This document shows positions 1-64,000 of a stretch of DNA of 64,000 nucleotides, in pieces (positions within the stretch are counted from its first letter, which is position 1; every line of letters begins with the position of its first letter). Origin of the DNA: Candidatus Eiseniibacteriota bacterium. GTDB lineage: Bacteria > Eisenbacteria > RBG-16-71-46 > JABDJR01. The stretch lies in NCBI GenBank assembly GCA_963762255.1, contig CAVXKA010000001.1:544001-608000 (forward strand), in the 5' to 3' direction. The notes beneath the pieces are model-generated. The model did not search any database. It worked only from the letters and a program-made list of their open reading frames with translations, and was not told the DNA's origin. A program made the position numbers and the translations under genes.

Positions 1-1170
1 GCGGTCGGCTACCTGCTCGTCCTGAGCGAGCAACCGATCGAGTTCGCGCGCGGTCTGCTTGAGGGCGACGACCCGACGCTCCGGCAACATGTTGTAGACG
101 AGCTGTTCGATCGCCCCTCCGAGGCGCGCGGCGTGTTGACGCCGGCGTGGGTCGATGCCCGGGTCGCGGCCGGAACGCGTGAGGATCTGCTGCTGGTCGC
201 GCGTGCGCTCGGCGCGATGTCCTCCAACGCAGCTGCACCGCAACTGAGAACGCTATTGGATCACGAGGATACCGAGATCCAACGAGCTGCGCTGCGCTCC
301 GCGACCCGTCGGCCAAGCCGCATCTTCGTCGACCTCCTGGTGCCCATGCTGCTGAGGCCGGAGTTGAGCCATGAGGCCCGACGGGCCCTGTCCGCGCTCG
401 GGGATCCGGCTGTGCCCGCGCTCCGGCGGCTGCTGAGCGGCGATCAGGGCGCGCGAGCCCGGGCCATCGCCGCGCGCGCGCTCGCACAGATTGCGACCCC
501 GCAAGCGATCATTGCACTCATGACCCTGGTACGCGGCCCCGACGTACGCCTGCGCCACCTCGGGCTCCAGAGCCTCGCGCATGCGCGGTCGCGCAACGGC
601 CGGCCGGTAGTCCCGCGCGCCCTTGCCCACCGGCTGTTTCTGAGAGAGTTGCTCGAGTACCGCGGATGTCTCGAGCCGGCCCGTGCGCTCGAGGCGAGTT
701 CCGTGCCCGAGCTTCGCCTACTCGCCGAGAGCTACCGCGAGTGGGCCGACATGGCCCTCGAGCGGGCCTTCGACGCCCTGGCCTGCTGGTACGAGCCCAA
801 ACCGCTCTTCGGCGTCTTTGACCGGCTCAGGTCGATTCAGCCGGAACGCACGTCGACCGCCCTGGAGTATCTTGGACATGTGTTGCCGCGCGCGATCTTC
901 AAACCGGTTAGCCGGATCTTCGAGAAGACTCCGGAAGACGTCGCCGTGATCGGGTCCGAAGCCGACACGCTCGCGGGTTGGATCCGCGCCGCGTGGGAAT
1001 CGGACGACGACTGGCTGCGCGCCTGTGCCGTAAGAGCCGCGCGCCACGTCCAGGGATTCGATCTCGGGCTGTTCACCGCCGCGGCTGACGACAGTCCCAT
1101 TGTTGGCGCGGAAATCGCATCACTTTCCGTGCCCACGCGCATCGGGACGATACAGGCGGTGCCATGCTGA
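1..1170 (+). CDS. HEAT-repeat protein, 5'-truncated (possibly the C-terminus of an Npt1/Npt2-type transporter-HEAT fusion)
   Basis: Frame open from base 1; HEAT-like repeats (LLDHEDTEIQRAAL, ARRALSALGDPAVPAL, DDWLRACAV); overlaps the downstream cNMP-domain gene. Confidence 0.7.
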   Translation, partial: AVGYLLVLSEQPIEFARGLLEGDDPTLRQHVVDELFDRPSEARGVLTPAWVDARVAAGTREDLLLVARALGAMSSNAAAPQLRTLLDHEDTEIQRAALRSATRRPSRIFVDLLVPMLLRPELSHEARRALSALGDPAVPALRRLLSGDQGARARAIAARALAQIATPQAIIALMTLVRGPDVRLRHLGLQSLAHARSRNGRPVVPRALAHRLFLRELLEYRGCLEPARALEASSVPELRLLAESYREWADMALERAFDALACWYEPKPLFGVFDRLRSIQPERTSTALEYLGHVLPRAIFKPVSRIFEKTPEDVAVIGSEADTLAGWIRAAWESDDDWLRACAVRAARHVQGFDLGLFTAAADDSPIVGAEIASLSVPTRIGTIQAVPC

Positions 1171-1901
1171 GCCCGGTGGAGCGCGTGCTCATCCTCAAGG
1201 GGGCGGACCTTCTGAGGGATGTCGGGCCGCGTCACCTGCTCGGGCTGGCGGAAGTGGCCCGCGAGATCGAAATCGCGGCGGGCGACACGATCTACAACGC
1301 CGACGATCCCGCGGACGCGCTCTACCTCGTCGTGGAGGGCCGCGTGCGGCTCATGACCGACGACAAACCCCTCTCCGAAGTGGGGCCGGGCGAGGCCTTC
1401 GGGACTTGGGCGCTGGTGGACGAGTCCGAGCGCGGCCATCGCGCCGAGTGCATCGAGGACGGTCTGGCTTTGGCGCTCCACCGCGACGAGTTCTACGACG
1501 TGGCCGCCGGAGACCTGTCGCTCCTGCAAGAGGTCCTGCGGGCCCTGGCAAAGCGTCTTCGCGCCCTCGTGGCGGAGCGGCCCGAGGAGGCCCGCGTCGA
1601 AGGTGAAGGGATCGAGAAGCCGGAGGCGATGGCGGCCCCGGAGACGGCAGAGGCCGTTTCCAGCACCGTCGCCGCTGTCGACGCCGCGACGACACCGCAA
1701 GCAGTGACCCTGCCCGAGCCGGCCAACCCGCCCAACGCCGGGCCCCCGGACACCGTGGACGCACCTGACGCGCCCGCGCCCGACGCCGCAGCGCCCACGC
1801 CCGGCGCGGAGCCGCCCGCGCCCGGGGCCGGGGCGACGCTTGCGGCCGCCGCGCTGGGAAAGACGCCTCCTGAGCCACCTGATGCCTTACCATCATCATG
1901 A
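1164..1901 (+). CDS. cyclic nucleotide-binding domain protein with Pro/Ala-rich tail
   Basis: LSPVERVLILKGADLL start; GDTIY..DPADALYLVVEGRV..GPGEAFG cNMP-fold motifs. Confidence 0.85.
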   Translation: MLSPVERVLILKGADLLRDVGPRHLLGLAEVAREIEIAAGDTIYNADDPADALYLVVEGRVRLMTDDKPLSEVGPGEAFGTWALVDESERGHRAECIEDGLALALHRDEFYDVAAGDLSLLQEVLRALAKRLRALVAERPEEARVEGEGIEKPEAMAAPETAEAVSSTVAAVDAATTPQAVTLPEPANPPNAGPPDTVDAPDAPAPDAAAPTPGAEPPAPGAGATLAAAALGKTPPEPPDALPSS

Positions 1902-1948
1902 TCCGGATCGGCGAAGACGCCGCACCGAGATGATAGAATTGAGTAGAG

Positions 1949-3721
1949 ATGACAGCTGCGACACACGTCCCACCCGGTGACGTCGATCAACTCGAAACCG
2001 AGTGGCAGTTCACCTCCCCCGAGCTGCCCGCGGTCGAGGAGTGGCTTCGCGCGCACCCGAGCCGCCAGGGCGTGGACATCGGCGAGCCCGACACGCGCCT
2101 CCTTCGGGACGTCTACTACGACACCGAGGACCACCGGATCCACCGCGCGGGCTTCACCCTGCGCATCCGCGCGGTCGGGGACCGCAACGAGGCCACACTC
2201 AAGGCGCTGGCCCCGGCTTCAGACGGCCTGCGTGTCCGCCGAGAGATCACGCATCCCCTCACCGAGGACGACCCACGCGATCTCTTCGTGAGCCAGAGCC
2301 CGGTGGGGATGCGTCTGCGCCGCTTGTGCCGAGTGACCGAGCTGAGGCCGATCGCCGAGATCCATACGGAGCGGCGCACGTTTCCGCTGCTCGCGGGAGG
2401 AGAGCCGAAGGGCTCGCTTGCGCTGGACCGCAGCGCGCTCACCGACGCCTCGGGGCGCGTCCACCATCTGCAACGGGTGGAGGTAGAGGCCGCCGGCACG
2501 GCTACCGACGCGCTTGTCCCCTTCGTCGAAAAGTTCCGTCAGAGCGAACGGTTGGCCCCCGCAGAGGAGTCCAAGGTCGAATGGGCGCTGCGCACGCTCG
2601 GCCTCAACACGGACTGGATGCTCGATCTCGGCCCGACCAAGGTGGAGCCGACGATGAGCGTGGGCGAGGTCGCATTCGCCGTGCTGCGCAAGCAGCTCGG
2701 CGCGTTCCTCCGCCACGAGCCGGGAACCCGGCTGGGTGACGATCCCGAACATCTCCATGACATGCGGGTGGCCGCGCGCCGGATGCGCGCCGCGCTGCGC
2801 GTCTTCGAGGACGTGCTTCCGCCGAACCCGACGGTTCGCTATCTCGCGGGCCTGCACGAGGTGGGGCAGGTGCTCGGGCGAGTCCGCGATCTCGACGTGC
2901 AGATCGAGCAGATCCGAAATCGCCGGAGGCTGCTCGTCGCGGCCGGCCCCTCGGATCTCGATCCCCTGCTCCAGCGACTCTCCGACAAACGCGAGCTCGC
3001 CCGCGAAGACATGATCGCGACTCTCAGTTCCGCACACTATCGCCGTCTGGTGCGCTCGCTGACCGCCTGGGTCCGCACCGGTCCCGGCCGCCGTACCGCG
3101 GCCGCGGTCCCCTCGCGCACCGCCGCTCCGCTTCTCATCCGTCGCGCCCGCCGCCGCGTGATGCGCACGGCGCGCCGCCTGGAGCCCTCATCGCCCCCGA
3201 CTGCGTACCATGAGCTGCGCATCCGCTGCAAACGGTTCCGCTACACGATGGAGTTCCTGCAACCGCTCTACGGCGCTCCGGCCGCGCGCCTCACGGAGGC
3301 ATTGGTGGACGTGCAGGATTGCCTCGGCCTCCACCAGGACGTGCAGGTGTCGATCGCGCTCATGCGACGGCTCGCCGAAGACCGCGAGGCGCCGCTCCCG
3401 GAAGGGACCGCTGTGGCGGTGGGCGAACTCACGCAACTCTGCGCGACCCAGGCCGAGGAGCTCCGAGGGCAATTCCCAAAGCTCTTCAGCCACGTCGAGG
3501 GCAAGCGCTGGCGATCGCTGCGCGGAGCGATGCTGGCCGCCACCGAGGCGCTCGCCGCAGACCTCTTCCGCCAGGCGCATCTCGACGCGGCACAGACGCA
3601 GCGAGCGCGCCTGAGCGCGCCGGCTCGCAACGTGGAGGAGGCCTCCAGCCCGAGCCCGGATCCGTGCGAGCTGAAGCCGGTCGCGCCCGTGGAGGACCCG
3701 GAGCATCCATGGAACTCGTGA
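1949..3721 (+). CDS. CYTH + CHAD domain protein (polyphosphate-associated)
   Basis: N-terminal ETEWQF, DVYYDT..LRIR, EVE (CYTH); LHDMRVAARRMR, HELRIRCKRFRY, QDCLGLHQD (CHAD). Confidence 0.9.
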   Translation: MTAATHVPPGDVDQLETEWQFTSPELPAVEEWLRAHPSRQGVDIGEPDTRLLRDVYYDTEDHRIHRAGFTLRIRAVGDRNEATLKALAPASDGLRVRREITHPLTEDDPRDLFVSQSPVGMRLRRLCRVTELRPIAEIHTERRTFPLLAGGEPKGSLALDRSALTDASGRVHHLQRVEVEAAGTATDALVPFVEKFRQSERLAPAEESKVEWALRTLGLNTDWMLDLGPTKVEPTMSVGEVAFAVLRKQLGAFLRHEPGTRLGDDPEHLHDMRVAARRMRAALRVFEDVLPPNPTVRYLAGLHEVGQVLGRVRDLDVQIEQIRNRRRLLVAAGPSDLDPLLQRLSDKRELAREDMIATLSSAHYRRLVRSLTAWVRTGPGRRTAAAVPSRTAAPLLIRRARRRVMRTARRLEPSSPPTAYHELRIRCKRFRYTMEFLQPLYGAPAARLTEALVDVQDCLGLHQDVQVSIALMRRLAEDREAPLPEGTAVAVGELTQLCATQAEELRGQFPKLFSHVEGKRWRSLRGAMLAATEALAADLFRQAHLDAAQTQRARLSAPARNVEEASSPSPDPCELKPVAPVEDPEHPWNS

Positions 3722-4212
3722 TCGTGCGCCACGCCGTGGCCTTCGACCGCGATTCCACGCGATGGCCGGACGACGACGACCGTCCGCTCAGCCCCGAGGG
3801 GATGGAGCGGTTTCGCCGGGTGGCGCGGGGTCTCGGCCGCGTCGTTCCCGAGGTGAGCGCGCTCTATGCGAGCCCCCTCGTGCGCGCCCGACAGACCGCG
3901 GAGATTTTGCAGGCCGAGGCCCACTGGCCGTCGCCGCAGCTTCTCGACGCTCTGCGCCCCGAAGAGCATCCCGAAACCCTGCTCGCAACGCTGCGCCGCG
4001 CGGGCGCGGACGAGTGCATCGCCGTGGTCGGCCACGAGCCGCATCTGCATGATCTCGTGGGGTTTCTCGCCTGCGGCCGACGGCACGGTCTGGCGGTGGA
4101 CATGAAGAAGGGTGGCGCCGCCACGATCTCCTTCACCGGCGGGGATGTCGGGCCGGGGGCCGGGCGCCTCGAGTGGCTCCTTCCCCCAAAGACGATCCTG
4201 AAGCTCCTTTAG
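3709..4212 (+). CDS. sixA: SixA-family phosphohistidine phosphatase
   Basis: ATG at 3709; LVIVRHA, DRPLSPEG, SPLVRARQTA and VVGHEP motifs. Confidence 0.9.
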   Translation: MELVIVRHAVAFDRDSTRWPDDDDRPLSPEGMERFRRVARGLGRVVPEVSALYASPLVRARQTAEILQAEAHWPSPQLLDALRPEEHPETLLATLRRAGADECIAVVGHEPHLHDLVGFLACGRRHGLAVDMKKGGAATISFTGGDVGPGAGRLEWLLPPKTILKLL

Positions 4213-5723
4213 CTGCGCGAGCGGCGGGGCGCAGCGATCTCCAGATCCCTTCCGAACGCGCGGCGGAACCGGTCGCGGAACTTCGGCGGGTCCCACGTCG
4301 AGAGCGCGTCCATCCGAAGCACGAGTGCATCGCCGGTGTCCCGCGCGTTGACATGCGGCCGGTGGGCGGCGGGGAGCCGCTGCTCGATCTCGTCGGCCAG
4401 CGCGAGGAGGATTCCCGCTCGGCGCAGCGAGGCCAACTCCCGCGCCTGCATCATGGGACGGTAGCGCCTGAACGTCTGATCTTCGTCGTCGGCCAGCGCC
4501 ACCACCGCGGCCACCAACAGAATGTCGCGGTGCATGAACCCGAGGAGCCCGGTCGTGCGCAGGATCATCGCGGTGTGCTGGTGGCGCCGGTAGTAGTCGA
4601 TGCTGCGGCCGATATCGAGCACGTAGGCGGCGTGGTCGAGAATCTCCCGAGCCATCGGCGAGGCATGCGGCGACATCACCCGCCGCAGATCGGCGACCAG
4701 CGCGCAGCGCCGGCGGGCGCGGGCTGCATCCCATGAGGCGAACCGCGCGGCGAGAGCAGCGATCGACCGGGCGCGCACGGTCTCCGGGGTCGGCATCCCG
4801 ATGCCGGTGGACGCCAGAACGATCCCTTCCCGGACTCCCTGCCCGGCCACGACGAGACGGTCGGCACCGATATGATCCATGACCAGCTCGGCGACGAGGC
4901 TCCCCCCTACGATGGAATCGGCGCGTTCGCTGTTGAGCCCGGGCAGCGCGGCGCGCGCGGACGAGCGATTCGAGGCGAGGAGCACACCCACCTCCTGAAG
5001 GTGGTGCCGGGTGAGTTCATAGCCGTGCAGGCGGGGCACCGGGTAGTCGCGCCGCCGCGCGTCCACCTTGGCCAGGTTGCGGATGGTGCCGCCGGTGCCC
5101 ACGAGGACGTCATCGCCCTTCATGGAGGGAATCCCCGCCGCGGCCAGCGTCTTCTGAGCGTGCGCGCGAAGGCGGTGGATCTCGCCTCGACCGGGCGGAT
5201 CCCCCTTCAAGAATCGGTCATTGAGCAGCAGGGCGCCCAGCGGCAGGCTCCAAACGCGGCGCAACCGCCGCTTGCGGAATTGGGCAAGCTCCGCGCTTCC
5301 CCCGCCGATGTCGAGCACCAGGCCGTGCTCCACCGGCAGCCCGTAGACGGCCCCCAGGAACGCATTCCGCGCCTCACTCGCGGCGTCGAGCGCGAGGATC
5401 CGCAGGCCAAGCTCGCGGCGTACGCGGTCCAGGAATTCGCCCCCGTTGGCCGCCTCGCGCACAGCGGCGGTGGCCACGCCGATGACCCGCTTCGCCCCGC
5501 ACGCGCGGGCCAATTGGCGGAAGTCGCGCAGCACGACCAGCGTGCTCTCGATGGCGCGGCGCTTTAGTCGGCCCTGGGCATCGATCTCGCGGATGAGCCG
5601 TAGCGAAGCGCGCTCGTCGGCCAGCACTTCGGCGCAACCGTCGGCCGCAACGCGGAACACGACCACGCGCGCCGAGTTCGACCCGATGTCGATCACCGCC
5701 ACCGTGGAGACACCGGCTCTCAC
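4209..5723 (-). CDS. ppx: Ppx/GppA exopolyphosphatase
   Basis: VIDIGSNS, ATAAVREAANG, LDIGGGSAE, GTGGTIR, GVREG; HD-like C-terminus; overlaps ppk1. Confidence 0.93.
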   Translation of the reverse strand: MRAGVSTVAVIDIGSNSARVVVFRVAADGCAEVLADERASLRLIREIDAQGRLKRRAIESTLVVLRDFRQLARACGAKRVIGVATAAVREAANGGEFLDRVRRELGLRILALDAASEARNAFLGAVYGLPVEHGLVLDIGGGSAELAQFRKRRLRRVWSLPLGALLLNDRFLKGDPPGRGEIHRLRAHAQKTLAAAGIPSMKGDDVLVGTGGTIRNLAKVDARRRDYPVPRLHGYELTRHHLQEVGVLLASNRSSARAALPGLNSERADSIVGGSLVAELVMDHIGADRLVVAGQGVREGIVLASTGIGMPTPETVRARSIAALAARFASWDAARARRRCALVADLRRVMSPHASPMAREILDHAAYVLDIGRSIDYYRRHQHTAMILRTTGLLGFMHRDILLVAAVVALADDEDQTFRRYRPMMQARELASLRRAGILLALADEIEQRLPAAHRPHVNARDTGDALVLRMDALSTWDPPKFRDRFRRAFGRDLEIAAPRRSRS

Positions 5724-7867
5724 TCCTTGAGCGCCTCCCTGGAGCGCGCCGGCTTCTTGGCTTCGACCTCCGCGCGAGCCCGCGCCATGAACACGTCCTG
5801 TGCACCCAGCGGCTTCTCACCGGGTGCCGGACGGCGTCGGACATAGGCGCCGTCCGAATCGCAATCCCAGCGCGAGTAGTTGTCCGTCTCGTAAACGTCC
5901 AGGATCGAGGAGAGTTCGGCCTGGAGTCGTGGATCGGTGATCGGCGCAATGCTCTCCACGCGCCGGTTCAAGTTCCGCCTCATCCAGTCGGCGGAACCCA
6001 GATAGAACTCCGGCTGCCCGCCGTTCAGGAACTCGTAGATGCGGCCGTGCTCGAGAAAACGCCCGACGATGCTGAAGACACGGACGGTCTCGGAGAGGCC
6101 GGGCACGCCCGGTCGCAGGCAACACAGCCCGCGCACGTTGAGGGACATGGACACGCCCGCCTGAGCCGCCTTGTAGAGCTCGCGAATGATGTCGGGGTCC
6201 TGGAGCTGATTCATCTTGGCCCGAATCCGCGCCGGCCGCCCCGCACGCGCATGCTCCGCCTCGCGCGCGATGAGTTGCATGAATTTCGACCGCATGTAGT
6301 GAGGAGCGACGATCAGCTTGGCGTAGTCGCTGAGAGGCATGGCGCCGGTGAGCTGGTTGAACAGTGCAGCGACGTCGCGACACAGCTCGGGATCGCAGGT
6401 GAGCACGCCGATATCCTCGTAGAGACGGGCGGTGCCGGTGTTGTAGTTGCCGGTGCCCACGTGCGCGTAGTGGCGGACCACTCCGCGCTCCTCGCGCACG
6501 ACGAGCGCGAGCTTGACGTGGGTCTTGAGCTGCTTCACACCGTAGGAGACGTGGGCCCCCTCGCGCTCGAGGAGCTGACCCCAGGCGATGTTGGGTGCCT
6601 CGTCGAAACGCGCGGTGATCTCGACCAGCACCGCGACCTGCTTCCCCCGCCGCGCGGCCTCGGCGAGAGCCTGGACGATCGGCGAGTTGCTGTTCGTGCG
6701 GTAGATGGTGAGCTTGATCGCCAGCACCTGCGGGTCCTCGGCGGCGGAGGCGATGAACCGCAGCACCGAAGACTCGAAACTCTGGTACGGGTGAAGAAGC
6801 AGGATGTCCCCCCGGCGGATCTCGGCAAAGATCGCCGAGGGATCCGCGGGGTCGAGCTTGCGTAACCGAGGGTGGTCGACCGGCGTGTGAGGGGGTGCGA
6901 GAAGATCGCCGCGATCCGATACGTGCAGGCTCAGCAGATCGCCCAGGCCCAGAAGCGTCTCGGAGGGATAGACGTCCTCGGCGGGCACCCGAAGCTGCTC
7001 GGCGAGCCACGCTCGCAGCGGCTCGGGCATCTCGCTCGATACCTTCACCCTCACGATCCCCGCGAAGCGGCGCGCCTTCAGCTCGCGCGAGACCTGCCGG
7101 ACGATGTCCCCCGGCATCAGCGCGTCCGAGGCGGCCTCGTAGTCCGGGATCTCGCCCTCCGCTCCCCGCGTCACCCGGAAGAGAGAGAACCGGAAACGGT
7201 GATCCCCGGGAATGAGGAGATCGAGATGCGCGCCCACGACCTCTTCCAGGGGGACGAAACCGCCTTGGTCGGGGAGCTTTACCCAGCGCGGCAGGTTCGT
7301 CGGAATCTTGATACGCACAAAGCGCTCGCGCTCGCCCGCCGCGTCCCCCACCAGGACGGCGAGGTTGAGACCCTGATTGCTGATGAAAGGAAAGGGGTGC
7401 TCGGCGTCCACCGCGAGCGGGGTCAGGATGGGGAGGATCGTCGAGGTGAAGTAGTCGCGCAAGTAAGCCTGCTGCTCCGCGCTGAGTCGCGAGGTGCTCA
7501 GGATGGGGATCCCCGCCGCTTCCAGTTCGGGGAGGATCTGCTCCTGCATGACAACCGATAGCGATCGCATCTGGCGGCGGATCTCATCGCGGCAGGCATC
7601 CAACTCCTCGGCAGGAAGGCGCCCGTCGAGGGACCGCTTCACCACCCCCTGGCGGACCTGCCGCTTGAGCCCGCCGATCCGCTTCATGAAGAACTCGTCG
7701 TGGAGCATGCCCATGATGCCCACGAACTTGACGCGCTCGAGGAGCGGAAGATCGGGGTCCGAGGTGAGCTCCAGCACCCGTCGGGCGAAGGCGAGCCAAC
7801 TCAGTTCCCGGTTGAGGAAAATCTGGAAGGAGTCGAGTGCCACATCGGGCGATATCTCTTGCGTCAC
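5720..7867 (-). CDS. ppk1: polyphosphate kinase 1
   Basis: FLNRELSWLAF, HPFPFISN, LLLHPYQSF, ARFDEAPNI, LKTHVK, GTGNYN, GRFLEH, GSADWMRRNL. Confidence 0.97.
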   Translation of the reverse strand: MTQEISPDVALDSFQIFLNRELSWLAFARRVLELTSDPDLPLLERVKFVGIMGMLHDEFFMKRIGGLKRQVRQGVVKRSLDGRLPAEELDACRDEIRRQMRSLSVVMQEQILPELEAAGIPILSTSRLSAEQQAYLRDYFTSTILPILTPLAVDAEHPFPFISNQGLNLAVLVGDAAGERERFVRIKIPTNLPRWVKLPDQGGFVPLEEVVGAHLDLLIPGDHRFRFSLFRVTRGAEGEIPDYEAASDALMPGDIVRQVSRELKARRFAGIVRVKVSSEMPEPLRAWLAEQLRVPAEDVYPSETLLGLGDLLSLHVSDRGDLLAPPHTPVDHPRLRKLDPADPSAIFAEIRRGDILLLHPYQSFESSVLRFIASAAEDPQVLAIKLTIYRTNSNSPIVQALAEAARRGKQVAVLVEITARFDEAPNIAWGQLLEREGAHVSYGVKQLKTHVKLALVVREERGVVRHYAHVGTGNYNTGTARLYEDIGVLTCDPELCRDVAALFNQLTGAMPLSDYAKLIVAPHYMRSKFMQLIAREAEHARAGRPARIRAKMNQLQDPDIIRELYKAAQAGVSMSLNVRGLCCLRPGVPGLSETVRVFSIVGRFLEHGRIYEFLNGGQPEFYLGSADWMRRNLNRRVESIAPITDPRLQAELSSILDVYETDNYSRWDCDSDGAYVRRRPAPGEKPLGAQDVFMARARAEVEAKKPARSREALKE

Positions 7868-7900
7868 CGGTCCCCCCTTGGCGGCAAGCCTATCATGGCG

Positions 7901-10900
7901 CTAACGCGCGATTCGCATCAGGCGCCGCACCTCGGTGTGTCCGTCCGCGATGAGCCGGTAGAAATAGAGTCCGGCAGGCACGGCCACCGCGCGATCGTCT
8001 TCGCCGTCCCATCCGGCCACGTGATCGCCCGCCTGGAAACGGCCGTCGAGAAGCCTGCGGACACGCCGGCCGGCCACGTCGAAGATCTCCACCGTCACGT
8101 CCGCGTCCCGAGTGAGGGTGAAGCCCATGCCGGTCGCGCTCCGGAACGGGTTCGGAGAAGGACCGCGCAGAGTGACCGCGAAAGGCGGCGGAGCCTCGGG
8201 CGGGATGACCGGCGTATAGGTGTCCTCGAGAATCGAGAGCAGGGTGTTGGGAGACGGGTGACGAACGATGTTGTAGCGCCGCGAGGGCCAGAAGACCTCG
8301 ACCGAGTCCACCGTCGCATCGACGGGAAACCCGAACAACTCCGGTACGCGGCTCTTGGATGCCCAGCCTACGTTCGTTCCTACTTCGCGCGCCTGAACAT
8401 GCGATCCTGCATGGACGAGGATGAGGGCGCCGATCCCGTCGCGGTTTGCCATCTGACCACGAAGCGTCACCTTGAGCCAGGGCCGCGGGGAGGCTCCGTC
8501 GTTGAGACCGTTGATGTAGAGCTGGTTCGACTGACAACTGCTGCTGGTGCAGCCGCGGGTCAGATAGAGATCCGCATCGCCGTCCGCGTCCACGTCCACC
8601 CACGAACAGCCCAGGTCGGGCCCGGTGGTATTCACAGGCGCGGGGACATCGTCGACACGGGCCATGGTCCCGCCCAGGTTCTGGAACATGAGATTGCCGG
8701 TGGAGAGGTTCACGACGAAGAGATCGAGATCCCCGTCCAGGTCGTAGTCGATGAAGCCCGAGCCGGTGGCGCTGTTCGGGTCGTTCACACCGTAGCGGAT
8801 CGCCTCGTTCGTGAACGAACCGTCGCCGCGGTTCAGGTAGAGCGCGTTCTCGCCGGTCGAGGCGACAAAGAGATCGAGCCGGCCGTCGTTGTCGACGTCT
8901 CCCCAGCTCGCGCCCTGCGCGCCGGTCGCTGAGGCGATGCCCGCGGAATCGGTCACGTCCTCGAAATGGTTCCCGCCGAGGTTGTGATAGAGCACATGCG
9001 CCGGGGCGTCGAGCTTGGCGACGAAGAGATCCGGCATCCGATCGCCGTCGTAGTCTCCCCAGGCGCAGGCGTAGGCATTGCCGCCGTCGATCAGAGAATC
9101 GAACCCGGCGGAGGGGGCGACGTCGGTGAACGTCCCGTCCGCATTGTTGTGCCATAGCGCGGAAGCATAATCGCGGGAGATCACGACGAGATCCAGCCAC
9201 CCGTCGACGTCGGCGTCCGCCCAGGCGGCGTCGAACTCGCGGCCCAGGTCTGCGACGCCGCTCGCCGCGGTGGCGTCGGTAAAGCGGCCGTTACCGAGGT
9301 TCTTGAAGAGCCCGTGACCGGTGACGAAGAGATCGGGGTCCCCGTCGTTGTCGTAGTCGCCCCAGGCAACCCCCACGCCCCCTTCGGGGCTGCCGAGACC
9401 GGCCGCCGCGGTGGAATTCACGAAGGAGCGATTGCCCAGATTCTGATAGAGCGCATCGACCGCAGCCGCGGACCCCCCCGCGGTGTTGTTCACCACGTAG
9501 CAATCGGGGTCGCCGTCGTCGTCGTAGTCGCACCACCCCGCGCCCACGCTGTATCCGGCGTTGGAGATCGGCGCCGTCGTGGCGATCGCGGTGAGGGCAA
9601 GGGCGTTGAGACTCCCCCGAAGGGCCCGCACGTCGTAGGAGCCGTACTCCGCGTAGGTCGCCCTATCCTTCGCCTCACGGTGCACCTTCACCACGTACAC
9701 CCCGTCGACCGAAGCCGTGGCGGTCACGATCGAGGAAATGTCGGCCGTGTTGCGATCGGCGTTGTAGGCGATCAGGCTCGACGAGGGATCGAACACCTCC
9801 AGATAGGTGTCGCCCCAGCCCAGCACGTTGAGCGTCTCCACCACCAAGGGATCTCCCGCGGCAAGCGTGAGGCGGTGATAGTCGACATCACCGGCGCCGT
9901 AGAACGTGTGGTGGGCCGGAGTTCCGTCCAGCGGCAGGTCGGTGGCTTGGGCCACGGAACCGTCGGGCTCGAGCGCGTCCGGGAAGTACTCGACGCCGAG
10001 CGCGCCGAAGACGGCCTTCATCTCCTCGTAGAACCCGTTGGCGACCGGAGCGTTCATCCATCCTTCCCAGAAATCCTCGAGGCTCACGGTCGTCGCCGTC
10101 TTGAGCGGTCCGGTCAGCACCTCCCAGATCTGGGAGCGGGGGAGGGTAAGGGCGTCGTCGTCGAGTGCGGGCGCCTCGTCCGGCGTGTCGGGACCGTCCT
10201 CGATGTCCCACAACAGGGACTGCACGACCACCTCGCTCGCCGTCCCCTTGACCGCGTAGCTCGGGCCCTCGCACTCGTAGGAAAAGATGAGCTGGCCGTC
10301 GCCCGTCCCGCCGCTCGTGTCCACGTACCACGCCGGATGGGGATCGCCGGCGAGACGACGCGCCGCCGATTGGAAGTAGGACGCCCATCCTTCGCTCCAG
10401 GACAACCGCACGTCCTGATTGCTGTCGTCGACATAGTGCGTCCCGCCGGAGGAATCGTCTTTGGAGTAGAGCGCGGCGGCGTAGTGGCCGTACTCGTGGA
10501 TGATGACGCAGTCGTCGTATCCATCGCCGCCGACCAGGTAGATCGCGCTCTCCATCCGGGAGAAGTTGGTGCCTTTGGTGGAAGTCGAATTCCAGTACGC
10601 GCGAAGGGCGGCCGAAGGAAGGCTCCCGGTGAGGGACTGGATCAGAAGCGCCCCGTCCACACAGCAATCGAGAACGTTGAAGGCCTCTCCCCCCATGAGC
10701 GGTTCCACCACGAACTCGCCGACGTGGGTGCCGCTCGCCGGCTTCTGGAACGAGGGCGTGGCCGCCGAATAGGCCACAGGATTACTGGACGAGACGCGCA
10801 CACGCAGGTCGAGGCCCGGCCAGTTCTGAATCGTGCTCAACACCTTCACGGTAAAGGTGTCGGTGTCGAGCACGTCGACCGCGGTCAGGCTGAAGTTCCC

Positions 10901-11632
10901 CGAATCGTCGGTGCTGCCGTTCGCCACGCGGGTCTGCAGCGTGCCCTGGATCCGATAGAGCTCCACGTCGGCCCGCCGGATGGGCTTCACCGGGTCATCG
11001 GCGGAGAGATCGTGGAGGAAACCGTTCTGGTCAAACACGCGGTCCCGGTAGAAGAAGCGGCCGGTGAAGGTAAGGACCGCCGAGGGCGAGCCCACCACAG
11101 TCGAAGCCGCCGCCCCGGTCACGCCACCCGCGATCGGCGAGGCCGGGAACTCCAGCAGGGATCCCTCGGCAAGTCGGAGAAGGCGCCCCCCGCGCGCGGC
11201 GGGTTCGTAGAACCGCGAGGGGGTGAGATCCAGCGAGGCCCCGACGCTATAGCGACCGGTGCGTGAGACGACGGCCACCTGTGCGCGCAGTGCGGCGGTC
11301 GGACCCTCGGGAGCGCGGACACGAACGGGAAACGTGAGCGTCTCCCCAACCGCGGCGGGGCCATCGAAGACAGGCCGCGGGTCGAGCATCTCGAGCCCCT
11401 CGGGGGGGGCCACCGTGAGATGGATCTCTTCGACAGGCAGACGGGGCGTGATGCGGATCTCGGTATCCACGACGACCCCGGGGGTTACGGCTCCGAGGGC
11501 CTGCCACACGACTTCCACCCCGGGGAGGGGCTTGCACCCTTCGCCGCCAACGGAGGGGGCAGCCGATAGCGAAAGCGCCGCCGACACGGGCAGCGCCACG
11601 AATAGAAGCGCGCGGACTGAGGGAAGTCTCAT
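7901..11632 (-). CDS. large secreted protein: zincin-like domain + PPC-like domain + FG-GAP repeats + ASPIC/UnbV + FlgD-like C-terminal domain
   Basis: Signal peptide MRLPSVRALLFVALP at 11632; IIHEYGH; repeated WGDYDNDGDPDLFV; NRDGIGA..VEVFWPS; PNPF..IFDVAGRRVR..WDG..GLYFYRL. Confidence 0.8.
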   Translation of the reverse strand: MRLPSVRALLFVALPVSAALSLSAAPSVGGEGCKPLPGVEVVWQALGAVTPGVVVDTEIRITPRLPVEEIHLTVAPPEGLEMLDPRPVFDGPAAVGETLTFPVRVRAPEGPTAALRAQVAVVSRTGRYSVGASLDLTPSRFYEPAARGGRLLRLAEGSLLEFPASPIAGGVTGAAASTVVGSPSAVLTFTGRFFYRDRVFDQNGFLHDLSADDPVKPIRRADVELYRIQGTLQTRVANGSTDDSGNFSLTAVDVLDTDTFTVKVLSTIQNWPGLDLRVRVSSSNPVAYSAATPSFQKPASGTHVGEFVVEPLMGGEAFNVLDCCVDGALLIQSLTGSLPSAALRAYWNSTSTKGTNFSRMESAIYLVGGDGYDDCVIIHEYGHYAAALYSKDDSSGGTHYVDDSNQDVRLSWSEGWASYFQSAARRLAGDPHPAWYVDTSGGTGDGQLIFSYECEGPSYAVKGTASEVVVQSLLWDIEDGPDTPDEAPALDDDALTLPRSQIWEVLTGPLKTATTVSLEDFWEGWMNAPVANGFYEEMKAVFGALGVEYFPDALEPDGSVAQATDLPLDGTPAHHTFYGAGDVDYHRLTLAAGDPLVVETLNVLGWGDTYLEVFDPSSSLIAYNADRNTADISSIVTATASVDGVYVVKVHREAKDRATYAEYGSYDVRALRGSLNALALTAIATTAPISNAGYSVGAGWCDYDDDGDPDCYVVNNTAGGSAAAVDALYQNLGNRSFVNSTAAAGLGSPEGGVGVAWGDYDNDGDPDLFVTGHGLFKNLGNGRFTDATAASGVADLGREFDAAWADADVDGWLDLVVISRDYASALWHNNADGTFTDVAPSAGFDSLIDGGNAYACAWGDYDGDRMPDLFVAKLDAPAHVLYHNLGGNHFEDVTDSAGIASATGAQGASWGDVDNDGRLDLFVASTGENALYLNRGDGSFTNEAIRYGVNDPNSATGSGFIDYDLDGDLDLFVVNLSTGNLMFQNLGGTMARVDDVPAPVNTTGPDLGCSWVDVDADGDADLYLTRGCTSSSCQSNQLYINGLNDGASPRPWLKVTLRGQMANRDGIGALILVHAGSHVQAREVGTNVGWASKSRVPELFGFPVDATVDSVEVFWPSRRYNIVRHPSPNTLLSILEDTYTPVIPPEAPPPFAVTLRGPSPNPFRSATGMGFTLTRDADVTVEIFDVAGRRVRRLLDGRFQAGDHVAGWDGEDDRAVAVPAGLYFYRLIADGHTEVRRLMRIAR

Positions 11633-11744
11633 GGACTGGGGATCCTGGGTGCATCGGTGTCGAGGGGGGATGCGCGCAGGAAAGTGTACGCCCGGGGGGC
11701 AGGAAAACAAAGGGCGGGGAGGCGCCCCTCCCCGCCCTCGGAGG

Positions 11745-12998
11745 TCATCGCAATCGGACGATTCGGCCCGCTGCGGAGGGCCGGCCGTCCACCGTGACCT
11801 TGACAAAAAAGATGCCCGCGCCGACATCCAGACCCGCGGCATCGCGCCCATCCCATGCATACCCATGGTCGCCGGCGCCCAAGACACCTTCGGCCAGAGT
11901 GCGTACAGGGCGGCCGGCCACATCGAAGACTTCGGCGCGTACTTCGGACGACGCGTTCTCCGGAGCCAAGGTCAGTGACACATGCGCATGAGTCATGACG
12001 GGGTTGGGACGCACCGAGAGCGCGACGAGCGGGCGTAAGCCGGACTCGCCGTCACCGGGAACGGCGGTCACCGGGTAGGCGCACTGGACGATGCAGTGGT
12101 CGTCGATATCGCTCACGTAGATGGCTACGCCGGCCCCGGGCCGCACGGCCACACCAACGGGGCGGCTCAGCGCGCCCTCGCCGTCCGCGCCCCACTCGGC
12201 GAGATACGTGCCCAAGCCGGTGAACTTCTGAATGCGGTCGTTGCCGGAGTCGGCCACGTAGACGGCGCCGTTGATGTCGACAGAGACCGAGTAGCAGGCG
12301 GTGAACTCCCCGGGGTCGCTTCCGAAGGTGCCCCACTTGGCACTGAAGAAACCCGCGGGAGAGAATTTCTGGATCCGGCTGTTGCAGGTGTCGGACACAT
12401 AGACGAACCCCTCTGCGTCGATAGCGAGACCGGTGGGGCACATCATTTGTCCGTCACCGCTTCCGGTGCTTCCGAACTGCCTTTGAAACGTCCCGCTGGG
12501 TGCGAAGATCTGAACGCGGTTATTGCCGTTGTCGGCGACGTAGATCTGCCCGTCGGCGTTGACGCCGATTCCCCACGGGAATGAGAACTGCCCGGGGTCG
12601 CTGCCGGAACTCCCGAAGGCCAGGAGCGAGTCGCCGTTGCTCGAGAACTTGATCACGCGGTCGTTGCCCGAATCGGCCACATAGACGTTGCCGGCCGGGT
12701 CCGTGGCGATGCCTCGCGCACTGTGAACCCCGCCCCACTTGCCCAGGAAGTCGCCGGAGGCGGAGAACTTCTGGATGCGGTCATTCTGGGAGTCTGCGAC
12801 ATACACGGTGCCATCCGGGGCCACTGTCACCCCCCAGGGACCGTAGAAATCACCGTTGGGGGCGGCGAGGCCGCAGCAACCCAGAGAACCCCACTTTCCG
12901 ACGTACTCGGGTGGGGCATCTGCATTCGAAATTGAGGCAAATCCCGCAATCAAAATCGCTGTCAGCAAGCTGGCCGCAGTCCACTGCATTCTCGTCAC
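11745..12998 (-). CDS. secreted NHL-repeat protein with FlgD-like C-terminal domain
   Basis: Six P.G..V...G.VYV.D..N.RIQKF repeats; signal peptide; GGAAGGA RBS before GTG; PNP..VFDVAGRPVRTL..WDGRD tail. Confidence 0.85.
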   Translation of the reverse strand: MTRMQWTAASLLTAILIAGFASISNADAPPEYVGKWGSLGCCGLAAPNGDFYGPWGVTVAPDGTVYVADSQNDRIQKFSASGDFLGKWGGVHSARGIATDPAGNVYVADSGNDRVIKFSSNGDSLLAFGSSGSDPGQFSFPWGIGVNADGQIYVADNGNNRVQIFAPSGTFQRQFGSTGSGDGQMMCPTGLAIDAEGFVYVSDTCNSRIQKFSPAGFFSAKWGTFGSDPGEFTACYSVSVDINGAVYVADSGNDRIQKFTGLGTYLAEWGADGEGALSRPVGVAVRPGAGVAIYVSDIDDHCIVQCAYPVTAVPGDGESGLRPLVALSVRPNPVMTHAHVSLTLAPENASSEVRAEVFDVAGRPVRTLAEGVLGAGDHGYAWDGRDAAGLDVGAGIFFVKVTVDGRPSAAGRIVRLR

Positions 12999-13379
12999 TG
13001 GTCCTTCCCGGGGGCAATCGTCAGCACAACTCAATCGGCAACTCCATGTCTGTAAAAGCCTTGAAACCCCTCTGGGCACGGACAGGATTGTGAAATCCTC
13101 CGCTCCGCGACGGGTCTGCTCCCATGCCTGAGCTGCGCTCCATGGACAATGGGTCCATGTAGGAGCCAGAAGCATGCCACGACACCCCAACCCCTGTCTT
13201 GAGTGGCGCGGCGGGGCGCGCGGGCGACGTGCGGAGCGCGCAGGCGAGCCGCAGAGTGTTTGAGCGGTCCCAATCCGATCTGATTTGCAACACTCACTGC
13301 CAAAAGGGCAAGAGTGGGCCCATTCGGTACTCGGTGTTTCAACTTGAAACCAGGCCGTTCAGCAGGGTAATTGCCTAAT

Positions 13380-13392
13380 TATTAAAACGTTA
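13380..13392 (+). promoter_or_regulatory. IHF-like binding site
   Basis: TATTAAAACGTTA, one mismatch to WATCAANNNNTTR, in an AT-rich patch about 30 bp upstream of the sigma54-like promoter. Confidence 0.4.
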
Positions 13393-13422
13393 CGGATTCA
13401 CTTTGCCTGGTATGATGCCCTG

Positions 13423-13437
13423 TGGCATCCTGATTGC
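13423..13437 (+). promoter_or_regulatory. sigma54 (-24/-12)-type promoter for groESL
   Basis: TGGCATC-CTGA-TTGC has exact GG-N10-GC spacing. Confidence 0.6.
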
Positions 13438-13595
13438 CTTCTAGTAATGGCGAAGGGTGGCAGACCGCCCGGTGAGTTTGCCCATCTGGCACGGTCCGAT
13501 CGCCACCGTCATCCGGTTATCATCCCGGGCCGCTCGCGAGTGGCAGGGTTGGATCACAAACCGTTATTTCCCAAACTCAGTAAAGGAGTGAGACC

Positions 13596-13883
13596 ATGAA
13601 GGTCACGCCTCTTTCCGATCGAATCCTCGTCAAGCGCCTTGAGGTCGCCGAGGAGCAGCGGGGCGGAATCATCATCCCCGACACAGCCAAGGAGAAGCCG
13701 CAGCAGTGCGAGGTTATCGCGGTGGGCCCCGGTCGCATGACCGACGAGGGCAAGCGCCTCGTCCCCGAAGTGAAGAAGGGACAGCGCGTATTGATCGGTA
13801 AGTACTCGGGCACCGAGGTGAAGATCGACGGCCACGAGTACATCATCCTTCGCGAAGACGACATCCTCGGAATCGTCGCATAG
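13596..13883 (+). CDS. groES: co-chaperonin GroES
   Basis: PLSDRILVK..GGIIIPDTAKEKPQ..VIAVGPG; AAGGAG RBS. Confidence 0.99.
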   Translation: MKVTPLSDRILVKRLEVAEEQRGGIIIPDTAKEKPQQCEVIAVGPGRMTDEGKRLVPEVKKGQRVLIGKYSGTEVKIDGHEYIILREDDILGIVA

Positions 13884-15647
<1,764 letters not shown>

Positions 15648-15724
15648 TCCGGTCGTTCCGTTCTTCCGCGGTCGAGGCCGGCGCGAGAGGCGCCGGCGAG
15701 ACCCGAAAGTCGTTTCGACGAGAG

Positions 15725-15756
15725 AGCCCCGGGAGCTATCCCGGGGCTTTCTTTTT
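15725..15756 (+). terminator. intrinsic terminator after groEL
   Basis: AGCCCCGGGA-GCTA-TCCCGGGGCT hairpin followed by TTCTTTTT. Confidence 0.85.
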
Positions 15757-15823
15757 GGCTCCCCGGGCGGTTAGAGTTCGAGGCCCCGTCCCGCTGCGCC
15801 ACGCAACTGGAGGATCTTTCAAC

Positions 15824-17611
15824 ATGGCCGCACCGATGCTCGACTACCGCATCCGATTCACCGAACCCTGGGCCCACCTGGTGGACATCGAACTCACGGT
15901 CCCCGTGGCCGTCGGGCAGGCGGCGCTGGATTTCTGGATGCCGGTGTGGACACCGGGTTCGTATCTGGTGCGCGAGTACGCGCGGCATATCGAGTCGTTT
16001 TCGGCCTCGGACGCCGGCGGGCGGGCGTTGCCGTGGCGCAAGACGAGCAAGAACCACTGGGAGGTGGAGCCCGGCGGCGCCGATTGCGTCGTGGTCCGCT
16101 ACCGGGTGTACGGCCACGAGATGTCGGTGCGCACGAACTGGGTGGAGGATGGGTTCGCGTTCTTGAACGGCGCGTCCACATTCCTGACCGTTCGCGGGAT
16201 GGAGAAGCAGCAGCACCGCCTGACCATGGAGATCCCGGCGTCGTGGGCCGGGGTGTGGACCTCGCTGGAGCGCGCCGAGATCGGCGCCGGCTCGGCCGGC
16301 AGTGGCGCGGCGGCGCCGGGCGAGTCGGTTCACATCTTCGTCGCCCGCGATCTGGACGAGCTGGTCGACTCGCCGATCCTGGCCGGCAGCCCCGCGGTCT
16401 ACGACTTCACGGTCGACGACAAGCCGGTGAGCCTGGTGAATCTGGGCGAGGGCGGACTCTGGGACGGCGCCAAGACCGCGGCCGACGTCAAGCGCATCGT
16501 CGAGGTCTACCGCGATCTGTATGGAAGTCTCCCGTTTTCCAGCTACGTTTTCTTCAACCTCATCGTGGAAGGAAGCGGCGGACTCGAGCACAAGAACTCC
16601 TGCGTGCTCATGGCGTCCCGCTACGCGTACCGCAAGCGCAGCGCCTACATCGATTGGCTCGGGCTCGCCAGCCACGAGTTCTTCCACGTGTGGAACGTGA
16701 AGCGAAGCCGGCCCGTTGCGCTGGGCCCTTTCGACTACGAGAGCGAGAACTACACGCGCAGCCTCTGGGTCGCGGAGGGGATCACCAACTACTACACCGA
16801 TCTCATGCCGCGTCGCGCCGGGCTCACCACCGACAAGGAGTTCCTGGGAGAGTTCTCGAAGCTCCTCGACACGCTCCAGAATACGCCGGGGCGCGCGCTC
16901 CACTCGCTGGAGGAGTCGAGCTTCGACGCGTGGATCAAGCTCTATCGGGCGGACGAGAACACCTCCAATACCACGATCAGCTACTACGTGAAGGGGGCGG
17001 TCGTGGCGTGGCTTCTGGACGCAGAGATCCGCCGCGTTACGGGCGGGAAGCGGTCCCTGGACGACCTCATGCGCCTGCTCTTCATGCGCCACGCCGGTGA
17101 ACGCGGGTATTCGGAGGAAGATGTCGAGCGCGCGGCGGCGGAGGTGGCGGGCGTTTCGCTGGACGCGTTCTTCGATGCGTGCGTGCGCGGGACCGGGGAG
17201 TTGGACTACGCCGGGGTGCTGGGATGGTTGGGATTGCGTTTCAAGCCCGTCGAGGCGGATGGCGAGGACGGACCCAAGGTATGGCTCGGTTTGGAGACAC
17301 GCGCCGACAACGGGCGGCTCCTGGTGAAGTCCGTGCGGCGGGATGGACCGGCGCGCGCGGCCGGCATCAATGCGGACGATGAGATCCTGGCGGTCGGCGG
17401 CTATCGGGTGACCGCGACCAACCTCAACGAGCGCTTGCAGCAGTACGAGCCGGGCGAGCGGGTCGAGGTGATGCTCGCGCGGCGCGATGCGGTTCGCGTG
17501 GCGCCGATCACGCTGGCGCCCCACGCGGGTTCGCCGTGGAAGCTCGAGGCCAATCCCGGGGCCGCGACAGAGGCGGCGGCGCAGCGCGAGGCGTGGTTGG
17601 GGCGGGGGTAG
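15824..17611 (+). CDS. M61 family metallopeptidase with PDZ domain
   Basis: MPVWTPGSY, GGLEH, HEFFHVWN, LWVAEGITNYY, SYYVKG; C-terminal PDZ (GPARAAGINADDEILAVGG); GGAGG RBS. Confidence 0.93.
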   Translation: MAAPMLDYRIRFTEPWAHLVDIELTVPVAVGQAALDFWMPVWTPGSYLVREYARHIESFSASDAGGRALPWRKTSKNHWEVEPGGADCVVVRYRVYGHEMSVRTNWVEDGFAFLNGASTFLTVRGMEKQQHRLTMEIPASWAGVWTSLERAEIGAGSAGSGAAAPGESVHIFVARDLDELVDSPILAGSPAVYDFTVDDKPVSLVNLGEGGLWDGAKTAADVKRIVEVYRDLYGSLPFSSYVFFNLIVEGSGGLEHKNSCVLMASRYAYRKRSAYIDWLGLASHEFFHVWNVKRSRPVALGPFDYESENYTRSLWVAEGITNYYTDLMPRRAGLTTDKEFLGEFSKLLDTLQNTPGRALHSLEESSFDAWIKLYRADENTSNTTISYYVKGAVVAWLLDAEIRRVTGGKRSLDDLMRLLFMRHAGERGYSEEDVERAAAEVAGVSLDAFFDACVRGTGELDYAGVLGWLGLRFKPVEADGEDGPKVWLGLETRADNGRLLVKSVRRDGPARAAGINADDEILAVGGYRVTATNLNERLQQYEPGERVEVMLARRDAVRVAPITLAPHAGSPWKLEANPGAATEAAAQREAWLGRG

Positions 17612-17842
17612 CGGCCAGGGCAAAGCGTCGTCCAAATGGCGGCCCCCCTGACGATTTCGGATGGCCCGGTCCGGTTTCCGGGACCAGCGGGAAGAGCCTT
17701 CAACAACCGTCTCGGGCTCGTCGGTGCCCGGGCGCCGTGGTAGGCTGACAGCCAAAGACGGGGGTGATTCTTCCTGCCTCGGCATCACTCCACGACAGTC
17801 GACAATGTGACGCAGCCATACTGCCCAACGATGGAGGATGCC

Positions 17843-19120
17843 ATGCGCGGCCCGCGCGTTCTTCCTGCTCTCCGGAACTGCTTTTTGATTTCCCCCTATC
17901 TTCTGGCCGTGACCGCGCTCCTGATGATGCCGCTGGGTTGCGGAGAGGATAAGCCGAGCACGCCGGTGGCGGTGAGCGTGGAGCCGTCGGCGGTGAGCGT
18001 GCGGGTTGGGCAGACGCACCAGTTCGCGGCGACGGCGACGGGGATGAGCGATCAATCCGTGACATGGTCGGTCGACGGTGACAGCACGCATGGTGCGATC
18101 GACTCAACCGGTCTCTACACGGCGCCGGACAGCGTGCCCAACCCTGCGGCGGTAACCGTGCGGGCGACGACCAAGGCCGACCCGAGCAAGAGCGGGACGG
18201 CGATCATCACGATCTCCAACATCCCCGATCTGCCCGGGTTTGCCGGCGTGCCTGCGGGCTCGTTCACGATGGGGGACGGCAGCTCAATCTCCTACTGCGG
18301 GACTCAGGAGCACGCTGTAACCCTGACGCGCGATTTCTACTTGGGTCAGACCGAGGTGACGAACCAGCAGTACTTGGCGGCGATGCAGTGGGCTCTGAAC
18401 CAGGGATACGTGGCGGTCCTGGATTCGGTCGTCTACGACCGCCTGGACGGGAGGAGTGGGACGGATATCGCGCTGCTGTATCTCGCGGACTCCGGCTCCG
18501 AGATCCGCCTCTCCGGCACCGTCTTCTTGCTGCGCGATGCCGGCCACAAGATCAACGCAAACCACCCGGTGAAGGAAGTGACCTGGTACGGGGCCGCAGC
18601 GTACTGTGACTGGTTGAGTCTGCAGGCGGGGCTGCCCCGGGCGTACAACCACGAAACCTGGACCTGCAATGGCGGGGACCCTTACGCAGCGGAGGGTTAC
18701 CGGTTGCCGACAGACGCGGAGTGGGAGTACGCCGCGCAGTACAACGACGGGCGAATCTATCCCTGGGGAAACGAGGGACCGGACTGCGACCGGGCGAATT
18801 ACTATGGCTGCAAGGGCGTTTGGACGGAGCCGGTGGGGAGCCAGGTAGCAGGGCCGGAGAAGACGATCCTGGACAAGGGACTCTTCGACATGGCGGGGAA
18901 CGTGCGGGAGTGGTGCAACGACTGGCACACGTGCAGCCTCGGTACCGCCGCCGCGCAGAACCCGCCAGGCCCGTTGTCGGGGAGCGACCGCACGCTTCGG
19001 GGTGGGTCGTGGTACACCTACAGTGGCGGCTACCTCCGGTGCGCGGACCGGGACGGCGCCCCCCCGTCGAGCAAGGACTCCTACGGCGGGGTTCGTGTTG
19101 CCAGGACCGTTGCGCCCTGA
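17843..19120 (+). CDS. lipoprotein with Ig-like domain and FGE-sulfatase (SUMF1/EgtB-like) domain
   Basis: Lipobox LLMMPLG-C; GSFTMG, TEVTNQQY, HPVKEVTW, RLPTDAEWEYAA, DMAGNVREW, RGGSW. Confidence 0.88.
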   Translation: MRGPRVLPALRNCFLISPYLLAVTALLMMPLGCGEDKPSTPVAVSVEPSAVSVRVGQTHQFAATATGMSDQSVTWSVDGDSTHGAIDSTGLYTAPDSVPNPAAVTVRATTKADPSKSGTAIITISNIPDLPGFAGVPAGSFTMGDGSSISYCGTQEHAVTLTRDFYLGQTEVTNQQYLAAMQWALNQGYVAVLDSVVYDRLDGRSGTDIALLYLADSGSEIRLSGTVFLLRDAGHKINANHPVKEVTWYGAAAYCDWLSLQAGLPRAYNHETWTCNGGDPYAAEGYRLPTDAEWEYAAQYNDGRIYPWGNEGPDCDRANYYGCKGVWTEPVGSQVAGPEKTILDKGLFDMAGNVREWCNDWHTCSLGTAAAQNPPGPLSGSDRTLRGGSWYTYSGGYLRCADRDGAPPSSKDSYGGVRVARTVAP

Positions 19121-21516
19121 CTCGGCCCGGCCCCCTTTCTTACCGCTTCCAGCACCTTGACCGCCAGATCATGCATGGAGAACGGCTTCTGGAGGAAGTT
19201 CACGCCCGCGTTCAGTACGCCATTCTGCGCAATCACATCAGCCGTATGGCCTGATATGAACAGGATCGGCACATTGGGGTGACGCGCGCGCAACCGCTCC
19301 ACTAGCTCCGGGCCGTTCATCTCGGGCATCATGACATCGGTGATTAGCAGACGAATCTCGCTCCCGTGATCCTCGCCAAGCTGCAAGGCCTCGCTCGCCC
19401 TGCCCGCGGCCAGCACCCGATACCCCAACTGCTCCAGCATCATCGTGCCCATGGTCAGGAGCATCGGCTCGTCCTCCACCAGGAGCACGGTCTCGCCACT
19501 GCCCATGGGCAGATCTGCATCCCCCTCGACGGCGGGACCGGCGACTTGCCCCCCGCACTGGGGCAGATAGATGCTGAAGGTCGTCCCCTTCCCGGGTTCG
19601 CTGTCCACATCGATGAATCCGTGGTTCTGCTTGACGATGCCATACACCATGGACAGCCCGAGACCGGTCCCCCGGCCCGCCCCCTTGGTCGTAAAGAAGG
19701 GCTCGAAGATCTGGTCGAGGATCCTCTTGTCCATGCCCGATCCGTCGTCGCCTACGGCCAGCAGCAGGTAGTTCCCCGCTTCAGCGCCCACATGCGTGGC
19801 ACAGTAGGTCTCGTCCAGGGTCACGTTCCTTGTCTGAATGGTGATCTTGCCCCCCCCGACAATGGCATCCCTGGCGTTGACGCATAGATTCACCAGGAGC
19901 TGGCTCAACTGGGCGGGGTCCATCATGACGGGAGACAGATCGACCCCGGGCAGCCAGGCGACTTCGATGTCCTCCGCAATGAGCCGCTGCAGCATCCTGA
20001 GCATGCTCTCCACGGCCTTGTTCAGGTCAAGCACCACCGGTTTGATGGTCTGCTTGCGGGCGAAGGCCAACAACTGCTGGGTGAGATCCGCCGAGCGCGT
20101 CGCGGCGTTGAAGATCTCCTCGAGATCCGCGTGCAGCAACTCGGTCGGGTCCACCCTCTTCATAGCCAGCTCCGTATGACCGAGGATCACGCCGAGCATA
20201 TTGTTGTAATCGTGCGCTATACCACCCGCCAGAAGGCCCACCGCCTCCATCTTCTGCGACTGGCGGAGCTGGGATTCCAGGATGCGCCCCTCGGTGATGT
20301 CCTCCACCATCTCGATTGCCGCCACAATTTCGCCCGATGCGTCGCGGATCGGAGACGATACGACGCGGTAGTTGCGCACCCCGTGGACTTGCGGTGTCTC
20401 CGTCTCACTCTCATGCACCAGACCGTCCTGCAGCGTCTTTCGAGTCGGGCAGTACTCGCAGATCGCCTCGCGCGGCGGATGGTTGAACGAACGAAAACAG
20501 ATGCTGCGTTGACTTGGGTCGACGGCGGGAAACCACTCCCGCATCCGGCGGTTCAGCTCAAGAATCTCCATCTTGGGGCTGATGAGAGCCACACCTATAT
20601 CGATGTTGTCCAAGATGCTGCGCAGCTTGGCGTCGCTCGCCGCCAAGGCCTCCTCCGCCCGCGTGCGCTCGCTGATGTCATAGTAGGTTCCCAGCAGGCC
20701 GACGATTGCCCCACCCTTTGCCCGGAGCGGCACCTTGCTAGTCAGCAGGTGAATGCAATTTCCCGATGGCGTCGTCTGCGTCTCCTCGAAAAGTTGCTTC
20801 GCTTCCCCGCTCTCGATCACCGCCCGGTCATCGGCCCGGTAGAGTTCGGCCTGCGCCCGCCAACACATGGCATAGTCGTCCTTGCCAATGATGTCCTCGG
20901 GTTTCTCGAACCCGGCGTCCCGGGCAAACGCTACGTTGCAGCCAAGGTACAGCAGGTTTCTGTCTTTCCAGAAAACCCGAACCGGTATGGAGTCGAAGAT
21001 TCCATGAAGCAATTCGCGCGAGTCCCACAGCGCCTGATCAGCCCGCTTGCGCCCGGTGATGTCGCGGATATTGCACTGGATCACCTTGCTATGATCCACT
21101 TCATAGACATTGCTGACGAACTCTACCGCGACGGACTTCCCACTCCGCGCTATCAGTGGCAGATCGTCATATCGGACATACTCGCTATCCTGCAGGGTCC
21201 TGAAGGCGTCTATGGAAGCGGCAACGTCCTTGAATGCTCCGAGGTCCCAGATGTGCTGCCCGACTACCTCTTCAAAGGTGTGATCGAGTAGCTGCAAGAG
21301 GAAGGGATTGACGTCGACCACCTTGCCCGAATCGGCATCGAGGATCAGGATGCCGTCCTTGGCCGATTCAAAGAGCCGACGGTAGCGCTTCTCGGAGTCT
21401 TGAAGCGCCTCGGCGACCCCCTCCTTCTTCAACAGCGCCTCGTTCAGCGACGCGACCCGCCGGGTCAGCTCAGCATTGGTGAGGCGAAGTTCGTTCTCGG
21501 TATTCTTGTCGGACAT
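19081..21516 (-). CDS. PAS-domain hybrid sensor histidine kinase/response regulator
   Basis: Three PAS-like blocks; GGIAHDYNN H-box; NLCVNARDA; FEPFFTTK..GTGLGL; REC LLVEDE..LLITDVMMP; start codon approximate. Confidence 0.93.
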   Translation of the reverse strand: MSDKNTENELRLTNAELTRRVASLNEALLKKEGVAEALQDSEKRYRRLFESAKDGILILDADSGKVVDVNPFLLQLLDHTFEEVVGQHIWDLGAFKDVAASIDAFRTLQDSEYVRYDDLPLIARSGKSVAVEFVSNVYEVDHSKVIQCNIRDITGRKRADQALWDSRELLHGIFDSIPVRVFWKDRNLLYLGCNVAFARDAGFEKPEDIIGKDDYAMCWRAQAELYRADDRAVIESGEAKQLFEETQTTPSGNCIHLLTSKVPLRAKGGAIVGLLGTYYDISERTRAEEALAASDAKLRSILDNIDIGVALISPKMEILELNRRMREWFPAVDPSQRSICFRSFNHPPREAICEYCPTRKTLQDGLVHESETETPQVHGVRNYRVVSSPIRDASGEIVAAIEMVEDITEGRILESQLRQSQKMEAVGLLAGGIAHDYNNMLGVILGHTELAMKRVDPTELLHADLEEIFNAATRSADLTQQLLAFARKQTIKPVVLDLNKAVESMLRMLQRLIAEDIEVAWLPGVDLSPVMMDPAQLSQLLVNLCVNARDAIVGGGKITIQTRNVTLDETYCATHVGAEAGNYLLLAVGDDGSGMDKRILDQIFEPFFTTKGAGRGTGLGLSMVYGIVKQNHGFIDVDSEPGKGTTFSIYLPQCGGQVAGPAVEGDADLPMGSGETVLLVEDEPMLLTMGTMMLEQLGYRVLAAGRASEALQLGEDHGSEIRLLITDVMMPEMNGPELVERLRARHPNVPILFISGHTADVIAQNGVLNAGVNFLQKPFSMHDLAVKVLEAVRKGAGPSQGATVLATRTPP

Positions 21517-21560
21517 CGTCGAAACCTTGGTGGGTGTCTCTGCCCCCTGGCGACCCGCCT

Positions 21561-21600
21561 GTCTGCCCGCTGCCAAAGCAGTCTGCCCGCTGCCAAAGCA
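21561..21600. repeat. perfect 20-bp tandem duplication
   Basis: GTCTGCCCGCTGCCAAAGCA twice, enclosed by inverted CTGTCTGC...GCAGACAG. Confidence 0.9.
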
Positions 21601-21772
21601 GACAGTAGAAGGATTGCACTATACTTTCAAGACGCCCGTTGTTGTATTTGGGGAAATGTGGATGGGGGGGCACAAGGACGGCGCAGCGGCGCGGAGGAGA
21701 ACGCGGCGGGGCTAGACTGGGCGCAGAGCTCCGCCCGGGTGGGGGAGGCGGAGGGCTCTATAAGCGGCGGAC

Positions 21773-22379
21773 CTAGTCGCGATAGGTGGCCTTGAGATGG
21801 CCCCAGCTCGTGGGCAACGTCGGCACCGGGGTCATGAACTCGAGCAACACGGCGTCGGCGGTCACAAAGCGCTTGCTGGCGCCGTTATAGCACTGGTCGG
21901 TGGCGGTGTGGGACACGCGCACCTTGTGACCCGCCCCGGGCGTGAAGTGACCCTGGCCCACGTAGATGAGCTGGTCGGCGTTGGTCGCGCAGGTCGCGCT
22001 TCCCCGCATGTTCACGTAGAACGTCCTGAGTCCCGTTGCCGTCGACAATCGAGACCTTCACGTTCTCAGCGTTCGGGCCTTTGTTCGAAGAGGTGGCGAC
22101 CCCCCAGGTGAGGAAGATGTGGTAAGTCCCTTCGGTCACGATCGGGGGGATGAAGTCGGCCCACGCGGCGCTGTTCTTGGTGGAACGCGAGCCGTTGGAG
22201 CAAGTTGTCTTATTGCTCTTGGAGGAGCTGTTCTCCCAGCCGGTGCCGCCTTCGACATAGGCGCCGCCGGAAGAACATTTGGCTTCGACAACGACGGGGG
22301 CAACCTCCGAGAATCCGTTGGCGGCCCAGACACTCACGAACGCTGTCGTGCAGATCGCGGCAATGATGCTTCGCTTCAT
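21773..22379 (-). CDS. secreted protein (golvesin/Xly CBM-like beta domain) with C-terminal SWG tail; frameshifted near 22030
   Basis: Signal peptide MKRSIIAAIC; ORFs 21885..22493 and 21773..22048 join by removing one base (IVDGNGT/RTFYVNMRG); ends ADAVLLEF..PVPTLPTSWGHLKATYRD. Confidence 0.7.
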
Positions 22380-22517
22380 GATGCTCCCCCCGATGCAGAC
22401 TCCCCGACAGGGGTGTCGGTAAATTTGGACGTGCATCATTTTCCCACGTCGGCGACTGCAATTCAATTTTAAACTTCCAAATTTCTCGGCCACCCGCGCC
22501 CCCGGCCGAGGGGGCGG

Positions 22518-25500
22518 CTACCACCCGGGCGAGATGAAGAGCCCGAAGTGTCCGCCGCGCTCGGGGCGCTGGAAGGGGTACGCGTAATACCCCTGTAAGA
22601 TCAATGCTCCCAATATGTTGAAGCGCGCTGCGAACCCGGTGCTAAAGACGGGGATGCGCCCCTCGGCGCTGCGAGCCCATTTCAGCTCGAGATCCATCCC
22701 CTGGGGGTCGTCCTGCCACCAGGCCACCCCCCCATCGACAAAGACGGAGAATTCGGTGGGGATATAGGGGAAGTTCAAGAGCCCGTAGGTCTTGGTGCCC
22801 AGGACCGGCACCCGGACCTCGAGGTTCACGACCCCGATCCGGCTGCCTTCCAGCCGATCGAACACCGCGCAGTTCTCGCCGAAGGGACACTCGGATACCT
22901 GAAAACTTCCGCTACGGTAGCCGCGCACCAGCGACTCGTACCCGAGGAAGAGCGGGTTCAAGCGGTCGCTCCCCGAGTCCGACCCGTAGCGCCCCACGTG
23001 CAGAGCGCGAAACGCCACCGTCACCGGGTTGAAGAACTGATAGCGCCGGTAGTCGGCGAGCAGAGTCTGATAGTGCAGGGTGCCGAAGGTGGGGCTGTAT
23101 TCGAGCCGCGACCGCGCGCCGTTGATGGGTGAAGTGAACCCGAAGAACGAGTTGTCGTGGACGAGAGCCACGGTGGGACGGATGAGGCTCACCCCGGCTG
23201 GCGCGGAGAGGTTCTCCTCTCGCACGTCGGTGACCGGCGTGCCGTCCGAAAGCTGGATCTGGGTCTGGGCCTCGCGGCTGAAGCTCAGATACGTGTAGCC
23301 CATCGAGGCTTCGAAGCGCCGCGTGGAGCTGAACGGATAGAAGCCGACGAGCGACACCTCGTCGGAGAAGATGCGCTCCCGCACGTCGTACACCTTGTAG
23401 CCGGGGTGCTCCGATCCGTCGTCAAACGTCACCGTGGTGTCTTGGATTCCGGTGTAGTAGCTGACGTAGGGCACATGGCCGACGATCCCGCCCCAACTCA
23501 CCCGGCGGACGCGGTTCAAGTAGGTCGCCTCGGCGCCGATGTCCTTGATCCCTCCATTGGCGGCCACGGCGGCGCCTACGACATGGTTGCCCAGCATGTC
23601 GCTGAAGTACGCGGTCACGCCGCCGCCTATCGAGGCGCCGAACCGGTCCATGCTCACCCCGGCGCTCACCGCCCCGATGTAGTCGAGCTTGATCGAGGGC
23701 TTGTAGCGGTTGGTGGCGAAATCGGGCTGAGGAGGAAGGCCGGTCGCGGGATCGCCGAGATAGCGGGCGATGAAACTTCGAGGAGCCGACACGTCGGGGG
23801 GAAGGGTGCCCGGCGGCACCGGGCCCGCAACGTAATCGCTGTCCGAACGGGTCCTCGACCACGCGAACAGGGAGTCGGGCATCCCCGGAATCCCCATCCC
23901 GGGCTTCCGGCCGCGGGGCGGGCGCTGCGGACGGGCCAGCACGGTCACGCCGACCGTGGAGGAATCCGGAACCACCCCCGCCGCGGCCAGGGAATCCGCT
24001 CGCGCCTTCCGGGCCACGATCAACGCCGCGGCCAGGGAATCGAGCTTGGCCCGCTCACCCTGCGACGCCCGCGCGAGGAGGGTGTCCGACTCGGCGAGCG
24101 GCACGCCTTGCGCGGCCTCGCCGTCGAGGCCGTACACGTTGTACTCGGCCTTGGCGAACACCGAGAACATGACGCGGCCGGTCCCCCGCGACACCGAGAT
24201 GGCCGGCGACAGTTCACTGATCCCGCTCACACCGGTGGCAAGCGTTGTGACTCGGTGGATCTCCCCGCCGGAGAGATTCATGCGGTAGATGTCGCTGAAC
24301 CCGTCGCGGTCGGAGATGAAGTAGAGGCTTTGGCCGTCGGGGGAGAACTGCGGATCGATGTGCTTGGCGCCGGGGAACGGAGCAAGCGTCCGAATCTCCC
24401 CGCTCGCCACGTCCATGAGCCCGATGTGCATCTTCTCGTAGGTCAGCTTCTCGAAGTCGGTGCCCGGGCCGCGATCGGTCACGAACGCGAGCGTCCCGCC
24501 GTCCGGCGACCACGCCGGAGACAGCTCGGCCTCGCGACCGTGGGTGATCTGCCGCGTGTCCTCGGTCTTCAACTCGACGAGGTAGAGGTCGCTGATCCCA
24601 CCCGCGGTGCCCGAGAACACGATCGAGCCGCCGTCCGGCGACCACGCCGGGTTGGCGATCCCGCCCACATCCGGCACGCGAATGCGTTGACGCGTCTTGC
24701 CCGACTCGGCGTCCACGATCACGATCTCGTTGTTGCCGTCCGCGAAGACCACGAAGGCGAGGCGTCGACCGTCCGGCGACCAGGAGCCCGCCGAATCGAT
24801 GAAGCGCAACGCGTCGTAATGGGCATCCGTGGCGGAGCTGGTCAGACGCTTGAGCACCTTGCCGGTGCGCGCGTCCGCGACGAAGAGATCGATCGAGAAC
24901 AGATCGCGCTCGGAGAGGAACGCGACCCGAGAACCGTCCGGGCTCAATACCGGAGCGATGTTCACGGTCCCCCCGTCGAGATCGGGGGCGAGGACCTTGA
25001 GCCCGGCGGAGTCGGGCGGCGTCCGCCCGACCAGGTCGAGGCGATACGCGCGCCGCGTGTCCTCGGCCCACGCCTTGGACAGCGTGTCCGGCCCCATTCC
25101 GGTGTAGCGGGCGAAGGCGTACTCGATGTTGCGGCGCCCGGCGGCATAGAAGATCTTGCGCACCGTATCGTCGCCCCAGCGCCCGCCGACGTAGGCCCAG
25201 AGCGCCTGACCGTAGCGATAGGGGAAGTACTTGGAGTCCGTGGTGAGCTTCTTGATCGTGGGGAAATCGTCGTGGAGCACCGCGTCCCGGAGCCACATCG
25301 CGGTGTTGGGATCCCGGCGGCCCACCGAGAGGTACTCCGCCATTCCCTCGACGAGCCACAACGGCATCCGCTCCATGCGAAAGACCAGGCTGTCTTCGTT
25401 GGCCTGCGCAATGTCGTACTGGAAGACGTGCACCAACTCGTGGCCGAGCACGTGATCGGTGCTGGCGTAGTCGCCGGTGAGCGGCAGCACGATGCGGCTC

Positions 25501-25871
25501 TTCGCCGACTCGGTTACGCCCCCCGTGCCTTCACCGAGGAATCCCTCCAGCACGTTGGTCTGCTGGAAGTCGGCGTGGTTGGCGTAGAGGATGATCGGCT
25601 TGCGCTCCTTGGGCGCGTGCTCGAGCGCGGCCACGTAGCGGTCGTACCAGCGCTCGGCCATGCGGCCGAGGTCGCGCGCAGCCTGCTCCTCCTGAGGGTA
25701 GTAGTGGATGTCGAAGTGGTCCGTGGAGAGCACCCTGAATCGGAAATGCTCGTACTGGACCTTGTTGCGTCCGAAGTACTGCGCGCTTGCTGGGGTGGCG
25801 ACGACACCCAGGGTCAGTGCGGCCAGGATGCCGGCGGCGAGACCTCGGCGGATGTTCAGACGACGGCGCAT
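22518..25871 (-). CDS. Omp85/BamA-superfamily outer membrane protein with N-terminal zincin-like domain and PD40/TolB-like propeller
   Basis: QYFGRNKVQY, HELVH, repeated PAWSPDG; C-terminal barrel with VRGY, FVDGG and terminal W. Confidence 0.85.
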   Translation of the reverse strand: MRRRLNIRRGLAAGILAALTLGVVATPASAQYFGRNKVQYEHFRFRVLSTDHFDIHYYPQEEQAARDLGRMAERWYDRYVAALEHAPKERKPIILYANHADFQQTNVLEGFLGEGTGGVTESAKSRIVLPLTGDYASTDHVLGHELVHVFQYDIAQANEDSLVFRMERMPLWLVEGMAEYLSVGRRDPNTAMWLRDAVLHDDFPTIKKLTTDSKYFPYRYGQALWAYVGGRWGDDTVRKIFYAAGRRNIEYAFARYTGMGPDTLSKAWAEDTRRAYRLDLVGRTPPDSAGLKVLAPDLDGGTVNIAPVLSPDGSRVAFLSERDLFSIDLFVADARTGKVLKRLTSSATDAHYDALRFIDSAGSWSPDGRRLAFVVFADGNNEIVIVDAESGKTRQRIRVPDVGGIANPAWSPDGGSIVFSGTAGGISDLYLVELKTEDTRQITHGREAELSPAWSPDGGTLAFVTDRGPGTDFEKLTYEKMHIGLMDVASGEIRTLAPFPGAKHIDPQFSPDGQSLYFISDRDGFSDIYRMNLSGGEIHRVTTLATGVSGISELSPAISVSRGTGRVMFSVFAKAEYNVYGLDGEAAQGVPLAESDTLLARASQGERAKLDSLAAALIVARKARADSLAAAGVVPDSSTVGVTVLARPQRPPRGRKPGMGIPGMPDSLFAWSRTRSDSDYVAGPVPPGTLPPDVSAPRSFIARYLGDPATGLPPQPDFATNRYKPSIKLDYIGAVSAGVSMDRFGASIGGGVTAYFSDMLGNHVVGAAVAANGGIKDIGAEATYLNRVRRVSWGGIVGHVPYVSYYTGIQDTTVTFDDGSEHPGYKVYDVRERIFSDEVSLVGFYPFSSTRRFEASMGYTYLSFSREAQTQIQLSDGTPVTDVREENLSAPAGVSLIRPTVALVHDNSFFGFTSPINGARSRLEYSPTFGTLHYQTLLADYRRYQFFNPVTVAFRALHVGRYGSDSGSDRLNPLFLGYESLVRGYRSGSFQVSECPFGENCAVFDRLEGSRIGVVNLEVRVPVLGTKTYGLLNFPYIPTEFSVFVDGGVAWWQDDPQGMDLELKWARSAEGRIPVFSTGFAARFNILGALILQGYYAYPFQRPERGGHFGLFISPGW

Positions 25872-25887
25872 GGTGCTCTTCCCTCGG

Positions 25888-27021
25888 TCAAACCCTGTCC
25901 AACTCGATCTTCATCGACAAGAATTCCATCAGATCCTTGAGGGAGAGAACGCCGACCAGCTTCTGTCCTTCCACTACCATGAGGCGGCTCACCCCGTGGA
26001 CGCGCATCCGGGTGAGGGCCTCCATCGCATCGGTGCCCGGTCCGATGGTGTTTTCCTCGGAACATCCTACCGCAATATCCCGCACTCGCACCCAATCCCA
26101 TTTCTCGCGGGGCACCTGCTTCACCTGGGCCAGGGTCACGCACCCATCGAGTCGCCCTTCGTCCACCACCGGATAGAGCTTGTGGTGGGTACGGAAGACG
26201 TAGTCCTCGACCAGATCCCTCACGTAGGTCGCCGGGTCCACGGTGACCGGATCCGGGGTCATGAACCGCCGGACCGGCTCCCCTTCCAGGGCTCGGCGCA
26301 GAACGAGCTGCTGGTAGGTCTGGCCCGCCGCACCGCGCAGGAAGAGTCCGATCAGAAGCCACCAGATCCCGCCCACCGTATTCCCGCGAACGATCGAGAC
26401 CACTCCGAGGATGATGAGCAGAACGCCGAAGCCGGAGCCGATGCTGGATGTAACCCGGGTCGCCCAGCGGATGTTCCCGGAGCGCCCCCAGAGAATGGCC
26501 CGCAACACCCGCCCGCCGTCCAGGGGAAACGCGGGAACGAGGTTGAAGGCGGCGAGCACGGCGTTGATCCAGGCGAGGTACTGGAGGACGCCGAGAACGG
26601 GAATCCCGACCCTGCCCACCAGAGCGCGGCTCAGACCCATCGCAACCCCGGCCAGAACGAGGCTCGACAGCGGGCCCGCTCCGGCCATGAACAACTCTGC
26701 CCGAGGGCTCGGGGGCTCGCTCTTCATCTCCGCCACCCCGCCGAAGATGAACAAGGTGATGCCGCTTATCTCGATGCCGAACCGGCGCGCGACCAGCGAG
26801 TGGGACAGCTCGTGAAAGACGATCGACAGGAAGAGCCCGAGCGCTCCCGCCACACCCATGGCCAGATAGACGGCCGAGGACAGGTGCGGATGGCGGTCGG
26901 GGAAGAGGCCCGCCGAGAGCGACCACACGATCATGACCGCGATGAAGACCCAGCTCAGGTCGATGCGGACGGCGAACCCGAATAGCTTGAAGAGCGTGAT
27001 GGATCTTCCGAACATATCCAC
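25888..27021 (-). CDS. site-2 protease (M50) with CBS pair
   Basis: HELSH, AGAGPLSS, FNLVPAFPLDGGR; two CBS domains. Confidence 0.93.
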   Translation of the reverse strand: MDMFGRSITLFKLFGFAVRIDLSWVFIAVMIVWSLSAGLFPDRHPHLSSAVYLAMGVAGALGLFLSIVFHELSHSLVARRFGIEISGITLFIFGGVAEMKSEPPSPRAELFMAGAGPLSSLVLAGVAMGLSRALVGRVGIPVLGVLQYLAWINAVLAAFNLVPAFPLDGGRVLRAILWGRSGNIRWATRVTSSIGSGFGVLLIILGVVSIVRGNTVGGIWWLLIGLFLRGAAGQTYQQLVLRRALEGEPVRRFMTPDPVTVDPATYVRDLVEDYVFRTHHKLYPVVDEGRLDGCVTLAQVKQVPREKWDWVRVRDIAVGCSEENTIGPGTDAMEALTRMRVHGVSRLMVVEGQKLVGVLSLKDLMEFLSMKIELDRV

Positions 27022-27026
27022 ACTCC

Positions 27027-27072
27027 TTGCACCGGACGGCCCGTTCCCGTTGCGCCGGACGGCCCGTTCCCG
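27027..27072. repeat. 23-bp tandem duplication in a divergent promoter region
   Basis: TTGC(A/G)CCGGACGGCCCGTTCCCG twice, one mismatch. Confidence 0.9.
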
Positions 27073-27120
27073 GCTTTGAGCTTATACGATCCGGAGCGAT
27101 CGCGTGATAGGATCGCATCC

Positions 27121-30100
27121 ATGACGGCGCGGTCGGCGTTCGAGGTGTGGGCGCATCCCGATGTGATGCGATTGGAGCGGGAGTTGGCCGCCCGTGTGCG
27201 CGCGCTGCGCGCTTCCCCCGCCGATGCGTTCGATCCCGTCCTGGTGCTGGTCCCGTCGCGCCGCCAGATGCTGCGGACGCGGGAAATGCTCGCGCGCGAG
27301 GCGGGCGCGCTGCTCGGCGTCGAAGTGCTCACGCATCAGGCCCTGGCCTACCGCCTCGTGGAGGCGGATCCCGAGCGCCCGGCGCCGGCGCTGGCCTCCC
27401 GCGCGCTCCGCGAAACGCTGGTCGAGTCGTTGCTGGAGTCGCGCACGGAGAGCGCGAAGGAGGGCACGCTTGCCGGCTATGTCGGCGAGCACCCCACCGC
27501 GTTCGGCCCCTTGACCGGCGTGCTGCGGGAGCTGCGCGAGGCGGGAGTGACCGCCGAGGATCTGGAGCGTGCCGGCGACGGGCGCTACACCGCCGAGCTG
27601 GCATCTCTCCTGCGTGAGTACGAAGAGGCGCTGGCGCGATTGGCCGCCGCACCCGCGGGGTGGACCGATCGTGCGGGGCTCGCGCGGCTGGCGGCGCGCG
27701 CCGCTCTGGGGGGGCGTGTTCCGACGTATCGCGCGGTGCTCCAATACGGCGCCTACGAATTGATCGGCATGAACCTGGAGTTGGTGCGCGCGCTCCCCGC
27801 GCGTGAGCCGAAGGTCTTTCTCGTTCCCGGGGACGTCGCCGCGCCCGCGTGGCGCCACTCGCTGCGGTTCTTCGAGCGTCACCTCGGGGTGACGCCGCGG
27901 GCACTCCCCGAGGACGGGGAGGTTCGCGTGTTCGTCAGCGCGGCGCGCGCGCTCCGGGAGGCGGACACGGGCGCGGACGGTGCGGCGACACGCGCGACGG
28001 CGCCGATCGCGTTCATGCACACGCAGGGGCCCGAGGCCGAACTCAACGCCGCCGCGCGCGCCGCGCTGCGGCTCGTCGGTGACGGCGTGCCCCCTCACGA
28101 GATCGGGATCGTGGCGCGCACGCTCGATCCCTATGCCGCGCTGGCCGAGACGGTCTTCCAACGCCACTTGCTCCCCGTCGATTCCTCGGCGACGCTCCCG
28201 CTGTCCCGCCATCCCAAGGCTCGCGCATTCGTGCTCCTGGTGCGCGCACTGGCGGAGGACTTCGAGCGGCAGACGATGGTGGACCTGCTCCGCTCCCCCT
28301 TCCTCCGGCACGGCCTTCCCGAGGAGAAGCGCCGTCGCTGGCGCCCCGACACATGGGATCGCTGGTCGCGCCGCTACTCGATCGTGGCCGGTGCGTCCGC
28401 GTGGACCGAGGACCTTCCGTCGGCGCTGCGCAACGAAGCGCCGCCCGTCTGGCTGGAGGACGATCCCGAGGAGACGAAGCGATTCGAGGCGCGCCACGCC
28501 GACGACGTGGCGTCGGCGGAGACGCTGGCCGCGACGGTGCGGGAGTGGGTCAACGCGCGCGCCGCGTGGCGCGCGTGCCGGACCGGCGCCGAGCACGCAC
28601 AGTTCTTGCGCGCGCTCGCCGCGCGGTGGATCCGCCGATGGAACGAGATCGACCCCGGCAACGCGCCCGACTCGCGCGCGATCCGCGGCGCGCTGCAAGG
28701 CATTCTCGACGAACTGGAGTCCCTGGATGCCTGCGATGCCGCGCTCGGCGATTTCGAGTTCGAGCGACGCGGACGCAGGTGCAAGCGAGCCGCTCGGCTT
28801 GCACGACGTACTGAGCTTCGTCGAAACCTCGGTCGATGACGCCCGACTCCCCTGGCCCCCGGTCGACGGCGTGCGGTTCCTCGACGTGATGCAGGCCCGC
28901 GGCCTCGCGTTCAGACACCTCTTCCTCATCGGCTTCAACGCGGATCTCCTGCCGCGCAGACCGCGCGAGGATCTCTTTCTACGGGATCGCGTACGCGAGC
29001 GGCTCCGCGAGGCAACCGCGAACCCGCTTGCCGTGCGTCGCGAGGCTCGCGAGGAGGAGTGGCTCCTGTTCGCGATGACCGTGGCGGCGGCGGTCGAGTC
29101 GCTCACCGTGATCTGGCAGCGGGCGGATGCCGAGGGCAAGGCACGCACGGTTTCGCTCTTCCTGCGCGAACTCTCGCGCGTGGCGACCGTCCCGCCGGAT
29201 CCGGCAAGAGATTCGATGAACCCGGTGCGCGTGCCGACCCATCCGGCGCGCGCGGCGGAGCACCTGATCGACCGCCACGGGCTCCTCTCTCGCGAGGAGG
29301 CCGCGCTGCTGGCCGCCGATCTCGCGTCGCACCCGGATCGCGGGCTCACTGCATTCCTCAAGGGCCTCGATCCCGACCTGGAGCGCGCGCTCGGGCCGGG
29401 CATCTCGCTCGCTCGCTCGATCGAGCGGTTCGAGGGCGACCCCAAGGATGCATGTCTCGGATTGCGCTTCGACGGGTATCTCCCGGACGGGCTCGGATGG
29501 GAGCGGCACTTCTCCGCATCCAGCCTGCGCACGCTTGCGCGCTGCCCGCAAACCTTCTTCTTCGAAAAAGTGCTGGGGGTGCGACCGCTGGAGGACGCCG
29601 CCGAGGAATATCGCTTCGGCTCACGGGAACTCGGCAGCCTCGTCCACGAAATTCTGGAGCGCGTATTCCGGGATCTTGACGAGGAGAAGCGGCTGCGCGG
29701 CAAGGACGACCCGGCCGATCTGACGCGCGCGGGGCTTCGCGCGCTGCGCCTGCGCTGGAAGGAGGCGCTCGCGCCCATGCGCAACCGCATGCACGCGCAC
29801 TACCCGGTTCTGTTCGAGCACGCGGAGGCGCTCTGGTTGGCCGAGATCGAGGCGTTTCTCTCGTACGACTTGGATCGGCTGGCCCGCGAGGGTTACCGTT
29901 TCAAGGGCACGGAGGTTGCGTGCCAGGCGGAAGTTCCCCTCGCGCGCGGAGCGGCTCTCTTGCGCGCCGAAAAGATCCCGCTCGATCTCCTCACTGCCGC
30001 GGCCAAAGGCGTGCCGCTCTTGCCGATCATCGGAGTATTCGACCGCGTCGTCACGGACGCGTCGGGCTCGTGGCTCGTGAGCGACTACAAGACAGCGGGT

Positions 30101-30550
30101 GATCTCGATCGGCAAGTCGACGCGGGAAGCTATCTGACCGCTCGTGACTGTCAGGCGCCGCTCTACGTGCTGCTCGCCGAGGCGGGCGGCGCTCCGGCTG
30201 GAGCGCGATCAGAGCTGCTGGGCGTCGGGCCCGATTTCCTTCCCGAAGGAGGGGCGGCGCGAACGGGCGCGGTGCCGCTCGACCCGGAGGCGTTCGACGG
30301 AGCGCGCGCGGGTTTCGAGGAAACGCTCGGCGTACTCGCCTCCTCCGCGCGGCGCGGGCGATTCCCGTTTTCCACCGGCGGCCACTGCGACTACTGCGAG
30401 TTCACCTCGGCGTGCCGCCGCTTCCACTATCCGAGCCGCGTGCGGGTGGAAGGCCACGAGGAGTACGCGACCTACTTCGCGACGCAGTCCAAGACGCGGA
30501 CCAAGCCCACCCTCGCCGATGTGCGCGGCGGCGAGGAGGACGAACGGTGA
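27121..30550 (+). CDS. addB: AddB-like helicase/nuclease subunit B (PD-(D/E)XK); frameshifted near 28760
   Basis: ORFs 27076..28839 and 27980..30550 join; ARGLAF, FSASSLRTLARCP, GSLVHEILE, FDRV, SDYKT, Q.PLY, CDYCEFTSAC. Confidence 0.8.
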
Positions 30551-33500
30551 GAGCGAAACCGCTCCCCGACGCCGATGCCCGCGTCCGCGCGGCCACTGTC
30601 TTCGACACCAACCTCGTGGTGGTGGCCGGCGCCGGCACCGGCAAGACGAGCCTCCTCGTGGAGCGGGTGTTGAACCTGGTCTTGACCGGCCGGGCGGCCC
30701 TCGGCGAGATCCTCGCCATCACCTTCACCGACAAGGCCGCCGGGGAGATGCGCGAGCGCGTGGCCGAGGCGCTGGACTCCATTCTCGCCGGCGGAGGCGG
30801 CACGGATGACGAGGCGTCCCGCAGCCTCGCCTGGCTGCGCGGCTCGGCCAAAGGTCCCTGACGACGCCATTCGCGAGCGCGCCGTGGCCGCGATCGAGAT
30901 GCTCGACACCGCGCCGATCAGCACGATCCACTCCTATTGCTCCGATCTCCTGCGACGATTCGCCGACCGCGCCGACCTTCCGCCTGAATTCGGCGTGGAC
31001 GAGGGGCTGAGCCAGGAACTGCTTTTCGAAGAACTCTGGCCCGACTTTCTGGCCGAGGAACTCGGCGCCGACGCCACGCGGGTGGCGCTCTGGCAACGCG
31101 TGCTCGATGCGTTCGGGGAAGCGGAGATCGAGGAGACGGCTCGCGTCATCGCGCTCGCCGACGCCGCCGCCGACCTCCTCGCCGCCGAGGGCTATCGCTC
31201 GCTCGACCTGCGCACACTGTACGGAGCGCGTGTCGGCGCGCTGCTTGCCGATCTGGAATCCGCGCGCGGAGAGATCAAGGCGCGCGCCAACTCGAAGATG
31301 CCCCAGATGCTGGATAGCCTGCTCGTGCTGCTGCGCGCGTTCGCGGACGGGGGTGCCGAGGCCGTTCGAGCGGTGGATGCGGAGCGTCTCCCCCTCCCCG
31401 ATATCTGGGACCGCTCGAAGAGCTTCACCGCCGGCGGGGTCTCCGACGAGCGCAAGCAACAGATCGAGAGGGCGGCCACCGACGCGCTCCGGCTCTTGCG
31501 TTCTCTGCGCGAGGCGAACGAACCCGAGATCGCCGCGCTTCTCGAGGCGCTTCGCCCGTTCGCCGCCTTGTTCCGCCGTCGCATCCGCCGCGACGGCATT
31601 CTTGCCTACGAAGATCTCCTGCTGCTCGCGCGCGATCTCCTGCGCGACCGCCCCGAAGTGCGCCGTGAAGAGGCCGAGCGCATCCGTTACATCCTGGTGG
31701 ACGAGTTCCAGGACACCGATCCGCTCCAATACGAAATCGTATTCCTGCTCGCCGCCAAGGACCGCACCTCGCGGATCGCCGACCCCTTCGCCGCCGAGAT
31801 CGAGGCCTCGCGCCTCTTCATCGTGGGCGATCCCAAGCAATCCATCTATCGCTTCCGCGGCGCCGACATGGCCGCGTTCGTACGCGCGACCGATCTCGTG
31901 AAGGAAGCGGGCGAGGCGCAGAGCCTCATCACCAATTTCCGCAGCGTTCCCGATGTCGTGGATCCGCTCAATCGCCTTTTCGAAAGGTGGATCGGGCCGC
32001 AGGACGAGGGCGAGCGCGACGTCGAGCCCGTCTACGACGCGATCGCCGCTCACCGCGATCCCGTTGCCGACCCTCCCCGCGTCGAACTCTGGTCGGTGAT
32101 CGCTCCCGAGGGCACGGATGCCGAGACCCGGCGCATCGCCGAGGCGCGCGAGATCGCGCGGGAGATCGCGGAACTCTGCCGGCCGGGGTCCGCGTTCCCC
32201 GTCGGCGACCCTCCCGGCGACCGCCCCTGCACGCTGCGCGATATCGCGATCCTCATGCGCTCGCTCACCGACGTGACCCTCTACACGCGCGAGTTACGCG
32301 AAGCCGGCATCGATTACGTGATCGGCGGAGGGAAGGCCTTCACCGAGCGCCCCGAGGTGGTGGAGGCGCTGGCGCTCCTCGAAGCGCTGGCCAACCCCGC
32401 CGACCCGGTGGCCGCGCTCGCCGTGCTGCGCTCCGCGTTCGGCGGCGCCGACGACGGTGCCCTCGCCGCGTTCGCCCGCGACGGCGGACGGTTCTACTGG
32501 CCGGGAACGCTTTCCGAGGAACTCGCCGCCGCCCACCCGTTGGTCGCCGCCGCCTTCAAGCGGCTCGCGCGCCTCGACCACGACACCCGCTACCTTCCGG
32601 TGGACCGCCGCGTGCAGGCCGTTCTCACCGAGAGCGAGTTCCTCCTCGCGCAGTGCGCGTTCACCGACGGCGGCCAGCGCGTGGCGAACGTGCGGAAGCT
32701 CGCGGAGCGCACCGCCACGCTGGCGCGCGACCGCGGACTGACGCTCGAAGAGGCGATCCTGCACCTGCGCGACGAGTTCACGGGCAATCGCGCGGAAGCG
32801 GAGAGCCCGCTCGCCGACGAGGCGGTGAACGCCGTGCGCGTGATCACCATCCACAAGGCGAAGGGGCTCGAATACCCGGTCGTCTTCCTCCCTGACCTCG
32901 GCCGGATGAAGCCCAACGAATGGCCGGAGACGCGCGCGGGCCTGTTCAGGTGCCACGGCGCGGTCTGGATCTCGCTCGTGAGCGCGGGGCGCAAGCGCGA
33001 AACACGCCGACGCAACGTCGCCGCGATGCTCGCGCGCGAAGAGAACGCTCGGCACGAAACCGCCGAGGAGAAACGTCTCCTCTACGTGGCGACGACGCGC
33101 GCCCGTGACAAGCTCGTGCTCGTCAACAGCGCGGTCTCGCGCTTGCCCTCCTGGGTGAAGGCGCTCCAGGAGCACTGGGGCTACGCGATCGACAAAGAGG
33201 ACGTCGAGCACCCCTTCGCCGGCAGCGGCGACTCGCTCCTGGACGGCGCGGTCACGCACCGGGAGATCACGTCGGCGCCACGTAAGGCCGGGGCGCTCCG
33301 GGCCGAACCGCGCGATGTGCTCCGGGCGGCGATCGCGTTTCGGGAGGTGGCCGAGCGCGCGGCGGCCTCGGCGGAGCATCGCTTCCGCACACCGAGTGCG
33401 GACCGGCGCGCGGACGCGGTGGAGCAAGCCGCGCAGGACGACGCCGAGGGCGCGGTGGAGCGCCTGCGCGAGCTGCCCCGCGCGGTGGGGCTCGCCGTAC

Positions 33501-33947
33501 ACGCCGCGCTGGAGCGGACCGACTTCGCGAAACCCGAGACCGCGGGCGCGGCGCTCACCGCGGCCGCCGAGGCCGCCGCGCGCGAGATCGGATGCGCGGC
33601 GGAGGATGTGCTCGCCGGAGCACAGACTCGCACTGCGCGGGTTGCTGGCATCGCCCATCATGAAACGCCTTGCCGCCGCCGAAATCCTTGGACGGGAAAC
33701 GCCCATTCTCTTCCGCGACCCCGACGGGAAGACCGTGCACGGCTACGCGGACCTCATCTACCGCGTGGACGGTCGCGTACACGTCGCCGACTACAAGACC
33801 GACGAAGCCTCCGCCGCCGAGGCCGCCGATCGCTATCGCGCGCAACTTGCCGACTACGCCGTCGCGGTGCGCGTCGCGATGGGTCTCGACGAGCCCCCCG
33901 CCACCGAACTCATCCTCGTTCGCACCGGCGAACGCGTGGAGCTGTGA
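30547..33947 (+). CDS. addA: AddA-like UvrD helicase/nuclease; frameshifts near 30850 and 33620
   Basis: AGAGTGKT Walker A, TFTDKAA, STIHSYC, VDEFQD, VGDPKQSIYRFRGAD, TIHKAKGLE, LYVATTRA; C-terminal GYADL..DYKT in the shifted frame. Confidence 0.85.
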
Positions 33948-34825
33948 TGCCCGCTTCGACCATTCCCCGCGCCACGCTGCCCCTTCTCATCGAGCGCTAC
34001 GCGTGCCTCTTGCTCGACGCCTACGGCGTGCTCGTCGCCCACGACGGCCCGCTCGCCGGGGCCTCGGCGGCGATCCACCATCTCAACGCGCTCACACATC
34101 CCTACTACATTCTCACCAACGACGCGTCGCGCAGTCCGCAGACGTCGTCGCGGCGCTACACGGGGATGGGCCTTCCGATCCCGGCCGAGCGCATTATCTC
34201 CTCCGGGCTGGCGCTCAAGCCCTACTTCGAGGCGCAGGGGTTGCGCGAAAGCCGTTGCCTGGTGCTGGGCACGGAAGACTCCAGGCAATACGTGCGCGAG
34301 GCCGGCGGCGTGCCGGTCGCGTTCGGCGGCGATGCGGATGCCGTGGTGGTCTGCGACGAGTGCGGGTACTCGTTTCTGGAGATGCTCGACGAGACGCTGA
34401 GCTTCCTCTACCGCAAGCTCGACGCGGGCGAGACGCCTCGACTGATCCTCGCCAACCCCGATCTCCTCTATCCGGCGTCCGACGGACGATACGGCTTCAC
34501 CGGCGGCGCGGTGGCGCTCCTTCTCGAGGAGGCCTTGCGCCTGCGCTATCCCCGGCGCGAAGATCTCGCCTTCGTGCGTCTCGGCAAGCCCTTCACGCCG
34601 ATGTTCGAGGAAGCGTTCCGCCGCTCGGGAACCCGCGACATGGTCATGGTGGGCGACCAACCGCGCACCGACATCCGGGGGGCGCGCGCGTTCGGCATCG
34701 ACAGCGCGCTCATCACCACCGGCGTCACACGGATCGAGCACGGCACGTTCGACGACGACGCCCGACCGACATGGATCCTGGAATCGCTCTCGCTCGACGG
34801 GACCGAAAGGAGCGCCGCAACATGA
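33947..34825 (+). CDS. HAD-IIA (NagD-like) hydrolase
   Basis: ATG overlaps addA stop; LLDAYGVL, LTND, ANPD, GKP, MVGDQPRTDIRGA. Confidence 0.9.
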   Translation: MPASTIPRATLPLLIERYACLLLDAYGVLVAHDGPLAGASAAIHHLNALTHPYYILTNDASRSPQTSSRRYTGMGLPIPAERIISSGLALKPYFEAQGLRESRCLVLGTEDSRQYVREAGGVPVAFGGDADAVVVCDECGYSFLEMLDETLSFLYRKLDAGETPRLILANPDLLYPASDGRYGFTGGAVALLLEEALRLRYPRREDLAFVRLGKPFTPMFEEAFRRSGTRDMVMVGDQPRTDIRGARAFGIDSALITTGVTRIEHGTFDDDARPTWILESLSLDGTERSAAT

Positions 34826-35334
34826 GGTCCGTTCTCGAACTCGCGGGTGCTCGACTCACATGGAGACAGCCGCGCCTTTTCGTCCGCTCGTTCGAGTTGT
34901 CGAACGGCGACGGCCAGGTGCTGGCCAGGCTTCAGTGGCGGAACCTGTTCACGGATCGCGCATCGGCGGAAAGCGCGGAGGGCCGCTGGGAGTTCCGCAG
35001 GGCGGGGCTCTTCAGCCGCCGAGTCGTGATCCAACGCGAGGGGTCGGATGTGGAGGCCGGCGTGTTCACGCGCGGCTTCTTCGGCGGCAAGCTGGAGCTC
35101 GCAGGCGGGCACGAATACCGCGTTCGGCTCCTGCGGTTCTGGCCGCGGCACTGGGCCGTTGTCGACGGCTCCGACCGCCAGCTCATTCGTGTCGAGGTTG
35201 CGTTCCCCCTCTTCAAGGACCGGGCTCGCATCACCGTCGCACCCGAGGCCGCTCAGAACCCGGACATCCCCCTCCTCGTGCTCTTCTCCTGGTTCCACAT
35301 CGTGCACGTGCGCCATCGCGGAGAGTCGAGCTGA
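34822..35334 (+). CDS. hypothetical protein
   Basis: ATGA overlap with the HAD gene; AAGGAG RBS; protein-like composition (MRSVLELAGARLTWRQP...). Confidence 0.7.
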   Translation: MRSVLELAGARLTWRQPRLFVRSFELSNGDGQVLARLQWRNLFTDRASAESAEGRWEFRRAGLFSRRVVIQREGSDVEAGVFTRGFFGGKLELAGGHEYRVRLLRFWPRHWAVVDGSDRQLIRVEVAFPLFKDRARITVAPEAAQNPDIPLLVLFSWFHIVHVRHRGESS

Positions 35335-35410
35335 GCCTCGTCGACGCGGCCCCGCCGCTTCGGTAGACTACATCCCCTTACCCTCCCCCCGGTTCGTAAG
35401 GAGAACAGCC

Positions 35411-36013
35411 ATGGCTTTCGGCTGGGAAGGCGCGCTCGTGCGCCTCGTGCCCCTGGACAAGGACAAACACCTCGCCAACGCGATGCGCTGGCTGAACGAC
35501 CCCGAGGTGACCGAGTGGACCTTGGTGGGCGATCTGCCGGTCACGCGCCTGGGCGAGGAAGCCTACTTCGACCGCATGATGAAGGGTCCGGAGAGCGACA
35601 TCGCGCTCGGCATGGAAACCCTGGAAGGGCTGCACATCGGGTTCACCGGCGCGCACAAGGTGGACTACCGGCAGGGCGTGGCCACCACCGGATCCATCAT
35701 CGGTGACAAGGACTATTGGAGCCGCGGGTTCGGCACCGATGCCGCCCGCGTGCGCACGCGCTACCTCTTCGACGTGATCGGGCTTCGGCTTCTCCTCTCG
35801 GACACGCTGGGAGAGAACGAGCGCTCGCAGCGGATGCTGAAACGCGTTGGGTACCGCGAGGTGGGACGCATCCCCCGCCGGGATTGGAAGCACGGCACCT
35901 ATCACGACCGTGTGCTCTTCGCGCTCCACCGCGAGGATTGGTTGGCGCTGCACCGCGCGGAAGCCGCGCGCAGCCCTGAGGCCGGCGCCGGCCCCAAGGG
36001 AGGCAAGTCATGA
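35411..36013 (+). CDS. GNAT acetyltransferase, RimJ/RimL type
   Basis: VRLVPL, IGDKDYWSRGFGTDA, N.RSQRML..VGY..VG; AAGGAG RBS. Confidence 0.88.
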   Translation: MAFGWEGALVRLVPLDKDKHLANAMRWLNDPEVTEWTLVGDLPVTRLGEEAYFDRMMKGPESDIALGMETLEGLHIGFTGAHKVDYRQGVATTGSIIGDKDYWSRGFGTDAARVRTRYLFDVIGLRLLLSDTLGENERSQRMLKRVGYREVGRIPRRDWKHGTYHDRVLFALHREDWLALHRAEAARSPEAGAGPKGGKS

Positions 36014-37188
36014 GCGCCCGCGAGGACTACGGCCTCCCGGCCTCGCAGGAGGAAATCGATCTTCTGTGCGACATCCAGGCCGACGCGTTTTCGTTCCCGC
36101 CGGACATGGCGCGAAAGCGCGTGGAGCAGTTCGGGTCGGGCCTCGCGCGGGCGTTGCGCGAGAACGGTCGCATTACCGCGGGGCTCTGGCTCATCGACAT
36201 GGGTCAGTGGTTCGGGGGCCGCAGCGTGCCCATGACCGGCGTGGGGGCGGTCGCGGTGGCGCCGGAGGCGCGGGGACGCGGCGCGGCGTTCAGACTCATG
36301 CGCTGCGCGCTCGAGGAGATGCGCGAGCGTGGGATTGCGCTCTCGTCGCTCTACCCCGCCACGCAGACTCTCTACCGCAAGGCCGGCTACGAGCAGGCGG
36401 GCGCGCGGTTCGCGGTGTCGGTGCAGCCGTACCTGATCGGAGTGCGTGACCGATCGCTCCCCATGCGTCCGTCCACCGAGGCGGATCGCCCCGCGATCGA
36501 GGCCCTCTACGGCGACTACGCCCCGCGCTTCGCGGGTGCGCTGGAGCGCGTGCCGTTCAACTGGGCGCGCGTGTACTCCCCCCGCGATACTCCGGCCAAG
36601 GGATTCGTGGTGGAGGAGAACGGCGGCATCACCGGCTACGTGTTCCGTACCCAGGACCCGATCACGCCGATGGGCTTCGACATCAACGTCACCGACATGG
36701 CGGCGGTGACTCCCGGCGCGGGACGGCGAATCCTCACCTTCCTGGCGGATCACGGATCGATGGCGCGCGAAGTGCACTGGTACGGCGGTCCCGCCGACCC
36801 GCTCCTCGCTCTCATGCCCGAGCAGAAGTACAAGATGGAGCTGCGTTTCTACTGGATGACCCGGATCGTCCATCTGCCGGCAGCCTTGGAAGCACGCGGT
36901 TATCCGGACGGGATGCGGGCCGAGCTGCACCTCGAGGTGCGCGACGACGTGCTTCCCGACAACGCGAAGAAGTGGGTGCTGGAAGTCGCCGATGGCGCGG
37001 CGAAGGTGCGCGAGGGCGGGAAGGGATCGCTACACGTGGATGCCTGCGGCCTAGCCTCGCTTTACGCCGGGTTCATGACCCCGGGGATGCTTCGCGCGAC
37101 CGGCAATCTGGAGGGAGACGCCGGCGCAATGCGCACCGCGCGCGCGCTGTTCGACGGTCACTCGCCGTGGATGCGCGACATGTTCTGA
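36010..37188 (+). CDS. eis: Eis-family acetyltransferase (tandem GNAT + SCP2-like)
   Basis: GVGAVAVAPEARGRG, LYPA..LYRKAGYE, RIVHLPAALEARGY, C-terminal DMF. Confidence 0.88.
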   Translation: MSAREDYGLPASQEEIDLLCDIQADAFSFPPDMARKRVEQFGSGLARALRENGRITAGLWLIDMGQWFGGRSVPMTGVGAVAVAPEARGRGAAFRLMRCALEEMRERGIALSSLYPATQTLYRKAGYEQAGARFAVSVQPYLIGVRDRSLPMRPSTEADRPAIEALYGDYAPRFAGALERVPFNWARVYSPRDTPAKGFVVEENGGITGYVFRTQDPITPMGFDINVTDMAAVTPGAGRRILTFLADHGSMAREVHWYGGPADPLLALMPEQKYKMELRFYWMTRIVHLPAALEARGYPDGMRAELHLEVRDDVLPDNAKKWVLEVADGAAKVREGGKGSLHVDACGLASLYAGFMTPGMLRATGNLEGDAGAMRTARALFDGHSPWMRDMF

Positions 37189-37243
37189 GCGCCGGCGCGA
37201 TAGAATTGACAGTCCGGCGAAGACCGCCGGGATGGAGGTTTCG

Positions 37244-38341
37244 ATGAGCCAGCGGTTGTATGTCGCCACGCGCAAGGGTCTCTTCTCGCTCAAGCGGAAG
37301 ACGGGGCCCGTCCCGGGTTGGGCGATCGAACAGGTTTATTTCCTCGGCGAGCACGTCTCCATGGTGCTCCCCGACCGACGCGACGGCACGCTCTACGCGG
37401 CGCTCCACTCCCGGGACTCCGGAGTGAAGCTGCATCGCACCTCCGATCGTGGCCAATCGTGGGACGAGTGCACCACCCCCGCGTTCCCGAAGGCGGGCAA
37501 GGGCGAGGCCAAGGGCTCCCCGTCGCTGCGCATGATCTGGTCGCTGGAGGGCGCGGGCAAGGACAAGGCGGGCGAACTCTGGGCGGGCACGATTCCCGGC
37601 GGGCTCTTCCACTCCGGGACGCGGGGCGATACGTGGACCTTCGTGCGGTCGTTGTGGGCGCGCCCCGAGCGCGAGGCGTGGACGGGCGGCGGCTTCGGCG
37701 AGCCCGGCATCCACTCGATCTGCGTGGACCCGCGCGACAGCCGTCGTGTCCTGATCGGGGTGTCGGTCGGCGGCGTCTGGCTCACCGAGGACTCCGGCCA
37801 GACCTGGGCCCTGCGCGCGACCGGCATGTTCGCGGACGACGTCCCGGCGGAACAGAGCAAGGATCCCAACCTGCAGGATCCGCATCGCATCGTGCAGTGC
37901 CCGTCCAACCCCGACATGCTCTGGTGCCAGCATCACAACGGCGTCTTCCGGAGCGTGGACGGCGGGCTGGCATGGACCGAGGTGCCGGCGGTGAAGCCGT
38001 CCGTGTTCGGGTTCTCGGTGGCGGTCCACCCCAAGGACCCCGAGACCGCGTGGTTCGTTCCGACGATGAAGGACGAATGCCGCGTTCCCGAGAAGGGCAA
38101 GGTCTCGGTGGCCCGCACCCGCGACGGCGGCGCCAAGTTCACCGTGCTCCGGGAGGGCCTCCCTCAGAAGCACGCCTACGACCTGGTCTATCGGCACGGG
38201 CTCGACGTGGACGACACCGGAGACCGGCTCGCCGTGGGCTCGACTACGGGATCGCTCTGGATCTCGGAGGATCAGGGGGAAACCTGGGCGACGGTCTCGG
38301 CGAACCTCCCCCCCATCTGCTGCGTGAGATTCGAGAAGTAG
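37244..38341 (+). CDS. BNR/Asp-box repeat beta-propeller (sialidase-like) protein
   Basis: LYVATRKGLF; repeated SxDxGxTW Asp-boxes; GGAGG RBS. Confidence 0.85.
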   Translation: MSQRLYVATRKGLFSLKRKTGPVPGWAIEQVYFLGEHVSMVLPDRRDGTLYAALHSRDSGVKLHRTSDRGQSWDECTTPAFPKAGKGEAKGSPSLRMIWSLEGAGKDKAGELWAGTIPGGLFHSGTRGDTWTFVRSLWARPEREAWTGGGFGEPGIHSICVDPRDSRRVLIGVSVGGVWLTEDSGQTWALRATGMFADDVPAEQSKDPNLQDPHRIVQCPSNPDMLWCQHHNGVFRSVDGGLAWTEVPAVKPSVFGFSVAVHPKDPETAWFVPTMKDECRVPEKGKVSVARTRDGGAKFTVLREGLPQKHAYDLVYRHGLDVDDTGDRLAVGSTTGSLWISEDQGETWATVSANLPPICCVRFEK

Positions 38342-38469
38342 CTTCCCGGCGTGCGGGTCGCGCCTGGCGGCTTGCGACCGCCGAGCGTCGATCTCGCCCC
38401 CTCGCGCCGAGCCGGGTATACTCCCGCCTCACCCCCGTGAAGTTTCACCCGCAGGCCAGGAAGGGCACG

Positions 38470-39120
38470 ATGAAGAAGTACGTCATCATGGGCGTCCAGG
38501 GGTCGGGGAAGGGCACGCAGGCGAAGCTCCTCTGCGAGCGATACGGGCTGATTCACATCAGCGTCGGCGACATCTTCCGCGGACACATTCAAGAGCGCAC
38601 CAAACTCGCCGCGCGCATCCAGCGAATGATGGCCGAGGGGAGGCTCGTCCCCGACGAGATCGTCATCGCGATGATCCAGCGGCGGCTGGACGATCACGAT
38701 TGGAACCACGGGTTCATCCTCGACGGGTTCCCGCGCAACCGCGTCCAGGCCGAGTTCTTCCTCGAGACCTACGACATCGATGCGGTCATCCTCATCGATG
38801 TGCCGGACAAGGCCGTGATCGAGCGCATCGCCGCGCGTCGCCTCTGCACGCAGTGCGGGGCCGATTTCAACCTGATCTCGGCGCCGCCCGCGAAGGCGGG
38901 CATCTGCGACACGTGCGGCGGGAAGTTGCGGCAGCGCGCCGACGACACCGAGAAGGCGATCCGCTCCCGTTTGCAGGACTACCACAAGCAGACCGCGCCG
39001 CTCCTCGATCTCTTCCGCAAGAAGGAGACGGTGGTGTCGGTGGACGGGACGAAGGCGCCGGAGAAGGTGCACCAGGAGATCCGGCGGAAGCTCAAGCTGC
39101 CGGTCGTGAAGGCGCGGTGA
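38470..39120 (+). CDS. adk: adenylate kinase with zinc-type LID
   Basis: GVQGSGKGTQA, HISVGDIFR, LDGFPRN, CxxC...CxxC LID, QRADD. Confidence 0.93.
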   Translation: MKKYVIMGVQGSGKGTQAKLLCERYGLIHISVGDIFRGHIQERTKLAARIQRMMAEGRLVPDEIVIAMIQRRLDDHDWNHGFILDGFPRNRVQAEFFLETYDIDAVILIDVPDKAVIERIAARRLCTQCGADFNLISAPPAKAGICDTCGGKLRQRADDTEKAIRSRLQDYHKQTAPLLDLFRKKETVVSVDGTKAPEKVHQEIRRKLKLPVVKAR

Positions 39121-39492
39121 GGGCGTAGGAGCGGTTCATCGGGGGTGGTGGCAATCCGATTCGATGCTCACCCGGGTGAGCACGGCGGACGGCTCAAGTC
39201 CAGTCGGCTGGACTCGGGGAATGCGCCCTGCGGCGCCCGGGCCCGGTGTGGCATCCGCTGAGACGCGGCGCGTAGCGGGTCTCCCGTCGACCGCAGTCCG
39301 AAGGGCCGCGAAGCGGGGGCCCCTTCGGCGAGGGCGACGGGCGAGACGCGAAGCGCCGCGCGGGGCGAGACGGCGCGAGCCGCGCCCGCGCCCGCGCGGG
39401 GCGCCCTGTGACCAATCCCGCCTCGGTGCGTCCTTCCGCGTGAAGCCAGCCATGCCTGCCGCACCGGCCACGCAAAGGAGTCTCACCGCACC

Positions 39493-39879
39493 ATGCACAT
39501 GGAAATCGTCTTCCCCGACGGGGACCGCGTCGACGCCCTCTCCAACGGCAACGTCATTCGAACCGAGCAGGACGGTTCCGGCCCTGCGCCGTTCGAGCTG
39601 TTCCTGGCCTCGATCGGCACCTGCGCGGGGATCTACGTTTCGCGCTTCTGCCGCCAGCGCGGCATCTCGACTGCCGACATCCGCATCCGCCAGACGATGC
39701 GCGTCAACCCAACCACGCGGATGGTGGACGGCATCGACCTCGACATCGCCCTCCCCGACGATTTCCCCGAGCAATACAAGGACGCCGTGGTGCGCTCGGC
39801 GCAGCTCTGCGCGGTGAAGAAACATCTGGAGAACCCGCCGGAGATTCAGGTGCGCACGGTTTCGCTCGTAGACAACTGA
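39493..39879 (+). CDS. OsmC family protein
   Basis: GPAPFELFLASIGTCAG...LCAVKKHL; AAGGAG RBS. Confidence 0.9.
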   Translation: MHMEIVFPDGDRVDALSNGNVIRTEQDGSGPAPFELFLASIGTCAGIYVSRFCRQRGISTADIRIRQTMRVNPTTRMVDGIDLDIALPDDFPEQYKDAVVRSAQLCAVKKHLENPPEIQVRTVSLVDN

Positions 39880-39909
39880 GCGAGACCGTGTCGCTCGTAG
39901 ACAACTGAG
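39856..39909 (+). repeat. duplication of the osmC 3' end (29-bp period)
   Basis: ACGGTTTCGCTCGTAGACAACTGAG, then ACCGTGTCGCTCGTAGACAACTGAG. Confidence 0.85.
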
Positions 39910-39936
39910 GAGGCCGCGGCTAAACAGTAGAGCCGG

Positions 39937-40608
39937 TCAGCTCTTGACGCGCTCCCGAACGTAGATGGGACGCTGCCCCGCCGGTCGTCGGAGCTTGCGA
40001 TAGCCGGCATCCACGAAGAGCGCGGGCACCCCGGTCCATGCGAACGCTGCAGGCATGGGCTTCTCGGCCGAAGCCGGCACCGCTGGAAAGCCCTCCACCT
40101 GCGTCGCGCCCAGCGCGAACGCGCGTTCGGTGGCCGCGGCAAGAAGCGCCTTCGCCACCCCCTTGCGCCGCCAGCCCGAGGGGATGAAGAAGCAGACGAC
40201 GGACCATGTGCCGGCCGGCGCGCCGCGCTCGAGCGACGGGGCGTTTCCCAGGCGCGCGAAGCTCTCGCGGAGGCCGAACGCGCACCAACCCACCGGCGTC
40301 TTTCCCGCGAACGCGAGCACGCCGTGTACCTCGCCCCCCATCACGCGCTTCTTGAACGCGGCCTTATTCTTCGGCCCCTGCATCTCTTTCCACATTTTGC
40401 CGCCGTGGGGCACGTGCCACCACATGCACCAGCAGCCCGCGCAGGCGCCACGCGCGCCAAACAGGGTCTCAACGATCGGCCAGTCCTTCGCGGCGAGCTG
40501 GCGGACGGTCAGCGCGGCCGTCTCCGGTCGGGCGGCGGCACTGGAGGGCTTCTTCTTCGCCGGCGTCTTCGCCGTCTTCCTGGTCGTCTTCGTCGTTTCA
40601 TGCGCCAT
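39937..40608 (-). CDS. GNAT family acetyltransferase
   Basis: GCWCMWW, PVGWCAFG, WSVVCFFI..WRRKGVAKALL; GGAGG RBS. Confidence 0.88.
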   Translation of the reverse strand: MAHETTKTTRKTAKTPAKKKPSSAAARPETAALTVRQLAAKDWPIVETLFGARGACAGCWCMWWHVPHGGKMWKEMQGPKNKAAFKKRVMGGEVHGVLAFAGKTPVGWCAFGLRESFARLGNAPSLERGAPAGTWSVVCFFIPSGWRRKGVAKALLAAATERAFALGATQVEGFPAVPASAEKPMPAAFAWTGVPALFVDAGYRKLRRPAGQRPIYVRERVKS

Positions 40609-40705
40609 GCCGCACCTCCGAGCCGGCCTTCGTGCCCGCCGCGCCGAAGTGTATGCTGTCCGCCGAGCCCGACGCTCGGGCCGGCTGTATCAAGGAGTAC
40701 CCGTC

Positions 40706-41101
40706 ATGCTCGAACTCGAGAGCCAGCGCACGTATCTTCGGATCGGGGTGATCTACCTGATCCTCGGCGCGCCCGGGCTCGTATGGCTCGCGATCGGCGA
40801 CCTCTTCGCCTCCCGCAACATCTACCTGCTGACGTCACTTCTCGGTCTGCCGCTGAGCGTTCTGTTCGTCCTCTTCGGCACCGGGAAGTTCCCGCGGAAC
40901 ACTCGAAGCTGGTACGCCGTGCGGGTGGCCGTGCTGTCGCTCTTCTTCGCCGTCCTGCTTCTGGCCTCGCTTCTCGTCGTGCGGCTCGGCGCGGTCATGT
41001 TCGAGACCTCGGCGCGATTCTGCCTGATGGCATCGTCGTACCTGGCGTTGGTGACCCTGGTCCTCGGCATCTCCGCCGCACTTCGCGGAAAGCGGCAATG
41101 A
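40706..41101 (+). CDS. small integral membrane protein (about 4 TM)
   Basis: AAGGAG RBS before ATG; four hydrophobic stretches. Confidence 0.7.
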   Translation: MLELESQRTYLRIGVIYLILGAPGLVWLAIGDLFASRNIYLLTSLLGLPLSVLFVLFGTGKFPRNTRSWYAVRVAVLSLFFAVLLLASLLVVRLGAVMFETSARFCLMASSYLALVTLVLGISAALRGKRQ

Positions 41102-41141
41102 CCGGGCGGGGCTGGCGAACCGAGGCAATGCAGGCCGCGGC

Positions 41142-42572
41142 CTACTTCGTCATGACGATGTCTTTCCAGAAATCGGTCTCGCGAAGTACCGGCCAGCGGG
41201 CGAACTGATCCCAGATCGGCTGCGCGCGCCGGCGAAAGACCGAGTCCTCGAGGTCGTCGTTCGAGGGGAGATCCGCACCGAGCCGGTTGCGCCCGAGCAC
41301 GTTGCCCCCGATCGAGAAGATCGACGGCGCGGCGTGCTTGGCGATGGGCAGTTGATAGCAGTAGGGCTCCCCCGAGTCGTAACGCGGATCCTGCCCGGTC
41401 TTCATCACGATGTTCTGGACGAAGCGTCCCGGCGCCGGCGGCAGATCGCTGGTGCGTACAATGGAGGCGCCGCACGCTCCGGTGTCGAAGATCGCGTTAC
41501 GCTGGAAGAACCCGGAGGGGCGCCCGTGCCCGGCATCCCAGAGGGCTACCCCCCAGGTGGCAACGTGCTCGATGATGTTCTCTTCCGCCGTGAGTTGGGC
41601 ATCGACGAACACGCCGATGCCCTTCCAATAGCGGCGCACCACGTTCCCGCGCACGGTGGCATAGGCGTTCCATGTGGCGCCGATGCCGACGCCTCGGCCG
41701 CCGCCGACTCGCTCGCCGCGGGCGAGGTCCACACCGTCGATCCAGTTTCCCTCGATGACCGCCTGCGAATTGCGATAGAGGGCAATCCCGTCCCAGGAAT
41801 TGCGCACGATGCGGTTGTTGCGGATGGTGAGCACTCCGCCGTCGCGGCCCACCACGCCGATGATCCCGACCACGGTCTTGGCCACCGTGGTGGAGTCGCC
41901 GATGTTGTCGCGGAGCGTGCATCCTTCGATAGTGACCGAACCGTTCTTGACCACCACCGCACCGTCGGTGGCCGCCGCGGAGGTATCGCGCTCGCCGGCG
42001 GTCACCGTGAGCCGCTCGAGCGTGCAGTTATGGCACTCCTCGAACAGAAGTCCATAGCCCGCATGCGTGCGGATGATCGCTTCACCCTGCTCGGGGCCGA
42101 CCAGACGGAGGGCGCTCCCCCGGACGATGAGGCCGACCGTGGCCTGCACCAGCGTCGATTCGGACTCGCAGTTGCCGCAGGTCGCTTCGACGTAGGGATC
42201 CGGTTCGATGTCGTACGTGCCGGCCGCGAAGCGAATGATCGTCCCGGGCGCGGCGCCACGCAGCGCGGCTCGCAGGTCGGTCAGCGCGCCGGGTACGTCC
42301 GCGCCTGGAGGAGCAACGAGGATTTCCGGGGTGACGACTGTGTCGACCGCCACCGGAACGGGCGTCGCTGCCGAATCCACGGCTGCCGAATCGCCGGGGG
42401 CTACAAGACTGGGGGCTACAAGGGTGTCGGAGACCGCCATCGAGTCGGCGACCGACGAATCGGGAGGAGCGGCGAGTTGAATGTCGGCAACGCCCTGGGC
42501 CCCGACACCTGGCGCGCCGCCAAGAACACATGAAGCAAGGAGGATCGCGGCGAGGCGTGCTCTAGTCGCCAT
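41142..42572 (-). CDS. secreted right-handed parallel beta-helix protein
   Basis: Signal peptide; repeated I.NN.I..N..GI rungs. Confidence 0.8.
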   Translation of the reverse strand: MATRARLAAILLASCVLGGAPGVGAQGVADIQLAAPPDSSVADSMAVSDTLVAPSLVAPGDSAAVDSAATPVPVAVDTVVTPEILVAPPGADVPGALTDLRAALRGAAPGTIIRFAAGTYDIEPDPYVEATCGNCESESTLVQATVGLIVRGSALRLVGPEQGEAIIRTHAGYGLLFEECHNCTLERLTVTAGERDTSAAATDGAVVVKNGSVTIEGCTLRDNIGDSTTVAKTVVGIIGVVGRDGGVLTIRNNRIVRNSWDGIALYRNSQAVIEGNWIDGVDLARGERVGGGRGVGIGATWNAYATVRGNVVRRYWKGIGVFVDAQLTAEENIIEHVATWGVALWDAGHGRPSGFFQRNAIFDTGACGASIVRTSDLPPAPGRFVQNIVMKTGQDPRYDSGEPYCYQLPIAKHAAPSIFSIGGNVLGRNRLGADLPSNDDLEDSVFRRRAQPIWDQFARWPVLRETDFWKDIVMTK

Positions 42573-43152
42573 GACGCTCCCGAAGGAACGGCGAGAGCCG
42601 CAGCATGAGTTGTACGCGCTCGACCTCGCCCACCCACTCCGCGATCACCGCGGTCAATTCGTCTTCGTCGAGCAACGCGGCGCCGATCGGACACGCCGGG
42701 CCGAGCTGGTTCTTCGCCATCGCGCGATAGGTCGGCAACGTTCGATCGCCGAAGCGCGAGCACTCGAAGAAGTCCTCGGTGAGAAGGAGCACCACCGGCA
42801 CTTTGGTCGCACCGTTCAGTCTCAGTTCGTCGCGCAGATCCGGGTTCGCGTCGCGATCGGCGAGCCGCATCGAAAACGTGGGGCAGGCCTCCTCGATCCG
42901 CTTCAGGATGGGCACCTGGCGGATGCAGTCCCCGCACCAGTTGCCGGAAAGGACCAGCGCGTGGATGTGCCGGTTGAAGGCGCCCAGGAGCGCCTTCTGC
43001 GCTTCGGAGATCTGCACGATCGGGAGCATCGCGTCCCAGCGAGCGCGGTGGGCCTCAGAGGCGCTGGATACGTGCTGTTCGTAGGTCTCCCCGGCCTCGA
43101 AGTGGCGGCGGAAGAGATCGGAGCGACGGTCGAAGTACTTCGGCATTTCCAT
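42562..43152 (-). CDS. thioredoxin-family protein
   Basis: SGNWCGDC active site; KVPVV cis-Pro motif. Confidence 0.85.
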   Translation of the reverse strand: MEMPKYFDRRSDLFRRHFEAGETYEQHVSSASEAHRARWDAMLPIVQISEAQKALLGAFNRHIHALVLSGNWCGDCIRQVPILKRIEEACPTFSMRLADRDANPDLRDELRLNGATKVPVVLLLTEDFFECSRFGDRTLPTYRAMAKNQLGPACPIGAALLDEDELTAVIAEWVGEVERVQLMLRLSPFLRERHGD

Positions 43153-43162
43153 TCGGAGAATC

Positions 43163-43879
43163 CTAGCACGGCTCTTGCGCGAGGTAGCGCTTGGCCGCAT
43201 CGAGCACGCAGTCCAGATCCTCGGGCTTGAGCTTTCCGGTGAACGTGTTCTGCTGGCTCGGGTGAAAGGTGTCGAAAAGCGCAGGACCGACTGCCGGTCG
43301 ATGCCGCGCACCGTGTGCGAAGGGGTGCGCGTTGAGCTTGATCGCGGCGCCGCTCGCCTGGAGATGACGCAGGTACGCGTCGTGGCCGAACCGGCCGAGC
43401 GCGAGCACGACCTGCACGCGGGGAAGCACGGCGAGTTCCTCGGCGAGGTACTCGCGGCAGTTCTCCGCCTCAGCGGGAGACGGCTTATTGGCGGGGGGAG
43501 CGCAGCGCACCGCGGCGGAGACGTACGCGTCGGTGAGCGCGAGGCCGTCCTCGCGGGTCACGGAGTGAGGCTGATTCGCGAACCCCGCGCGATGGAGCGC
43601 GGCGAAGAGGAAGTCGCCGGAGCGGTCGCCGGTGAAGACGCGGCCGGTGCGGTTGGCGCCATGCGCGCCGGGGGCCAGACCGAGGATGAAGAGGCGCGCC
43701 TGCGGATCGCCGAAACCGGGCACCGGCCTTCCCCAGTAGGTCCAGTCCGCGTAGGCGCGGCGCTTCTCGCTCGCGACCTTGAGGCAATGTGCGCGCAATC
43801 GCGGGCAGCGTTCGCACGCGACGATGCGGCGTTCGAGCGCATCGAGCTTCCTCTGCACGGGATCGACGGGCGCGGGCAT
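43163..43879 (-). CDS. udgB: uracil-DNA glycosylase, family 5 (UdgB-like, Fe-S)
   Basis: CERCPRL, GLAPGAHGANRTGRVFTGDRSG, VRCAPPANKP, HPSQQN. Confidence 0.9.
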   Translation of the reverse strand: MPAPVDPVQRKLDALERRIVACERCPRLRAHCLKVASEKRRAYADWTYWGRPVPGFGDPQARLFILGLAPGAHGANRTGRVFTGDRSGDFLFAALHRAGFANQPHSVTREDGLALTDAYVSAAVRCAPPANKPSPAEAENCREYLAEELAVLPRVQVVLALGRFGHDAYLRHLQASGAAIKLNAHPFAHGARHRPAVGPALFDTFHPSQQNTFTGKLKPEDLDCVLDAAKRYLAQEPC

Positions 43880-43899
43880 GCGGGGGAGGATAACGGACT

Positions 43900-44658
43900 C
43901 TATCGCCCGCGCCACTCCCAGACGCCGACCGCAAGCGACGATCCGTCGAGGACGGCCTCCACCTGAACCACCGCGGAGTCGCCGTCCAAGGGCGGCACGA
44001 ACCGGGCTTGATCGCCGGTGGGCTCGATGGCGCCCGCGCTCGCGCGCCAGCGGTAGATCAGCCGCTGGGATTCCTCCGGGGTGAGGGTCGGGATCGCCTT
44101 GAGGAGTACGGCGTCCCCGTCCGCGCCGGCCGCGACATGAACGTCGAAGTACACGCCGAGCGCCTGGTTGGGTTCGGGCAGGCTCACGATCACCGCCGTT
44201 CCCTGCGCGTCGATGCTGACAACGATTTCCCCCAGCATCTCGCAGGTATTGGTCCTGCCCTGGTACGTTCCCATAACCTGCGGGTAGACACGGATCTGGT
44301 GCTGTCCGGGCGTGAAACCGCCGGCCTCGTTGCGAGGCCCCCACGTGAACGAGAACGAGCGCGGGAGGTGGAGGACCGCCTCGGTGGGTGTGCCCACCTC
44401 CGCCGACAGGTTGACCGCCTCGATCTCCGAGACCACGGTGTCGGTCACGGTGCCCGTGAAGGTCGCGGTTCCGCCGAGCGGAATCGTGTCCCGGTCGGTG
44501 GTGATCCGCAGAGGCGCGTCGCGGTCGAGCCGATCGCAGAGCGGGGGCGGCAACGGATCGCACACCTGGCTGCACCCCTGGTTGTCGCAGGCAGCCACAC
44601 CCGCAGCCAGCGCTCCGGCCGTCCACACGAGACCTTTTCCTCGCTTCAAGCTTCTCAT
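43900..44658 (-). CDS. putative lipoprotein with a Cys/Pro-rich N-terminal motif
   Basis: ATGA overlap with the radical-SAM gene; lipobox GVAA-C, then DNQGCSQVCDPLPPPLC. Confidence 0.7.
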   Translation of the reverse strand: MRSLKRGKGLVWTAGALAAGVAACDNQGCSQVCDPLPPPLCDRLDRDAPLRITTDRDTIPLGGTATFTGTVTDTVVSEIEAVNLSAEVGTPTEAVLHLPRSFSFTWGPRNEAGGFTPGQHQIRVYPQVMGTYQGRTNTCEMLGEIVVSIDAQGTAVIVSLPEPNQALGVYFDVHVAAGADGDAVLLKAIPTLTPEESQRLIYRWRASAGAIEPTGDQARFVPPLDGDSAVVQVEAVLDGSSLAVGVWEWRGR

Positions 44659-46241
44659 GCCATCACTCCTTCTCCGGCCAGGGCGCGCACCCGAGCCTCG
44701 AGAACCCTCAATCGGTCGCGAAGCGCGAGATCGCGCCGACTCACGTCCCAAGCTAGATCCGATCCCGCCGCCACGAGCGCTTCGCGCGAGATGGCCTCGT
44801 CGGCGGCCAGCGCGCAGATGCTCTCCACGACCTTCGCCGTATCGAGAACCAGAGTCCTCTCGAAATCGGTCACCGCCGACTCCAGATCGCCTACCTCCGC
44901 CTCGGGCCATGCCCTCCGGATGACGGCCGGCTCGTAACCGAGACTCGACGCCAGGTTCAGGACCCCATCCAGTTCAAATGCGCGGCGGCGGAAGACCAGG
45001 GTGACCAGACGCGACGCCAATTCTACCCGCCGATCGCGAATGCTGTAGAAAGGGGCGAACTCGGGGCCGCTCAGACGCCTTTCACGCCGCAGACGGCGCT
45101 CCAGCGGTGTGCCTGCGTAGATCTCCGCGCGCCCAAGGTTGAACAGCGCCTCGGGGTGTGAACGCGCAAAGGCGACGTCCTCACGAACTTCATCCAGGGT
45201 CGCTTCAGGGTGGAAGGAAAGTAGGTTGTAGCAGGCGAAAACGCCGATCTGCGCGAACGCATCGAGGGCGCGATGGCAGGCATCGACGCTCATGCCGCGA
45301 CCCAGCACTTTGAGGCCGTGCGCGTTCCCGGATTCGATGCCGACGTACGCACGGACCACCCCGGCATCCTTGAGCGCCCACACCACATCTTCGGTCACCA
45401 CGTCCGGCCGAATCTTGATCACGAGCGAAACACCGTCCAGCCCGGCGCGGCGAAGAAGCGCGGCCAGCGTGACAGCGCGGTCGAGACTCGCGCTTGCCGT
45501 CGGACAGAGGAAGTTGTCGTCGTGGAAGATGAACACACGCACGTCGTGGCGGTGGTAGAGATCTGCCATTTCTTCGACGACAGCGGGCAAGGTGCGCATT
45601 CGGTGCCGCGGTCCCGGACGATGGCGGCCGTAGGTCTGGATCGAGCAATAGGTGCAACCCTGCAGGCAGCCGCGACTTCCCAGCATAGCGGCCAACGGAA
45701 CGCCGGCTTGGCGGAGGAAGGGAGGAGCGCGCAGCGGCCACGGGAGCAAGTCCAGATCGGGCAGCGCCGGCCGAGGCGGGTTCTCCACGATCTTGGGGCT
45801 ATCATCGCGACTCCGCACGCTGACACCGAGCACGTCTTCCAGCCCGCGGTTCGCCGTGAGCCGGTCCAACAGCTCGACCAGCGTCTCCTCGCCGTCGCCG
45901 CGCACGACGGAATCGAGCTCGGGTGAGAGTTCGAGAAGCCTGAGCGCGGCCACGGTAGCGAACTGACCGCCCGCGGTGAGGTGACCCGCGAAGCCCGCGG
46001 CGCGCAGGGCGCTCGCCAGATCCAGGAAGCGGGTCATACCGGCCTGAAACGTCATGGAGAGCCCGATCACGCGGGGATTGAGAGCGAGCGAGCGCGTGAC
46101 GGCGATCTCCAGGGGCGCCTGCGTGTCGAGCGGGACCATGACGGTTCGATAGCCCGCTCGGACAGCGGCGGCAGCAAGATAGCGAACGGCCAGGTTCTCT
46201 TCGGATTCCGCACCTATCAGAACGAGGTCCGCTCGATCCAT
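44655..46241 (-). CDS. cobalamin-binding radical SAM enzyme (class B methyltransferase-like)
   Basis: EENLAVRYL, GGQFAT, GDGEE (B12 domain); SRGCLQGCTYC; HDDNF; GIESG. Confidence 0.92.
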   Translation of the reverse strand: MDRADLVLIGAESEENLAVRYLAAAAVRAGYRTVMVPLDTQAPLEIAVTRSLALNPRVIGLSMTFQAGMTRFLDLASALRAAGFAGHLTAGGQFATVAALRLLELSPELDSVVRGDGEETLVELLDRLTANRGLEDVLGVSVRSRDDSPKIVENPPRPALPDLDLLPWPLRAPPFLRQAGVPLAAMLGSRGCLQGCTYCSIQTYGRHRPGPRHRMRTLPAVVEEMADLYHRHDVRVFIFHDDNFLCPTASASLDRAVTLAALLRRAGLDGVSLVIKIRPDVVTEDVVWALKDAGVVRAYVGIESGNAHGLKVLGRGMSVDACHRALDAFAQIGVFACYNLLSFHPEATLDEVREDVAFARSHPEALFNLGRAEIYAGTPLERRLRRERRLSGPEFAPFYSIRDRRVELASRLVTLVFRRRAFELDGVLNLASSLGYEPAVIRRAWPEAEVGDLESAVTDFERTLVLDTAKVVESICALAADEAISREALVAAGSDLAWDVSRRDLALRDRLRVLEARVRALAGEGVMA

Positions 46242-46257
46242 CCTCGCCTCCCGCCGA

Positions 46258-46986
46258 TCAAACCACCTTGCGCTCCCCCAAGTTCCAGCGTTCCATGAGC
46301 CAGTTCTCGAACCCCTGCGCGGCGGACAAGTCCGCGAACACGGCGGTCGCGCCCGCATCCCGCAGTCCATCCACGGTCGTGCTTCCGGTGGCCACGCCCA
46401 CGGTCAGGAAGTCGTGCGCGAGACCGGCGGCGACATCGGACGCGGTGTCGCCGATCACGAGCACGTCGTGCGGTGCGAAGCGCACGCCGACGCGGCCCTC
46501 GGCGCGTGCCAGCGCGTACTTCGCCATCACCGCGCGGTCGTCGGCGTCGCTCCCGAACCCGCCGAACGGAAAGTAGTGATTGAAGCCGAACGGCTCCAGC
46601 TTGATGCGGGCGCCGCGCTCGACGTTGCCGGTCAGGAGCCCCAGCAGCAGGCGCGGGTCGGCATGGAGGCTCTCCAACAGCTCGGGCACGCCGGGGCAGG
46701 GTTCCTTCGTATCCGACTCAGCTACCGTGGCGCGCAGGTGCGCGAGGTACGCGGTCTCGAACTCACCGAGGCGCGAACGCAGTGCATCCGGCGTGATCCC
46801 CAGCACGCGCGCCATCTCCTTGATGATCCGGGGATCGCTGTTGCCGGCGAAGGGCACCGACTTGAGCACCGGGTTGTCCTCGGCATCCACGCCGAAGAGG
46901 TCGCGGAAGGCGCGCTCGAGGGCCCGCCGCCCGAAGCCGCGTCCTCGGATCAGCGTCCCGTCGATATCGAAGAGGATGAGATGCAT
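46258..46986 (-). CDS. HAD hydrolase (phosphoglycolate phosphatase-like)
   Basis: LFDIDGTL, LLTGN, IGDT..DV. Confidence 0.9.
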   Translation of the reverse strand: MHLILFDIDGTLIRGRGFGRRALERAFRDLFGVDAEDNPVLKSVPFAGNSDPRIIKEMARVLGITPDALRSRLGEFETAYLAHLRATVAESDTKEPCPGVPELLESLHADPRLLLGLLTGNVERGARIKLEPFGFNHYFPFGGFGSDADDRAVMAKYALARAEGRVGVRFAPHDVLVIGDTASDVAAGLAHDFLTVGVATGSTTVDGLRDAGATAVFADLSAAQGFENWLMERWNLGERKVV

Positions 46987-47070
46987 CCGGGGAGTATACC
47001 CATTAAGCTCATGGGGCTGACGTCTTCAACGTGCCCTCACGGTTCCCCCCCAACGAAGCGGAAGATCCCC

Positions 47071-47532
47071 ATGACGGCATCGGCCCCCAAACTGAAAGTG
47101 CTTTTCCTCTGCACCGGTAACTCCTGCCGGAGCCAGATGGCGGAAGGGTGGGCGCGCGCGTTGGTGGGCGACCGCATCGAGCCCACCTCCGCTGGAATCG
47201 AGACCCACGGGCTCAACCCGCATGCGGTGCGGGTCATGGCCGAAGCCGGTGTGGACATCTCGAACCACCGGTCGAAGCATGTGGACGAGCTCTCGGCGGT
47301 CCGCTTCGACGCCGTGATCACGGTCTGCGACAACGCTCACGAGAGCTGCCCGCTCTTCCCGGGCAAGACGCTCGTCCTGCACCACGGCTTCGACGATCCC
47401 CCGCGACTGGCTCGCGATGCGGCGACCGAAGAGGAAGCGCTCACGCACTACCGACGCGTGCGGGACGAGATCCGCGCGTTCGTACTCGCGCTGCCGGCGC
47501 TGCTTGCCGCCGAAGGGCTCACGAGGCCGTGA
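47071..47532 (+). CDS. arsC: arsenate reductase, LMW-PTP type
   Basis: [27 protein letters not shown]. Confidence 0.95.
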
Positions 47533-48607
47533 CGAAATACCGGCGGCGGAACCAGAAGGCCACATTGACCAGTCCGATCATCACGGGTACCTCGACCAGC
47601 GGGCCGATGACGGCGGCAAAGGCCGTGCCGGAATTGATGCCGAAGACGGCGATCGCCACCGCGATGGCCAGCTCGAAGTTGTTGCTCGCAGCGGTGAAGG
47701 CCAGCGTCGTCGTCTTGCGGTAGTCGGCGCCTATCTTGCGCCCCAAATAGAAAGACACCAGGAACATCACCACGAAGTAGACGAGCAACGGAATGGCGAT
47801 GCGCACGACGTCCCCGGGAATCTGGACGATCAGGTCGCCCTTGAGGCTGAACATGAGCACGATGGTGAAGAGCAGGGCGATCAGGGTCAGGGGACTGATC
47901 CTGGGAACGACAACGGCGTGGTAGCGCTCGCGCCCCATGAGCTTCACGCCCACCAGACGGGTCAATGCTCCGGCCAGGAACGGAATGCCGAGGTAGATGA
48001 ACACGCTCTTGGCGATCTGGCCGATGGTGATGTCGATGGCCGTCCCCTTCAGGCCGAACAGCGGGGGCAACACCGTGAGAAAGAACCAGGCATAGACACT
48101 GAAGAAGAGCACCTGGAACACGCTGTTGAACGCGACCAGCCCGGCGGCGTATTCCGTGTCCCCCTTCGCCAGCTCGTTCCAGACAATGACCATCGCGATG
48201 CAACGAGCCAGCCCGATCAGAATCAGGCCCGCCATGTAGGCCGGGTAGTCGGCAAGAAACACGATGGCGATGAAGAACATCAGGAAGGGACCGATCACCC
48301 AGTTCTGAAGCAGGGAGAGTCCCAGGACGCGCTTGTCGCGGAAGACGTCCCCCATCTCCTCGTATCTCACCTTGGCGAAGGGCGGATACATCATCAGGAT
48401 CAGCCCGATGGCGATGGGAATGTTGGTGGTCCCCACCGTGAAGCGGTCGACAAAGGTCTTGGTCCCGGGGATGAGCCAGCCCGCCAGGACCCCGGCCGCC
48501 ATGGCAGCGAAGATCCAAAGGGTCAGGTAGCGGTCGAGGAAGGAGAGGTTCTTGCCGACTCCTCCCCTGGCACCGGCGGTTGGGCGCAGGTTCCGGTCGC
48601 GGTTCAT
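47519..48607 (-). CDS. acr3: ACR3 arsenite efflux transporter
   Basis: [46 protein letters not shown]. Confidence 0.96.
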
Positions 48608-48843
48608 CCCCGGCTCTCCTTCTGGCGGCGGGAATTCGACCGAGGAGCTGCCGGTACGAGGACCGAGGCCGGAGGCAAACTGCAGAGTTCGTCGGCGGGG
48701 ACCGCCAGAACCTGACGCAGCCGGCGGCGATCCGCTCGAATACGAGGGTCCCGGTCCAGTCGCCCCTTGAGAAGGCTGCGTACCCCGGCCACGTATGGGT
48801 TACCCTTGTCCGTGGCCTTGAGAGCAAGCTCGAGATCGCGCAC
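48604..48843 (-). pseudogene. probable ArsR regulator remnant lacking the HTH (in-frame internal deletion)
   Basis: Strong RBS; stop overlaps acr3 start (ATGA); ArsR-like N-terminus MRDLELALKA joined directly to an ArsR-like C-terminal tail (NPY...[13 protein letters not shown]). Confidence 0.5.
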
Positions 48844-48867
48844 GCGCGGGAACTCCTTTCCTCATTT

Positions 48868-48879
48868 CGTCACATGACG
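48868..48879. promoter_or_regulatory. palindromic operator candidate between divergent genes
   Basis: CGTCA-CA-TGACG. Confidence 0.4.
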
Positions 48880-48911
48880 GGATTATGGTGGACGGGAGAG
48901 AGAGAAGGAAC

Positions 48912-49899
48912 ATGATCTGGCGAAAGCTCCTCTGGTTCGGATCCCTGGCTGCGACGGTCGCCGCCCTCCTCCTGGCCCTTCCCGCGTCCGAGAGCGCGGG
49001 CCAGGTCACGTCGGCGACGATCCTCTCCACCGCCTCCACGAACGGCGAGACGTCTCCCTGTGGGTGACACAAGCCGCAGGTAGGCGGGCTCGCCCGGAGG
49101 GCGACCGTTATCAAGGCTGAGTGGGCGAACGGGAATCCCACTCTGTTGGTGGACGCGGGCAACTGGGGTGACAGCAAGGGCAGCGCAGCCTGGGACAAGA
49201 CCCAGTTCATCTTCGACGAGATGGGCCAGATGAAGTACGACGTGGTCACGCCCGGCGACTGCCGAACTGAGCCAGGGCGTGCACGCGCTCGAGAAGCTCC
49301 TTGCCTCGCAGCCACAGGTGAGCGTGGTCTCGGCAAACGTGAAGGACAAGTCGGGCAGGCTGGTCTTCCCCGAGTCGGTGGTCATCACCAAGGGCGGAGT
49401 CCGGTTCGGGGTGACAGGGGTCACCGGCGCGTTGTCCTATAACGCCAACGTCACCCAGGGTCTCCAGGCCGTGGACGAATTCACCTTCGAGGACTCCGGG
49501 GCGACGTTGCGACGCGTTCTCCCCAAGTTGCGCGGCGAGTGCGACATCGTGGTCGTCCTCATGCATGAGACCTTGAAAGACGCCCAGCGGATCGTGAACG
49601 AGGTGCTGGGCATGGACGTGGTGATCGTGGGCCACAACGCCGGCTTCCAGCCGGCTCCCGAGCAAGTGGGCGAGACGCTCGTGGTCCACCCCGGCAACCG
49701 AGGGCAGTACGTCCACTCGCTGGAACTGACCCTCGACGGCAATGCGAAGATCGTCGACTTCAAGGGCAGAGGGAAGCCGCTCAACGAGAGCGTGGCCAAG
49801 GATCCCGAGTTCGACAAGGTCGTCACAGAGTGGGAGACGGCATCCAAGGCCCGCCAGGCGGAGGGGATGCGCAAGAAGGCGCCACCCAAGCCACGGTGA
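48912..49899 (+). CDS. UshA-like (degenerate metallophosphoesterase) secreted selenoprotein; Sec at TGA 49065-49067; one extra base near 49260
   Basis: Signal peptide; GETSPCG-TGA-HKPQVGGLARRAT..LLVDAGN continues in the same frame; downstream SANV, GVRFGVTG, IVVVLMH, DVVIVGH 5'-nucleotidase-like motifs. Confidence 0.82.
49068..49104 (+). promoter_or_regulatory. putative bacterial SECIS element
   Basis: Hairpins CCGC-AGGTAG-GCGG and TCGCCC-GGA-GGGCGA directly 3' of the in-frame TGA. Confidence 0.55.
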
Positions 49900-49996
49900 T
49901 CCCGGGAATTCGGGCCTGACGCCAGACGCGTCAGGATGCCACAGACCGGATCCGGCCCCAGGCACCCGAGGGAAGTGACGAAGAAACCCTGGAATG

Positions 49997-50018
49997 TATG
50001 GCCGCATGGCCATATACT
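49997..50018 (+). promoter_or_regulatory. ArsR-type operator overlapping a -10 box
   Basis: TATGGCC-GCAT-GGCCATA palindrome overlapping TATACT (50013-50018). Confidence 0.6.
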
Positions 50019-50025
50019 CATGATT

Positions 50026-50331
50026 ATGAAATCGGCAACTGGACTCGGCAGGCGGGTGTTCCGGGATCAGGCTCGCGTCATGAAGGCGCTGGCCAACGAG
50101 TCGCGCCTCATGATCGTCGATCGTTTGAGCCGGGGGGAGTGCAGCGCCGGGGAGCTGACCCAGCTCGTTGGGACTGACCAAACGACGGTTTCGAAGCACC
50201 TCGCCGTACTGCGGGCCTACGGGATTGTCGAGGACCGCCGGGAGGGAAGCGCCGTCATCTACAGGCTGCTCACGCCGTGCGTGATGAACTTCTTCTCATG
50301 CGCAACTCAGGTCTTGAAGGCACCCAGATGA
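50026..50331 (+). CDS. arsR: ArsR/SmtB family transcriptional regulator
   Basis: MKALANESRLMIV..GECSAGEL..TVSKHLAVLRAYGIV..RREG..YRL. Confidence 0.92.
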   Translation: MKSATGLGRRVFRDQARVMKALANESRLMIVDRLSRGECSAGELTQLVGTDQTTVSKHLAVLRAYGIVEDRREGSAVIYRLLTPCVMNFFSCATQVLKAPR

Positions 50332-50346
50332 GGCGCAATTTTCTAT

Positions 50347-50381
50347 TTGACAATAACTTGCTGGTTTGGCCAAGTCGCCAT
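50347..50381 (+). promoter_or_regulatory. -35 box plus second ArsR-type operator
   Basis: TTGACA at 50347; TGGC-N6-GCCAT at 50367, the same core as the 49997 operator. Confidence 0.55.
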
Positions 50382-50410
50382 GACTCGGCCGGGACATCAG
50401 GGACTCTGCC

Positions 50411-51487
50411 ATGAGAAACACAGGACCTGCGGCGGGACCCGCGTGTGCGTGCGGACAGGAGCGGCGAGTTCTCCCCCTGCGGTGGATCGCCGTCGCTCTG
50501 GCGGCTGTCGCTTGGATCTTCGTCTACCGGAGTCTCGATCCGTTCTCGAACTGGTTCGCATATGAGCTGCTCGGCCTGCGGGCAGGCAGCCATGTCGCCT
50601 CCGCGGTCCAGTTCTTCGTCTTCGAGGCGCCCAAGGTCATGATGCTGCTCACGATCGTGGTCTTCGGCGTGGGGATCGTGCGTTCATTCTTCACTCCCGA
50701 GCGCACGCGCCGCATTCTTGCCGGCAAACGGGAGACCGCCGGCAACGTATTCGCGGGTCTGCTTGGAGTCGTGACCCCATTCTGCTCCTGCTCGGCGGTG
50801 CCTCTGTTCATCGGGTTCGTGACGACGGGGGTCCCGCTCGGGGTTACGTTTTCCTTCCTCATCTCCGCGCCCATGGTCAACGAGGTTGCCCTCGTGCTCC
50901 TCTTCGGGCTCTTCGGCTGGAAAGTGGCCTTGCTCTACATGGGCACCGGTCTGGTCATCGCGATCGGCGGTGGTTGGGTGATCGGCCGACTGCGCCTCGA
51001 ACGTTGGGTGGAAGGATGGGTGTACGAAATGGCACCCGGGACGGGCGATGCCATCGGCGAACCCTCCCCGAGCTGGGCGGACCGAGTCGCGCGTGGACGA
51101 GCCGCGGTGAGGGAAATCGTCGGCAAGGTCTGGCCGTTCGTGCTGGCCGGCATCGCCGTTGGAGCCGGCATCCACGGCTATGTCCCTCAGGACTTCATGG
51201 CCTCCATCATGGGCAAGGAGGCGTGGTGGTCCGTCCCGCTCGCTGTCCTGATCGGCATTCCGATGTACTCCAATGCGGCCGGGATCATCCCCATCGTGCA
51301 GGCTTTGCTCGGCAAGGGGGCCGCGCTCGGGACGGTGCTTGCGTTCATGATGGCGGTCATCGGGCTGTCGCTTCCCGAGATGATCATCCTTCGCAAGGTC
51401 CTCAAGGTGCCTCTCATAATCGCCTTCGCGGGCGTGGTCGGCCTCGGAATTCTGGTGGTCGGGTACTTATTCAACATCCTCATCTGA
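50411..51487 (+). CDS. ArsP/DUF318-family permease
   Basis: TPFCSCSAVPLF, FLISAPMVNE, GAGIHGYVP, GIPMYSN, LSLPEMIILRKV. Confidence 0.9.
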   Translation: MRNTGPAAGPACACGQERRVLPLRWIAVALAAVAWIFVYRSLDPFSNWFAYELLGLRAGSHVASAVQFFVFEAPKVMMLLTIVVFGVGIVRSFFTPERTRRILAGKRETAGNVFAGLLGVVTPFCSCSAVPLFIGFVTTGVPLGVTFSFLISAPMVNEVALVLLFGLFGWKVALLYMGTGLVIAIGGGWVIGRLRLERWVEGWVYEMAPGTGDAIGEPSPSWADRVARGRAAVREIVGKVWPFVLAGIAVGAGIHGYVPQDFMASIMGKEAWWSVPLAVLIGIPMYSNAAGIIPIVQALLGKGAALGTVLAFMMAVIGLSLPEMIILRKVLKVPLIIAFAGVVGLGILVVGYLFNILI

Positions 51488-51499
51488 GAAGGAGTCACG

Positions 51500-51730
51500 A
51501 TGCGAATCCAGGTAATCGGAACCGGCTGCCCCAAGTGCAAGCTCTTGGCGGAACACGCCGAGACCGCGGTGAAGGAACTGGGCATCGAGGCCCGTGTCGA
51601 GAAAGTGACCGAGATCGACAAGATCATCGCTATGGGGGTCATGGCCACGCCAGCCCTCGCCGTGGACGGCGTGGTCAAGTCATCCGGCAGAGTGCTTTCG
51701 GCCAAGGACATCCAGGAGTTGCTGAAATGA
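51500..51730 (+). CDS. small redox-active disulfide protein (TM0996/MTH895, ArsE-like)
   Basis: IGTGCPKC, GVMATPALAVDG. Confidence 0.92.
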   Translation: MRIQVIGTGCPKCKLLAEHAETAVKELGIEARVEKVTEIDKIIAMGVMATPALAVDGVVKSSGRVLSAKDIQELLK

Positions 51731-52203
51731 ACGCGCGGAAGATCGTCACGCTGCTGCTTCTGGTTCTGGTCGCGGCCAGCGCCGCGTACCTCGTGGTGGA
51801 CGGCGCGCGCGGACGCGCTGCCTCTCGGGCCGACTCCGCATCGAACGGCGACGCCGCTCCCGCGGCCGCCGATCGGGTGATCGCTTACTACTTCCACGGG
51901 TCACAGCGGTGCCGGACATGCCTGACCATCGAGGCCTACACGGCGGAAGCCATCCAGACAGGCTTCGCCGACGCGCTCTCCAACGGGACGCTCGAGTGGA
52001 AGGTGGTCAACATCGAAGAGCCCGAGAACGAGCACTTCGTCGAGGACTACCAGATCACGACGCGGACGGTGGTGCTGGTAGAGATGAAGGACGGGAAGCA
52101 GGTCCGCTGGTCGACGCTGGGCCGGGTGTGGGATCTGGTGGACGACCAACCGGCGTTCATGACCTACATCCAGGAAGAGACAAAGGGATACCTCGGGAGC
52201 TGA
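51727..52203 (+). CDS. ArsF-like membrane-anchored thioredoxin-fold protein
   Basis: N-terminal TM; YYFHGSQRCRTCLTIE; ENEHF. Confidence 0.8.
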   Translation: MNARKIVTLLLLVLVAASAAYLVVDGARGRAASRADSASNGDAAPAAADRVIAYYFHGSQRCRTCLTIEAYTAEAIQTGFADALSNGTLEWKVVNIEEPENEHFVEDYQITTRTVVLVEMKDGKQVRWSTLGRVWDLVDDQPAFMTYIQEETKGYLGS

Positions 52204-52204
52204 C

Positions 52205-52894
52205 ATGACCGAAGCTCTTTCCGGGGTTCTTGCCGCGCTCTGGCTCGGCGTGCTGACCTCGATCAGCCCTTGCCCGCTCGCCACGAACATCGCAGCGATC
52301 TCGTACGTGGGAAGCCGGGTCGGCAACTCCCGCCGCGTGCTTCTGGCCGGCGTCCTCTACACGGCGGGGCGGGCGCTGGTGTACCTGGTGCTGAGCGTGG
52401 CTCTGGTCTCGAGCCTTCTCGCCGCTCCGGCACTCTCCCATGCGCTGCAGAAGTACGGCCACAAGCTGCTCGGTCCCATCCTCATTCTCGTGGGAATGGT
52501 GCTCCTGGATCTGATCCGCCTGCGTCCGTCCGGCATCAGCACGGGCGGTGGCGTGTCCGAGCGCCTGGCCAAAGCGGGAGTGTGGGGCGCGCTGCCGCTC
52601 GGTGCGCTCTTCGCACTCTCCTTCTGCCCGACATCCGCCGCGCTCTTCTTCGGAAGCCTGCTTCCACTCGCCGTCGAGCGACACTCGCCGGTGGCGTTGC
52701 CGCTGGCGTACGGCGTCGGTACCGCGCTGCCGGTTGTGGTCTTCGCGGTCCTTCTCGCCGCGGGGGCACAGTCAGTGGGAAGGGTGTTCGAGCACGTGAG
52801 CCGTCTGGAGATCTGGGCCCGCCGAGCGACCGGCGTCGTTTTCATCGCAATCGGCGTCTATTTCGTCCTGGCGTACGTGTTCGAGGTCCTGTGA
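52205..52894 (+). CDS. ArsG-like / CcdA-DsbD-type transmembrane protein
   Basis: TSISPCPLATNIAAISY; ALSFCPTSAALFFG. Confidence 0.85.
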   Translation: MTEALSGVLAALWLGVLTSISPCPLATNIAAISYVGSRVGNSRRVLLAGVLYTAGRALVYLVLSVALVSSLLAAPALSHALQKYGHKLLGPILILVGMVLLDLIRLRPSGISTGGGVSERLAKAGVWGALPLGALFALSFCPTSAALFFGSLLPLAVERHSPVALPLAYGVGTALPVVVFAVLLAAGAQSVGRVFEHVSRLEIWARRATGVVFIAIGVYFVLAYVFEVL

Positions 52895-52939
52895 GGCGTC
52901 GCGCGATGCGGGCGCTCAAGCGCGCCGCACACCTTGCGC

Positions 52940-53866
52940 TCACGCGCGCCGCACGACCGCCGGCATGGTGCGGTTGTCGGCCACGCCTTCGTCCTCGCGC
53001 GAGACCGCGATGATCCCGATCGTGAACTTGGCATCGATGGAGGCCACTCCCCGCTCCGCTGCTTCCTTCGCGGAAACACCGCCTGCGATCCAGTCGTAGA
53101 CCTGCTTCGCCAGCACGCGGCGCATGATTTCCTCACCGTCGCCGGTCGCCGCCACCGCACCATGCGGCCCCGCGTAGAGTCCGGCGCCGATGATCGGGGT
53201 GTCGCCCACGCGCCCGAGGAGCATGACCGTGGTTCCGCCCGTGCTGAGCGCGGCCCCGAACTCTCCGGCGGTGTCGCGAACCACGGCGCCCACGGTGTCC
53301 GAGGGCCCCGCGACCGCGCGCAAGGACTCGGCCATCGGGGTCGAGAAGTTCCAATAGGGCGCCGGGTCCTTCCCGAACCATGCGACGAACATGTCCGAGT
53401 CGCCGCCGCGGGCGAAGAATTCGCGCACCTGGGCGTAGCGATTGTGCGCGCGTTCGGAGATCGGGTAGAAGTCGGCGACGCCCCCCGCGCGCGCGAACGC
53501 GGTGGCCCCCTCGCCGCAGAGAAGAAGATGCGGCGACTCCATCACCAGCCGCGCCACACGAACCGGATTCTTCACTCTCTGGATGGCCGCCACGGCACCG
53601 AACCGCAGCCGGTGATCCATGACCGCCGCGTCCATCTCGATGGTCTTTCCGTCCAATCGCAGGTTCGACCCGACGCCCGCATTGAGCCGCGGGTCGTCTT
53701 CGAGAACGACGGTTGCTTCGATTGCCGCGTCCAGGGCTGTCTTCCCTGCCGCCAACGCCGTCAGCCCCGCGTCGCACGCGCGCTCGCAGGCATCCGCGTG
53801 CTCGCGCGGCCCGCCGGCACCGCCGTGCGCCACGATCGCCGCTCGCACCCGCAGGTCATCGCTCAT
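52940..53866 (-). CDS. iaaA: isoaspartyl peptidase/L-asparaginase (Ntn hydrolase)
   Basis: AHGGAG, LEDDPRLNAGVG, EMDAAVM, DTVGAV, STGG, GRVGDTP, TGDGE. Confidence 0.9.
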   Translation of the reverse strand: MSDDLRVRAAIVAHGGAGGPREHADACERACDAGLTALAAGKTALDAAIEATVVLEDDPRLNAGVGSNLRLDGKTIEMDAAVMDHRLRFGAVAAIQRVKNPVRVARLVMESPHLLLCGEGATAFARAGGVADFYPISERAHNRYAQVREFFARGGDSDMFVAWFGKDPAPYWNFSTPMAESLRAVAGPSDTVGAVVRDTAGEFGAALSTGGTTVMLLGRVGDTPIIGAGLYAGPHGAVAATGDGEEIMRRVLAKQVYDWIAGGVSAKEAAERGVASIDAKFTIGIIAVSREDEGVADNRTMPAVVRRA

Positions 53867-55113
53867 GTCACGACCCCCAATCGAAACGCCTCGCGCACCC
53901 CAAGCACGCGCACCAGGCTCCTTGCCAGCCGGTTCCAGAACGCGGCCAAGAGCGGCTTCTGCCCGAACCGCTCCGCATAGTCGCGCAACGCCTCCACCAT
54001 CCCCACGTCCTCCCCCTTTTCGCGGCTCAGGAAGTACTTGTGCGTCATCACCTCCACGTAGAGGTCGGACGCGGTCTTGCCGGGGAAGAGTTCGAGAACC
54101 TTCTGCTTGCGGAAGAGCGCGCAGACCGGGGCGAAGACCTCGGCGCGCCAGCGCACGGCGGCCTCGTGGAGCGGCACCTCGCGCTCCGCGCTCTCGCTCA
54201 GGTACCACTTGTGCTCCTCGATGTGACGAAGGAGCGTTTCGAGATAGGTACGGTCGCGCACACGTCCGAGCATGCGACGCACATCCAGACCGGTCCGCTC
54301 CTGAAACGCGCGCTCCTCGACGGCGATCGCGTAGCGCCGCTCGTACTCACCCAAGAAGAACGCCGTGTCCTCTTCGGTTGCGTGCGGATCGCGGAAGATG
54401 CCCGCCAGGCGAAGGTCCTCGTGCATCCAGTGCATGGAATCGATGAACGTCTCCACGTCCGCGCGCCGGAGCGCATCGGAGAGAGCTCCGCGCATCTCCA
54501 CCGTCTCCGCATCGGCGAGTACCGCCTGCAGCCGGGTGTGCCGGCCGACGTAGGGGATGTTCTCCTTGCGGAACCGGATGAGCGTGTTGGCCATCGAGGC
54601 GTCGCCCCAGTAGATCCCGTTCACATGGAGGTCCACGAAGAGGTCGAGTTCGGCGTCAAGGATGCGACGCCGGTTGTCGCGGGTGAAACCGAAGCGAAAG
54701 AGAAGCGAGTCGGGCAGGACGCGGTCCGCGAGCCGGGTCACGCTGTGGCCGATCTCGTTCTCCGCGCGTTGCGCGCCGGCGGAGGTCTCGATCAGCACCG
54801 GCGCCTCCTCGCGCACGACGACGCCCACCGGCTCGAGCGTTTCGATGCCAAGCTCGCGGAGCCGCCGGTAGACGGCGATCTCCCGACGCGCCCCGTCCAC
54901 GCCCAGCTCCTTGATGACGAGCGCGCGTCCGTCGGCCTCGACGAAGATGAGCGGATGTCTTCCGATTCCCCTGCGCACCGGAAGGTGCGGTATGCCGCGC
55001 TCGCGCCAGGATTCGATCGGCGATTCCCAGGGGAGTGCGCGGACCGCGCGAGATAGACGCCGATCGGCGATCTCGAACCGTGCGCGGGGATAGCGGGGCA
55101 GATTGCGCCTCAT
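53863..55113 (-). CDS. DUF4032 domain / kinase-like protein
   Basis: LPWESPI..GIGRH, LHVNGIYWGDASMANTL, LADAET, IEEHKWYLSE. Confidence 0.82.
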   Translation of the reverse strand: MRRNLPRYPRARFEIADRRLSRAVRALPWESPIESWRERGIPHLPVRRGIGRHPLIFVEADGRALVIKELGVDGARREIAVYRRLRELGIETLEPVGVVVREEAPVLIETSAGAQRAENEIGHSVTRLADRVLPDSLLFRFGFTRDNRRRILDAELDLFVDLHVNGIYWGDASMANTLIRFRKENIPYVGRHTRLQAVLADAETVEMRGALSDALRRADVETFIDSMHWMHEDLRLAGIFRDPHATEEDTAFFLGEYERRYAIAVEERAFQERTGLDVRRMLGRVRDRTYLETLLRHIEEHKWYLSESAEREVPLHEAAVRWRAEVFAPVCALFRKQKVLELFPGKTASDLYVEVMTHKYFLSREKGEDVGMVEALRDYAERFGQKPLLAAFWNRLARSLVRVLGVREAFRLGVVT

Positions 55114-55180
55114 GGAGGGGCAAGTCTATCACCCCGCGATTTGCTAGGATTCGACGCATGAAATCCTCCGGAGCGGCGTC

Positions 55181-56017
55181 GTGAGCCGCGACCGACGCGG
55201 TCGAGGCGGTGTCTGGGTGGACGCTGCGTTCTTCCGCCGACTCGCCGACCTCGCCGCGGATCGCATCCCCTTGGTGCTGGTGACGGTCACCGAGGCCTCG
55301 GGGAGCGCCCCCGGCAAGGCGGGCGCCAAGATGGTCGTCACCGCGTCGGATACGTACGGCACCGTGGGCGGCGGCCGCGTCGAGAACGCGGCCATTCTGC
55401 GCGCGCGCGAACTGATCGGCAGCACCGCGGGACCGGAGTCCGAGCACTACGACGTGGTGCAGGACCTCGGCATGTCCTGCGGAGGGAGCATGAGCGTCAT
55501 GTTCGAACCCGTGACCCCGTCCCCTCGCCTCGTCATCTTCGGCGCCGGCCATATCTCGAAACCGCTCTGCGCCATCGCCGTCATCGCCGGCTTCGACGTG
55601 ACGGTCTGTGATGACAGGCCGGAGTGGCTCACCGAGGACCGCTTCCCCGACGCGAGCGCGCGCCTGCTGGCCGACTGGGAGGACGCCGTGGCGCAGGCTC
55701 GTATCGACGGGCAGACCTTCGTGGTGTCGGTTTCTCCCGGCCACGCCTTCGACGCGCGCATCGTGCGCGCGATCCTCGGGGCGGGGCTGCGCCCGCGTTA
55801 CCTGGGCGTGGTCGGAAGCGTGCGCAAGTCGATCCTCTTGAAACGCGAGCTGGTGGAGGCGGGAATGGACGCCGAGGCGGTGGCCCGCATCCACAGCCCG
55901 ATGGGCATCGATATCGGCGCCGTGGAGCCGCGCGAGATCGCGCTCTCGGCGGCCGCCGAGATGGTGGCCGAGTTGCGCAATGTGTTGGGCGACAAGACCG
56001 CCGCCGGATCGGAATGA
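55181..56017 (+). CDS. xdhC: XdhC/CoxI family Mo-hydroxylase accessory protein
   Basis: GSAPGKAGAKM, GTVGGGRVE, GMSCGG, IFGAGH, YLGVVGS, SPMGIDIGA; start uncertain. Confidence 0.88.
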   Translation: MSRDRRGRGGVWVDAAFFRRLADLAADRIPLVLVTVTEASGSAPGKAGAKMVVTASDTYGTVGGGRVENAAILRARELIGSTAGPESEHYDVVQDLGMSCGGSMSVMFEPVTPSPRLVIFGAGHISKPLCAIAVIAGFDVTVCDDRPEWLTEDRFPDASARLLADWEDAVAQARIDGQTFVVSVSPGHAFDARIVRAILGAGLRPRYLGVVGSVRKSILLKRELVEAGMDAEAVARIHSPMGIDIGAVEPREIALSAAAEMVAELRNVLGDKTAAGSE

Positions 56018-56608
56018 CCGCGCGCGTCGCCGCTGTCGTGCTCGCCGCCGGGGCGGGGCGACGCATGGGGTTCCGCCCCAAGGCCCTTCTTCCTATCGAT
56101 GACGAATCGTTCCTGGCGCGCGTGGTGCGAACGTGTCGTGATGGGGGCTGCGACGATGTGTGGATCGTCGTTCCCGCCGAACCGCCCGGCGTGCTCGCGC
56201 TCGCGCGATCGTTGAAGGCGCTACACCGTCGTGAACCCCGATCCCGAGCGCGGCATGTTGTCGAGCGTGCAGATCGGCGTCCGTGCCGCGGCGCATGCGA
56301 CCGCAGGAACGGTGAGCTGCCTCGTCTTCCCGGTGGACCACCCGCGCGTTCAAGCGTCGACGGTGAGCGCACTCCTCGCCGCGCGCCACCAGGCAAGCGC
56401 CGCGGTATGGCTACGACCCGTGTTCAACGGGCGCGGGGGACACCCGATCCTCATCCCAGGTCCGGCCACGGCGGGGCTCCTCGACCGCGACCCGCGCGAG
56501 CCGCTGCGCGACGCGCTACGAGGGATCGGGTTGGAGCCGCTGGACGTGCCGGTGGACGACCCGGGCATCCACGCCAACGTGAACGTGCCGGGGGATCTCG
56601 GCGAGTAA
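56014..56608 (+). CDS. mocA: MocA/YgfJ-like molybdenum cofactor cytidylyltransferase; frameshift near 56222
   Basis: VLAAGAGRRMGFRPKALL, then in the shifted frame VNPDPERGMLSS, PVDHP, GGHP, NVNVPGD. Confidence 0.8.
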
Positions 56609-56700
56609 TCGCAGGATGCCGGTCTCCAGCCCGCAGGACGCGGCCTTCCAGCCGAAGGAATCGACTCCCCGAACGGCGGCGCATTTGCGACAATGCGCGC

Positions 56701-58749
<2,049 letters not shown>

Positions 58750-58875
58750 GTTTCGAGTGGGCACAATCGTCACCCGTGGGCTGTCGTAGCTTCCACGTCA
58801 GTCCGGGCGGGTCTATATGTGTTTGAAATCAATGGGTTTCGGGGGCCGGGACGTTCAAACCCGCCTGCGCGAGCG

Positions 58876-59622
58876 TCAATCCCAGAGTTGCTTCAGTCTT
58901 CCCCATGTCGTGCCTTCCACCGGCGTCGCGCGTTGCACGGAAGCACGTCCGTCATTTGTATCGAAGGCGATGACCACTCGATCGTCGGCCTGCGTATTCT
59001 CGAAGCTGAAGTTGTCCCCGATAAGCATGTTGTAGTGCGGGCCGAAGGACCAGTCCCAGCTCCCGACGGATCGGAACTTGTACTCGACCGTACCGACGTC
59101 GGCAAGATTCATTTGAGCGCTCCAGACGCCGTCTTGCATCGTGGCCACGATCGGCAACGTCCAGGAACCAAGCTCGGGCGCACTTCCCATGAGCTCCAGG
59201 CTCGTCCCGACCGGTAATCCATGGTCGGTCATGATCGCCCCGGATTCCGGCTGCCAACCAGAACGGGGGTTTGCATCGAGCCGAAAGAAGACGGCCTCCC
59301 CGGCAGATACCGTGACAAGCCGGGCGTTCTGAAGCACGTATTCGGGATTGTGTGGCCACAACTGCGACCAGTCCGCGTTAGCGATCTTGAATTCATGGAG
59401 TCCAGGCGGCTGATCCGAGGTGATCGTCGCCGCATAAATGCCGTCTCCCCCTACTCCATCCCCATGCACGCCGTCATCATAGAGCCGGTTACCTGCGTCA
59501 TAGCCCCAGGTCGCGCCGGACCCCGCGTAATAGGAACCGCGCGCATAGTAAGGTTGAGCGACTGCCGACTGGGCCATGAGGCAACACACCGCCAAGAACA
59601 CCACGACCCCGATCCGTGTCAT
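58876..59622 (-). CDS. secreted protein with a DDG-rich motif and CBM20-like domain; C-terminal TWG tail
   Basis: GAGGAGG RBS; signal peptide; LYDDGVHGDGVGGDGIY; GSAPELGSW..GVWS..VEYKF; ends TPVEGTTWGRLKQLWD. Confidence 0.78.
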   Translation of the reverse strand: MTRIGVVVFLAVCCLMAQSAVAQPYYARGSYYAGSGATWGYDAGNRLYDDGVHGDGVGGDGIYAATITSDQPPGLHEFKIANADWSQLWPHNPEYVLQNARLVTVSAGEAVFFRLDANPRSGWQPESGAIMTDHGLPVGTSLELMGSAPELGSWTLPIVATMQDGVWSAQMNLADVGTVEYKFRSVGSWDWSFGPHYNMLIGDNFSFENTQADDRVVIAFDTNDGRASVQRATPVEGTTWGRLKQLWD

Positions 59623-59705
59623 CTTGCCTCCTCGATTGGCCGGACACCGCCGACGACAGCTACTTCACGAACTGCTGCTTCAGATTGCCCCGGGGGGGGG
59701 ATTCG

Positions 59706-59960
59706 CTACTTCACGACCTTCACCGGTAGCCCACCGTACGGGACATCAACCACCCTCACGTCCAGCGTAGTCCGCTCCCATGACCACTCCGCGCCCTTCA
59801 CTTCCAGCGGCGGAAGGTCAGAGGCAAGGCCGACCAAACGCACATCCATCGGGTCCTTCGCCGACTGCGCATCTGCAGTCTGTTGCCCCAGGTGGAACCC
59901 GATCAGCAGCGTCAGCGAAAGGAAGAACAGAGAGCCGGAGAGGTAGAACAGGCGCTTCAT
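59706..59960 (-). CDS. small exported hypothetical protein
   Basis: GGAGG RBS; signal-like N-terminus MKRLFYLSGSLFFLSLTLLIG. Confidence 0.7.
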   Translation of the reverse strand: MKRLFYLSGSLFFLSLTLLIGFHLGQQTADAQSAKDPMDVRLVGLASDLPPLEVKGAEWSWERTTLDVRVVDVPYGGLPVKVVK

Positions 59961-59970
59961 CCAAGACCTC

Positions 59971-60624
59971 CTACTTGCCGAACTGCTGCTTCACCACGCC
60001 CCATGTACTCTTCATCACGGGGACGATGCCTTCTCCGCTTAAGGTCACCACTCCGAATTCAGTCGGCTTCAACGCGACGCTGCCACTTGAGGGTTTTTCG
60101 GCACTGTTAAACGTCGCAAGGGTAAGTCGAAACGCATTGCCATCCGATGTGAATTCATGGATGCGAAAGTCAAATTCGCAGCCGAGTTCCGGAAACCGCA
60201 CCCCGTAATAGTAGTCGGGCGATTCATAGCAGCTGTACGAGGATGGGATGGGCCACCGGCCACTGGAGTAGCCGATCGACTCTATGCGCAGTATGTCCCT
60301 GCGCGTCTCAGGCTCAATGTCCATAATGCGGATGCTGGCGGAATCCAACGTGACCAAGGAGAAGCGAACGTTCAGAAATGAAACAACAAAAGGCAATCCA
60401 GGTTGGCAGCTTGGGTGCTGGACGCGGGTGTTGAATTCCAGGGACACGGGTCCCTGGTAGTAGATCCCCCTCGCCTTGTCGTCAAGACAGCTGGGCGCCG
60501 CGTAGAAGTCAATGGACGCAAACGCTTGACCAGAGAAGGTCGCGCCCCTGAGCTCAACCGCAGCGTCGGCCGTCCGCGGGATGGTGAATGTGGCAAGGCA
60601 GAGTACAAGCAGCAGTCTCAGCAT
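59971..60624 (-). CDS. secreted hypothetical protein with C-terminal TWG tail
   Basis: GGAGG RBS; signal MLRLLLVLCLATFTIPRTADA; ends VPVMKSTWGVVKQQFGK. Confidence 0.75.
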   Translation of the reverse strand: MLRLLLVLCLATFTIPRTADAAVELRGATFSGQAFASIDFYAAPSCLDDKARGIYYQGPVSLEFNTRVQHPSCQPGLPFVVSFLNVRFSLVTLDSASIRIMDIEPETRRDILRIESIGYSSGRWPIPSSYSCYESPDYYYGVRFPELGCEFDFRIHEFTSDGNAFRLTLATFNSAEKPSSGSVALKPTEFGVVTLSGEGIVPVMKSTWGVVKQQFGK

Positions 60625-60766
60625 TGGCCGCCTCCGAGGAGGCATGGGGTGAAGACATCTTAGCACCGGGCGCAAGCCGCTCGGCTGCGTGTGCGCGTTC
60701 AATGGCGGCGGACAATTTTTCACGGCGGACCTACAGCGCTACACGCAGAGCCTGACTCTCGAACTG

Positions 60767-60916
60767 GTCACGGCACCGTGATCGCGTCCCTGCCGTAGGC
60801 CCCGGCGGCAGGGCGAGGTGAGTTTCGAGCGAGCACAATCGTCACCCGTGGGCTGTCATAGCTTCCACGGCAGTCCGGGTGCCCGTATATCTCTTTGAAA
60901 TCAATGGGTTTCGGGG
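60767..60916. repeat. 150-bp direct repeat, copy 2
   Basis: Matches copy 1; hairpins TCACGG/CCGTGA and CCCTGCCG/CGGCAGGG; IHF-like AATCAATGGGTTT. Confidence 0.95.
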
Positions 60917-61078
60917 ATCGCGTCTTCCGAAATAATCGTCCCCAGGCTGCGATAGTGCCCACTCGAAGGGTGGTTTTCGAATGGATAGGAATTATGCGTT
61001 GCCCCCCCTGGATCAGGCCCGGAGGGGACGGCGACGGGGGATTGCCGAACCAGTACAATCCGGCGTATACGCTTAGCC

Positions 61079-62650
61079 TCAGATTCGATGGGGGCTGATT
61101 TCCATCCCAGATACCAAACGGAAACTCTCGAGGGCGTATTCGTCCGTCATCCCACTTATGAAATCAATGATCATTCGAAGGCGATGTACCCTTTCCATGA
61201 CCTCAGCCATTCCCTCGTCCCTGCCCGCGTCCTTAGCCGAAAGCCGCACGGCTGCGTCGTATACCGCCAAGTACTTTCTGGAGACGCGACTGAGAAGACT
61301 AGTCTCCAGGGCGATCGGAGCGCCCATCGAATCCTTGTCCTCTTTGGCGCGGATACTCCCGAATCGAGATGCGTCACACTGCATGATTGGCTGATACGCA
61401 GACAACAATCCGCTGAGAACAGCGTATGCGGTAATCTCCCTCCGTCGAACAATCTCCGCAGAGTACAAGTGCTGCTCTGCAAACCGCTTCAATTCACTCA
61501 GCAGCTTCCCCGCATCCCCGTCTCTAAGTATCGGCCCTGCCTCGCCACTAAGGACCGCTGCCTGCTTCACCACAAACACCAAACCTGCTTGATGTGCTAG
61601 AAACCGAATGACAGCAGAGCGAAACTCCTCCATTGGTCTGAGTCTCTCTCCACCTGGCGCCGCGCCAGAATGGGGATCCTTCAGAGACTGCAAGGCAGAA
61701 GCGATGCGCTTCGCTTCATTTCCGATCTCCTCACCAGCCTCACCGAAGTTCATTCCCCCCGCGACGCCCTCAATGAACTGGGCGAACGCTGCCTTTGTGA
61801 CGATGCCCTTCTCTATGCCATCCTCGATGTCGCTTACACAGTAAGCGATGTCATCCGCCGCCTCCATGAGATAGGCGAGTGGATGTCTGCATCCGTTCTT
61901 AAGTCCAAGCTCTTTCCATATTTGGCGTGCTACATCCTGTTCCGTCTGAAAATATCCCGACTTCTTCCTCCCGCATCCGCCTCCACTGCTATCCCCAATC
62001 TCCGAAGTAGACCATGGGTATTTCAGAGTAGAAGCAAGCGTCGTTATGGTCAAGTTCAGGCCGAAGCGATCACTCGTCTCCGCCGCCTGCAGCCTCGTAA
62101 TGATTCTGAACCCCTGGGGGTTTCCATCGAAGTTCTCAAAATCAGCCTGAAACACATTCCATCGTCTCAGGGCCGGCCCACCGAGGCCATCCGGCGCTAG
62201 ATTGCAAATGCTCTGATGAAACCAATCGTTGATCGCACGCTCACCAAAGTGCCCGAAGGGGGGGTTACCGAAATCGTGAAGCAAGCAGGCAGTTGAGACG
62301 AATGTAATGAAGGCTCGCTCATTCCCGGCAATGCCCAGCTCCTTCTTTTGCCGCCCTGAAAAATGCTTCAACGCTTGTTGAGCAACGAACTGCCCAATTG
62401 AAGACACCTCCAAGGAATGGGTGAGCCTTGATCTGACTGCCGCATTTGTCTCTAGCGAGAAGACCTGAGCCTTGTTCTGAAGCCGCCGAAATGGCGATGA
62501 GAAGAGAACGCGGCCACGATCGGCGTCGGCGTTCTCGTCGAGTGTCCGCTTCACGACTTCGGGCCTTCGAAGGCGAGTGCCCTGGAGTAACCGCTCATAG
62601 GGTCGAGGTGTTGAGGCCGCGGTAGCTTTCCTTGCCCCCTTCCTATTCAC
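61079..62650 (-). CDS. dgt: dGTP triphosphohydrolase (HD-domain dNTPase)
   Basis: DRGRVLFSSPFRRLQNKAQVF, RSRLTHSLEV, LLHDFGNPPFGHFGE, FDGNPQGFR, LKYP, LMEAADDIAY, DFISGMTD. Confidence 0.93.
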   Translation of the reverse strand: MNRKGARKATAASTPRPYERLLQGTRLRRPEVVKRTLDENADADRGRVLFSSPFRRLQNKAQVFSLETNAAVRSRLTHSLEVSSIGQFVAQQALKHFSGRQKKELGIAGNERAFITFVSTACLLHDFGNPPFGHFGERAINDWFHQSICNLAPDGLGGPALRRWNVFQADFENFDGNPQGFRIITRLQAAETSDRFGLNLTITTLASTLKYPWSTSEIGDSSGGGCGRKKSGYFQTEQDVARQIWKELGLKNGCRHPLAYLMEAADDIAYCVSDIEDGIEKGIVTKAAFAQFIEGVAGGMNFGEAGEEIGNEAKRIASALQSLKDPHSGAAPGGERLRPMEEFRSAVIRFLAHQAGLVFVVKQAAVLSGEAGPILRDGDAGKLLSELKRFAEQHLYSAEIVRRREITAYAVLSGLLSAYQPIMQCDASRFGSIRAKEDKDSMGAPIALETSLLSRVSRKYLAVYDAAVRLSAKDAGRDEGMAEVMERVHRLRMIIDFISGMTDEYALESFRLVSGMEISPHRI

Positions 62651-63522
62651 GCCACATTCCTGTCATCGCGAGAGGGGATCGTGCGTACACGGGATTCTCT
62701 GCGTGAATCGAGAAGAAGATCCAATCTGTTCAGGAGCTCCTCCCGTCCCTGCGGAAATCTCGCGTGAAGAAAGTCCCATTCTACCTGAAGCAGTCCTGGC
62801 ACGACATTCTCTCGCAGCCGACAACAATCGGCATCGGGGACGACCAGCTGTGGAGTGTCTTCTAGAATCCGGACGAGACGTACTGCCAGGACGGCCAACT
62901 CGACGGGTGGCATCTCGTTCCATCGGGGCCAGTTGATTCCGGGGTCACGTTGTTCGCGTCTTTGCAGTACACCAAACGGATCGAGGACACACCCGGTCCC
63001 CAAATGAACCGCGAGCGCATTGATTCGTAGGTCAAAGTAACGAAGTGCTCCCGAAACCGATCGAAATCCCTTGTGGAACGTGGAGGGCTCAGAAATGTCT
63101 ATGTAGCCATCTTCGTAATGATAGCAACGTTGCTGGTGTCGGTTCAGTTCGAATGGCAAACCAAGAGCATCCAGAGCTTTGAATGCCCGGACATCTCCGT
63201 TCGGTACCATGACATCTATGTCGCCAGAATCTCCGAGTTGAAACAATGCTCTGCGGTGGGTACCGCCGACCACATAGGCACGTCCATTTGTAGCGTGAGT
63301 GATGGCGCGAATGACCTCGCGGGTCCTGTGACGCTCTTGTAGCCGCCTCATGAGTTCGCGATACAAGACCGCATGCGGTTCGTCAGGCTGACGCGCATTG
63401 CGCGTTGGCCGCGTGATCGTCCCAACCATTCCTGTGGGCGTCAATCGCAACCAAGAGGGCGGCCGCCACGCACGGACGCCGAGCAGATCACCGGCCGATA
63501 GAGCCATCGAGTGTTTCTTCAT
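62647..63522 (-). CDS. class II (CCA-adding/poly(A) polymerase head-like) nucleotidyltransferase, divergent
   Basis: AYVVGGTHR..GDIDVMV, ID, FDLRINALA (cf. RDFTINAL), LDPFG; stop overlaps the dGTPase start; start codon uncertain. Confidence 0.72.
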   Translation of the reverse strand: MKKHSMALSAGDLLGVRAWRPPSWLRLTPTGMVGTITRPTRNARQPDEPHAVLYRELMRRLQERHRTREVIRAITHATNGRAYVVGGTHRRALFQLGDSGDIDVMVPNGDVRAFKALDALGLPFELNRHQQRCYHYEDGYIDISEPSTFHKGFRSVSGALRYFDLRINALAVHLGTGCVLDPFGVLQRREQRDPGINWPRWNEMPPVELAVLAVRLVRILEDTPQLVVPDADCCRLRENVVPGLLQVEWDFLHARFPQGREELLNRLDLLLDSRRESRVRTIPSRDDRNVA

Positions 63523-63951
63523 GCCAGCAACACCATTAGTGGTCTTGTCATTTTAAGACGGCTTGTCACTCATGAGTATACCCCACACAGGCTACCGAGA
63601 TGTACTAGCGCAGGGCAATGTAATTCGGACCAGCCCGAGTGAGCGGACCGTAGACGGACCGGTCGCTGTCACTGGGTGGCCATTACCGCACGCTACCCTT
63701 TGATTGTAGCGGTCCGACACTTGCTTCTCGATTCCTACTTGGCTGTGCTGCTCTGTACTTGGCGCCAGGAATCTGGTCCTCCGGCGCCATTACCATTGAA
63801 ACGTGCCGGGTCATCCGGAGATCTCCGCGATGACTTCCCCGGCGGTCCATGTGGAAGTTCACCGCCGTAGGCTTGGCTCCCAGCTTCGGGGGTCGGCTCC
63901 CCTTGAACCCGTGCCGCCCCGGCTCCCCAATGGGGTCTGGAGGTTCAAGTT

Positions 63952-64000
63952 ATGCCCTACCTATCGTCCCCGACCCTGACGAAAGCCGAACAGGAAGCCC
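63952..64000 (+). CDS. 5' end of a gene, possibly a tyrosine recombinase/integrase
   Basis: GGAGG RBS, then MPYLSSPTLTKAEQEA; the LT..EQ opening resembles the start of a catalytic-domain-only tyrosine recombinase; only 16 codons visible. Confidence 0.4.
   Translation, partial: MPYLSSPTLTKAEQEA

Follow-up and report, generated by a model that had tools for sequence, protein, structure and literature searches.

A coupled gene pair in a low-GC island

The window analysed here is a stretch of 64,000 nt on contig CAVXKA010000001.1 of a Candidatus Eiseniibacteriota bacterium, and all positions refer to the whole of it. Two genes encode a short nucleotidyltransferase (NTase), the upstream member of the pair, and a dGTP triphosphohydrolase (dGTPase), the downstream member (Table 1). 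An earlier reading of this DNA from its letters alone (hereafter the sequence-only reading) had pointed to an overlap of stop and start codons; it is real, spans 4 nt and suggests translational coupling, and AGGA stands 8-11 nt upstream of the GTG start of the dGTPase. Both ORFs are more than chance: conserved homologues exist and the pairing recurs. A scan for promoters and terminators found sites no more numerous than in shuffled sequences.

Table 1. Features of the gene pair and its surroundings in the 64,000-nt window
Feature	Position	Strand	Basis
NTase, putative short class II (CCA/PAP-fold) nucleotidyltransferase	62647-63522	minus	ORF, 291 aa
Putative dGTP triphosphohydrolase of the E. 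coli Dgt lineage, GTG start	61079-62650	minus	ORF, 523 aa; NCBIfam and PADLOC matches
GTGA, common to NTase stop and dGTPase start	62647-62650	minus	sequence; presumed translational coupling
Dispersed genomic repeat, one copy just downstream of the dGTPase gene	60767-60931	plus	165-nt direct repeat, 87% identical to 58695-58859
Low-GC island, left part	58700-64000		GC 0.53-0.63 vs 0.65-0.71; extends about 6 kb beyond the window end

The pair is foreign and stands in a mobile context. Its GC content is clearly below that of the host, as had been claimed (0.555 vs 0.670 for positions 1-58600 of the window), and its GC3 is 0.57-0.60 vs 0.86-0.89 in two host genes. Past the window end, the island carries three integrase fragments, a CapP-like M78 peptidase (match at 1.1e-28), a type III MTase-like ORF and an HTH-Ser/Thr kinase, which is PD-T4-6/mad6-like and split into two overlapping ORFs. 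The company of these genes in one island speaks for a defence reading.

The sequence-only reading had further called the island repeat-bounded. The low-GC island stands, the bounding by repeats does not. Both copies of the 165-nt direct repeat flank two neighbouring genes for secreted proteins and not the pair; 13 further copies or fragments occur on two contigs of the genome, and the repeat has no match in Rfam. We therefore rejected att-like repeats as bounds of the pair, the repeat being a dispersed genomic family. The sole match that does bracket the pair is weak (71 nt, 73%; window 61011-61081 and positions 10233-10303 of L007, past the window end).

Two putative enzymes

The conserved core of the NTase covers approximately residues 50-275. 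Because the first ~45 residues show no conservation, translation may begin further in, at the ATG of M32 or M58. The motifs named by the sequence-only reading (GG..R, DxD, DxxINA and RYFD in place of RRD) are found as GGTHRR (86-91), DID (101-103) and LRYFDLRINA (160-169). All 17 relatives have G86, G87, R90, D101, D103 and D164 without variation, and the triad D101, D103, D142 conforms to the pattern [D/E]h[D/E]...h[D/E]h, with D or E at the site of D142 in all 17. With these catalytic residues intact, the enzyme looks active. At positions 162-164, the canonical RRD is replaced by [YF]FD in 16 of 17 relatives and by YVD in one. RRD had been called the templating motif, which is a mislabelling: in class II CCA enzymes it forms motif B, whose role is to read the ribose, and another motif templates the base.

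A class II CCA/PAP fold had been predicted, and both the AF2 model (pLDDT 82, residues 1-41 below 50) and the sequence family favour it. Foldseek places the model closest to solved tRNA CCA-adding enzymes and poly(A) polymerases, with E ~1e-6 for CCA-adding enzymes. PF01743 matches 6 of 17 relatives (E up to 0.01), and no match to it was obtained in the window NTase at E up to 1. The likeness to PF01743 enzymes extends to the head and neck fold and to motif A; unlike them, the NTase ends after the neck, lacking the tRNA-binding body and tail domains, and carries the altered motif B. The model aligns only to the first ~210-260 residues of enzymes of 350-440 aa, and the Foldseek targets as a whole, 344-517 aa long, are covered in their first part only. 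Because body and tail are absent and the same genome has two canonical PF01743 genes at other sites, the NTase is probably not a CCA enzyme, in agreement with the doubt raised earlier about a housekeeping CCA role. Neither NCBIfam nor PADLOC holds a family that names it. The NTase family is very rare: 16 relatives, 42-51% identical, were found among 5.8 billion proteins. Its first tier comprises 34 representatives at E up to 1e-30.

The dGTPase retains the metal-binding and catalytic residues H78, H125, D126, H134 and E137. In the alignment they correspond to H69, H117, D118, H126 and E129 of CloA, the dGTPase of the Clover system, so that the HD motif and HE dyad are kept and the enzyme appears catalytically intact. 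It scores 304.5 bits on TIGR01353 and 410.5 bits on NF003429, the latter a marginal pass over the cut-off of 405. Full-length partner dGTPases of related pairs score similarly on NF003429 (410.3, 411.2, 404.1 and 417.0; 3 of 4 over the cut-off).

With E. coli Dgt, a housekeeping enzyme, the dGTPase shares full-length alignment (PDB 4x9e; likewise 7w1f), the DRGR motif, a length of ~500 aa, a long C-terminal domain and the score just over the equivalog cut-off. E. coli Dgt is a hexamer and is stimulated by single-stranded DNA bound between its subunits (4x9e entry). Unlike housekeeping Dgt, of which a syntenic Enterobacter representative reaches 867.6 bits on NF003429, the window dGTPase belongs to a separate clade, comes with a coupled NTase in every case and is foreign to the host genome. 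TIGR01353 has no other match in this genome, which is 93.6% complete, so the dGTPase could also be in housekeeping service.

Linkage and distribution of the pair

Absence of linkage between NTase homologues and dGTPases had been named beforehand as a refuting outcome, and it did not occur. In 5 of 5 loci of other genomes, an NTase homologue is followed by a directly adjoining dGTPase (54-59% identity), which makes the order NTase-then-dGTPase common to 6 of 6 loci. The junction varies: L001 has the same 4-nt overlap as the window, the ORFs of L003 overlap by up to 23 nt, and gaps of 12 and 19 nt separate those of L004 and L005. Moreover, a 767-aa database protein fuses an NTase (residues 5-243) to a dGTPase (259-759); its cluster has 1 member, and the fusion might have been produced by faulty assembly or a frameshift.

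Seven NTase-linked dGTPases form one clade with support of 100/100 in a 15-row tree, apart from both the syntenic Enterobacter Dgt and CloA. The partner dGTPases thus group away from a housekeeping Dgt; grouping with it would have refuted the sequence-only reading by its own terms. Taken together, the sequences point to obligate linkage and co-divergence of the two genes. The predicted complex of the dGTPase with the NTase core (residues 45-291) scored 0.00, which gives no answer either way.

The genes flanking the pair change from one examined locus to the next; in the five other genomes they are ordinary metabolic genes and not defence genes, an observation that speaks against a defence reading. 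The hosts of these five loci are Acidobacteriota, each of them with a second, short dGTPase (5/5).

Of 206 genomes from the phylum of the window, one has the NTase; three other matches there are weak and lie in ORFs of 542-592 aa. In a sample of 401 Acidobacteriota genomes, it occurs in the centre genome alone. Beyond that genome, profile A3 detected just long CCA-type ORFs in 23 genomes, at no more than 61 bits, whereas the first-tier NTase scores 110.7. One unpublished genome, G362, is counted among the 24/401 and bears on no other result. In searches of mobile and environmental DNA for the gene context of a bridging family of ~235-aa NTases (see below), profile A3 and query P0054 gave no match in metagenome contigs, and profiles A1 and A3 none in viral contigs. 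Searches of plasmids by tblastn with P0054, P0055 and P0068 returned nothing, or one uninformative Miltoncostaea match. The three plasmid dGTPase loci that were opened (H19, H20, H39) contain no NTase partner.

Presumed function and relation to known systems

The sequence-only reading described Clover as a dGTPase joined to a signal-making NTase, and rightly so according to the preprint by Yamaguchi et al. (10.1101/2025.07.09.663793). There, the NTase CloB produces a free dinucleotide, p3diT, a dedicated inhibitor that holds the dGTPase effector CloA in check; the NTase is the brake. As reference we used the E. coli operon between flhB and cheZ of NZ_AP022161.1 (L043), whose dGTPase matches Salmonella CloA (PDB 9p8s) full-length at 637 bits and whose 250-aa partner has D61/D63, the CloB residues mutated in that work.

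The window NTase appears to be only a remote relative of CloB. BLASTP between the two gives E 0.44. Compared by hhalign, the families align with 95.2% probability and E 2.6e-8, over 120 columns of the head only. A bridging family of ~235-aa NTases matches both families full-length (E 2.4e-48 and 4e-17), and an 87-row tree, made by quick search and having long branches, sets the short NTases apart from canonical CCA/PAP enzymes with SH-aLRT 96. Plain HMM scores put CloB no nearer to the window NTase family than canonical CCA/PAP heads. The window-family HMM (A1) yields medians of 20.1 bits for CloB and 13.6 for CCA enzymes with a maximum of 29.0 in both, and the bridging-family HMM (A2) yields 47.5 and 62.0, the CCA set having been pre-selected as best A2 matches. 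A search with the A2 profile aimed at CloB was swamped by canonical CCA/PAP enzymes.

As for the dGTPase, it is not CloA-type. Its match to 9p8s/9p8t amounts to 175 bits and covers residues 41-294 only. The p3diT contacts of CloA include T25, R29, R34, D37, R38, F41, N75, N181, Q311 and R314 (10.1101/2025.07.09.663793; residue numbers in the PDB chain exceed those of the paper by 2, as fixed with 8 anchor residues). T25, R29, Q311 and R314 fall outside the alignment. Half of the six alignable contacts are kept (R38, F41 and N181 as R47, F50 and N199) and half are replaced (R34 by A43, D37 by G46, N75 by S84), D37 and N75 being base-reading residues. Because thymine-reading residues of the pocket are replaced, a signal different from p3diT is expected. 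The same source describes CloA as an octamer with a dTTP activator site (Y452, T449) in its C-terminal bundle; the C-terminal halves of CloA and the window dGTPase do not align.

We suggest that the most likely identity of the pair is that of a distant Clover variant, and not of a wholly new kind of anti-phage system. In our view it is rather probable that the pair serves defence by depleting nucleotides in the manner of Clover, with the dGTPase restrained or gated by what the NTase makes, and with a signal that is possibly not p3diT. The sequence-only reading had left the choice between a Clover-like and a new system; its CCA/PAP fold, its dGTPase linkage and its separate dGTPase clade hold, whereas homology to CloB appears remote and the dGTPase is not of CloA type. 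In the proposed model, the horizontally acquired two-gene cassette would deplete nucleotides. The downstream Dgt-lineage dGTPase would be the effector, destroying dGTP and starving replicating phage DNA. The upstream small class II NTase, having lost its tRNA-binding body, would make a short (deoxy)nucleotide signal. Bound allosterically, this signal would keep the dGTPase off in uninfected cells, until a phage-driven change of the dNTP pool overrides the brake. We infer the defence role, a free nucleotide signal as the NTase product, inhibition rather than activation and the identity of the signal.

The logic might also be the opposite: the NTase could be a sensor that responds to infection with an activating signal, or with a short oligo-dN, and so turns the Dgt-type dGTPase on, in the manner of CBASS. 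We consider this unlikely, though the likeliest of the alternatives. It would suit a dGTPase related to E. coli Dgt, given the ssDNA stimulation of that enzyme (4x9e), the loss of the p3diT-reading residues, and a gene order with the NTase first in contrast to CloA-then-CloB in E. coli. However, no sensor domain is apparent in the sequence, and a constitutively co-translated NTase suits a constitutive product. In the sole characterised relatives, those of Clover, moreover, the NTase acts as a brake.

Less probable, and distinctly unlikely on the whole, is housekeeping control of the dNTP pool by the organism's own Dgt and a regulatory partner. The single TIGR01353 match, the passed NF003429 cut-off and the metabolic neighbours in other genomes would all be compatible with it. 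They must be weighed against the rarity of the NTase in the phylum, the foreign GC3, the location within an island of integrase fragments and defence-type genes, the second short dGTPase in every Acidobacteriota host and a clade separate from the syntenic Enterobacter Dgt (867.6 bits vs ~410).

Slightly less likely still is an NTase that makes no free signal but has a macromolecular target, nucleotidylating the dGTPase or tagging RNA or tRNA 3' ends in the role of a toxin or co-effector. Absence of the tRNA-holding body and tail, replacement of RRD in motif B, and CloB itself, the nearest characterised relative and a maker of a free dinucleotide, all argue against this, even if the closest solved folds do act on tRNA or RNA ends as CCA-adding enzymes and poly(A) polymerases and a natural NTase-dGTPase fusion would suit modification in cis. 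Finally, a decaying remnant of a degraded mobile element, its function lost, would fit the integrase fragments and the split kinase, but is very improbable for two full-length ORFs with all catalytic residues and the same 4-nt coupling as in L001.

Returning to the Clover-like module, we tentatively go one step further. The pair might represent a second lineage of Clover-type immunity, in which a CloB-like NTase controls a Dgt-lineage dGTPase through a product other than p3diT; we hold this to be possible rather than probable. This product may be a short oligo(deoxy)nucleotide, acting at the effector site between subunits that is known from E. coli Dgt. If this is true, then control of dNTPases by nucleotide signals arose or diversified repeatedly, with different signals, and the NTase-dGTPase fusions would join signal maker and effector in proteins able to work in cis. 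A working pair would widen the range of dNTPase-plus-signal systems, offer a second signal-receptor pair to set against p3diT-CloA and give the classical Dgt fold of E. coli type a direct link with regulated immunity. If the signal is p3diT after all, the pair is simply a remote Clover member.

Among known systems, stand-alone anti-phage dGTPases (Tal et al.; Shewanella PDB 9p8w; NF041026) belong to the same HD dGTPase family, and the PADLOC dGTPase model matches the window protein at 3.2e-69. Unlike them, the window dGTPase has an NTase partner, scores 176.8 bits on NF041026 vs a cut-off of 400 and matches 9p8w over residues 30-142 only. For another system of a dGTPase and a CCA-type NTase, our literature search returned only the Clover preprint and reviews; the present family may be among the ~650 CloB homologues in the Clover supplement. 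Clover and the window-type pair are both tightly coupled two-gene operons on foreign, low-GC inserts, and both combine an HD dGTPase with a ~250-aa NTase of the Pol-beta superfamily that has the [D/E]h[D/E]...h[D/E]h pattern, the window NTase being a truncated class II enzyme (GGxxR[DR]...DxD). They differ in that identity between the window dGTPase and E. coli CloA is 35% and confined to the N-terminal 310 residues, and in that the best NCBIfam model is NF003429 for the former but NF002205 for the latter. The hosts of the window-type pair, Acidobacteriota and one other phylum, are outside the groups listed in the paper (10.1101/2025.07.09.663793), and the pair extends to soil phyla beyond those reported for Clover. 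The pair presents the architecture of Clover built from another dGTPase lineage and a very divergent NTase, with the two genes in reverse order and the ligand pocket altered.

The two-gene unit and its distribution

In the gene pair under study, the TGA stop of the nucleotidyltransferase (NTase) gene and the GTG start of the dGTPase gene share the sequence GTGA at 62647-62650, and AGGA lies a few bases upstream of this GTG. GC content of the pair is 0.555, compared with 0.670 in window positions 1-58600, and its GC3 is 0.57-0.60 versus 0.86-0.89 in two nearby host genes. Given the open reading frames, the shared GTGA and the low GC and GC3, the core of the sequence-only reading (two genes with overlapping stop and start, lower in GC than the host) holds.

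The same reading staked its proposal on linkage of NTase homologues to dGTPases, which was found in all five loci from other genomes. When 185,579 species were scanned, each through a single genome, these five NTase loci emerged, all in Acidobacteriota MAGs. In 5 of 5, the NTase gene precedes a same-strand dGTPase gene whose product is 54-59% identical to the window dGTPase; the junctions are a 4-nt overlap, overlaps of ORFs, or gaps of 12-19 nt. Flanking genes are unlike in every locus (GH57, LptF/G, peptidase S9, xanthine dehydrogenase); the unit is two genes, NTase and dGTPase. A 767-aa database protein fuses NTase (5-243) with Dgt-type dGTPase (259-759); since its cluster has a single member, the fusion is possibly an artefact. 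The seven NTase-linked dGTPases form one clade (support 100/100) in a 15-row tree, which gives separation of the clade and not branching order among lineages. This clade stands apart from syntenic Enterobacter Dgt and Arcobacter plasmid Dgt, as well as from E. coli CloA and short dGTPases. By profile, one genome among the 206 from the phylum of the window has the NTase family, and three more weak matches there fall within 542-592-aa ORFs; in a 401-genome Acidobacteriota sample the family occurs in the centre genome only.

Genomic surroundings

Judged by composition, the low-GC island with the pair extends from ~58700 to ~6 kb past the window end. The pair, located there among defence and mobile genes, fits acquisition by horizontal transfer.

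Features of the pair and its island; L007 is the locus of the window genome (G000:C1) that reaches past the window end
Feature	Coordinates	Strand	Remarks
NTase ORF	window 62647-63522	minus	291 aa; upstream gene of pair
dGTPase ORF	window 61079-62650	minus	523 aa; downstream gene of pair
Dispersed intergenic repeat	window 58695-58859, 60767-61013		~150-190 nt
Two ~250-aa ORFs	window 58876-59622, 59971-60723	minus	between two repeat copies
CapP-like M78 peptidase	within L007 10309-12815		~0.3-2.8 kb past window end; PADLOC capP 1.1e-28
CapH-like HTH fused to Ser/Thr kinase	L007 11224-12504, 12306-12815		PD-T4-6/mad6 type; adjoins CapP-like peptidase
Tyrosine-recombinase (phage integrase) fragments, n=3	L007 9953-10378, ~13273-13528, ~14589-14896
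486-aa ORF	L007 13558-15018		weak Cthe_2314-like HEPN match, E 0.0018; no PADLOC match
479-aa ORF, type III methyltransferase-like	L007 15490-16929		model match 2.8e-21

The HTH-Ser/Thr kinase is divided into two overlapping ORFs and may thus be frameshifted. The integrase fragments are 72-88% identical among themselves at DNA level and point to mobile elements that have inserted into the island more than once or are decaying there; the 486-aa and 479-aa ORFs are further defence-type genes within it. Both ~250-aa ORFs have signal-peptide-like N-termini and low GC; one has a weak match to the starch-binding CBM_20, the other matches nothing in Pfam (E<=0.01) or PADLOC.

The repeats previously supposed to bound the island turned out to belong to a dispersed family, of which the genome contains 13 further copies or fragments. 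Copies are 79-91% identical among themselves, and each contains ~18-nt inverted arms (e.g. 60823-60841 and 60950-60967). Rfam gave no match for the repeat, which does not clearly fold more stably than shuffled sequences do (z of the folding energy -1.9, -0.5); a MITE-like element and an unknown RNA are both candidate identities.

Properties of the two proteins and possible function

The window NTase belongs to no Pfam, NCBIfam or PADLOC family (DNA_pol_B_palm is sub-threshold, E 0.087) and matches nothing in PDB by sequence. Among 5.8 billion clustered proteins it has 16 relatives at 42-51% identity; a library of 1.84 billion representatives contains 205 matches at E<=1e-3, 85 at <=1e-10 and 34 at <=1e-30. 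In the 17-row alignment G86, G87, R90, D101, D103 and D164 are invariant, 17/17 have D or E at the third carboxylate (D142), a DPGINWPRW block is present, and the first ~45 residues lack conservation. The AlphaFold2 model (pLDDT 82.4; residues 1-41 disordered) matches class II CCA-adding enzymes and bacterial poly(A) polymerase (E ~1e-6, TM 0.41-0.56) in the head and neck of these 344-517-aa enzymes, and PF01743 is matched by 6/17 relatives. A housekeeping CCA enzyme is ruled out, as had been anticipated, because motif B reads [YF]FD versus RRD in CCA enzymes, their body and tail are missing, and two canonical PF01743 genes exist elsewhere in the genome.

The dGTPase matches TIGR01353 (304.5 bits) and the PADLOC dGTPase model (3.2e-69), its best family being NF003429, the E. 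coli-type Dgt equivalog (410.5 bits, cut-off 405). It aligns over full length with PDB 7w1f and E. coli Dgt 4x9e and, by alignment, keeps the metal/catalytic residues H78, H125, D126, H134 and E137. The five Acidobacteriota hosts each also have a separate short dGTPase (380-440 aa), whereas the window genome has the NTase-linked one only.

We suggest that the pair fits a Clover-like module, in which a dGTPase effector would be controlled by a small nucleotide from its partner NTase; brake as opposed to activator, NTase product and defence role are all three what we infer. Activator logic in the same pair is an unlikely reading, the least so among the rivals. Somewhat less probable is housekeeping control of dNTPs, in favour of which the window dGTPase is the sole TIGR01353 match in its genome (4.1 Mb, 93.6% complete). 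Modification of a macromolecule by the NTase we consider slightly more doubtful still, and a decaying remnant very improbable.

Comparison with Clover

In the literature searched, a dGTPase-NTase system is described only in the Clover preprint (Yamaguchi et al., 10.1101/2025.07.09.663793) and reviews. According to the preprint, CloA is a dTTP-activated dGTPase, CloB produces the inhibitory dinucleotide p3diT, and CloB mutants are toxic. E. coli genomes were searched with the K-12 flhB-cheZ junction as query, and its unbroken form is missing in 113 of 5,387 matching genomes. One of these (NZ_AP022161.1) was examined: here the gene of a 502-aa dGTPase precedes that of a hypothetical protein of 250 aa. 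As the dGTPase matches Salmonella CloA (9p8s) over full length (637 bits) and the hypothetical protein contains GGMVRD as well as D61/D63, of which the two aspartates are the residues mutated in 10.1101/2025.07.09.663793, this operon is taken as a bona fide Clover copy. Since the single examined broken junction holds it, flhB-cheZ may be a recurrent Clover insertion site in E. coli.

With E. coli CloA, the window dGTPase shares 35% identity, and this in the N-terminal 310 residues only; with Salmonella CloA (9p8s-9p8v) residues 41-294 alone align. For E. coli CloA the best family is NF002205 (356.7), its NF003429 score being just 270.4, whereas the window dGTPase and four full-length partners reach 404-417 with NF003429. 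By partial alignment, NF003429 instead of NF002205, and its separate clade, the window dGTPase falls outside CloA.

Against CloB, the window NTase reaches only E 0.44 in BLASTP; a profile of 29 enterobacterial CloB proteins matches the window NTase family at 95.2% (E 2.6e-8) in 120 head columns. A bridging family of ~235-aa NTases (35 sequences) aligns over full length with both the window family (E 2.4e-48, 220 columns) and CloB (E 4e-17, 197 columns). By plain HMM scores, CloB is no closer to the window family than canonical CCA/PAP heads are. In a quick 87-row tree, with long branches and a biased CCA sample, all short NTases lie on one side of the branch from CCA/PAP (SH-aLRT 96), CloB groups with one bridging member, and the window family is nested among the others. 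The 237-aa protein P0094, which joins CloB in the NTase tree and matches the enterobacterial CloB profile (56 bits, E 1.6e-16 at -Z 1000, a nominal 1,000-sequence space), is a useful bridge from CloB to the wider ~235-aa family. The window family may already be catalogued among the ~650 CloB homologues of the Clover study.

Gene order differs as well, with CloA then CloB in E. coli versus NTase then dGTPase in 6/6 window-family loci. Among the six alignable p3diT contacts described in the preprint, R38, F41 and N181 are kept in the window dGTPase, whereas R34, D37 and N75 of CloA correspond to A43, G46 and S84; both alignable thymine-reading residues are among those replaced. With the pocket so altered, a signal other than p3diT is plausible. 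As the dGTPase falls outside CloA and the CloB comparison is indecisive, we would not file the pair as a Clover member and propose it as a variant to be set beside Clover.
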